Below, in pieces: positions 1-40,240 of a DNA stretch of 40,240 nucleotides. The stretch spans positions 1 through 40,240 of the forward strand of contig CAUZVG010000001.1 in assembly GCA_963583215.1 (NCBI GenBank), read 5' to 3'. Below the pieces are notes generated by a model that worked only from the letters and a program-made list of their open reading frames with translations, did not search any database and was not told the DNA's origin. This stretch comes from Campylobacterales bacterium. Its GTDB lineage: Bacteria > Campylobacterota > Campylobacteria > Campylobacterales > Sulfurovaceae. Position numbers and translations under genes: made by a program. Positions within the stretch are counted from its first letter, which is position 1. Every line of letters starts with the position of its first letter.

Positions 1-908
1 ATACCAATGTCATCTAAAAAAGTTTGGGTTAAGACATTCACTTCTTCCACTGAAAATGAGTCAATTTTAGTGATGGCAATGGCAAATTTACGTGTGGCCA
101 ATGTTTTTGAATAACGCTGTAACTCAATCAAGAGTGTTTCATATTGGTACTTCATTTCTCTATAGTTAGCTGCATCAATCATAAGTAAAAGTGTTTTGGT
201 TCTTTCAATGTGTCTTAAAAACTCTAAACCTAAACCTTTACCATCTGAAGCACCTTCAATAATACCAGGGATATCTGCCATCATAAATGACTCATAATCG
301 CCCATGTGCACCACACCAAGTTTTGGTGTAAGTGTAGTAAACTCATAGTTTGCCACTTGAGGTCTTGCATTAGAAAGTGTCGCAATGAGCGTTGATTTTC
401 CTACATTAGGGTAACCTACAAGTCCAACGTCAGCGATGAGTTTCATCTCTAAACGTATTTCTTTTGTGATACCAGGAAGTCCAGGTTGTGCATACGTAGG
501 TCTTTGGTTAGAAGAAGACTTAAAGTGCATGTTTCCTAAACCACCTTTACCACCTTCTAAAAACATAATGACATCCCCTTCATTGACCAAGTCAAAAAGT
601 TCTTCACCTGTCTCTTGATCTACCACTGTTGTGCCTGGAGGTACAGTAATAATAGTGTCTACACCCTTACGACCATAACATTTACGGCCCTCACCTGGAC
701 GACCATTTTCTGCTTTAATATGTACACGACCTCTAAGTCCGGAGAGTGTATCGGTATTGTTATCTACTTTAAAAAAGACAGAACCACCACGTCCACCATC
801 ACCACCATCTGGACCACCATTAGCAACAAACTTTTCTGTCCAAAAAGAGATGGAACCTGGTCCACCTTTTCCTGACGAAATCATTAAATCAACACTATCT
901 ACAAACAT
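1..908 (-). CDS. obgE: GTPase ObgE/CgtA (3' end runs off the window)
   Basis: Not in the ORF track. Manual translation from ATG at 908: [18 protein letters not shown]...[12 protein letters not shown]...[16 protein letters not shown]...NYEFTTL...[23 protein letters not shown], i.e. the Obg Gly-rich domain plus G1-G3 motifs. Confidence 0.97.
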
Positions 909-1016
909 ATATACACCTTTAAACTTACTATTACTTACTTGAAATTGCGTGATTATACCCAAATTGGTGAAAATTGTGTTATACTTTTTTTATCATATGC
1001 CAATAAAGGAAGGAAG

Positions 1017-1295
1017 ATGATGAAAGTCAAAACAATAATATTCTTATTACTAAGCACTTCTCTACTGAGCTTAAATGCCGCTCCCAATACAAATCATACA
1101 CAGGTTTATACTTACAATGGTGTCTACTTTGGTGATACTTTTTCACTTAATTCTCAAGAAGGAATTATTGATGGATGTACCACAGCAAAAGGTTCTTATC
1201 AAAAAAATCATACACTGTTTAAACAGAACAAAGATTACAAAAGTGGTTGGTTTTTAGGGCGCAGCAAGTGCCGTACCTTATTGCTCGCAAAATAA
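1017..1295 (+). CDS. Small secreted hypothetical protein (~92 aa, 2 Cys)
   Basis: AAGGAAGGAAG SD precedes ATG at 1017/1020. Signal peptide MKVKTIIFLLLSTSLLSLNA. C-terminal GC...YKSGWFLG..KC. The track's 939 start is probably too long. Confidence 0.7.
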   Translation: MMKVKTIIFLLLSTSLLSLNAAPNTNHTQVYTYNGVYFGDTFSLNSQEGIIDGCTTAKGSYQKNHTLFKQNKDYKSGWFLGRSKCRTLLLAK

Positions 1296-1330
1296 ACTTC
1301 TTTGGAGACCAAGACTTCTTAGTCTAGATT

Positions 1331-2596
1331 TTACTTAGTCTCCATCTCTGCAAATATGCCTTCTTTAGGCAATGTCGCTTCTTCCCCCACTACAGTATTG
1401 GACGCATCAAAACCTAACTCTTTTAACCTCTCCAGTACTGGTGGATGTGTATAGTAAAAGAAAATGACCAAAGGGTGAGACTTTGGAAATGCCTTGTTTT
1501 CTGTCACCAATTTCATCAACGCTGAAACCAAGTTTTCTTTGCCACCCAGAGCTGAACCAAACTCATCTGCCGCGTACTCATTGTGACGACTTACCGCTGA
1601 CATAAAAGGTGTAAAAACAAAAGACAATAGAGGCAAGAGAAGCATCAACATGGCTATTTGTACCCCTGCCTCTGCTAAGACACCCATTTGGGTAAAGAGT
1701 TCCATAGGTAAATGTCCGAAAAGATAAAAAGCAATAAAAAGTAATAGTCCCATAAGCCCAATATTTTTCCAAATATCTCCATGGCTAAAGTGTCCTAGTT
1801 CATGCCCAAGTACGGCAAGTAATTCTTTGGTATTGAGTTTTTCTAAAAGTGTGTCAAAAAGCACCACCCTTTTTGTCTTTCCTAAACCTCCAAAAAATGC
1901 ATTTAAACGGCTGTCACGTTTTGAGGCATCCATGACAAAAATACCATCATTTTTGAGTCCTACTTCTTGCATCATGGCTGAGATTTTCTCTTTAAGTTCT
2001 CCCTCTTCTAAAGGGGAAAACTTGTTAAACAGTGCCATAAAAGTAGGTGCGAGTACATTGGCTAGGACAGCCACGGTAAACATCATTACAAAACCCCAGA
2101 GCCACCAAGAGGTGTAAGAGTCTATAATCCACGCTAGTAAAGCAAATATAGCCCCACCTAAAATAACAAACAAGAGTATGGATTTTAGGCTATCTACAAG
2201 ATACATTTTGAACGTCATTTTATTAAAACCAAAATCTTCATCTATCTTAAACTTCTGATAGAGCTCAAAAGGAAGTCCCACGACAAAATTAACAGCAATA
2301 AAACCAAAAAGAAAGGCAACGGCTTGCATAAGGGTAGATTCAAGGTATATCTGTGTATTTAGCCAAGCAAAACCTGCAGTCACCCACCAAATAAACATGA
2401 GGTAGTCCACAAAAGTAGACACAAGTTCTACTTTGCCATTAGCCACGGCATAATTTCCTGCTATGAGGTATTTCTCCGCAGACATGAGTACGGGTGTTTT
2501 ACGTTTCTCTTCATTGATGTAAGCAATTTGCATAAAAGAGATATAAATTTTCATAAAGGTATAAAGGGTATATAAAATAATAAGGGTTTGTAACAT
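1331..2596 (-). CDS. M48 family (Ste24-like) integral membrane zinc metalloprotease
   Basis: Multiple TM helices, HELGH zinc motif, SRHNEYAAD, THPP..ER. Confidence 0.93.
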   Translation of the reverse strand: MLQTLIILYTLYTFMKIYISFMQIAYINEEKRKTPVLMSAEKYLIAGNYAVANGKVELVSTFVDYLMFIWWVTAGFAWLNTQIYLESTLMQAVAFLFGFIAVNFVVGLPFELYQKFKIDEDFGFNKMTFKMYLVDSLKSILLFVILGGAIFALLAWIIDSYTSWWLWGFVMMFTVAVLANVLAPTFMALFNKFSPLEEGELKEKISAMMQEVGLKNDGIFVMDASKRDSRLNAFFGGLGKTKRVVLFDTLLEKLNTKELLAVLGHELGHFSHGDIWKNIGLMGLLLFIAFYLFGHLPMELFTQMGVLAEAGVQIAMLMLLLPLLSFVFTPFMSAVSRHNEYAADEFGSALGGKENLVSALMKLVTENKAFPKSHPLVIFFYYTHPPVLERLKELGFDASNTVVGEEATLPKEGIFAEMETK

Positions 2597-2636
2597 ACGG
2601 TGCCTTGTGTGATTTTCTAGAAGAAATATACCAAAT

Positions 2637-2657
2637 CAAGGCTTAAATTGCTATAAT
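2637..2657 (+). repeat. 21-bp direct repeat, copy 1 (CAAGGCTTAAATTGCTATAAT), containing the extended -10 upstream of the DGC
   Basis: Identical to 4180..4200; ends in TGCTATAAT. Confidence 0.9.
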
Positions 2658-2736
2658 ATTTAAAAGAGGATGAATTCTTTGGGTTTTTCAGAGACTTAAC
2701 TTACATTAGCATTTAGACATAAGGAGTGGATGGAAG

Positions 2737-3843
2737 ATGTTGTATGATAAACAAGACAGTGTCATCAACCCTCCTGCTATTGATTTTCAAGATAAAGCTA
2801 AAAAAGAAAAATTTGACCTCTGGATGATTAAGTCAAATTTACTACAGATACGACTTGTTTCTGCACTCACTGGCTTACTATATATGATTTCTGCACTCAT
2901 AAACAGCCTGGTCGTATCAGGTGATATATTAGCCATAATGATAACCATACACCTCTATGTCATGCCTCCCTTTCTCTTTTTGATCTCTCTTATGACATTT
3001 AAGAAAGATCTCTACAGACTCTTCATCTTCTTACTGATGTTATCACCTGTAGTAGCAACGATAGGAAACTTGCTCATCACTTCAAAACTGGAAGACCCCG
3101 CGCTTTATATGACAGAGCTCTATCTGATTATCTTCTGGATATTTACGGTATCTGGACTACGTTTATGGCAGGCTACACTCTCTGCTATGACTACTGTTGT
3201 CGTTATTTTTTCTGTCACCTACTTTTTCTTTTCTCTTTCATTAGAATCTTTTGTCATGCACTGCTTCTGGATGCTTGCAGCATTCTCTTTTGGATTTTTA
3301 GCTGCATATCTTTTAGAGAAATCCTACAAAGAAGTATTTTCTACCCATGAGCAACTCACACAATTGGCCATGACCGATACACTGACAGGGTTATATAACC
3401 GTGCGAAACTGGATGAATTACTGCAAGATGAATTAAATCGTTCAAAGCAATTTCATCATACATTCGGATTGGCGATTATGGATTTAGACAACTTTAAAAA
3501 GATTAATGATACCTATGGACATCAAGTTGGAGATACGATCTTAAAAGAGATCGGAAAGATTATCACTGAAACACTACATTCAACAGATAAAGTAATTCGT
3601 TGGGGTGGAGAAGAGTTCTTACTTATTTACCTAGTAAAAAACCAGAAAGAAGTATTGAAACGTATTGAAGAACTGCGTCTACATATAGAGGAACATCTTT
3701 TTCCCATCTCAAGTACAATTACAGCAAGTTTTGGACTGACACTCTACAGTAAAGATGATACGATTGATTCTATTATACAAAGAGCCGATAATGCTCTTTA
3801 TATTGCGAAAAATAATGGCAGGAACTGTACAGAGTTCAACTAA
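2737..3843 (+). CDS. Membrane-bound diguanylate cyclase (GGEEF)
   Basis: N-terminal multi-TM region; D.LTGLYNR, DLDNFKKINDTYGH..GD, RWGGEEF, RADNALY.AK..GRN. AAGGAG upstream. Confidence 0.93.
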   Translation: MLYDKQDSVINPPAIDFQDKAKKEKFDLWMIKSNLLQIRLVSALTGLLYMISALINSLVVSGDILAIMITIHLYVMPPFLFLISLMTFKKDLYRLFIFLLMLSPVVATIGNLLITSKLEDPALYMTELYLIIFWIFTVSGLRLWQATLSAMTTVVVIFSVTYFFFSLSLESFVMHCFWMLAAFSFGFLAAYLLEKSYKEVFSTHEQLTQLAMTDTLTGLYNRAKLDELLQDELNRSKQFHHTFGLAIMDLDNFKKINDTYGHQVGDTILKEIGKIITETLHSTDKVIRWGGEEFLLIYLVKNQKEVLKRIEELRLHIEEHLFPISSTITASFGLTLYSKDDTIDSIIQRADNALYIAKNNGRNCTEFN

Positions 3844-3854
3844 AGTATCTGACC

Positions 3855-3989
3855 TTATGAGTTCTTCTCGTTATGGTCATCAATTTTTTCTTCTGCATCT
3901 GCAACTTTCTTTGAAAACATATCTACATCAATAAGAAGTGTACCAGCAACCCCAATTACAATACCTATACCTATATAAACAAACTCCAT
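3855..3989 (-). CDS. 44-aa single-TM small protein (below the ORF-track cutoff)
   Basis: MEFVYIGIGIVIGVAGTLLIDVDMFSKKVADAEEKIDDHNEKNS*. AAAGGA SD 5 nt before ATG; TGTTATACT -10-like site further upstream. Confidence 0.75.
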   Translation of the reverse strand: MEFVYIGIGIVIGVAGTLLIDVDMFSKKVADAEEKIDDHNEKNS

Positions 3990-4179
3990 GACAATCCTTT
4001 TATACTTTTAATTAAACCCTTCAGGTTTATACTTATAGTATAACATAAATTTTATTTTGTATCTTCATGGAATCAACAACTTGGAACCAATAGTATGGGG
4101 TATGAATCGGATTTAAATTTATTGCTGAGACGTGACTCATAATAAATTATTGAACCCTCTGATGAACCTAGATACTTCA

Positions 4180-4200
4180 CAAGGCTTAAATTGCTATAAT
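4180..4200 (+). repeat. 21-bp direct repeat, copy 2; sigma70 extended -10 promoter of the ABC-F gene
   Basis: Identical to 2637..2657; TGCTATAAT ends 37 nt before the GTG start, which has an AAGGA SD. Confidence 0.9.
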
Positions 4201-4237
4201 TGCGACAATATATACTAATAAGTACTAAGGAATTTTA

Positions 4238-6175
4238 GTGGCACTTGTAGACCTCTTTAACATCAAAAAACAATACGACATAAAACTTCTTCTCAATGAT
4301 GTGAACTTTCATCTTAATGAAGGAGAACGTGTCACGATTGTTGGGCAAAATGGCAGTGGAAAATCGACCTTAATGAAAATCATAATGGGAGAAGAAGAAC
4401 CTACAGAGGGTAAACGTGTCATTAATTCAAACATACATATTGAAATGCTTTCACAACAACCACACTTTGACCCTACACTTACTGTACGTGATGCCATACT
4501 CAATGAACTGACCGAACTAAAAACGGCTAAAGATGAGTATGATAAACTGAGCCTTGCTGTTGCTGAGGATTATGAAAATGAAGCCTTACTCTCTCGGTTA
4601 GAAAAAGTTTCTACCTTTCTTGACCACCATAATGCTTGGAGTTTAGATGACAAAATTGAACGTGCGATGCAAGAGTTTCATCTTAAAGCGTATGAAGACA
4701 GACCAGTAGTTTCACTCTCAGGAGGGGAACAAAGACGTGTTGCTTTGGCCTCACTCATACTCAAAAAACCTGATGTTCTTTTACTCGATGAGCCAACCAA
4801 CCACCTTGATGTTTACATGGTTGAGTTTTTAGAAGAGATCTTGCTCAAAGAGAACTTTACCCTACTTTTCATTTCACATGACAGGCACTTCATTGATACC
4901 ATTGCCACACGTGTGGTTGAAGTAGATAACCAAGAGCTTGTCTCTTACACTGGTGGGTATATGGCCTACCTTGAACAAAAAGAAGCCCGTATGCATGCAC
5001 TTAAAAAAGGTCATGACAACCTCTTGCGGATGCTTAAACAAGAAGAAGCATGGCTCTCAAAAGGTGTAAAAGCCAGAGAAAAACGTAACCAAGGGCGTAA
5101 AAAACGTGTATTTGAATTGCGTGATGAAGCCAAAAAGAACCCTACACTCATCCGTAAAATGATGGTGGAACTGGAACGTGAGAAACAACACTTCAACCGT
5201 GATGAAGGTGTCTCTCGTAAAAAAATGCTTTTTGAGTTAGAAAACATGTCTTACTCCGTCCCTGGAAAAAAGCTTATAGAAAACTTCACAACACGCATCT
5301 TACAAAAAGACAAAATAGCCATTGTAGGCATCAATGGTGCGGGGAAATCTACCCTTCTTAAACTCATGTTGGGACGTATTAAACCTGACTCTGGTGTCAT
5401 AAAACAAGGTGACTTTGCTTTAGGGTATTTTGATCAGCATAGAGAAATGTTGGATGATAACAAAACCCTCATAGAAACCTTTTGTCCTGATGGTGGAGAT
5501 CAAATAGACGTACAAGGTGTGAACTTTCATGTCTTTGGCTACCTTAAATCTTTTCTTTTTCCTAAAGAGTTTTTGAACAAAAAAGTAGGCATGCTCTCTG
5601 GTGGAGAAAAAAACCGTGTGGCCCTTGCTCTGCTTCTATCTAAAAAAGTAGACTGTCTCATACTTGATGAGCCTACCAATGATTTGGACATCCAAACCAT
5701 TAACATTTTAGAAGAAAAACTCATCAACTTCCCTGGAGCCATTCTCTTTGTCTCCCATGACCGCTACTTTATAGACAAAATAGCCTCTAAACTTTTTATT
5801 TTTAAAGGTGAAGGTGTGGTAGAAGAGTCTTACCAAACCTATACAGAGTACTTGGAAATAGAAAAAGAGATGAAAGAGTTAGACAACTTAGAAAAAGAAG
5901 TCAAAACATCTGCTAAAAAAGTAGAAGTGATGAAAGAGAAGAAACAGACAAAACTCTCTTACAAAGAACAACAAGCCTATGACAATTTACCTGATGAAAT
6001 AGAAGCACTTGAAAGTAAAATAGCCCAGATTAATGTCTGTTTGTATGACCCCAAATGTTATGAAGAACAAGGGCTTACAAACCTTACAGAAGAGCTTGCA
6101 ACACTAGAAGCTGAGTATGAAGAAAAAACAGATACGTATTTGGAAGTACTTGAGATTTTTGAATCTCTAAACTAA
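4238..6175 (+). CDS. uup: ABC-F family ATPase (Uup-like)
   Basis: Two ABC domains (GQNGSGKST, LSGGE, LDEPTNHLD; GINGAGKST, LSGGEK, LDEPTNDLD), no TM segments, Uup-type C-terminal KLSYKEQ coiled coil. Confidence 0.88.
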   Translation: MALVDLFNIKKQYDIKLLLNDVNFHLNEGERVTIVGQNGSGKSTLMKIIMGEEEPTEGKRVINSNIHIEMLSQQPHFDPTLTVRDAILNELTELKTAKDEYDKLSLAVAEDYENEALLSRLEKVSTFLDHHNAWSLDDKIERAMQEFHLKAYEDRPVVSLSGGEQRRVALASLILKKPDVLLLDEPTNHLDVYMVEFLEEILLKENFTLLFISHDRHFIDTIATRVVEVDNQELVSYTGGYMAYLEQKEARMHALKKGHDNLLRMLKQEEAWLSKGVKAREKRNQGRKKRVFELRDEAKKNPTLIRKMMVELEREKQHFNRDEGVSRKKMLFELENMSYSVPGKKLIENFTTRILQKDKIAIVGINGAGKSTLLKLMLGRIKPDSGVIKQGDFALGYFDQHREMLDDNKTLIETFCPDGGDQIDVQGVNFHVFGYLKSFLFPKEFLNKKVGMLSGGEKNRVALALLLSKKVDCLILDEPTNDLDIQTINILEEKLINFPGAILFVSHDRYFIDKIASKLFIFKGEGVVEESYQTYTEYLEIEKEMKELDNLEKEVKTSAKKVEVMKEKKQTKLSYKEQQAYDNLPDEIEALESKIAQINVCLYDPKCYEEQGLTNLTEELATLEAEYEEKTDTYLEVLEIFESLN

Positions 6176-6195
6176 GAAAAAACTTTAGGCTAAAG

Positions 6196-6225
6196 TATTG
6201 GTAAAAGCTTAAGCTTTTACCAATA
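6196..6225. terminator. Perfect 30-bp palindrome between convergent genes (probable bidirectional terminator)
   Basis: TATTGGTAAAAGCTT|AAGCTTTTACCAATA; overlaps the stop codon of the LysM/3D gene. Confidence 0.65.
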
Positions 6226-7347
6226 AATCACGACAGAGCGTCTACCCCAACGAAGTGCTCTTCTTCTGTCAAGTCCCATATAAATATCGATACGTTTTTT
6301 GTAGCGTTTATTCATTTTATCACGTACTCTGTAGTAGCCACGAAGTCCTGCGATACGTACCTTTGTACCATTTCTCATACCATAGCGTGTTAACATATCA
6401 CGAGAAACTGCGATGCTTTTTACCCCAGGTCTTAAACGGTTGTTCCATGCTGCTAAAAATGGTGTAGCATCGGTTTGGGCTCTGTGAGATGTATATGCTG
6501 TGGCAGTCACACGTAGGCTATGTTTACCAAAAGCTTTGATGTCTAACTTGGCACGTCTGGCTTCTTTTTCAAGGCGTTTTCTTTTGTATTCTAGCTCAGC
6601 CAAAACATAAGGGAAAGGGAGTTTTAACACTTTACCTGTACGTACCCTGGTTGCATCTTTTATGTTGTTAAACTTCACAATGGCTTTGGCTGAAAGTCCA
6701 AACTTATGTGCAATGGAAATAAGCGTATCTCTTTCTTGTACGGTGTAACAGCCTGAGGCAAGTACATCGATGCGTGCCTGTTCTAAAGGGAGTTTTAACT
6801 TCTTTCCTATACGTAAGGTTGACTTAGGCGTCATCTCATTCATTTGAGCTAAGTCTTTGACAGAGAGTCCAAACTTCTTTGCCAATTTTGACAGCACATC
6901 ACCAGAAGCCACACAATAGTTTCCATAGTTAGGTTCATCCTCTATTTCTATAGGAAGTGCAGGAATCTTAGGAGAAAGTCCCGTGATATCTATCTTTTTT
7001 TCTACGGTTTCATTTAACACTTCAACCTGTAAAGTATCAGAATCAGACCCAACAAAACGTATAGGTGCTTCAATGTGCACATATTTTTCTATCATATCTT
7101 CTACAGAGATGACTTTCACAAAAGCTTTTTTAGGGACAGGAAGATTTTTTACAATAATGAGTTTTTGTCTGTCTAATTCGTAAGAGACTTTTTTTACGTG
7201 GTGTAAGCGTTTACCATATGGGTTACATTCAGAAATACCCCCAGTTACTACACGACAGTCAATCAGAGCTTGAGCTTCAATGGAGCTAACAGTAATAAGG
7301 GCTAAAAGAAGGTATTTTATATAATTTCCAGACATACGATATGTCAC
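6217..7347 (-). CDS. Secreted LysM x2 + 3D-domain (MltA-like) peptidoglycan-active protein
   Basis: Signal peptide; two LysM repeats (YCVASGDVLSKLAKKFG..., YTVQERDTLISIAHKFG...); 3D motif VTATAYTS...IAVSRD...VRD...IDIYM. Start could be 7335. Confidence 0.88.
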   Translation of the reverse strand: MTYRMSGNYIKYLLLALITVSSIEAQALIDCRVVTGGISECNPYGKRLHHVKKVSYELDRQKLIIVKNLPVPKKAFVKVISVEDMIEKYVHIEAPIRFVGSDSDTLQVEVLNETVEKKIDITGLSPKIPALPIEIEDEPNYGNYCVASGDVLSKLAKKFGLSVKDLAQMNEMTPKSTLRIGKKLKLPLEQARIDVLASGCYTVQERDTLISIAHKFGLSAKAIVKFNNIKDATRVRTGKVLKLPFPYVLAELEYKRKRLEKEARRAKLDIKAFGKHSLRVTATAYTSHRAQTDATPFLAAWNNRLRPGVKSIAVSRDMLTRYGMRNGTKVRIAGLRGYYRVRDKMNKRYKKRIDIYMGLDRRRALRWGRRSVVIYW

Positions 7348-7348
7348 A

Positions 7349-8815
7349 CTATAAAAAGCGTAACATCTCTCCTTCTATATCCTCTTTTTGAACAACAGCT
7401 GTGTGTATCACAGGTTTAGCGAAAAGGCCTTTAATCATAGCAGGTACACTTACATTAGTGTTTTCACTTACCCATTTAAGTGCGTGGGTGTCATCTTTGA
7501 CTTCATGACCTAAAGCTTTGGCCACAGAAGGCGAAAACTTTGTCCATTCAGCCGTTGAATAAACCACTGTTTTTAACTTCTTCCCTCTTAAGGTCTCATA
7601 CGCCTTCATACACGTTGCAGTGTGAGGGTCCATAATATAACCTTTTTTAGCATAAGCACCCACCACGGCTTCACACTCTGCATCATCAGAGAAAGAAGCA
7701 GCAAAGTCTTCACGCAGGGAAGCAAGTTCTGCTTCTGTTAATCGAAACTTACCTTCTGTTGCCAAAGCATCCATAAGTTCTTTGGTACGTGTTGCGCCAA
7801 ATTTGTCAAACATGATACGCTCAATATTGGAAGATTTTAAGATGTCCATTGCTGGAGATTCTGTGTGTACCAATTCTCTTGATGTTAAATCATACACACC
7901 TGTCTTGATCCAGTCTGTTAAAATGTTGTTTACATTTGATGAAATAAGGATTTTTTCTATAGGAAGCCCTGCTTTTTTAGCATAATACGCACCCAAAGCA
8001 TTACCAAAATTTCCTGATGGCACGACAAGGTAAATCTTCTCTCCTATGCTAATCTCGTTTTTTCTTACGAGTTCTAGGTAGGAGTGAATATGGTAAATGA
8101 TTTGGAAAATAATACGTCCAAAGTTTACAGAGTTGGCCGCTGAGAGTTTAATGTTACGTGTGGCAAGTTCTGCTTTAAAGTCATCAGAAACCAGTAGCTC
8201 TTTTATCGCATGTTGTGTGTCATCAAAGTTACCTTCAACACCTATAACTTTAAGGTTTGAAGCATCTTCTGTGACCATTTGCAGTCTTTGTACATCTGAC
8301 GTTTTACCATCAGGGTAGAGACAGGCAACTTGTACACCCTCTTGGTTTTTAAACGTTTCTAAAGTAGCAGGTCCTGTATCTCCAGAAGTGGCTGCCATAA
8401 TGAGGTAATGTTCCCCACGTTTTTGAGCCAATTTGGAAAGCACGTAACCAAAAGGTTGTAAAGCCATATCTTTAAAGGCACGTGTTGGACCATGGTAAAG
8501 TTCTGCTACAAAACAATCTTCTTCCACTTGAGTCAGTGGTACAGGATTACTAGGGTCATCAAAAGCATCGTATCTGCTTAATGCTGCTTCGAGTACCTCT
8601 TTTTCAATATCAATGCCGAAGTTTGTTAAAAAGTCTAAGGCCAATGTTTTGTAGTGTGAAGAGAGATGACCTTCTAAAAAGGCTGTATCTAAGTTTGGTA
8701 ATTTTTCAGGCACATAAAGCCCACCAAAACTGGCACTTGGACTCAATATCGCTTCTGAAAATGGCACAGATAATGGTTTTTGTCCGTCATTTCCCCGTGT
8801 CTCTATAAATTGCAT
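7349..8815 (-). CDS. thrC: Threonine synthase
   Basis: ELYHGPTRAFKDMAL (PLP lysine), ATSGDTG, ANSVNFGR, VPSGNFGN. Confidence 0.96.
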   Translation of the reverse strand: MQFIETRGNDGQKPLSVPFSEAILSPSASFGGLYVPEKLPNLDTAFLEGHLSSHYKTLALDFLTNFGIDIEKEVLEAALSRYDAFDDPSNPVPLTQVEEDCFVAELYHGPTRAFKDMALQPFGYVLSKLAQKRGEHYLIMAATSGDTGPATLETFKNQEGVQVACLYPDGKTSDVQRLQMVTEDASNLKVIGVEGNFDDTQHAIKELLVSDDFKAELATRNIKLSAANSVNFGRIIFQIIYHIHSYLELVRKNEISIGEKIYLVVPSGNFGNALGAYYAKKAGLPIEKILISSNVNNILTDWIKTGVYDLTSRELVHTESPAMDILKSSNIERIMFDKFGATRTKELMDALATEGKFRLTEAELASLREDFAASFSDDAECEAVVGAYAKKGYIMDPHTATCMKAYETLRGKKLKTVVYSTAEWTKFSPSVAKALGHEVKDDTHALKWVSENTNVSVPAMIKGLFAKPVIHTAVVQKEDIEGEMLRFL

Positions 8816-9076
8816 CTAAATTCCTATGTTTAATATAAATATAATTATAGCCAAAGAAGCTAAGACTATTATGTTTCAAAGTGAGGGTAAAAGGGGAAAA
8901 TAAAAATTGTATAAATAAGCATCTAATGTCTACCTGTACTACATCCATAAGAGCAGAAGAGTGTAATTAGGGAAAAGAATGTCAACTATTACAAACGAAT
9001 AAGAACAGACAGAACATTAAATACTTAATTTAATAGGAGTTGGAAAACTATCTAAAAGATAGAAGTTAAACTCTGC

Positions 9077-9153
9077 TATTGGTAGTCTGGCTATCTACTA
9101 GAGATCCATGGACTTTCCGTACCCACCTCGCGATGAACTTGGCTTTTTCAATA
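9077..9153 (-). ncRNA. c-di-GMP-I (GEMM-I) riboswitch aptamer
   Basis: Minus strand reads UAUUG AAAAA G CC AA GUUCAUC GCGA GGUGGGU AC GG AAAGUC CAUGG AUCU cuagu AGAU AGCCA GACU AC CAAUA. P1 = UAUUG/CAAUA; P2 has a GNRA (GCGA) loop; P3 has the receptor region; equivalents of Vc2 G20, A47 and C92 are present. Confidence 0.88.
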
Positions 9154-9201
9154 CGTTTAACCGTATGAAAATATCCTACACCACTTAACTTAAATCTTTA
9201 C

Positions 9202-10566
9202 TTATTTTTCATAAATATGTTTATCTTTATAAAAGTAGTATCTATCTCTCCCTTTTTGTTTGGCACAATACATGGCCATATCTGCATGTTTAAGTAAAGT
9301 ATTTTTATCTAGACCATCATGAGGATATCTAGCAATACCAATACTTACTGTTGACTGTAAGATGTATGTATTAATCTGCATTGGTTTACGTACAGCTCTC
9401 ATAATTTCAGGAACAAGAATTTCTATATTTTCTATTTTTTCTTCTTCCTCAATGATAGCTACAAATTCATCTCCACCTATACGTGCAAGAAAATTTTCCT
9501 CTCCAATAACCTTTGAAATACGTTTAGAAACAGTTATTAGTAAACTGTCCCCTATATCATGTCCATAATTATCATTGATTGCTTTAAAACGATCTAAATC
9601 AATAAACAGAACAAGAAAGACTGGCTTATCTACTGAAGTCTTTCCTGAAGCTATGAGTGCGCTAGCATAACGTTCAAACTCTGTTCTGTTTGGAAGCTTG
9701 GTTAAAATGTCATGATAGGCCAAATAATACACATCTCGTCTATGTCTAAGTACATTAAAGTACGTGACAATCAGGACCACTAAGATGATGAACGTAAAAA
9801 GAAAGAAAAAAGTACCAAGAGAACTTTCTTGCTTTTTAGTCTTGAGATACTCTTTATCTATGAGTGTATTTAATTCTTCTATCGTTTGGTCAAGGTTTAG
9901 GGTTTCATTTTTTCTAAGTACTTGATGTAATTGTTGCACAGAACCTAAAAATGACTCCGTTTGTAAATGAAAATAATAGATATCACTGTCCAGATCTATA
10001 TGCAGTTTTAAACTTCTTAAATCTGCTTTAAAAGAGTGAATATCAAGCTTACTGTCTAAAAATACCTTTCCAACTTTAAACAATATCTCTCTGAGTAAAT
10101 TTTCCAATTGTATGTTTTCATAAGCATTGTTTTCTATGCGCTTTTGTAGCTCATGGAGGGCATACACTGAATGTGTAACATTTCGATTGAGTAAGATAAA
10201 TTGTTCAATGAGTTTTGTTTTTTCATGGTATTTTCTTTCTATGAGTCGCAGTTTATTCCTTACCACTTCTGTAAAATCATCTGTAAGTTCATTGCTATAG
10301 AGTAAGTCTAGCTCTTCTTCAAACTTTGTTGAGAGTTGTTTTACCTTTTCTTGTTTAAGGTAGGCAAAAGAGCGTAGAAGGGTATTGTCATAATCTTGAT
10401 TATGACTGTGGAGTTTTAGCACCGCATTTTTATAGTCATAATAGCTTTTTATTTTAGTCTCTAAATTTTGGTAATAGACAAAAAGCAAAAGAAGTAAGAC
10501 AACGAAAAAAAGCAAAAGTACTATGACCGCATCTACTCTGCTTCTTTTTTTACTATGCTTAGGCAT
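9202..10566 (-). CDS. Diguanylate cyclase with 2 TM and a periplasmic helical sensor (DAHL-like)
   Basis: TM - long helical periplasmic domain - TM; HDILTKLPNR, DLDRFKAINDNYGHDIGD, RIGGDEF, ADMAMY.AK..GR; no EAL domain. The DAHL assignment is inferred. Confidence 0.9.
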   Translation of the reverse strand: MPKHSKKRSRVDAVIVLLLFFVVLLLLLFVYYQNLETKIKSYYDYKNAVLKLHSHNQDYDNTLLRSFAYLKQEKVKQLSTKFEEELDLLYSNELTDDFTEVVRNKLRLIERKYHEKTKLIEQFILLNRNVTHSVYALHELQKRIENNAYENIQLENLLREILFKVGKVFLDSKLDIHSFKADLRSLKLHIDLDSDIYYFHLQTESFLGSVQQLHQVLRKNETLNLDQTIEELNTLIDKEYLKTKKQESSLGTFFFLFTFIILVVLIVTYFNVLRHRRDVYYLAYHDILTKLPNRTEFERYASALIASGKTSVDKPVFLVLFIDLDRFKAINDNYGHDIGDSLLITVSKRISKVIGEENFLARIGGDEFVAIIEEEEKIENIEILVPEIMRAVRKPMQINTYILQSTVSIGIARYPHDGLDKNTLLKHADMAMYCAKQKGRDRYYFYKDKHIYEK

Positions 10567-10660
10567 GACTGCCCCTTGGTGTGCATCTATGTACTTTTTG
10601 TGTCGGGAACAAAGTCCTTACACAAATGTACAAGCTTTTCATGACATTAAACCTTTTTCT

Positions 10661-11512
10661 TTACAGTTCTATACATGTCCCTACCCCAGAACTTGTTAAA
10701 ATCTCTAAGAGTAAAGAGTGCTCTACCCTACCATCAATGATGTGGGCTTTTTTTACCCCACCACGCAGTGCTTCTATACAGGCATCTACTTTAGGTACCA
10801 TGCCCCCGTGAATGGTGCCGTCACGCTTGAGTGCTTCTGTTTTTTCTATGCTAAGGTTGGTAATGAGTTTCATCTCTTTGTCTAAAACACCTGGTGTGTC
10901 TGTTAAAAACAGTACTTTTCTTGCTTGCATGGCCACGGCTATTTTAGAGGCTGCCAAGTCCGCATTGATGTTAAAACCAGGATGTCCCATGGTTGAAGAG
11001 CCGGCAATAGGTGCAATTACAGGTACCGCACCATCTTCAATAATGTTATTGACAATCTCAGGATTGACTGTTTCAATTAGACCAGTGTAACCAAAGTTTT
11101 TAAAGTCTTTAGGCTTTCCTTTTAAGAAACCCCCATCTTTTCCAGAAATACCAATGGCTTTAGAACCATGGTTGTCTAGTAAAGAGACAATCTCTTTATT
11201 GATTTGTCCTGAGAGTACCATCTCTGCAATACGCATCACTTCTTTTGTGGTCACTCGCTGTCCATCTACAAACTTCGTCTCAACGCCTAGTTGTGTGAGT
11301 AAATCAGTAATGCTTTTACCTCCACCATGTACAACTATGGGTTTCATTCCTACAAGGTGTAAAAGTACAATGTCTTGTGCAAATTGCTCTTTGAGTGTAT
11401 CTGAGGTTTGTGCTGCCCCACCATACTTAATGACTATCTTTTCATTGGAAAAACGTTTAATGTATGGTAATGCATCAAGCAGTGTCTTTACGACTTCTAT
11501 GTTATCTTTCAC
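10661..11512 (-). CDS. argB: Acetylglutamate kinase
   Basis: VIKYGGAA, VVHGGG, FNINAD.AA, GGMVPKV, HIIDGRVEHSLLLE. Confidence 0.97.
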   Translation of the reverse strand: MKDNIEVVKTLLDALPYIKRFSNEKIVIKYGGAAQTSDTLKEQFAQDIVLLHLVGMKPIVVHGGGKSITDLLTQLGVETKFVDGQRVTTKEVMRIAEMVLSGQINKEIVSLLDNHGSKAIGISGKDGGFLKGKPKDFKNFGYTGLIETVNPEIVNNIIEDGAVPVIAPIAGSSTMGHPGFNINADLAASKIAVAMQARKVLFLTDTPGVLDKEMKLITNLSIEKTEALKRDGTIHGGMVPKVDACIEALRGGVKKAHIIDGRVEHSLLLEILTSSGVGTCIEL

Positions 11513-11576
11513 GCGGAACCCTCTTTTTAATTAATATCTATTATTCTTATTATAAAACAAATTTATGAATTTAGCT

Positions 11577-12482
11577 TTAAAATGCCTTAACATATGCGTC
11601 TATGGCGTCAAAAACAGAGTCATCGATCTCTAATTCTAACTTCATGACAGCAAGAGGCAAGTCAAAGTCTTGCATTTTTACTAAGTCTTTTTCTGTCACC
11701 AAAAGTCTATCTGCTCCATAGGTTTTCATCTCTTTGACTAAAGTTTTTTCATCAAAATACGCATGATCTTCCCTATAAACTTTAGCCACTACGTCTTCAG
11801 GCAAAAAGGCATCTAACCTCTCTGGCTGAGAAATTGCAGTGACCAGTAACATCTTTTCACTCAGGTTTTCAAAATGTACTAACCGTTTAAAATCTCGATT
11901 TTCTTTCACAACAAGGTCAGCATAGACTTTTGTCCAGAAAAATTCTCTAAAAGCCCCAGAAGGAAAAGGGAAATAGTTTTTAATTTTGGCTGGTTCTAAA
12001 AGAATTTCAAACTTTTGAATGTTCACCCTGTTAAAACCATCATCTAAAATGATGACTTTGGCTCCTTTACGCATGGCAAGTTCTATGGCTAACTCTCTTT
12101 CTTCTGAGACGATCACAGAAGCATTTGGCAAAGAACATGCCATAAGCATCGCTTCATCCCCACTCTCTTCTACAACGCTAAGTACCTGCCCTCTTGCACT
12201 CACTTCCACAAGTCCTTGGCTTTTTCTACCATAGCCTCGTGAAATCACAGTGACATCAGAGTACTTCTTAGCCAAAGCAATGACAAAAGGCGTTTTTCCT
12301 GCACCACCCACAACTAAGTTTCCTACAGAGATGATAGGTAGAGAGAAATGTTGCCTTGTAGTAAACACTCTACGTAAAAACATCAGAGTGCCATAAAGTA
12401 AAGAAAAGGGTAACAGTAAAACTATAAGAAAATAATGGTACCAAGAGGGGTTAAAAAACATTTTTTCAAAAAAAGCAATCAT
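11577..12482 (-). CDS. lpxK: Tetraacyldisaccharide 4'-kinase
   Basis: ISVGNLVVGGAGKTP, SRGYG, GDEA, ILDDGF, TEKD.VK. ATG at 12482 has an AAGGA SD and an ATGA overlap with the upstream stop. Confidence 0.93.
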   Translation of the reverse strand: MIAFFEKMFFNPSWYHYFLIVLLLPFSLLYGTLMFLRRVFTTRQHFSLPIISVGNLVVGGAGKTPFVIALAKKYSDVTVISRGYGRKSQGLVEVSARGQVLSVVEESGDEAMLMACSLPNASVIVSEERELAIELAMRKGAKVIILDDGFNRVNIQKFEILLEPAKIKNYFPFPSGAFREFFWTKVYADLVVKENRDFKRLVHFENLSEKMLLVTAISQPERLDAFLPEDVVAKVYREDHAYFDEKTLVKEMKTYGADRLLVTEKDLVKMQDFDLPLAVMKLELEIDDSVFDAIDAYVKAF

Positions 12483-13294
12483 GAACAATCCTTAGCACCC
12501 AGTTTTTTGATTTCAACACAAGAGAAACCTGCTTCTTTTCTAGCCTCGACATTGACATGCGGTCTATGTTTATCCATCAAGTCATAACGTTCGAGTATTT
12601 CAAAATACACCTCTTCACTTTTACCCTCTTTTTCACACAGGTACTTAAACCACTTATCCCCTTTAAGTACATGCACAATCTCTTCATCTTGGATCACATG
12701 AAGTATGGCTATGAGTTTACCCACAGTTGGGATTTTACGTTTATTTTGCAGTCTTTTAATGACTTGAGGACTGACATCAAGCCCTGAAGCTTCAAAGTAT
12801 CGTGGCACTATGGCCATACGGTCTAAAATGTTATGGGCCGTGTTCTTTGCCGCATCAAAAAGACCAGAGTGTACAGGGAAGTCACCATGTTTAAAACCAA
12901 GCTCAGCTAAAAGTTCGGCTAACATTTGAAAATGACGTATCTCATCTGCTGCCACTTCTAACCAGTCTATTTTGTAGGACATAGACATTTCGGGGTAACG
13001 GTAGACGGCATCTAAAGCCAAGTCAATAGCAGAGAATTCTATGTGTGCAATGGAGTGTACCAAAGTAGCCAAACCTTCTTTGGTGTCAAAATCTTTACGA
13101 TGTCTTAAGTCTTTAGGAAGTACAATCTCACAACGATTAACATAGGAAGGCTGAGCAAATTCTATGGGGGAGAAGTCACTAGGCACACTAACCTCATTTT
13201 GGCTACAATACTCCAGACATTGAGCAGTCAGCTTTTCTTTGATTAAGATATCTTCACTACTAATGGCTTGCTCTAAAAGTTCATACATATTCAT
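12479..13294 (-). CDS. DUF455 ferritin-like di-iron protein
   Basis: HSIAHIEFSAIDLA.D, DEIRHF, EASGLD, EEIVHV..G.KWF. Start placed at MNMY (13294) to avoid overlap with the divergent gene. Confidence 0.88.
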   Translation of the reverse strand: MNMYELLEQAISSEDILIKEKLTAQCLEYCSQNEVSVPSDFSPIEFAQPSYVNRCEIVLPKDLRHRKDFDTKEGLATLVHSIAHIEFSAIDLALDAVYRYPEMSMSYKIDWLEVAADEIRHFQMLAELLAELGFKHGDFPVHSGLFDAAKNTAHNILDRMAIVPRYFEASGLDVSPQVIKRLQNKRKIPTVGKLIAILHVIQDEEIVHVLKGDKWFKYLCEKEGKSEEVYFEILERYDLMDKHRPHVNVEARKEAGFSCVEIKKLGAKDCS

Positions 13295-13310
13295 ATAAGG
13301 ATTATAACCA

Positions 13311-13916
13311 ATGGAAATTAAAATCCAAGCTATGGGAGCCACACAAACCAATTGTTACATAGTCACGGTTGGAGGAAAAGACTTCATTATTGACCCTGGT
13401 ATGGGTGCCACCCAATGGGTAATACACAATGCTAAAAACCCTGTAGCCATTCTCAACACACATGCACACTTTGACCATGTATGGTCTAACCAAGCGGTGC
13501 AAGATGCACTCAAAGTTCCTATTTACTGTCCTAAAGATGATGTTTTCATGCTTACAGAATGTCCTCTTGGACAGTCTGTACCACCAAGTGAGGCGGACTA
13601 TGAAGTTCTAGGTGATGAACTCTTAGAAATTGCAGGTGTCAAAATACAGTACCGTCACTTCCCAGGACACACCCCCGGATGTAGTATCATACAAATAGAA
13701 GATGCTTGGTTCTCGGGAGATTTCCTTTTTCAACAAAGCATAGGAAGATGGGACTTCCCATTCTCTTCAGGTGAAGATATGGTAAAAAGTTTAGAAAAAG
13801 CCCTCACAATAGAAAGTGACTATAGAATCTACCCAGGACATGGTTCAGCCACCACCCTCAAAGAAGAGCAGCAAGTCATCCCTTACTGGATACAACAGGT
13901 TCAAAATACTCTATAG
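13311..13916 (+). CDS. MBL-fold metallo-hydrolase (glyoxalase II/YcbL-like)
   Basis: NTHAHFDH, PGHTPG, FSGD.LF..SIGR.D, YPGHG. Confidence 0.9.
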   Translation: MEIKIQAMGATQTNCYIVTVGGKDFIIDPGMGATQWVIHNAKNPVAILNTHAHFDHVWSNQAVQDALKVPIYCPKDDVFMLTECPLGQSVPPSEADYEVLGDELLEIAGVKIQYRHFPGHTPGCSIIQIEDAWFSGDFLFQQSIGRWDFPFSSGEDMVKSLEKALTIESDYRIYPGHGSATTLKEEQQVIPYWIQQVQNTL

Positions 13917-13934
13917 TTAGCATGTAGAGTGTCT

Positions 13935-14031
13935 TATGCATTCCCACCGAGGACGGATGGGAAACGAGTTGAATTTTCTTTTTATTTGTATTGAAGTATG
14001 GGTTCCCATCGGGGACGATGGGAACTAGGTT
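13935..14031. repeat. Two tandem REP-like GC-rich palindromes
   Basis: TATGCATTCCCACCGAGGACGGATGGGAAACGAG (13935) and TATGGGTTCCCATCGGGGACGATGGGAACTAG (13997); the second has a perfect 10-bp stem. Confidence 0.7.
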
Positions 14032-14054
14032 TGATAGTATTGGGGTAAGTCTTG

Positions 14055-14438
14055 CTAGCCTAAAACATGGTTAGCTAAAACAAAAGTAGTAAAACTTCCT
14101 TCAAAGATAAGTCTGCCTGACACATAAGCTTCTACCTCAACTACTTTTTTCTTCCCTTTTTCACTTACGATGCTCGCTTTACATAACACTGCATCTCCCA
14201 CTTTAACAGGAGCCAAAAACTTAGAACTGGAAGAACCAAGTACTACATAAGGGTCATTGACTGCCACCATAGCTGCATAGTCTGCTGCGCCAAAGACAAA
14301 GCTACCGTGTACCAAGCCTTGTGTATCTGCTTTCATCTGAGTTGTTGTATGGAGTAAAACTTCTGCATAGCCCTCTTCTAAGCGAGTGACTTTTCCACAG
14401 AGAGCATTGTCTATCTCTAAATGTGTCTTTACTTCCAC
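14055..14438 (-). CDS. Hotdog-fold (PaaI-like) thioesterase
   Basis: GLVHGSFVFGAADYAAM, KFLAPVKVGD. Confidence 0.88.
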   Translation of the reverse strand: MEVKTHLEIDNALCGKVTRLEEGYAEVLLHTTTQMKADTQGLVHGSFVFGAADYAAMVAVNDPYVVLGSSSSKFLAPVKVGDAVLCKASIVSEKGKKKVVEVEAYVSGRLIFEGSFTTFVLANHVLG

Positions 14439-14621
14439 CTAGTTACCGCTTGCACATTTCCCAGACTCACATTTCCCAGACTCACATTTCATAAATGGTT
14501 TTAAGTCAGACTTGGGTGCTGCTTCAGCTTTATCGAAAAAGCCTTCTGAGTAAAGAACATAAGTAAAAATTGCTGCAAGTACAGCAAGCACTGCCAAAAT
14601 AGAAAGTAAAAATTTTTTCAT
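14439..14621 (-). CDS. 60-aa N-terminally membrane-anchored peptide with C-terminal MKCESGKCESGKC repeat
   Basis: Hydrophobic N-terminus; 15-bp tandem DNA repeat; own TGCTATAAT promoter and AAGG SD; stop codon abuts the thioesterase GTG. Confidence 0.8.
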   Translation of the reverse strand: MKKFLLSILAVLAVLAAIFTYVLYSEGFFDKAEAAPKSDLKPFMKCESGKCESGKCASGN

Positions 14622-14680
14622 AACATAACCTTAAATATAATTTGAAGAATTATAGCAAAAAATTACTGTTTAATTTACGA

Positions 14681-15703
14681 TTAAACAACCCAGGCTTCGT
14701 CTTTAAAAATGATTTCATTGTCAAGGGTAACCGTTTTGGTATCGACAAAAACGTCAATGTGGAACTTTCCGTCTCCACGTTTAAAGCCTGGTTTACCATA
14801 CATGCCGTGCTTCCTTCCTAAGGAGAGATGCACACCACACATACGTTCATAGGTACCCGTGTCACTGACTGTATCTGTTTTAGTAAAAGCACGGTTGAGT
14901 CCAAAGCCCAGTTCTCTTACCCATACTTTTTCTTCACCCTCACGTATGAGTGCCAAAACTTCATCAAACGCAGGAGTAGAGTTTTCAGTAGCCACCACCA
15001 CACCTTTTTCAATAATTAACGTAATAGGATTTGTAGGTTTATTTATCTGATACGTTGTATCGGAGAAAATAAAAATATTGACAGAGCCATTTACAGACTC
15101 TAAATCTTTTGCTTCTGTAAAAACTTCACCAATGGGAAACTGTCCACCGGTATTTGGCATTTCACTGTAGTCGCCAATGTTTAACTTTGCAGACTCAAAT
15201 CCTGACTCATAGTAAAGTGCTTCGTCTCCACTATGTACAACACCTGAACTTGCAGCATCAATTTTAAGCTTTAAAGCAGGTCCAACACCTCTATAATAGG
15301 CTAAATCATAGTTTAGGCTCTCAATGTAACAAGTAACCTCTTCTTCTGCCATACGGCTTAAGTGAGGATGTTCTATGACTTTAATTTTACGTTTAAAAAG
15401 TTCTACACGGATTCTAAATGCATCTAAACGGAAATTTTTAGATTGTATGAGTGCTACAAAGTCTGAGGATTGTAAAGAGGAGAGAGTTTCAAGGATGACA
15501 GAAGCTTCCGTTTCATCAAAATGAATAAAAGTTGCTTCAGGAAGTGCTTCTTTGTATGCCGAATACAACATTTTAGAAAGTGTAGAGTTTTTATCATACA
15601 CCACAACAGCTTTTTCAGACTCACTATAGTTAAAGACATCTTTTACAATACCTTTAACATGTAATGCTAGTTTATGAATCTGTGCTTCGTCATGTACAAT
15701 CAT
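14681..15703 (-). CDS. M29-like (aminopeptidase T/II fold) metallopeptidase
   Basis: FPIGEVFTE, ELGFGLN, YER..GVHLSLG, FHIDV match the spacing of M29 metal ligands. Confidence 0.7.
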   Translation of the reverse strand: MIVHDEAQIHKLALHVKGIVKDVFNYSESEKAVVVYDKNSTLSKMLYSAYKEALPEATFIHFDETEASVILETLSSLQSSDFVALIQSKNFRLDAFRIRVELFKRKIKVIEHPHLSRMAEEEVTCYIESLNYDLAYYRGVGPALKLKIDAASSGVVHSGDEALYYESGFESAKLNIGDYSEMPNTGGQFPIGEVFTEAKDLESVNGSVNIFIFSDTTYQINKPTNPITLIIEKGVVVATENSTPAFDEVLALIREGEEKVWVRELGFGLNRAFTKTDTVSDTGTYERMCGVHLSLGRKHGMYGKPGFKRGDGKFHIDVFVDTKTVTLDNEIIFKDEAWVV

Positions 15704-15725
15704 CTATTTAAAGTATAAGTTTAGA

Positions 15726-16385
15726 TTAGTAAGAGAATTTATATCCACGTCTACGCACGGTGTGAATCACTTGGAAACCAAGGATGCTTTTCAGACGTTT
15801 ACGAATTTGGTTAATGGCAACTTCTACAGTGTTGTCAGAAACATACTCAGGTTCTTCCCAAAGGGCGTTGATGATTTCATCTTTTGAAAACACTCTTTGT
15901 TTACGTAAAGCAAGATACGCCAAGATGTCAAATGTTTTTCCATTTAGAGAAACAATTTTGTCATCATATTCTATCTTTTTATTGGCAATATCAATCACCA
16001 ATTTTTCAATGTTTACTTGGGTACCAAAAAGGTGTCTCATGTTTGAGAGTACACGCGCAGCAATAAGATCTGGGTGGTCACAGTGATTATACACAACATC
16101 GTCTACACCAAGGTCAAAAAACGAAGACTGTGCTTGGATGTTTGACGTTAAGATGATGATTTTTGTTTCACTTTTTTTCTTTTTAACTTCATTGACATAA
16201 CGCTCTAAAGAGAACTTTATACCTTCGTCAACAATAATGACCAATTCATAATGTCTAAAATCTGTAAAATTGGTTGCATCATACATATCTTTTGCATTGT
16301 CAACAATACAAATAAAATAATCTTCTAACTCTTTTTCTAACTCTTTAACGTATTCGTCACTAAACCCAACAGTTAATATTCTCAT
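15726..16385 (-). CDS. Orphan OmpR-family regulator, HsrA/CosR-like, with an atypical receiver domain
   Basis: wHTH tail WEEPE.V..N.VEVAINQIR...TVRRRGYKF is typical of HsrA(HP1043)/CosR; the receiver lacks the acidic pair and the conserved Lys. Confidence 0.82.
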   Translation of the reverse strand: MRILTVGFSDEYVKELEKELEDYFICIVDNAKDMYDATNFTDFRHYELVIIVDEGIKFSLERYVNEVKKKKSETKIIILTSNIQAQSSFFDLGVDDVVYNHCDHPDLIAARVLSNMRHLFGTQVNIEKLVIDIANKKIEYDDKIVSLNGKTFDILAYLALRKQRVFSKDEIINALWEEPEYVSDNTVEVAINQIRKRLKSILGFQVIHTVRRRGYKFSY

Positions 16386-16517
16386 GTTTATCCATTTCCA
16401 AAAAGTAAACTGAAACTTAAAGTTTCTCTGCTTTTTGCATTTATTAGTGTATTTATACCCAAAAGAAGCTTATTTAAAAATAAAACGAGAAGAAAATGGC
16501 AAGAAAATTAAAAAATA

Positions 16518-17423
16518 TTAAAGGGCTTTTAATGCCTTAATATACACTCTTTTAGGTGCAGGGTAACCTTCTACTGTTTTACTTTCATCGTCAGGGTCCA
16601 AGAAGTCTTCAAGACTTTGGGTATCAATCCACTCTGTTTTTCTCTGTTCATTGTGTTCTGTGACCATGGTTTCAAGTACTTCTACACTTTCAAACCCTGC
16701 TCTGGTACACCAATTTTTAAGCGCATTCACCGTGGGTACAAAATAAATATTAGGTATTTTAGAATAACGGTCTCTAGGCGTCAGGCACATTTCACCCTCA
16801 CCATCTATCATAAAGGTGTCTAAAATGAGTTCTCCGCCTTTGTTAAGCCCTTTAAAAAGTGACTTTAACATTGCCACGGGGTCTGAACGGTGGTAAAGTA
16901 CTCCTAAACAAAAGAGTGTGTCAAACTTGTGTTCATAAAACTCTACATGTTCTACCCCCAACAGTTCATAGACAATGTCAGACTTTATAAAGTGGTTCAT
17001 AAATTGAAATTGCGAATAATAAATCGCAGAAGGGTCAAAACCTATAAGTTTTTTAGGTTTATCTTCGAGCATACGAAAAAGGTAATACCCATTGTTACAG
17101 CCAATGTCTCCTACAATTTTATCTTTTAAGTCAAAATGTGGGGCTAATAGGTTGTATTTGATTTGGCTTTGCCACTCAGAGTCTATAAACAAGTCATTTA
17201 TTTGGAAAGGTCCTTTGCGCCAAGGCTTCATCAGTATCGCGGTTTCTTTGATTTGCTGGGCAAGGGCAGGAGAGAGGTTCTCTATCTGCACAGTGACTTT
17301 GTCACCTAAAGTTACCTCAACGTTTGTACATTCAGGTAAATCTTTGATGGCCTCTTGATAAGGCACAATGTTCTTCCACGTCAGCCATTTTTTTCGTTCT
17401 TCTCTTAATACATCTAAATTCAT
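16518..17423 (-). CDS. cmoB: tRNA U34 carboxymethyltransferase CmoB
   Basis: PWRKGPF, IDSEWQS, DIGCNNGYY, GVLYHR, RYSKIPNIYF, TVEGYPAP. Confidence 0.96.
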   Translation of the reverse strand: MNLDVLREERKKWLTWKNIVPYQEAIKDLPECTNVEVTLGDKVTVQIENLSPALAQQIKETAILMKPWRKGPFQINDLFIDSEWQSQIKYNLLAPHFDLKDKIVGDIGCNNGYYLFRMLEDKPKKLIGFDPSAIYYSQFQFMNHFIKSDIVYELLGVEHVEFYEHKFDTLFCLGVLYHRSDPVAMLKSLFKGLNKGGELILDTFMIDGEGEMCLTPRDRYSKIPNIYFVPTVNALKNWCTRAGFESVEVLETMVTEHNEQRKTEWIDTQSLEDFLDPDDESKTVEGYPAPKRVYIKALKAL

Positions 17424-17963
17424 CTATTTTTTAATATACGCTCTTTTTATTTTTTGGTCAAACATAGGTTTAGACCCTGCACCTACAGAAACATTTTCCA
17501 ATTTACGAACCACATCTTTACCTTTGATGACTTCACCAAAGATGGTATGTTTACCATTCAAGTGAGGTGTTGGTACCAAGGTAATGAAAAATTGGCTTCC
17601 ATTGGTTTTAGGACCGGAGTTTGCCATAGCCAAAAGATACGGTCTATCGAACACGACATTGGCTGTAAATTCATCTTTAAATGGTTTTCCCCAAATTGAT
17701 TTACCACCAGTACCCGTACCACGAGGGTCACCACCTTGGATCATAAAGTCTTTAATGATTCTGTGAAAGATCAAACCGTTGTAATAACCATTTTTCACAT
17801 GTGTCGTAAAGTTTTCTACTGCAAGTGGTGCAACTTTAGGGTAAAGTTTTAATTCTATTTTTCCTATATTTGTTTCTAATACAACTATAGGTGCTTTGTC
17901 TTCTGCCTGAGCAAACACACTCACAGATACAAAAAGTACTGCCATTACTAATTTTTTTATCAT
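17424..17963 (-). CDS. Exported cyclophilin-type peptidyl-prolyl isomerase
   Basis: Signal peptide; FHRIIKDFMIQGGDP, AMANSGP.TNGSQFFIT, HTIFGEV. Confidence 0.93.
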   Translation of the reverse strand: MIKKLVMAVLFVSVSVFAQAEDKAPIVVLETNIGKIELKLYPKVAPLAVENFTTHVKNGYYNGLIFHRIIKDFMIQGGDPRGTGTGGKSIWGKPFKDEFTANVVFDRPYLLAMANSGPKTNGSQFFITLVPTPHLNGKHTIFGEVIKGKDVVRKLENVSVGAGSKPMFDQKIKRAYIKK

Positions 17964-18047
17964 CTCTTTATCCTTTTTTTGAATCGTTAGGGATTATAAC
18001 GATTTTTTCATTTATTTAGCATAACTTATTGTTACTATTAATGGACC

Positions 18048-18123
18048 GTATCAAAAGCAAAAGCTTCCGACACTTACGCTAACGCTATGTTTTTCTCAGC
18101 GAAAGGCTCACGCAATTTATTGC
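18048..18123 (-). repeat. Interspersed hairpin-core-hairpin element, copy 1
   Basis: 36-nt core is 28/36 identical, ungapped, to 38205..38240; flanked by two hairpins. Confidence 0.7.
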
Positions 18124-19649
18124 TATTTTGCGTAACTTGTAGCTCTCAGCTCACGTATAACATTCACCTTGATCTCACCAGGGTACTGTACCTTACTTTG
18201 TATCTCGTTGGCAATCTCTTTACTAAGAAGTACAGCTTCATTGTCAGACATTTTTTGGGCATTAACAAAGACACGTATTTCACGGCCTGCATTAATGGCA
18301 TAAGCTTGGGTGACATAAGGCTTTGACGTGGCAATATCTTCTACCTCTTTGACACGTTTGGTAAACGTTTCCATCACTTCACGCCTTGCACCTGGTCTAG
18401 CTGCAGAGAGTGTGTCTGCGGCACAAACAGCTGCAGACTCCACAGAGTCAGGTTCTTCATAGCCATGGTGTGCGTAAATAGCGTTAATGACTGTAGGGTG
18501 TTCCCCATGTTTCCGACAAAGGTCTGCACCTATGTCTACGTGTGAACCACCCAAATCCTGGGTTAAGGCTTTGCCTATGTCATGTAAAAGTCCTGCACGA
18601 AGTGCTAACTTTTCATCTCCACCCATCTCTGCTGCCATAACACGTGCCAGTTTGGCTACTTCTAAGGTATGTGCCAAAGCATTTTGTCCATAAGATGCCC
18701 GATACTTCATTCGTCCAAGTAAACGTACCAACTCTTCTGCCATAGGAAACAATCCTAACTCTATGATAATGTTTTCACCCTCTTCATAGGTTTTTTGCTC
18801 AAACTCTGCCAACACTTTTTCATGCACCTCTTCAATACGTCCAGGGTGAATACGCCCATCTTCAATGAGTATTTCTATGACCCTTGTGGCAATGGCCCTT
18901 CTATAGAGGTTAAAAGAGGAGACCAAAATAACCCCTGGGGTTTCATCAACCACAATGTCTACCCCTAAAAGCATTTCAAGGCTTTTAATGTTTCGCCCTT
19001 CTTTTCCAATGATACGCCCTTTATGCTCATCACTAGGAAGGTTAATCAGATTAATCAGTCTTTCACCTGCAAAATCACCCGCATACCTTGTGGTGGCTTG
19101 AGCCAAAATGTAATTGGCTTTTTTCTCCCCCTCCACTTTTGCTTCTTGTACATACTTACGCACAATAGCAGCCACATCTGCACGGCTTTGCGTTTCTACT
19201 TTTTCTAAAATGTATGCTTTGGCCTCTTCTTTAGTAAAGCCAGACACATTTTGCATCACGTCAATCGACTTAGCAATCTCTTCTTGCTTTTGTCTCTCTA
19301 AACTTTCTAGCTTTTTTTCCTCTGTTAAGAGTTTTGTTTCTAAACGTGAAATGTTCTCTTTGCTCAGTTCTAGTTCTTTGTTTTGTAAAATGAGTGTGCG
19401 GTTACGTTCGTCTACTTTGTGTACACGTTCTTGAAATTCTCTTTCTTGTTCTAACTCTTTTTCTTTCACTTTCACTGCGGCTGATTTGAGTAAGTGTTCT
19501 GCTTCTTGTGCCATCACTTTGGCTTTTGCTTTGGCTTCAAGTTCTAAGTGGTTAAATCTATTTTTGGCACTTCTTTTGAGCCAAACATAACTTAATGCGA
19601 CACCTAAAACAAGGCCAGCAAGGCTTGAAATGCCTATCGTTCCTAACAT
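18123..19649 (-). CDS. rny: Ribonuclease Y
   Basis: N-terminal TM, coiled coil, KH domain (KGRIIGKEGRNI), HD domain (LLHDIGK), SAARPGAR. Confidence 0.97.
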   Translation of the reverse strand: MLGTIGISSLAGLVLGVALSYVWLKRSAKNRFNHLELEAKAKAKVMAQEAEHLLKSAAVKVKEKELEQEREFQERVHKVDERNRTLILQNKELELSKENISRLETKLLTEEKKLESLERQKQEEIAKSIDVMQNVSGFTKEEAKAYILEKVETQSRADVAAIVRKYVQEAKVEGEKKANYILAQATTRYAGDFAGERLINLINLPSDEHKGRIIGKEGRNIKSLEMLLGVDIVVDETPGVILVSSFNLYRRAIATRVIEILIEDGRIHPGRIEEVHEKVLAEFEQKTYEEGENIIIELGLFPMAEELVRLLGRMKYRASYGQNALAHTLEVAKLARVMAAEMGGDEKLALRAGLLHDIGKALTQDLGGSHVDIGADLCRKHGEHPTVINAIYAHHGYEEPDSVESAAVCAADTLSAARPGARREVMETFTKRVKEVEDIATSKPYVTQAYAINAGREIRVFVNAQKMSDNEAVLLSKEIANEIQSKVQYPGEIKVNVIRELRATSYAK

Positions 19650-19669
19650 AATGGGTCCTTTTTGGACGT

Positions 19670-20230
19670 TTATGCAGGCGCTATAATTTTATCTGCTTTT
19701 ACATCATAATGGTTTGTAACGAGGGTATGTGTATAACAAAGTTTACGCGCTACAAAAACGACTTCTTTTATATTTTTATGGTTCTTTTCAAAAAATCGGT
19801 CATACATTCCTTTGCCAAACCCCACACGTCTATGTGTCAAGTCTACACCCACAATAGGAACAATGGCCATATCTATTTGTTTATTTCTAACTTGTTTTGA
19901 ATCTTTTGGTTCTTTAATACCAAAGCGTTTACTCTGCAATGGTAACCTATATTTTACCAACCTAAAACTTGCACCTTCCATAAATGGCACATAGAGTTTT
20001 CTCTTTTCTTTGCGTAGTTTTAAAATAAGCGGAAAAAGGTTTACTTCCATGCCAAGGGGGATATAGAGCATAATACTTTGTGCATTGGCTTGTACAATTT
20101 CATGATACAGCCTCGCTAAGACAAACTTATCTTTAATATAAGCACCTTGTCTTGAAGCCTTTTTTAAAGAGGCTATGGATGCTTTTCTAAATGCATCTTT
20201 TGTCATCTCTTTGGTCATCTCTTTTGTCAT
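19670..20230 (-). CDS. ygfA: 5-formyltetrahydrofolate cyclo-ligase
   Basis: FGIKEP, IVPIVG.D...RVGFGKGMYDRF; N-terminal MTKE-MTKE-MTKD repeat. Confidence 0.92.
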   Translation of the reverse strand: MTKEMTKEMTKDAFRKASIASLKKASRQGAYIKDKFVLARLYHEIVQANAQSIMLYIPLGMEVNLFPLILKLRKEKRKLYVPFMEGASFRLVKYRLPLQSKRFGIKEPKDSKQVRNKQIDMAIVPIVGVDLTHRRVGFGKGMYDRFFEKNHKNIKEVVFVARKLCYTHTLVTNHYDVKADKIIAPA

Positions 20231-20324
20231 ATTAATCCTGTTTCGATATAATCGCGTTCTATTATAACCACTGAATAAACTAAGTATTCTCTGGTTCTAT
20301 TATACAACATCTAAAAGGTACAGC

Positions 20325-20996
20325 GTGCACAAATTTCATGTCCTACTTCTTGTTTTATTATTTTTAGGCCTAAATGGCTGTGAAAAGAAAGAAACAGACA
20401 AAACCATTCCTATTGAGAACTGTACCATAGCACTTAAGTCTTCTTCTGAGCATAACAATTCTAATGTATTTGAAGCCAGTAAAAAAAGCAAAGAAGAAAG
20501 ATCAAATAAAACGCTTTGTCTGAGTCCTTCTCAGACAGCTATTTTCACACTCTCTGATGATAAAAACCATTCGTATACTGTTCAGGTATTCCAAAAAAGT
20601 ATAGCAATTAAAAAAGAGACACGACCTATCACCCTCCTTACCTTTTTTGCAACTTGGTGTCCCCCTTGTGTGGCTAACATCCCTTACTTCAATGACTTAG
20701 AACAAAAATACAATGACAAAGTCTTCATCTCTTCTGTCTTAATTCATGATAGGATAAAGCCAGAACTTTTCCAAGCCTTTTTAAACACACATAAAATGAG
20801 ATACTTTGTTTCAAATAGTCTAGATAACGACCATTTTGCATCTTTACTTACCAAAACATTAGGCTTGCCTGAGAACTACAGCATTCCTCTTAGCATTTTG
20901 TATGTCCATGGGAAGTATTTTACACATTATGAAGGTGCTGTTCCTGTGGAAATGTTAGAGTACGATATACGACAAGCCATACAAACATTAAAATAA
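20325..20996 (+). CDS. TlpA-like thioredoxin-fold lipoprotein
   Basis: Lipobox LNGC; FFATWCPPC. Confidence 0.85.
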   Translation: MHKFHVLLLVLLFLGLNGCEKKETDKTIPIENCTIALKSSSEHNNSNVFEASKKSKEERSNKTLCLSPSQTAIFTLSDDKNHSYTVQVFQKSIAIKKETRPITLLTFFATWCPPCVANIPYFNDLEQKYNDKVFISSVLIHDRIKPELFQAFLNTHKMRYFVSNSLDNDHFASLLTKTLGLPENYSIPLSILYVHGKYFTHYEGAVPVEMLEYDIRQAIQTLK

Positions 20997-21020
20997 AATA
21001 CCAAAAAAAAAGGGAAACAC

Positions 21021-21887
21021 ATGTTCAATTTATTTAAAAAAGTTTTAGGTAGAACCAATAAAGCCATCAAAGAAGTGGCTCCCACAAAACGTAAAAGCAT
21101 CCCAAAAGATGAGTTTGAAGAGATACTACTCGAAGCAGATGTACATTATGACTTAGTGGAGAGACTTTTAAAAGGTCTGCCTGAGAACATCAACCGCATT
21201 CAAGCATTCAACTCCCTCATCTCGGTCTTTCAATACAAAGCTGACTTTAAAAACTCAGATGACAAACCTTTTGTAGAAATGGTTATTGGTGTGAATGGTG
21301 CAGGAAAAACCACCACCATTGCAAAACTTGCTTACCGCTATAAACAAGAAGGCAAATCTGTCATCTTAGGTGCAGGTGACACCTTCCGTGCCGCAGCCAT
21401 TGAGCAATTAAGCCGCTGGGCAGATAGACTGAACATTCCCATTATTGCTACACAACAAGGACATGATCCTTCAGCAGTGGTCTACGACACCATTGAGTCA
21501 GCCATTGCAAAAAACTATGACCACATCATCATAGACACCGCAGGAAGACTACACACCCAAACCAACCTCTCTGAAGAGCTTAAAAAAATGATCCGTATCG
21601 CAGGAAAAGCCAAAGAGGGAGCACCTCATAGAAAAATGCTTATTTTAGATGGCACACAAGGTTCTTCTTCTATCAACCAGGCCAAAGCCTTTAATGAAAT
21701 GATTGGGATTGATGGGATTATTATTACGAAACTAGATGGTACAGCCAAAGGGGGTTCTGTCTTAAGTATTGCAGATGAGTTACAAATGCCTATTTTTTAC
21801 ATTGGTACAGGAGAGCAACCTGAGGACCTCATCACCTTTAAGGCCAATGCCTACATTAACACTATTTTAGATGAGATTTTCGTCTAA
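21021..21887 (+). CDS. ftsY: SRP receptor FtsY
   Basis: GVNGAGKTTTIAKLA, DTFRAAA, DTAGR, TKLDGTAKGG. Confidence 0.97.
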   Translation: MFNLFKKVLGRTNKAIKEVAPTKRKSIPKDEFEEILLEADVHYDLVERLLKGLPENINRIQAFNSLISVFQYKADFKNSDDKPFVEMVIGVNGAGKTTTIAKLAYRYKQEGKSVILGAGDTFRAAAIEQLSRWADRLNIPIIATQQGHDPSAVVYDTIESAIAKNYDHIIIDTAGRLHTQTNLSEELKKMIRIAGKAKEGAPHRKMLILDGTQGSSSINQAKAFNEMIGIDGIIITKLDGTAKGGSVLSIADELQMPIFYIGTGEQPEDLITFKANAYINTILDEIFV

Positions 21888-21904
21888 AATAGTCCCTTCA
21901 TTTA

Positions 21905-22597
21905 CTACTCTTCTTCACTTAAGCCAAAAGCTTTACGGTAACTTATCGCTAAGTTTGTTTTGTCTTTATAGTCTATCAAATCACCCACAACCAAAGTGAC
22001 TTCTTGTTTGAGGTTTTTGTCTGCCAAAGCTTTTGAAAGTACGTCATTGGCATCTGTTTTAATATACAATGGCAAAATGGGTAAACGGTTTTTTAGTGCA
22101 ATAATCCTCGCACCTTCTTTAAAACTTGCTAACGCTTTACCTGTTTTGTTTCGTGTACCTTCAGGAAAAATGAAAATCGACTCTCCACGTTTAACCGCAG
22201 CTTTAATATCTGAAAAAAAGCCAGACATTTGACTCTTTTCTCTGTCTAAAAGTATGGAACCTGCATTTCGTACAAAAAGTCCAAAGAAAAATGAGTTATA
22301 GAGCTCTTTTTTAGAAATCCATGGACCAAAAATATTTGTCTTTTTTAAAGCCACTTCTGTAATAGGTGGGTCAATAATACTTCTATGGTTAATCAGCACT
22401 AAAAACTTACCCTCAGTGGGTAGTTTCTCTTCGTTTTCTATGTTCACTGTTATATTTAAAGTTTTTAATTGTGCTTCAGAATACCCTAAACGTAAACGTT
22501 TAATTTCACTTTGGTCGTCTATTTTACGTAAACGGAAGCCAAAACTGTTGGTCAAATATAAACCATATATGGTTTGTTTAATTGCATTAAATGTCAC
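21905..22597 (-). CDS. Lysophospholipid acyltransferase (PlsC family)
   Basis: NHRSIID, FPEGTR. Confidence 0.88.
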   Translation of the reverse strand: MTFNAIKQTIYGLYLTNSFGFRLRKIDDQSEIKRLRLGYSEAQLKTLNITVNIENEEKLPTEGKFLVLINHRSIIDPPITEVALKKTNIFGPWISKKELYNSFFFGLFVRNAGSILLDREKSQMSGFFSDIKAAVKRGESIFIFPEGTRNKTGKALASFKEGARIIALKNRLPILPLYIKTDANDVLSKALADKNLKQEVTLVVGDLIDYKDKTNLAISYRKAFGLSEEE

Positions 22598-22661
22598 AAA
22601 AACTCCTTAGTGGCCGAATTATAACCAAAAGAAGTAAATTAAAAATAGTGTAAAACGTAAA

Positions 22662-22682
22662 AATATGTCAATTTGACATATT
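22662..22682. promoter_or_regulatory. 10-1-10 perfect inverted repeat between the divergent plsC-like and radA genes (putative operator)
   Basis: AATATGTCAA-T-TTGACATATT. Confidence 0.45.
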
Positions 22683-22740
22683 ATGCGAGCTAAAGAAAAA
22701 TTTAGCTTACAATACTCCCATACAAAACAGGAGTCTTTTA

Positions 22741-24090
22741 ATGGCAAAGAAAAAAACACTATTTGAATGTCAAGCATGTGGATTTCAATCCCCAAGATGG
22801 ATGGGAAAATGTACCTCATGTAACGAATGGGAAAGTATGGTAGAACTCTCTACCGATCAAATTAAATTTATTAAAGAAATGGCTAGTGCTTCCTCGCCGA
22901 CTGGCATAAGCAAAGCCAAACCCATCACCCAAATAAGTGAAGACAACATCACCCGTTTTACTTCAGGAAGCATTGAACTTGACCTTGTACTTGGAGGTGG
23001 CATTGTGCCAGGTTCACTCACACTCATTGGTGGAAGTCCTGGGGTTGGAAAGTCTACCTTACTTCTCAAAATTGCTGGTAACTTAGCAAGAGAGTCAAAA
23101 AAAGTACTCTATGTCTCAGGGGAAGAGTCTGCCGGACAAATCAAACTACGCGCCAACCGTTTAGACGCCAACCACGATAACCTCTATCTACTCCCTGAAA
23201 TTAGCCTCAACGCGGTCATTGCAGAGATAAACCATCAAAAGTATGAACTCATTGTCATTGACTCCATTCAAACCCTCTACTCAGACGACACCCCTTCTGC
23301 ACCAGGCTCAGTCACACAAGTGCGTACCATTACTTTTGAGCTCATGCGTATAGCCAAATCTTTACACATCCCCATCTTCATCATTGGTCATATCACCAAA
23401 GACGGCTCCATCGCAGGGCCAAGAGTACTTGAACATATGGTCGATACCGTACTGTACTTTGAGGGGGACACAAACTCAGACTTAAGACTTCTTAGAGGGT
23501 TTAAAAACCGTTTTGGTGCCACAAATGAAGTAGGTATTTTTGAAATGAACAAAGAGGGTTTAAACGATGCCAAGTCTATGGCAGGTAAATTTTTTGATAA
23601 AGACAAACTACAGTCAGGTTCTGCGCTCACAGTCATTATGGAAGGAAGCCGTCCTATCATCATCGAAGTGCAAGCCCTCGTCTCAGAGTCTTACGGACAT
23701 CCCAAACGCTCTTCTACTGGTTTTGACAACAACCGTTTAGGAATGTTACTGGCTTTATTAGAAAAAAAACTAGACTTACCTTTAGGAACCTATGATGTTT
23801 TTATTAACATCTCTGGTGGCATTAAAATCAATGACCCCTCTGCTGACTTGGCCATTATTGCAGCAATATTGAGTTCTTACAGAAACCGTGAACTCTCTTC
23901 AGACAGTATCTTCTTGGGTGAAGTTTCACTCACAGGTGAAATAAGGGAAGTCTTAGGACTCACACAAAGGCTCAAAGAGCTAGAAACACAAGGTTTTTCT
24001 AAAGCAATCATCCCCAATACACCCCAGGAAAAAACCAATATCAAATGTTTTGTGGCAGATGAAGTGGCAAAAGTTGTTGAGTGGATGTAA
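22741..24090 (+). CDS. radA: DNA repair protein RadA/Sms
   Basis: C4 zinc finger, GSPGVGKSTL, KNRFG, Lon-like C-terminus. Confidence 0.97.
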   Translation: MAKKKTLFECQACGFQSPRWMGKCTSCNEWESMVELSTDQIKFIKEMASASSPTGISKAKPITQISEDNITRFTSGSIELDLVLGGGIVPGSLTLIGGSPGVGKSTLLLKIAGNLARESKKVLYVSGEESAGQIKLRANRLDANHDNLYLLPEISLNAVIAEINHQKYELIVIDSIQTLYSDDTPSAPGSVTQVRTITFELMRIAKSLHIPIFIIGHITKDGSIAGPRVLEHMVDTVLYFEGDTNSDLRLLRGFKNRFGATNEVGIFEMNKEGLNDAKSMAGKFFDKDKLQSGSALTVIMEGSRPIIIEVQALVSESYGHPKRSSTGFDNNRLGMLLALLEKKLDLPLGTYDVFINISGGIKINDPSADLAIIAAILSSYRNRELSSDSIFLGEVSLTGEIREVLGLTQRLKELETQGFSKAIIPNTPQEKTNIKCFVADEVAKVVEWM

Positions 24091-24108
24091 TTACGCTACA
24101 CTATAGCT

Positions 24109-24459
24109 ATGAAAATAGGCACAGACATTATACAAATTAAACGTATTGAAAAACTCTTAGAAAAATACCCAGACAGCTTTAAACAACGCTTTTTAAATGA
24201 AGATGAGATTAGGCGTGCAAAGAAAATAGAAAGCATTGCAGGTCTTTGGGCAGCAAAAGAAGCTATATCCAAAGCTTTAGGCTGTGGGATAGGTGCAGAG
24301 TTGGCTTTCCACGATATACATATCAGCAAAGATGCACGTGGTGCGCCGCACTTTATACTCTCCAAAGAAGCCCAAAAAACCCATGCCATTAAAGAGAGTT
24401 CTCTTTCCATTAGTCATGATGGTGGTTTTGCCATAGCCATTGCAGCCATCATAAAATAA
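24109..24459 (+). CDS. acpS: Holo-ACP synthase
   Basis: IGTDII, AGLWAAKEA.SKALG.GI, SISHD. Confidence 0.95.
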   Translation: MKIGTDIIQIKRIEKLLEKYPDSFKQRFLNEDEIRRAKKIESIAGLWAAKEAISKALGCGIGAELAFHDIHISKDARGAPHFILSKEAQKTHAIKESSLSISHDGGFAIAIAAIIK

Positions 24460-24483
24460 TATCTTAGTTTAGGAGATCCACTT

Positions 24484-24921
24484 ATGAAATCTTTACTCTT
24501 TACAACACTTAGTGCCGCACTTCTTGTCAGTTGTACCTCACCCTTCTCACCTAGTGTAGACAAACAAGCAGCTACACAAAACACGCTAAAACCTGTCAGC
24601 ACAACACCTACCAGACAAGCTCTAGCTATGCCTCCCGCACCGCCAAGTACACATGTAGACAAAGAGGTAGAAGACAACAACTACCAAGAGCACTACATGT
24701 ATCCGGAAGATGGTTCTGCTGCCAAAAAAGATCCTCTAGAAAAAAATCCTCTCAAACAAGAGACAGAAACTTCTTCAGTCACCGCCACAGAGACTATGAC
24801 AAAAGAAGCCTGTATTAGCATGATAGGCCAAGAGAAGTTTGACAAGTATTCAGAGATGTTTGGCAGTGAAGAAGCTTCCATTAAACGTTGTAGCATGATG
24901 AAAGCCATGCAAAAAAACTAA
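24484..24921 (+). CDS. Hypothetical lipoprotein
   Basis: AGGAG SD; lipobox LVSC; low-complexity linker; C-terminal two-Cys helical module. Confidence 0.8.
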   Translation: MKSLLFTTLSAALLVSCTSPFSPSVDKQAATQNTLKPVSTTPTRQALAMPPAPPSTHVDKEVEDNNYQEHYMYPEDGSAAKKDPLEKNPLKQETETSSVTATETMTKEACISMIGQEKFDKYSEMFGSEEASIKRCSMMKAMQKN

Positions 24922-24942
24922 AAAGAAGAAGAAATTTCATTC

Positions 24943-25929
24943 TTACTTCTTAAAATGTATCATTTTAAACCTATCACCCATCATTGTAGGAGCAATCAAC
25001 GTTTTGATTTTGTCTGCTTCTGAAGCATAACGTGCTTGACTTGCCTGTTTGGAAAACTGCTCCAAGATGTCAATAAGTCCAAAACGTATCAGCGCACGTG
25101 CTTGTGTCTCATAGGCCTCTTCTTTAAAACCTGCTTTTACAAAAGCTTCAGAGACATGGGCAAAGTTCACATCATAGGTAATGTCATCTTTTTTAAAGCT
25201 CTCCGCCAACACCAACTCTTCATCAAAAAGAGGAAATGTTTCATGTTTTCTGTAGATACGTATAGAGAAGTCATTACGCACATACTTCTCGCCATAGTCG
25301 AAAGTAACAAAATCACAGTGTTGTATGCCTTTTGCCATCTCTTTGGCAAAGTCTTCATAGCCTACAGCCACTTCACCTTGTTTTAAGTGATGTTTTTTAG
25401 CCCATTCGAGCATTTCTTTAGGTGCTTCTTTCCAGATAATTTCATCTTCTTTTACAAAGGCAATTTTTTCATCTTTTAAGAGTTCACAAGGAAAAGCATC
25501 GAAAATTTCATTGGCAACCACAAAAGCATAGTCTACTTCCACTTCCGCAATGTCATCAAAATGTGTGATTTGAATGTCATCTCCAAAACGCTCTTTTATG
25601 TAAGCCAATTGTGCTTTTTGTACTTCAACTTGGCGCTCCACTATGCCAAACTTTAATGTCTTCACTAAGTCAGGGTCACAGGTATACAACCACTGTATCA
25701 TGTCACAAAGTAGGTACCCTTGGTGGGCTCCAATCTCTATAAGCCAGCCATTTTTATCGGCTTTGCCAGATTTGAGTAAGTCATAAAAATGGTTTGCAAT
25801 ACTTGCTCCAAAAAATGAAGAGGTACTCACAGCTGTATAAAAATCCCCACCTTTACCAATGGCTTTAAAATCTTTATAATACCCCTCTTCGCCATAGAGC
25901 CATTCATGCATGTAGCTACTAAAGTACAT
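24943..25929 (-). CDS. MidA/NDUFAF7-family SAM-dependent methyltransferase
   Basis: GYY...IGK.GDFYTA, EIGA..G, ANEIFDAFP, FDYG, DITYDVNF, MG.RFK. Confidence 0.9.
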   Translation of the reverse strand: MYFSSYMHEWLYGEEGYYKDFKAIGKGGDFYTAVSTSSFFGASIANHFYDLLKSGKADKNGWLIEIGAHQGYLLCDMIQWLYTCDPDLVKTLKFGIVERQVEVQKAQLAYIKERFGDDIQITHFDDIAEVEVDYAFVVANEIFDAFPCELLKDEKIAFVKEDEIIWKEAPKEMLEWAKKHHLKQGEVAVGYEDFAKEMAKGIQHCDFVTFDYGEKYVRNDFSIRIYRKHETFPLFDEELVLAESFKKDDITYDVNFAHVSEAFVKAGFKEEAYETQARALIRFGLIDILEQFSKQASQARYASEADKIKTLIAPTMMGDRFKMIHFKK

Positions 25930-27121
25930 TTTCCACCCTGACGTAAAGTTTGAGTAACTGCACTTGTTTGTCTATGGTATAAATTTTTTGATCTAGTTTT
26001 CTAATGTTAAGTGAATTGTGCATGATGGCTGTGTCTAACGAAGTTTTTTCACCAGCATCAGCCAAGTTCTTAGTCACACGATAAAGACTCTTATAAATAC
26101 TTTCATCTTTTTTTGCCAAAAGGATTTTTCTATCTAAGACATCTAAGCTATTGACAATCCACTGATACTCTTCTAAGACTTTCTCTTGTCTGTCTATGAC
26201 TTGTACAGCAGCTCTTAACTTTTCTACTTTAGAGGCTTCAACATCTGCAAAAGCATTGATGTCTAAAGGCATTGAGACAGCAAAACCATAGTTATAATAC
26301 TCCTCCTGCAGTCTAGAACCTGGTCCAACAAACAGTGGATTGATGTCGCCATTGATGTACTGCCCCTGTAGAGAAACGGTAGGTAAATACTTTGCCCAAG
26401 TGATTTTTTCATTGTAGTCTGAGACTTCAGCACGCAGCCTGTCTGTTTTTAAATCAAGGTTTTCTCGCGTGTAATTTTCACGGTTCATCAATTTTAATTT
26501 CGGCAACGTCAAGGCTTCTGGATTTTTATCGGAGATAAGTGCAAAACGCTGTTTTAACTCTAAAAGATTAAGCTCCAACTCCAGCAAAGAAGCTTCATCT
26601 TGACTCTTGTTCAAAATAGCTTGGTCTAAAAAACTACTGTCTAAAAGACCTGCTTCATAAGAGTCACGTTTTTGACGTATGTCTATCTTATCATTTTTAA
26701 TCAACAGAGACATCTTCTTTTGTTCAAGTTTATTTTTTTTCAAGTTAAACAGAATGGAGACGGCATCCCCAATAAGTTTTCGTCTTTGCAGGGTTAAATC
26801 TGCCGCATTTGCATGGCGTAAAGCATCAGAGTAGAGTATGGCATAGTAAATCCCTCCAGACCTAAAAATAGGCTGGTCAATAGTGACAGAGTACGTCCCA
26901 AGTCCTACCTTCTCCCCAATAAACTGTGTGGTGTAATTTTTACGGTACTGCAAGAGTATAGGGTTCACCCAAGACTTTGAAAGTTTGTCACTCTCTAAGT
27001 CATTGGCTTCAAAGTCGTACTCAAAAAGCAAAGATTTATTGCTTGAAAGTATAGAGCCTAAGTCATCTGCTTGGAGCGTGCAAAAGGCTAGAAAACTACA
27101 AAGAAGAAATAACTTTTTCAA
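25919..27121 (-). CDS. TolC-family outer membrane efflux protein
   Basis: Signal peptide from the probable TTG start (MKKLFLLCSF...); repeated OEP architecture (QPIFRSGG, YEAG, YLPTVSL, AGEK). Confidence 0.78.
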   Translation of the reverse strand: MKKLFLLCSFLAFCTLQADDLGSILSSNKSLLFEYDFEANDLESDKLSKSWVNPILLQYRKNYTTQFIGEKVGLGTYSVTIDQPIFRSGGIYYAILYSDALRHANAADLTLQRRKLIGDAVSILFNLKKNKLEQKKMSLLIKNDKIDIRQKRDSYEAGLLDSSFLDQAILNKSQDEASLLELELNLLELKQRFALISDKNPEALTLPKLKLMNRENYTRENLDLKTDRLRAEVSDYNEKITWAKYLPTVSLQGQYINGDINPLFVGPGSRLQEEYYNYGFAVSMPLDINAFADVEASKVEKLRAAVQVIDRQEKVLEEYQWIVNSLDVLDRKILLAKKDESIYKSLYRVTKNLADAGEKTSLDTAIMHNSLNIRKLDQKIYTIDKQVQLLKLYVRVENVL

Positions 27122-28280
27122 AACGCTTAAACCCTTCATCTATTTCATTTTTAGAGATGGTAATACTTGGTAAAAAACGTACCGTATTCCGTCCTGCTTT
27201 TAAGACAATCAAACCCTCTAACATCGATTTTTCTATAATCCCAGCTTGAATCTCTGCACTTTTAGCACGCAATCCTCTCATGAGTCCTAAGCCTACTTCT
27301 TTTTCAAAAAGGTTTCCATGTTGTGCAACTACATCTTTGAGTTTTTGAGAAAAATACAACAAAGTTTCATCGATGCTACCTGCATCATACAAAGATTTGA
27401 GTACATCAAGTACAGCATTTCCAGCAGCACAAGACAAGTAGTTTCCACCAAAAGTACTGCCATGTTCTCCTGGTACCAAAATTTCTTTATGCTTGGTCAT
27501 GACTGCACCTATAGGCACCCCACCCCCTAAACCTTTAGCCAGAGTAATGATGTCTGGTTCAATCTCATACAAATTAGAAGCTAAAAACTCACCTGTTCTG
27601 TACACACCTGTTTGCACCTCATCCACGATAAGTAAGATCTTTTGACTTTTCAAATGCGCTGCAAGTTTTTGTATCTCTTCTTTCTCAAAAGGTTGGACAC
27701 CACCCTCACCCTGTACAAGCTCTATAAGCACTGCGACTGTTTCATCATCTATCGCTTTATAGACATCTTCTATAGATTTCTCATAAGAAAAACCATCCGG
27801 GTACGGTGAAAAGTTTGGTGTATGAAAACTCTCTTGCCCTGTGGCTTTCACTGTAGTAATCGTACGTCCGTGAAATGAATGTTCAAGTGTGATAACCTTA
27901 TAACGCTTATTATCAAACTTCGTCTCGCCATACTTACGTGCTATTTTTATAGCCCCCTCATTTGCCTCTGCTCCTGAGTTTGCAAAAAATATACCCATAT
28001 CATAACCACTTAACTCTACTATCTTCTGCGCAAGTTTCGCCTGTGGCTCTATCACCTGCAAGTTTGAAATATGAATGATTTTTTGCGCCTGTTCAGAGAT
28101 GGCCTTTACCAACACATCATTACTGTGTCCAACAGAGTTAACCCCGATTCCTGATGCAAAATCTATATAGTCTTTTCCATTTTCATCATAGAGTGTTGAA
28201 CCCACACCTTTTACAAAGTTTGTATAGTTACGTGCGTATGTCTGCAATACATATTGTTTATCTTGTTGTTCTAAAGTCAT
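27096..28280 (-). CDS. argD: Acetylornithine aminotransferase
   Basis: DFASGIGVNSVGH, NSGAEANEGAIK, SFHGRT, VQGEGG, DEVQTG..RTG, LAKGLGGG, HGSTFGGN. Start is either 28280 or 28292. Confidence 0.92.
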   Translation of the reverse strand: MTLEQQDKQYVLQTYARNYTNFVKGVGSTLYDENGKDYIDFASGIGVNSVGHSNDVLVKAISEQAQKIIHISNLQVIEPQAKLAQKIVELSGYDMGIFFANSGAEANEGAIKIARKYGETKFDNKRYKVITLEHSFHGRTITTVKATGQESFHTPNFSPYPDGFSYEKSIEDVYKAIDDETVAVLIELVQGEGGVQPFEKEEIQKLAAHLKSQKILLIVDEVQTGVYRTGEFLASNLYEIEPDIITLAKGLGGGVPIGAVMTKHKEILVPGEHGSTFGGNYLSCAAGNAVLDVLKSLYDAGSIDETLLYFSQKLKDVVAQHGNLFEKEVGLGLMRGLRAKSAEIQAGIIEKSMLEGLIVLKAGRNTVRFLPSITISKNEIDEGFKRFEKVISSL

Positions 28281-28427
28281 ATTTGTTTCCATTTTAATTT
28301 ATTGGTATTATTATAGCAAAGTGTTATTATGCTAAGCATCAAAGCTAGAAGTTTCATAGAATATTAAGTTCCCTTTACACATAGACTACCTAAATGGATG
28401 GTATGATGATCATAACAAAGGTAAGCC

Positions 28428-29378
28428 ATGAAACATCTGCATAGAGTAGCAAAAAAATTCAAGATGAGTTCTGTATTAATGGGCATAATGATCTCAGTAG
28501 TTATTTTATTATTAGGATCTACTTCAGCTGAAGCATCACACAAGTTGAACGTAGTAGCCAAATCAGACCAACTTCCTGTAAAAGATTCACTGATCGTGGC
28601 CTATTATGGTCGTCCCGGAGTTAGATCTCTGGGGATTCTCGGGCAATATCCACTTCAAAAGATCATCCCAATGATCAAAGCTAAAGCCGCAGAATATCAA
28701 AAACTCCTTCCCAAGCAAACCGTTATTCCAGGATTTAATATCATATATGGTTTGGCGACGAGGGAGCCAGGAGCGAACAAAGATTATATTCTTCATTTAT
28801 CAAGTAAAAAATTGATGCAATACATCCATGCAGCAAATCAACATGGTTTTGCCGTTTTTATAGATCTACAATTAGGAAAAAGAACGCCACTCCAAGCAGT
28901 GCAACCCGTGCTTAAGTATCTTAAATATGACAATGTACATATATCACTTGATCCAGAGTTTCAAGTGTATGGCTTAAATATTCGTCCGGGTAAGGTCATC
29001 GGTCATATCACAGGTCGGGACATCAATCAAGTACAAGCTGCCATGAGTGCTTATTTGGAAAAGAATGGTATTAGAGAAAAAAAGATCCTTCTTATACATA
29101 TGTTTACATCACGTATGATAAGAGAGAGTACCCCCATTAAGAATTATGAAAAGATCAAATTGGTCGTGAATTTAGATGGAGATGGATCTCCAGAATTAAA
29201 AGTAAAGATATACAACAGTCTCTATACAAAAATTTCTGCAAGTAAAATTGCCGCAGGGTTTAAAGTCTTTTTTAAAGTTGACAAACCTAGGATCATGACA
29301 CCTAAACAAATCTTAGGCATAGATCCTGTCAGAAATAACAGAATCAAACAAGCGCCTAAGTATATCAATTATCAATAA
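28428..29378 (+). CDS. Secreted hypothetical protein (possible TIM-barrel/GH-like fold)
   Basis: Signal-like N-terminus; IVAYYG...LG.LG, FIDLQ.G, HISLDPEF, LDGDG.PELK. The fold call is inference only. Confidence 0.7.
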   Translation: MKHLHRVAKKFKMSSVLMGIMISVVILLLGSTSAEASHKLNVVAKSDQLPVKDSLIVAYYGRPGVRSLGILGQYPLQKIIPMIKAKAAEYQKLLPKQTVIPGFNIIYGLATREPGANKDYILHLSSKKLMQYIHAANQHGFAVFIDLQLGKRTPLQAVQPVLKYLKYDNVHISLDPEFQVYGLNIRPGKVIGHITGRDINQVQAAMSAYLEKNGIREKKILLIHMFTSRMIRESTPIKNYEKIKLVVNLDGDGSPELKVKIYNSLYTKISASKIAAGFKVFFKVDKPRIMTPKQILGIDPVRNNRIKQAPKYINYQ

Positions 29379-29401
29379 ATAAAAATCTTAAAGGGGTAGC
29401 A

Positions 29402-30568
29402 ATGCTAGGTTTTATTAAAATCATCATAAAAACTACTTTGTCAGCCTTACTTTTTTCATCTGCACTTCTTTCAGGGAAAGTCATCCCTGCAGCAGAGCAA
29501 ACAGCTCTGTACCTTCCTCTACTTAAAAATAAAAACGTGGCAGTGGTCGTAAACCACTCTTCAATGTTGGGAGAAAGACATCTGATTGATGTACTTTTAA
29601 GCCATGGCATTAAAGTCAAAAAGATCTTTGCACCAGAACATGGTTTTCGAGGAAAAGCAGATGCAGGGGCACACATTAAGAACAGTGTTGACAATAAAAC
29701 GGCGCTTCCTATCATCTCCCTCTATGGCAAACATAAAAAACCAACAAAAAAAGATTTACAAGGTATTGACCTCATACTCTTTGACATACAAGATGTGGGT
29801 GTACGATTTTACACCTATCTTTCCACCTTGCACTACATCATGGAAGCAGGTGCAGAACAAAACATCCCTCTTCTTCTTTTAGACAGACCCAATCCCAATG
29901 GCCAATACATTGATGGTCCCGTCTTAGAGAAAAAACATCGCTCTTTTGTGGGGCTTCATCCTGTACCTGTGGTGTATGGTATGACCATCGGTGAATATGC
30001 ACAAATGATTAATGGTGAAAAATGGCTCAAAAATAGTGTACAGGTAGAACTAAAAGTCATCAAAGTAAAAAACTATAGACACCAGAGTCATTATGCCTTA
30101 ACTATCAAACCTTCCCCCAATCTTCCTACAGACCAAGCTATAACCCTCTACCCCTCTTTGGCATTTTTTGAAGGTACTGTCATTTCAGCAGGACGCGGTA
30201 CCAACAAACCTTTTGAACTTTATGGTGCACCTAGTTACGCAGACAAAACATTTTCTTTTGTACCAAAATCTAAAGTAGGTGCCAAACATCCCAAATTTAT
30301 AAACCAACGTTGTTATGGTGTAGACTTGAGTCGAAGTAGATTTAACAAAAAAAGGTTTACCCTTGCCTATCTTCAAGATGCGTATGCTAAATATCCAGAC
30401 AAAAAAAACTTCTTTCTCAAAAATAACTTTTTTGATGCACTGTCAGGCAATAGCCAACTACGTAAACAAATAAAAGCAGGTCTATCTGAAAAACAGATAC
30501 GTAAAAGTTGGCAAAAAAATCTTAATACCTTTAAGCAAATACGTAAAAAGTATCTAATTTACCCTTAG
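29402..30568 (+). CDS. namZ: Exo-beta-N-acetylmuramidase NamZ (DUF1343/GH171)
   Basis: FAPEHGFRG, SLYG, FDIQDVGVRFYTY, DRPNP, GMTIGE, PSPNLP, GRGT..PF, C-terminal RKKYLIY. Confidence 0.9.
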   Translation: MLGFIKIIIKTTLSALLFSSALLSGKVIPAAEQTALYLPLLKNKNVAVVVNHSSMLGERHLIDVLLSHGIKVKKIFAPEHGFRGKADAGAHIKNSVDNKTALPIISLYGKHKKPTKKDLQGIDLILFDIQDVGVRFYTYLSTLHYIMEAGAEQNIPLLLLDRPNPNGQYIDGPVLEKKHRSFVGLHPVPVVYGMTIGEYAQMINGEKWLKNSVQVELKVIKVKNYRHQSHYALTIKPSPNLPTDQAITLYPSLAFFEGTVISAGRGTNKPFELYGAPSYADKTFSFVPKSKVGAKHPKFINQRCYGVDLSRSRFNKKRFTLAYLQDAYAKYPDKKNFFLKNNFFDALSGNSQLRKQIKAGLSEKQIRKSWQKNLNTFKQIRKKYLIYP

Positions 30569-32184
30569 CGTTTTGGGATAGCTTTTCGGTAAGCAACACC
30601 TTGTACTTGTAAACGCTTAAGACCTAAACCAAAAGCACGAGAGTGAAAGTCTTTCCAGTCACGATTTTTTTGCTTTGTCCATGCAAGTTCAGCCAAAGCC
30701 AAAGCCCTAGGCCAAGTCATGTAGTCGGCTATCTTTTCACTTAACAAAGTCTCAGACCAAAGACAAGCTTCTACACCTTTGACATAAGAAGAATTGCTGG
30801 GGTTAAAACTATAGGTTTTATGTGTATTCACAGGGCTTGACCAAGTATGTCCTAACTCATTTTTCCCTTTGCTATAACGCTGGTCAAAATACAGATACTG
30901 CACCGGTGCGAGTATGGTATAAGATTTTTGTTTGAGCAGTTTTTTGGCATCTTTATTACTTTTCCAAACTATAAACAGAGACTTTTTTCTAAGGTGCTTA
31001 CTATACTTCCCTACCTCTTGCCAACTTAACATTGTACGCTGATGTTTGGTAAGTATTTTGTCTAAACGTGTGAAAAAGTAGCCCTGAACTTCTTTTAGAT
31101 TTTTTAACCTTTTTTGAACCATCAACTTTTTGACTGAGGGGGAGTGTTTCCATGCCCCTTTTGGGATTTCATCACCCCCTACATGAATATACTCAAAAGG
31201 AAAGAGTGCTGCCACTTCAGCAAATACATTGTCAAGAAAAATGTAGCTACTCTCTTGTGCCGGGTTTAGGGTATTGTTCTTTATTTTTTGTACAGAGATA
31301 TAAGCACTTTTATCGTAAGGGTCTGTCAAAAGTCTTGGGTAGGCTATTAACGCTGCTTTGGCATGCCCTGGTGTGTCAATTTCTGGGATAATCTCCACAG
31401 AACGTACTTTGGCATAAGCAACAATCTCCCTAATCTCTTTTTGAGAGTAGTACCCTGATTGGACTTTGTCTTTAGGGCCACGCATAGCAGGGAAAAGAGA
31501 AAAAGGCAAAGTAGTACCTGGCCCACGTTTTGAAGAAACAGACGTTAATTTTGGGTACTTTTTGATTTCTATTCGCCACGCTTCATCATCTGTCAAATGC
31601 CAGTGAAAACGGTTGAGTTTATGTTGCGCCATACGGTCTATAAATTTCTTGACATAGTCCACCGAAAAAAAGTTTCTTGCAGAGTCTAACATCATGCCTC
31701 TCCATTTAAAACGAGGGTAATCTTCTACCTTACACACAGGAAGAGACCAAGACATTTTACGCTGTTTCACCCTAGACCAAATGGCAGGGTCCATCAACTG
31801 CAGTAAAGTGACAGTAGCATAAAAAAACCCTGCTTGATCTCTGGCTTCTATGCGAATCTTATCTTTACTTATGTGTAAGCTATAAGCTTCAGACTTTTGC
31901 ACTTTTTTTGGGTTAAAATGAAAGTCAATTTTTTTTGAATGTCTAGATTTTTTTCTTTGCAGTGTATAGCTAGCACTCTGTTGTAAATGTGCTTGTAAGT
32001 AGTCTATGGCTGCAAAAGCTTTTTTACTGTCGGTGACAATATTTGTTTTTTCATTTAAAAGGAAAAAACCTTTCCCCGATGTAAATTTTTGAGGTTTAGG
32101 AATGAGTGCTGGTGTTTGGGCAAAAAGGAAAAGAGGTAAAAAGAACAAACATAGATACAAAAATCTTTTTGTACTTTTTTGCAC
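30565..32184 (-). CDS. GH20 beta-N-acetylhexosaminidase, secreted
   Basis: Signal peptide; DYPRFKWRGMMLDSARNF, FHWHLTDD, PEIDTPGH, HVGGDE, YLYFD, CLWSE, WPR..ALAE..W. Confidence 0.94.
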   Translation of the reverse strand: MQKSTKRFLYLCLFFLPLFLFAQTPALIPKPQKFTSGKGFFLLNEKTNIVTDSKKAFAAIDYLQAHLQQSASYTLQRKKSRHSKKIDFHFNPKKVQKSEAYSLHISKDKIRIEARDQAGFFYATVTLLQLMDPAIWSRVKQRKMSWSLPVCKVEDYPRFKWRGMMLDSARNFFSVDYVKKFIDRMAQHKLNRFHWHLTDDEAWRIEIKKYPKLTSVSSKRGPGTTLPFSLFPAMRGPKDKVQSGYYSQKEIREIVAYAKVRSVEIIPEIDTPGHAKAALIAYPRLLTDPYDKSAYISVQKIKNNTLNPAQESSYIFLDNVFAEVAALFPFEYIHVGGDEIPKGAWKHSPSVKKLMVQKRLKNLKEVQGYFFTRLDKILTKHQRTMLSWQEVGKYSKHLRKKSLFIVWKSNKDAKKLLKQKSYTILAPVQYLYFDQRYSKGKNELGHTWSSPVNTHKTYSFNPSNSSYVKGVEACLWSETLLSEKIADYMTWPRALALAELAWTKQKNRDWKDFHSRAFGLGLKRLQVQGVAYRKAIPKR

Positions 32185-32186
32185 TA

Positions 32187-32906
32187 TTACTTTATCTCTA
32201 CTTTTAGAAGTTTAGAAAAAGTGCCTTGGGGTGCAGCGATGTAAATCTCAGCCCTGTAAGAAGAGATAAACTTTTCATCTGCTACTTTCCAGATTTTATT
32301 GACTTTATACTCTGTTTTTTTACCATCTAAATAAACTGATTTTTTCTCTATATTTTCTAAAGTCTCTGCGTCTAAAAAAAGTACCAACTTAGCTCTACTT
32401 GTATCAACTAACCTTGCTAAAGGAGATCCTGGAGCGACATAATCTCCCTTACGTACAATAATCTCATACAGATACATATGATTAAGGACAATGGATTTTT
32501 TTTCAATACTGTCTTCAAGCTGAGCAATCTTATACTGCATATCCAAATACTGGGTTTTTGTAGAAGCAAAACTGTAATAAGCATTGTCTTTTTGGTTTGT
32601 AGATGCTGTTTTCAACTTATCTATACGTTGAAAATATGACTCTTGCCGTTTTAAAGTTTCATGAAGTGTAAGCAGATTTTCATTTGATGTTCTCAAGTTA
32701 ATTTTATCTAAACGGTCATCCAAATAGATAATACGTTTTTGATCCACTAGACTTCCTTCCGCTTCAAGATCTACATCCGTTACCAAAGCACTAACTGCAG
32801 ACTTTAAAATCACAGATTCATAAGGTTCAACTTTAGCATAATGTACTTTTGCCAATAAAAGAGAAGAGTAACATACGAGCAGCATAAAAAGTGAAGAGAG
32901 TTTCAT
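32187..32906 (-). CDS. Short periplasmic adaptor (HlyD/MFP-like)
   Basis: Signal peptide, split lipoyl halves around a coiled coil (VRKGDYVAPGSPL). The track's first ATG overlaps TATAAT, so the second ATG (32906) was used. Confidence 0.72.
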   Translation of the reverse strand: MKLSSLFMLLVCYSSLLLAKVHYAKVEPYESVILKSAVSALVTDVDLEAEGSLVDQKRIIYLDDRLDKINLRTSNENLLTLHETLKRQESYFQRIDKLKTASTNQKDNAYYSFASTKTQYLDMQYKIAQLEDSIEKKSIVLNHMYLYEIIVRKGDYVAPGSPLARLVDTSRAKLVLFLDAETLENIEKKSVYLDGKKTEYKVNKIWKVADEKFISSYRAEIYIAAPQGTFSKLLKVEIK

Positions 32907-33013
32907 AGTAATTCTTTTTTTATTCATTATAGCGTAATGCTGTTAAGGTTTTTAGAATGGGAGGTGTAAAAGAAGTGATATTTGTAAATTATACAGAGAG
33001 TAAAGAAGTACAA

Positions 33014-33078
33014 GGCGAAGTACCCAAAGGTACTTGCCAAGCACACTATTTTCTACCCATCATAAGAGGGGCAGAGAA
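33014..33078 (-). terminator. Two hairpins downstream of the OMP gene
   Basis: GGCGAAGTACC-CAAA-GGTACTTGCC, plus a second stem with G-U pairs on the minus strand. Confidence 0.55.
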
Positions 33079-33081
33079 AGA

Positions 33082-33750
33082 TTAAAATGTGTAAGTTACA
33101 CCGAAGTTAACAGAATCGATTGAATGATCAATGTTGCTATCAATACCAGCAACAGATATATAATCGTTATCATCATCATAAAGTACTACGTAGTCTAAGA
33201 ATACAGACCAGTTTTCACCGAATGCGTAATCTGCACCAATACCCCAAGAGAAGCCATCAACATTCCCAGCATCATTATATGGGGTATATACTCCACCACC
33301 AATATTTAATGTGTAATCAACAGATGTATCCGCATAACCAAGAAGACCATAAATAGTAAATTCTTCAGTTACTGGGTACATTGGTTTAACATAAATTCCC
33401 CAAGAATCAAGTTCGATGTTAGCATTTTGAGTATTGAAAATTTCATCTTCATCAAGACCAATCCAGTATCTACCCTCGATTGCTACATAGTCGTTAAACT
33501 TGTAACCAGCTTGAAGCATGATTGAACCATAATCAACATCGTCACTTGTAGCAAAACTACCGTCTGCAAAAAATGATGTATTTTCACTTTCTAGTGTTTG
33601 CCAACCGTACGCAAGACCTAGGTAAAATGCACCTGTTGATTCTTCAACAATTGGCTCTACTACTGGCTCTACAGGAGCGATGTCTCCACCTGCAATTGCA
33701 AGCGTACTCATTGCTGCAATTAATGCAGCTGATAATGTAATTTTTTTCAT
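33082..33750 (-). CDS. Outer-membrane beta-barrel (porin/OmpA-TM-like) protein
   Basis: Signal peptide (..AGGDIAP), amphipathic strands (AGYKFNDYVAIEGRY, WGIYVKPMYPV), C-terminal FGVTYTF. Confidence 0.88.
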   Translation of the reverse strand: MKKITLSAALIAAMSTLAIAGGDIAPVEPVVEPIVEESTGAFYLGLAYGWQTLESENTSFFADGSFATSDDVDYGSIMLQAGYKFNDYVAIEGRYWIGLDEDEIFNTQNANIELDSWGIYVKPMYPVTEEFTIYGLLGYADTSVDYTLNIGGGVYTPYNDAGNVDGFSWGIGADYAFGENWSVFLDYVVLYDDDNDYISVAGIDSNIDHSIDSVNFGVTYTF

Positions 33751-33909
33751 AACGTTTCCTTTTTTGTTTGTAATAGTTACAGTTAAAAGTCTAACATACT
33801 AAATCTTAAATAAACATAAATTATAATAATACATTATGTATAGTTTAATAATTAATTTATTTAAACGTCAATCATAGATTATTTAAGATTCTGTAGAATG
33901 AAAGAATTA

Positions 33910-34259
33910 AGGTGCAACGATAAGCCGGGTTTTGTCGTGGGTAGTTATTTATCTAGGCCTGTTGTTGCCAACAGGCTCAAGCGAAGTATGTGTGCTGAGT
34001 AAACAGCTTGTGAGACTTATACCATATACTTCTTGCTGCGGACAGGGTTTACCTGGCTACCTATGTTACCATAAGTACCGGTGGGCTCTTACCCCACCCT
34101 TTCACATTGACCATATATCAAAGATATATGGACTACTTTCTCTCTGTTGCACTTGCCCTCAGATTACTCTGGCCATCCGTTAGATGGAGTCCTGTCTCAC
34201 GTGCAGCCCGGACTTTCCTCTCGTGACAAAGATGTCACCAGCAACTACCTGTTGCACCT
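33910..34259 (-). ncRNA. rnpB: RNase P RNA (type A)
   Basis: Minus strand has GAGGAAAGTCCGGGCT near the 5' end, AGTGCAACAG, and ACAAAACCCGGCTTAT near the 3' end; termini pair (AGGTGCAAC/GTTGCACCT). Confidence 0.97.
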
Positions 34260-34266
34260 AAACAGA

Positions 34267-34275
34267 ATTATAGCA
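34267..34275 (-). promoter_or_regulatory. rnpB extended -10 (TGCTATAAT)
   Basis: 7 nt upstream of the P1 5' end. Confidence 0.8.
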
Positions 34276-34283
34276 GAATAGAA

Positions 34284-34332
34284 TTAGAAATTAGAAATTA
34301 GAAATTAGAAATTAGAAATTAGAAATTAGAAA
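34284..34332. repeat. Heptamer tandem repeat (TTAGAAA)7
   Basis: Seven perfect units counted directly. Confidence 0.95.
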
Positions 34333-34490
34333 TTTTTACAAACGTAATCTTTTAGTTTGCTTTAGGTTTGGTCTGAGGGAGTGTGTGTAGAGAGGGATCT
34401 TTTATTCTTCTTGAAATAGATAAAGATTTTTGATTAGTTGTGCTTAGGTTTGAAAGTTTGGGTAAGAGAGTTTACGTCAAGTAAATGACC

Positions 34491-34515
34491 GCACCCATCT
34501 TTTAAAGATGAGCGC
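34491..34515 (-). terminator. Hairpin after sucD
   Basis: Minus strand GCGCTCATCT-TTAAA-AGATGGGTGC with G-U pairs. Confidence 0.6.
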
Positions 34516-34539
34516 AAATAATCAGAAAGATTATCTATT

Positions 34540-35409
34540 TTAGGCCATTACTTCTTTAACAGCTTTACCAATTTCTGCTGGTGAAACAACAACTTTTACA
34601 CCTGCTGCTTCTAGTGCATCCATTTTTTCTTTAGCTGTACCTGCAGAACCAGAAATGATAGCCCCTGCGTGACCCATTCTTTTACCTGCTGGTGCAGTTT
34701 GACCTGCGATGAAAGCAACCACTGGTTTAGTGATGTTTTCTTTAATGTAACGTGCGGCTTGAATTTCAAGATCTCCACCAATTTCACCGATCATTACAAT
34801 CGCTTCAGTCTCTTCATCGTCTTGGAACATTTGAAGCAGTTGGATATAAGAAAGACCAATAATTGGGTCTCCACCAATACCAACTGCTGTTGAAATACCA
34901 AAACCTTCCTTACATACTTGGTTTGCACCTTCATAAGTAAGTGTACCAGACTTAGAGATAAGTCCAACATTACCTTTTTTGAAAATCATACCTGGCATAA
35001 TTCCAATTTTACACTCTTCAGCAGTAATCACACCTGGACAGTTTGGTCCAATTGTCATCATGCCATTTTTAACTGCACATGCTTTTGCTGCTTGCATGTC
35101 ACGAACCGGTGCGCCTTCAGTAATGATGACTGCCAATTCAATTCCTGCTGCTGCTGCTTCCATTACTGCGTCAGCAACAAATGCTGGTGGAACAAAAATC
35201 ATAGAAACGGTAGCGCCTGTAGTTTTCACTGCTTCTGCCACTGTGTTAAATACAGGTTTATTGAGGTGAACTTGACCACCTTTACCTGGTGTCACACCAC
35301 CTACGATTTTTGTACCATAATCCATACACTGTTCAGCGTGGAAAGAACCTTCTTTCCCTGTGAAACCTTGAACAATTACTTTAGTATCTTTGTTTACTAG
35401 AATACTCAT
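34540..35409 (-). CDS. sucD: Succinyl-CoA synthetase alpha subunit
   Basis: [36 protein letters not shown]. Confidence 0.97.
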
Positions 35410-36584
35410 TATTTTTCTCCTTTTGCAGCTGCTACAGCTTTTGCTGCACCATCACCTAAATCATCACCAACAATAAGGTTAGCAATATTTGCATTTTTCA
35501 AAATCTCTGCTGCTTCTGGAGCATTTGTACCATCAAGTCTTACAATAACAGGTACATTTACATCTGTAATTTTAGTCGCTTCAATAATACCATTTGCAAT
35601 TCTGTCACATCTAACAATTCCACCAAAGATGTTTACAAAAATTGCTTTTACTTTAGGGTTTTTAAGAATGATTTCAAAACCTTTTGCCACTGTCTCAGCA
35701 TTTGCTGAACCACCAACATCTAGGAAGTTTGCAGGTGTTCCACCCATGTAGTTAATTGTATCCATCGTACCCATTGCAAGTCCTGCACCGTTTACCATAC
35801 AACCAATTTCACCATCAAGCGCAATGTAAGAAAGACCATACTGAGATGCTTCTCTTTCATCTGGATCTTCTTCAGAAATGTCTCTCATATCTTCAATGTC
35901 TGGGTGACGTCCAAGTGCAGAGTCATCAAAGGCCATTTTTCCATCAAGTGCCATGAAGTCACCTTCAGTAGTTTTGATAAGTGGGTTAATTTCGATCATT
36001 TCAGCATCATTTTCCATGTAAAGTTTGTACACTTTAGCAGCAAAATCAATCATTTTCTTTTGCTCTGCTTTGTCTGTGATACCAAGACCAAATACAAGCT
36101 CTCTACCGTGGTAACCTTGGAAACCAAATGCAGGATCAATTGCTATTCTGATGATTTTTTCTGGTGTCTCTTCAGCCACAGTTTCAATGTCCATACCACC
36201 TTCAGTTGAAGCCATGATAATTGGCATTTCAGCTGCTCTGTCAAGAACGACAGAAAGGTAAAGCTCATCTTGAATGTTTGCACCCTCTTCGATGTATACT
36301 TTTTGAACCAATTTACCTTCAGGTCCAGTTTGGTGTGTTACCAAAGTCATACCTAAAATTTCAGTAGCAAGTTCTCTTACTTCATCAATAGACTTAGCAA
36401 GTTTAACACCACCACCTAGTCCTCTACCACCTGCGTGGATCTGTGCTTTTACTACCCAAATTTTTCCACCTAGCTCTTGTGCATTTGTTACAGCCTGGTC
36501 AGGTGTGTTAGCAATAATACCTCTAGGTGTTGGAACACCATACTTTTGGAATATTTGTTTCGCTTGATACTCATGAATATTCAC
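35409..36584 (-). CDS. sucC: Succinyl-CoA synthetase beta subunit
   Basis: [47 protein letters not shown]. Confidence 0.97.
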
Positions 36585-36673
36585 GTGTACTCCTTTTTAT
36601 ATAATGCGCTTATTATACTGTTTTAGATAATAAAATATGATTAATTAAAAAGGTTTTAGGGGAGTTTTAGGTC

Positions 36674-36701
36674 TATGTGCTGTGTATCTACACAGCACAT
36701 A
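36674..36701. terminator. 13-bp perfect inverted repeat after fumC
   Basis: TATGTGCTGTGTA-TC-TACACAGCACATA. Confidence 0.6.
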
Positions 36702-36756
36702 AGGAGGAAAGTCATTTTAAATGATTTAGATCTTCGTTTTTCTCATATACTGACAA

Positions 36757-38154
36757 TTAAGCCTTGGCTGCAATCATCTCTTCGGGCTTCACATTTTTGT
36801 CAAACTCTTCTGCAGTCATAAAACCAAGTGCAACTGCTTCTTCTTTAAGTGTTGTACCATTTTTATGTGCAGTCTTTGCAATTTTGGCAGCATTTTCATA
36901 CCCAATGTGTGGGTTAAGTGCTGTGACAAGCATGAGTGAGTCATTCAAAAACTTATCTATGTTTTCTCTGATTGGCTCAATACCTCTTGCACAGTTTTTG
37001 TCAAATGAATTCATAGAGTCTGCAAGAAGTTTTATAGACTGAAGTACATTGTAGGCAATTACAGGTTTAAAGACGTTCAGTTCAAAGTTACCTTGAGACG
37101 CGGCAAAGCCTACGGCTGCATCATTACCCATAACTTGTACAGCAACCATTGTAATGGCTTCTGCTTGTGTAGGGTTAACTTTTCCTGGCATAATAGATGA
37201 ACCTGGCTCATTGGCAGGAATTTCAATCTCACCGAGTCCACATCTTGGACCTGATGCTAACCATCTAATGTCGTTGGCAATTTTCATAAGGTTTGCTGCA
37301 AGTGCTTTAAGTGCGCCTGAAAGGACTACTTCTGCATCATGACCAGTCAAAGCATGGAACTTATTTGGTTGAGAAACAAAAGCATAATCTTTGGCCATAA
37401 AGTCATTCAGTTTTGCAGAAACTTTTTCAGAAAACTCTGGATGAGAATTAAGCCCTGTACCAACAGCTGTACCACCAATAGCAAGCTCTCTACAGTAAAC
37501 TAAAGCATCATTAATTTGTTTGAGGTTCGTCTCTAACATAGCTACATAACCAGAAAGCTCTTGTCCTAAAGTAAGGGGTGTTGCATCTTGTAAATGCGTT
37601 CTACCAATTTTAACCACATCAGAAAAGGCTTTTGATTTAGCATTTAGTGTAGACTTTAGTTGATTAAGTGCTGGGATAAGATTATCTGTCACAGCCATCA
37701 CTTCTGCAATACGCATACCTGTTGGAAAAGTATCGTTTGAACTTTGTCCTTTGTTCACATCATCATTTGGGTGTACAAGGTTCTCTTTTGTGAAGTCTCC
37801 CCCAAGAATTTCAGTGGCTTTGTTTGCTACGACTTCATTCATGTTCATGTTGGACTGCGTACCTGAACCTGTCTGCCATACAACCAATGGGAAGTTGTCA
37901 TCAAGTGCACCAGAAAGAATAGTATCACAGGCTTTTGCAATGGCAGCACTTACGTCTGTGTCCATACGTCCTAAATCAGAGTTCACTAAAGCACAAGCTT
38001 TTTTCAAGTTTGCAAAACCGTAAACCACTTCTAAAGGCATCGTTTCATTACCAATCACAAAGTTATGAATTGATCTTTGTGTTTGTGCTGCCCAATACTT
38101 ATCTGCAGGAACCTGCATTTCACCCATAGTGTCTTTTTCTATTCTATATGCCAT
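36757..38154 (-). CDS. fumC: Class II fumarate hydratase
   Basis: [39 protein letters not shown] before MAYRIEKD. Confidence 0.96.
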
Positions 38155-38189
38155 CTTCAACTCCATATTTAAAAAATTTCTTCTTTTTA

Positions 38190-38266
38190 AAGCGACTAGT
38201 CGCTTGAGCTTTCTGCTGAAGAAGACACAGCGTCAGCGTAGCCAAATAGAGCTTAGCTCTATTGGC
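38190..38266 (+). repeat. Interspersed hairpin-core-hairpin element, copy 2
   Basis: AAGCGA-CTAG-TCGCTT + 36-nt core + GCCAAATAGAGCT-T-AGCTCTATTGGC. Confidence 0.7.
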
Positions 38267-38273
38267 GTTCTAT

Positions 38274-39224
38274 TTAATTAAAAAAGTTTTTGTCTTTTAA
38301 GACATTAATCATTGTTCTAACAGAGTCAACACTCGCAGCAAACTTCGCTTTTTGTTTTTCGTTAAGTGTCATTTCAAACAATTTCTCAACACCATTTGCA
38401 CCCAATGCGACAGGAACACCAGAGACAACATCAGAATGTCCATAATGTCCATCAAGGAAAACGGCACAAGGATGAATTTGTTTCGTATCTTTCAAGATAG
38501 CTTCTACCATAATCGCTGTAGATTTTGCCGGTGCATAATACGCTGAACCTGTTTTTAAATAACCAACAATTTCAGCTCCACCATGTTTAGTACGTTCAAC
38601 AATCTCTAAAATTTCTTCTTCATCAAGGACATCCGTTAGAGGTACACCTGCAACCGTTGAAAACTTAGGAAGAGGTACCATGTCATCACCATGTCCACCC
38701 ATTACGGATGCTCTAATTTGACCTGCACCATAACCAATTTTCTCATGGATAAAATGTGCCATTCTTGCAGAATCTAAAATCCCAGCCATACCGATGACTC
38801 TCTCTTTAGGAAAACCTGATTCTTTAAGCGCCACATAGGTCATTACATCTAATGGATTTGAAACCATGATGATAATAGAGTCTGGTGCATATTTTTTTAC
38901 ATCTTGTATCACTTCTTTAGTGATTTCAGCATTGATCATAAGTAAATCATCTCTGCTCATACCTGGTAGTCTTGGAGAACCAGCAGTAATGACAACCACA
39001 TCAGAACCAGCTAAACCTGATGCATCTTCTGCTACAGTAACAAGGGTGTGTTGTCTTGCAGCATTAGCTGCTTGAGACATGTCTAAAGCTTTTCCTTTAG
39101 CAATCTCTGTGTTTCTATCTCTTAGTACAATTTCATGACATACGCCATTCATTGCGAGTGCATATGCAACAGTTGCACCTACATTTCCAGCACCAATAAT
39201 GGCTACTTTTTTACCTTTTTTCAT
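38274..39224 (-). CDS. mdh: Malate dehydrogenase (LDH-like)
   Basis: GAGNVG, TAGSPRLPGMSRDDLL, NPLD, GILDSAR, GGHGD. AAAGGA SD before MKKGKK. Confidence 0.95.
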   Translation of the reverse strand: MKKGKKVAIIGAGNVGATVAYALAMNGVCHEIVLRDRNTEIAKGKALDMSQAANAARQHTLVTVAEDASGLAGSDVVVITAGSPRLPGMSRDDLLMINAEITKEVIQDVKKYAPDSIIIMVSNPLDVMTYVALKESGFPKERVIGMAGILDSARMAHFIHEKIGYGAGQIRASVMGGHGDDMVPLPKFSTVAGVPLTDVLDEEEILEIVERTKHGGAEIVGYLKTGSAYYAPAKSTAIMVEAILKDTKQIHPCAVFLDGHYGHSDVVSGVPVALGANGVEKLFEMTLNEKQKAKFAASVDSVRTMINVLKDKNFFN

Positions 39225-39430
39225 TTTTATCCTTTTAAGTAATCTACTAGGGGACCTCGAAAGCAAAACATAAATCATAAATTTTGTTATCAATTATGCT
39301 TTGCGACAAAAGAGGCTACATCGACCCTATGTTGAGTGAGACATCCGTCTCGATAGTATCTTTTACACTAGATACAAAGAAGTGTTCGAACATCAAATGT
39401 ACTATACTGAAAGTCTATTACATTTGTATT

Positions 39431-39462
39431 ACTCATCTTGTATGAAGTCATACAAGATGAGT
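39431..39462. terminator. 15-bp perfect inverted repeat after icd
   Basis: ACTCATCTTGTATGA-AG-TCATACAAGATGAGT. Confidence 0.6.
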
Positions 39463-39475
39463 GAAAAGAAGCTAA

Positions 39476-40240
39476 TTATATAGCGTCAATAATCGCATTA
39501 AGTGTAGCAGAAGGTCTCATTGCCTTAGATGCCAACGCATCATTTGGATGGAAGTAACCACCAATGTCTTGTGCTTTACCTTCAACAGCTAAAAGCTCTT
39601 CAATGATTTTGTCTTCATTGTCTTGTAGTGCTTTAGCAACTGGTGCAAATTTAGCAGCAAGTTTAGCACTTGAACCATTTGCAAGAGCATCTGCCCAGTA
39701 CTGAGCTACGAAGAAGTGAGACGCTTTGTTATCTGGCTGTCCAACTTTTCTTCCTGGCTCTTTTGAGTTGTCAAGGTAAGCATTGTTTGCAGCATCAAGT
39801 GCTTCAGTCAATGCTTTAAGATCAGCATCGTCATGTTTGTTACCGATAAATCTAAGTGACTCAGCCAATGCCAAGATTTCACCCAATGAATCCCATCTTA
39901 AGTGACCCTCTTTAAGAAATTGATCAACGTGCTTAGGAGCAGAACCACCAGCACCAGTTTCGTAAAGACCACCACCAGCAAGTAAAGGTACAATAGAAAG
40001 CATTTTAGCAGATGTTCCAAGCTCTAAGATTGGGTACATATCTGTAAGGTGATCTCTAAGAACGTTACCTGTAACAGCGATAGTATTTTCACCTTTTCTT
40101 ACTCTAGCATTTGTAAATCTAGTAGCATCAGTCACATTCATAAATTGAATGTCAAGACCATCAGTATCAAACTCAGCAAGGTAAGCATCTACTTTGATTT
40201 TGATTTGAGCATCGTGCGCTCTGTTTTCATCTAACCAGAA
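39476..40240 (-). CDS. icd: Monomeric NADP-dependent isocitrate dehydrogenase (5' part outside the window)
   Basis: Frame is open to the window edge (FWLDENRAHD...); TGNVLRD.LTD..PILELGTSAKMLSIVPL, ETGAGGSAPKHV, LRWDSLGE. Confidence 0.96.
   Translation of the reverse strand, partial: FWLDENRAHDAQIKIKVDAYLAEFDTDGLDIQFMNVTDATRFTNARVRKGENTIAVTGNVLRDHLTDMYPILELGTSAKMLSIVPLLAGGGLYETGAGGSAPKHVDQFLKEGHLRWDSLGEILALAESLRFIGNKHDDADLKALTEALDAANNAYLDNSKEPGRKVGQPDNKASHFFVAQYWADALANGSSAKLAAKFAPVAKALQDNEDKIIEELLAVEGKAQDIGGYFHPNDALASKAMRPSATLNAIIDAI

Follow-up and report, generated by a model that had tools for sequence, protein, structure and literature searches.

What might a c-di-GMP riboswitch control when no open reading frame follows it? 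The question is raised by the minus strand of a Campylobacterales contig (CAUZVG010000001.1, examined over a window of 40,240 nt, the whole stretch of DNA analysed, with the genus Sulfurovum taken for comparison), on which an argB-like amino-acid kinase gene (10661..11512, Pfam AA_kinase), a gene for a 454-aa GGDEF protein (9202..10566, Pfam GGDEF at aa 283–442), 386 nt of intergenic DNA and the threonine synthase gene thrC (7349..8815, Pfam Thr_synth_N and PALP) follow one another. The original prediction placed an intact GEMM-I aptamer in this intergenic DNA and offered three outputs for it, namely feedback on the cyclase mRNA, a standalone RNA started at a -10-like site, or gated read-through into thrC. 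Its description of the site has largely stood up, including the 48-nt distance from the stop codon of the same-strand cyclase to the start of the aptamer and the lack of a terminator between them, as none was found by a consensus scan of positions 8300–11000.

A covariance search with the c-di-GMP-I family RF01051 recovers the aptamer (9077..9153, minus strand) as a match at 9078–9153 with 44.6 bits (gathering score 35, E 1.1e-5), and the ligand-contact bases G20 (9143), A47 and C92 (9082), whose numbering and roles we take to be those of the Vc2 structure, are all intact, as is the GNRA tetraloop of P2 (here GCGA). Judged by this score and these key positions, the aptamer is a member of the family. 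Neither of two related variants fits, since the c-AMP-GMP (GEMM-Ib) class is marked by an A at position 20 where 9143 is a G, and the c-di-GMP-I-GGC model (RF03167) reaches 47.8 bits against a cut-off of 59; no second Rfam family was found in 8800–9250. Orthologous copies score 41.5–53.8 bits against RF01051, with matches at 16 of 20 thrC loci. Such aptamers are common in the genus (34 of 36 genomes, with up to 28 copies each), and the source genome has six, the other five lying roughly 55–100 nt ahead of an ORF where one was assembled. The present aptamer resembles that of an ordinary c-di-GMP-I (GEMM) riboswitch; its output, ordinarily an ORF, would here be a non-coding hairpin.

Comparison across the genus separates this RNA from the genes around it. 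A sequence model of the part downstream of the aptamer (E <= 2e-5) detects the unit in 53 of 116 Sulfurovum genomes, always in the argB–thrC interval, and in none of 148 genomes from other genera of the order; the aptamer is present in 52 of the 53 copies. A thrC match was obtained in 108 genomes; the DNA upstream of it was read in 90 of these and afterwards in most of the others. The immediate upstream neighbour is most frequently argB (23 copies), followed by a beta-propeller-type gene (12, a label given by eye from the sequence), a GGDEF-EAL gene (8), a GGDEF-only gene (2) and other or unresolved genes (8), so that a GGDEF gene lies directly upstream in only ten of the 53. Conversely, seven genomes carry a GGDEF-EAL gene directly before thrC and have no unit. 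On the other side thrC follows on the same strand in 49 copies, and in the remaining four (G102, G073, G091 and G086) a further gene, preceded by a -10 box of its own, stands between unit and thrC. The cyclase–riboswitch–thrC arrangement, whose synteny in relatives had been proposed as a check, is not a conserved unit. Going by these neighbourhoods, the aptamer is not tied to the cyclase and the unit is independent of its flanking genes.

The cyclase itself, a neighbour outside the RNA unit, has a simpler history. Most of its orthologs are longer (about 712 or 960 aa) and have an EAL motif; the EAL domain is missing from the present ORF, which by this sequence comparison is a GGDEF-EAL protein in shortened form. 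As originally reported, RxxD is absent from its motif (IGEENFLARIGGDEF), GEEN occupying the place five residues ahead of GGDEF where the I-site is expected. The I-site is equally absent from 27 of 29 cyclase orthologs, with or without the RNA unit, and from four of the six GG[DE]EF motifs in the source genome; its loss is inherited and unrelated to the RNA.

Aligned copies of the unit consist of five parts, a -10 box, a 5' hairpin (P0), the aptamer, a terminator-like hairpin and an effector hairpin. The -10-like site noticed near 9173–9180 is TAGGAT at 9178–9173 of the minus strand, which aligns with TATAAT in relatives (42 copies) and is predicted to be a weakened or decayed copy of that box. 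TATAAT was scored by script in 23 of 52 copies, another 19 being missed through the spacing rule of the script, and the box matches the gnTAnaAT consensus given for C. jejuni and H. pylori in the accessible text of PMC3847290. Transcription is predicted to begin near 9167–9166, just ahead of P0 (9151..9166), which overlaps the 5' strand of aptamer P1 and folds in all 41 copies examined (-3.5 to -6.4 kcal/mol). On the 3' side of the aptamer, the weak CUAUCU-UUU-AGAUAG-UUUU hairpin of the original prediction was located at 9062–9044 and has, as far as folding of the sequence can tell, the layout of an expression platform (9032..9080), in which an inner terminator-like hairpin (9062–9048) and a pyrimidine tract are closed by an outer helix. 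In the computed fold this outer helix pairs AAUAG (9080–9076, made up of the 3' strand of P1 and one further base) to CUAUU (9036–9032) and so competes with P1. The inner hairpin is conserved in shape and variable in sequence, with z < -1.5 against base shuffles in 40 of 52 copies. Pairing of the aptamer's AGAUAG with this hairpin was considered as an antiterminator, an idea abandoned in view of this variable sequence. In several copies the inner hairpin is strong on its own (-11 to -13 kcal/mol), making the sign of the switch less than sure.

Beyond the aptamer the interval is free of conserved ORFs, as had been stated, with no conserved sense ORF downstream of the aptamer in any of 42 aligned copies, and a small sense protein encoded by the unit was rejected on this ground. 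The interval is not empty, however, since besides the terminator-like hairpin it holds a conserved hairpin of 112 nt (8916..9027, minus strand) with a stem of about 30 bp and a large C/U-rich loop. Its predicted stability (-28.8 kcal/mol, z -4.5) was reached by none of 200 shuffles, the opposite strand scores z -0.9, and in 40 of 41 copies the fold is better on the riboswitch strand. RNAalifold applied to all 41 hairpins returned no pair, the two subfamilies of the hairpin being misaligned with each other, and consequently the sequence model of the effector part (R1) was kept as a sequence-only model and the analysis was repeated on the 29 main-group copies. Among these, 97.3% of stem cells are paired and 11 of 27 pairs show two-sided changes, values that none of 500 shuffles attained and that compare with 42–46% pairing in slid controls, although the structure tested was derived from the same 29-copy alignment, which favours it. 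The second subfamily has a different stem sequence and the same fold (z -6.4 to -7.6). No Rfam family matches the hairpin.

Two genomes further illuminate the status of this element. G090 retains promoter, P0 and effector hairpin and has neither aptamer nor terminator, indicating that the effector is a module of its own, and in G124 the loop recurs in a second copy at another place, where the preceding 300 nt contain nothing that matches the aptamer. Taken together, covariation, folding on the riboswitch strand, the lack of a conserved ORF and these two genomes argue from sequence that the long hairpin is a selected RNA in its own right, and the whole is a real, conserved and apparently undescribed RNA unit. 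Under the original prediction the locus would be a deletion relic if relatives had an ordinary ORF separating the aptamer from thrC; such an ORF was looked for, and as no conserved ORF belongs to the unit, it is not a relic of this kind. RNA contigs covering the copy in G083 (seven runs that are RNA or possibly RNA, one of unrecorded kind) are all assembled contigs. Those from two studies start at the predicted RNA start, and one spans exactly the unit (1315–1573), but their ends are probably assembly branch points and are not counted as evidence, since contigs of strain variants overlap them and run on in either direction, with a summed depth that is similar; contig depth, moreover, cannot rank expression.

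The loop of the hairpin, with a predicted unpaired probability of 0.53–0.81, suggests what the RNA may do. Its core, ACAUUCUUU, is invariant or nearly so in all 41 copies and reads as anti-AUG, anti-spacer and anti-SD, in that order. A TTGACA within the loop was not scored as a promoter element, as it lies 16–18 nt from no -10-like hexamer. The seed (8969..8987, minus strand) is the exact complement of the SD, 6-nt spacer, AUG and following UC of one gene (G000:C41:10340-10948, or L156:5341-5949), which ranks first among 1571 called gene starts of the source genome with -28.4 kcal/mol over 17 bp. This energy alone is modest evidence, because 25 shuffled seeds reach -20.5 to -28.1 kcal/mol. The register of the match appears to be stronger evidence than its energy: positions other than gene starts coincide with the 15-mer of some gene start at a rate of 1.3e-5, AGGG occupies the seed-matching place in only 36 of 1218 ATG starts, and genus-wide the 15-mer complement occurs almost only at the RNA unit and at the start of the predicted target. 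A second perfect 15-mer in the source genome lies at a short ORF resembling a gene fragment.

Seed and predicted target also tend to vary together. The exact 13-mer target site is found in 18 of 31 main-group genomes (those with a seed of four U) and in none of 58 others. At matched synonymous (third-codon) divergence, spacer identity is 0.61–0.79 for main-group pairs versus 0.35–0.47 for pairs without the unit, and in the closest divergence bin 0.95 versus 0.86, for pairs that are not independent owing to kinship. Four genomes nested in a unit-bearing clade have lost the unit and have weaker target sites (-25, -20, -14 and -14, compared with -29). Perfect sites occur on at least three separate branches of a tree of 78 rows and 390 columns, of which 19 of 75 branches are open and whose close kin are not independent, and in G130 a U-to-C change in the seed is matched by a G in the target, a single event. 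The correspondence has its exceptions. Target sites are weak in four of 31 main-group genomes, and nine of 35 genomes without the unit reach -20 at the target, some of them being incomplete assemblies that may hold an unassembled unit. In the subgroup with five U, only one of 16 targets reaches -20 kcal/mol when paired with the 4-U reference seed, the median with a 5-U seed is -16, and no shared alternative target emerged in five such genomes.

That the seed is more conserved than the site in its predicted target suggests that there are more targets. Other exact 13-mer matches across SD, spacer and AUG number 34 in 36 main-group genomes versus 20 in the other 80 (hand count), an excess that may be due in part to kinship, as some of the matched genes are orthologs of each other. 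Twenty such matches were retrieved, and 13 of them proved to be real gene starts, most of whose products have N-termini resembling signal peptides; among these starts and further matched sites, taken together, are genes for outer-membrane barrels, MlaC and an L,D-transpeptidase. Viral contigs did not contain the seed, nor is it complementary to the start of thrC.

The predicted target, divergent from murA, is a conserved hypothetical gene of 202 aa present in 100 of the 116 genus genomes, with starts read in 90 of these 100 and one cut start dropped. The query protein has no Pfam match above cut-off and no NCBIfam match; its atlas neighbours are hypothetical proteins of Campylobacterota, MobI being only a lead (under 0.9). 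A full-length structural model is poor (pLDDT 48.6), while that of a 132-aa core is good (91.2) and finds no match in the PDB (Foldseek E >= 0.3, best Z 4.7). In seven genomes a c-di-GMP-I aptamer lies in the leader of the target gene itself, and the RNA unit occurs in none of the seven. Among the 44 unit-bearing genomes with enough leader sequence no such cis aptamer is seen (Fisher p 0.005, overstated by kinship). In just those genomes that lack the RNA, then, another route would connect the target with c-di-GMP.

Given a hairpin loop able to pair with both the start codon and the ribosome-binding site of a gene far away, c-di-GMP likely switches a predicted gene-silencing sRNA. On balance we think it probable, by a modest margin over even, that the aptamer gates a trans-acting sRNA of about 250 nt with its own promoter, whose 3' hairpin loop blocks translation of the hypothetical gene, and perhaps of other mRNAs, by pairing over SD and start codon. 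Transcription from the unit's own promoter would give an RNA whose P0 hairpin disfavours P1. Without ligand, P0 would hold the 5' strand of P1, and the freed AAUAG would extend the terminator-like hairpin into the pyrimidine tract, so that the RNA would end, or stay unprocessed, before the effector. With c-di-GMP bound, P1 would take AAUAG, the effector hairpin would be made, and its loop could cover the SD and AUG of the target and block translation. RNase III may excise the long stem, as it does with CJnc190, and the RNA would act without Hfq. Producing the effector in the bound state would amount to an ON switch for the sRNA, with the target repressed at high c-di-GMP; this sign is somewhat favoured over its opposite, which could arise, for example, by Rho loading on the exposed pyrimidine tract. 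In the source strain, where the -10 box is weakened and a terminator is missing, some of the RNA may come from transcription running on out of the cyclase gene, a local twist and not the conserved function.

Several other readings of the same unit have to be weighed against this silencing sRNA. The two outputs involving neighbouring genes fail as general explanations, because upstream and downstream neighbours vary and loss of the I-site is independent of the unit. An aptamer in the 3' end of the cyclase mRNA could act as a feedback device replacing the I-site, and the 48-nt gap without a terminator and the weakened -10 box of the source strain would suit it, as would a Vibrio case in which, according to the accessible text, a 3'-end c-di-GMP aptamer can control RNA stability (10.1101/617340). 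With a GGDEF gene upstream of so few copies, and I-sites missing from orthologs and from other motifs of the genome alike, this is scarcely credible. A long 5' leader gating read-through into thrC and the LysM gene draws on the same-strand thrC following in most copies and on the lack of a strong terminator past the effector hairpin. Against it, thrC has, as noticed originally, its own -10 (GGCTATAAT at 8852–8844, TATAAT box 8844..8849, minus strand), whose box is also found in genomes lacking the unit; in four genomes another gene follows the unit; the seed does not pair with the thrC start; and the other five riboswitches of the genome sit, where an ORF was assembled, roughly 55–100 nt ahead of it. 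The leader reading is accordingly weak, and we judge it improbable. The proposal of a standalone RNA from the -10-like site fares better, in that the site aligns with TATAAT of relatives, but only in part: a separately conserved effector hairpin means that the RNA is not just a ligand sponge. An RNA storing or buffering c-di-GMP, in the manner of the Bdellovibrio merRNA (PMC3627812, as far as its accessible text describes it) and with the hairpin as a stability element, would agree with a predicted promoter of its own and the absence of an ORF. Yet an unpaired loop that never varies is not required of a hairpin that merely stabilises, G090 has the hairpin without the aptamer, and the platform resembles a switch, so that we find the storage reading improbable.

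Two further readings concern the loop itself. On the opposite strand it reads as a good SD plus ATG, as though it were the start of a tiny antisense peptide gene regulated by the riboswitch RNA in a type I toxin-antitoxin-like manner. The antisense ORFs, however, span 6–42 aa and are unconserved past their first codons, G023 has ATA for ATG, a change that still permits wobble pairing under the sRNA model, and the stem folds on the riboswitch strand; we regard this reading as very improbable. Harder to set aside, though still unlikely in our estimate, is a riboswitch-gated hairpin RNA whose loop has another or broader job, either as a decoy for a pyrimidine-binding protein or as a multi-target sRNA with a different ancestral target, the match to the hypothetical gene then being secondary or limited to one clade. 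In its favour, no target site found is as well conserved as the core, the 5-U subgroup pairs poorly, and the extra exact matches are enriched in the main group, 13 of the 20 retrieved being real starts. A protein decoy, on the other hand, would not need a core that is anti-AUG, anti-spacer and anti-SD exactly in register, and both the matched-divergence test and the substitution by a cis riboswitch point to the predicted target.

If the silencing sRNA is accepted, a wider claim comes into view, on which our confidence falls slightly short of even: fusion of a c-di-GMP riboswitch with the gene of a base-pairing sRNA lets one aptamer control distant mRNAs in trans, and within one genus the same target has been wired to c-di-GMP in two mutually exclusive ways, by a trans sRNA or by its own cis riboswitch. 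The sRNA could gain or lose the aptamer module (G090), and by silencing exported-protein mRNAs that share the SD–spacer–AUG sequence the sRNA may extend the c-di-GMP regulon without a protein effector. To our knowledge, riboswitch-gated non-coding RNAs are rare, and the model species of Campylobacterota lack Hfq. In such a phylum a second-messenger aptamer before an antisense-loop effector would, if true, connect c-di-GMP signalling with sRNA control in a new way. It would also provide a testable explanation for orphan riboswitches that no ORF follows, would allow cis and trans control of one gene to be compared in nature, and would offer a first approach to a conserved Campylobacterota protein that matches no known family or fold.

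Among known systems, the SAM riboswitch RNAs SreA and SreB provide a first point of comparison. There the terminated riboswitch itself regulates and belongs to a gene leader, whereas here a separate hairpin is the predicted effector and no gene follows. What SreA and SreB share with the present unit is that they act in trans, on prfA, as the accessible text relates (PMC13501541). The literature searched, mostly outside subscription journals, yielded no report of the RNA unit, nor of any base-pairing sRNA placed downstream of a c-di-GMP aptamer and gated by it; in the accessible portions of these sources, known riboswitch-gated RNAs work by protein binding (EutX/Rli55, PMC5821096), as a ligand store (merRNA, PMC3627812) or through the riboswitch itself (SreA, PMC13501541). 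The nearest c-di-GMP cases are merRNA and the Vc2 sRNAs of Vibrio cholerae, neither of which is described with a downstream base-pairing domain in the accessible texts (PMC3627812, 10.1101/617340). The merRNA of Bdellovibrio bacteriovorus is likewise a standalone non-coding c-di-GMP riboswitch RNA with no conserved downstream ORF; it is proposed to store ligand, and the accessible text describes no base-pairing effector or target for it (PMC3627812). In the Vc2 sRNAs a c-di-GMP-I aptamer also sets the amount of a small RNA, but by that partial account it lies 3', stabilises the upstream RNA and additionally leads tfoY, whereas here the aptamer is 5' of the effector (10.1101/617340).

The putative effector finds its counterpart within the phylum. 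CJnc190 of Campylobacter jejuni and RepG of Helicobacter pylori are reported, in the accessible part of PMC8687705, to pair a C/U-rich loop with a G-rich ribosome-binding site and start codon, and the present loop, C/U-rich, predicted to be single-stranded and complementary to such a region in a predicted 17-bp duplex, would follow the same principle. A long stem is common to both, and the likeness may extend to the extended-stem precursors and to the absence of Hfq in C. jejuni; the same portion of that source mentions no riboswitch for either RNA (PMC8687705). The architecture, in turn, recalls the B12-riboswitch-gated sRNAs EutX of Enterococcus faecalis and Rli55 of Listeria monocytogenes, as presented in the accessible text of PMC5821096. 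There an ORF-free RNA with its own promoter combines riboswitch, terminator and a separate 3' trans effector, and the ligand decides whether the effector is synthesised (PMC5821096). Sequence comparison recovers the same order of riboswitch, terminator-like hairpin and separate effector here, while the promoter, the action in trans and the ligand's control over the effector are predicted for the present unit. They differ in that, by the same partial account, EutX/Rli55 pairs a B12 aptamer with an ANTAR-binding dual hairpin that binds EutV and is shortened by its ligand (PMC5821096), whereas here a c-di-GMP-I aptamer precedes a single, presumably mRNA-pairing hairpin and the sign appears to be ON. 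With a c-di-GMP-I aptamer and a single long hairpin, the unit would work like EutX without being a member of its family.

The gene that the seed (the C/U-rich loop sequence of the effector hairpin) is predicted to target, L156:5341-5949 on contig C41 of the window's own genome, G000, encodes a conserved Campylobacterota hypothetical protein present in 100 of 116 genomes. The protein has a core of 130 aa that hardly varies and a confident structure model, and no family or fold match was found for it. At seven loci (L167, L170, L172, L190, L197, L203, and L205) a c-di-GMP-I aptamer lies within this gene's own leader, standing in place of a short GC hairpin, and three of the seven aptamers are scored as the GGC variant, RF03167. 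Elsewhere in G000 the seed complement is held by a repeated intergenic sequence (C4:10555-10567 and C7:23293-23305), which is followed by a 24-aa ORF and has a similar, related copy at C2:1487.

One copy of the unit (L279, G090:C33:41248-41338, minus strand) keeps the promoter, 5' hairpin, and effector hairpin and lacks both aptamer and terminator, and is likely to represent a constitutive form. A second hairpin at a different locus (L304, G124:C3:338789-338860, plus strand) carries the same loop as the effector hairpin, no aptamer-like match being found just upstream, and is possibly a sibling sRNA. Gene turnover, by gain as well as loss, has a hot spot between argB and thrC.

Upstream of the unit, the cyclase (window 9202-10566, minus strand) is missing the EAL domain found in its 712-aa and 960-aa orthologs, so that a bifunctional enzyme has likely become a pure cyclase; the G070 cyclase likewise has no EAL domain. 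A second gene with a GGDEF motif occupies window 2737-3843 (plus strand), and RxxD is absent at the sole plus-strand GGDEF motif of the window's contig. Class A RNase P RNA is encoded at window 33905-34260 (minus strand). In G122 (L071), a short 3'-end relic of a beta-propeller-type gene persists upstream of thrC.

Genus-wide, c-di-GMP-I riboswitches number up to 28 per genome, many of them in tandem pairs about 150 nt apart (e.g., in G029, G017:C2, and G016:C12), while in other families only three of 24 genomes carry any.
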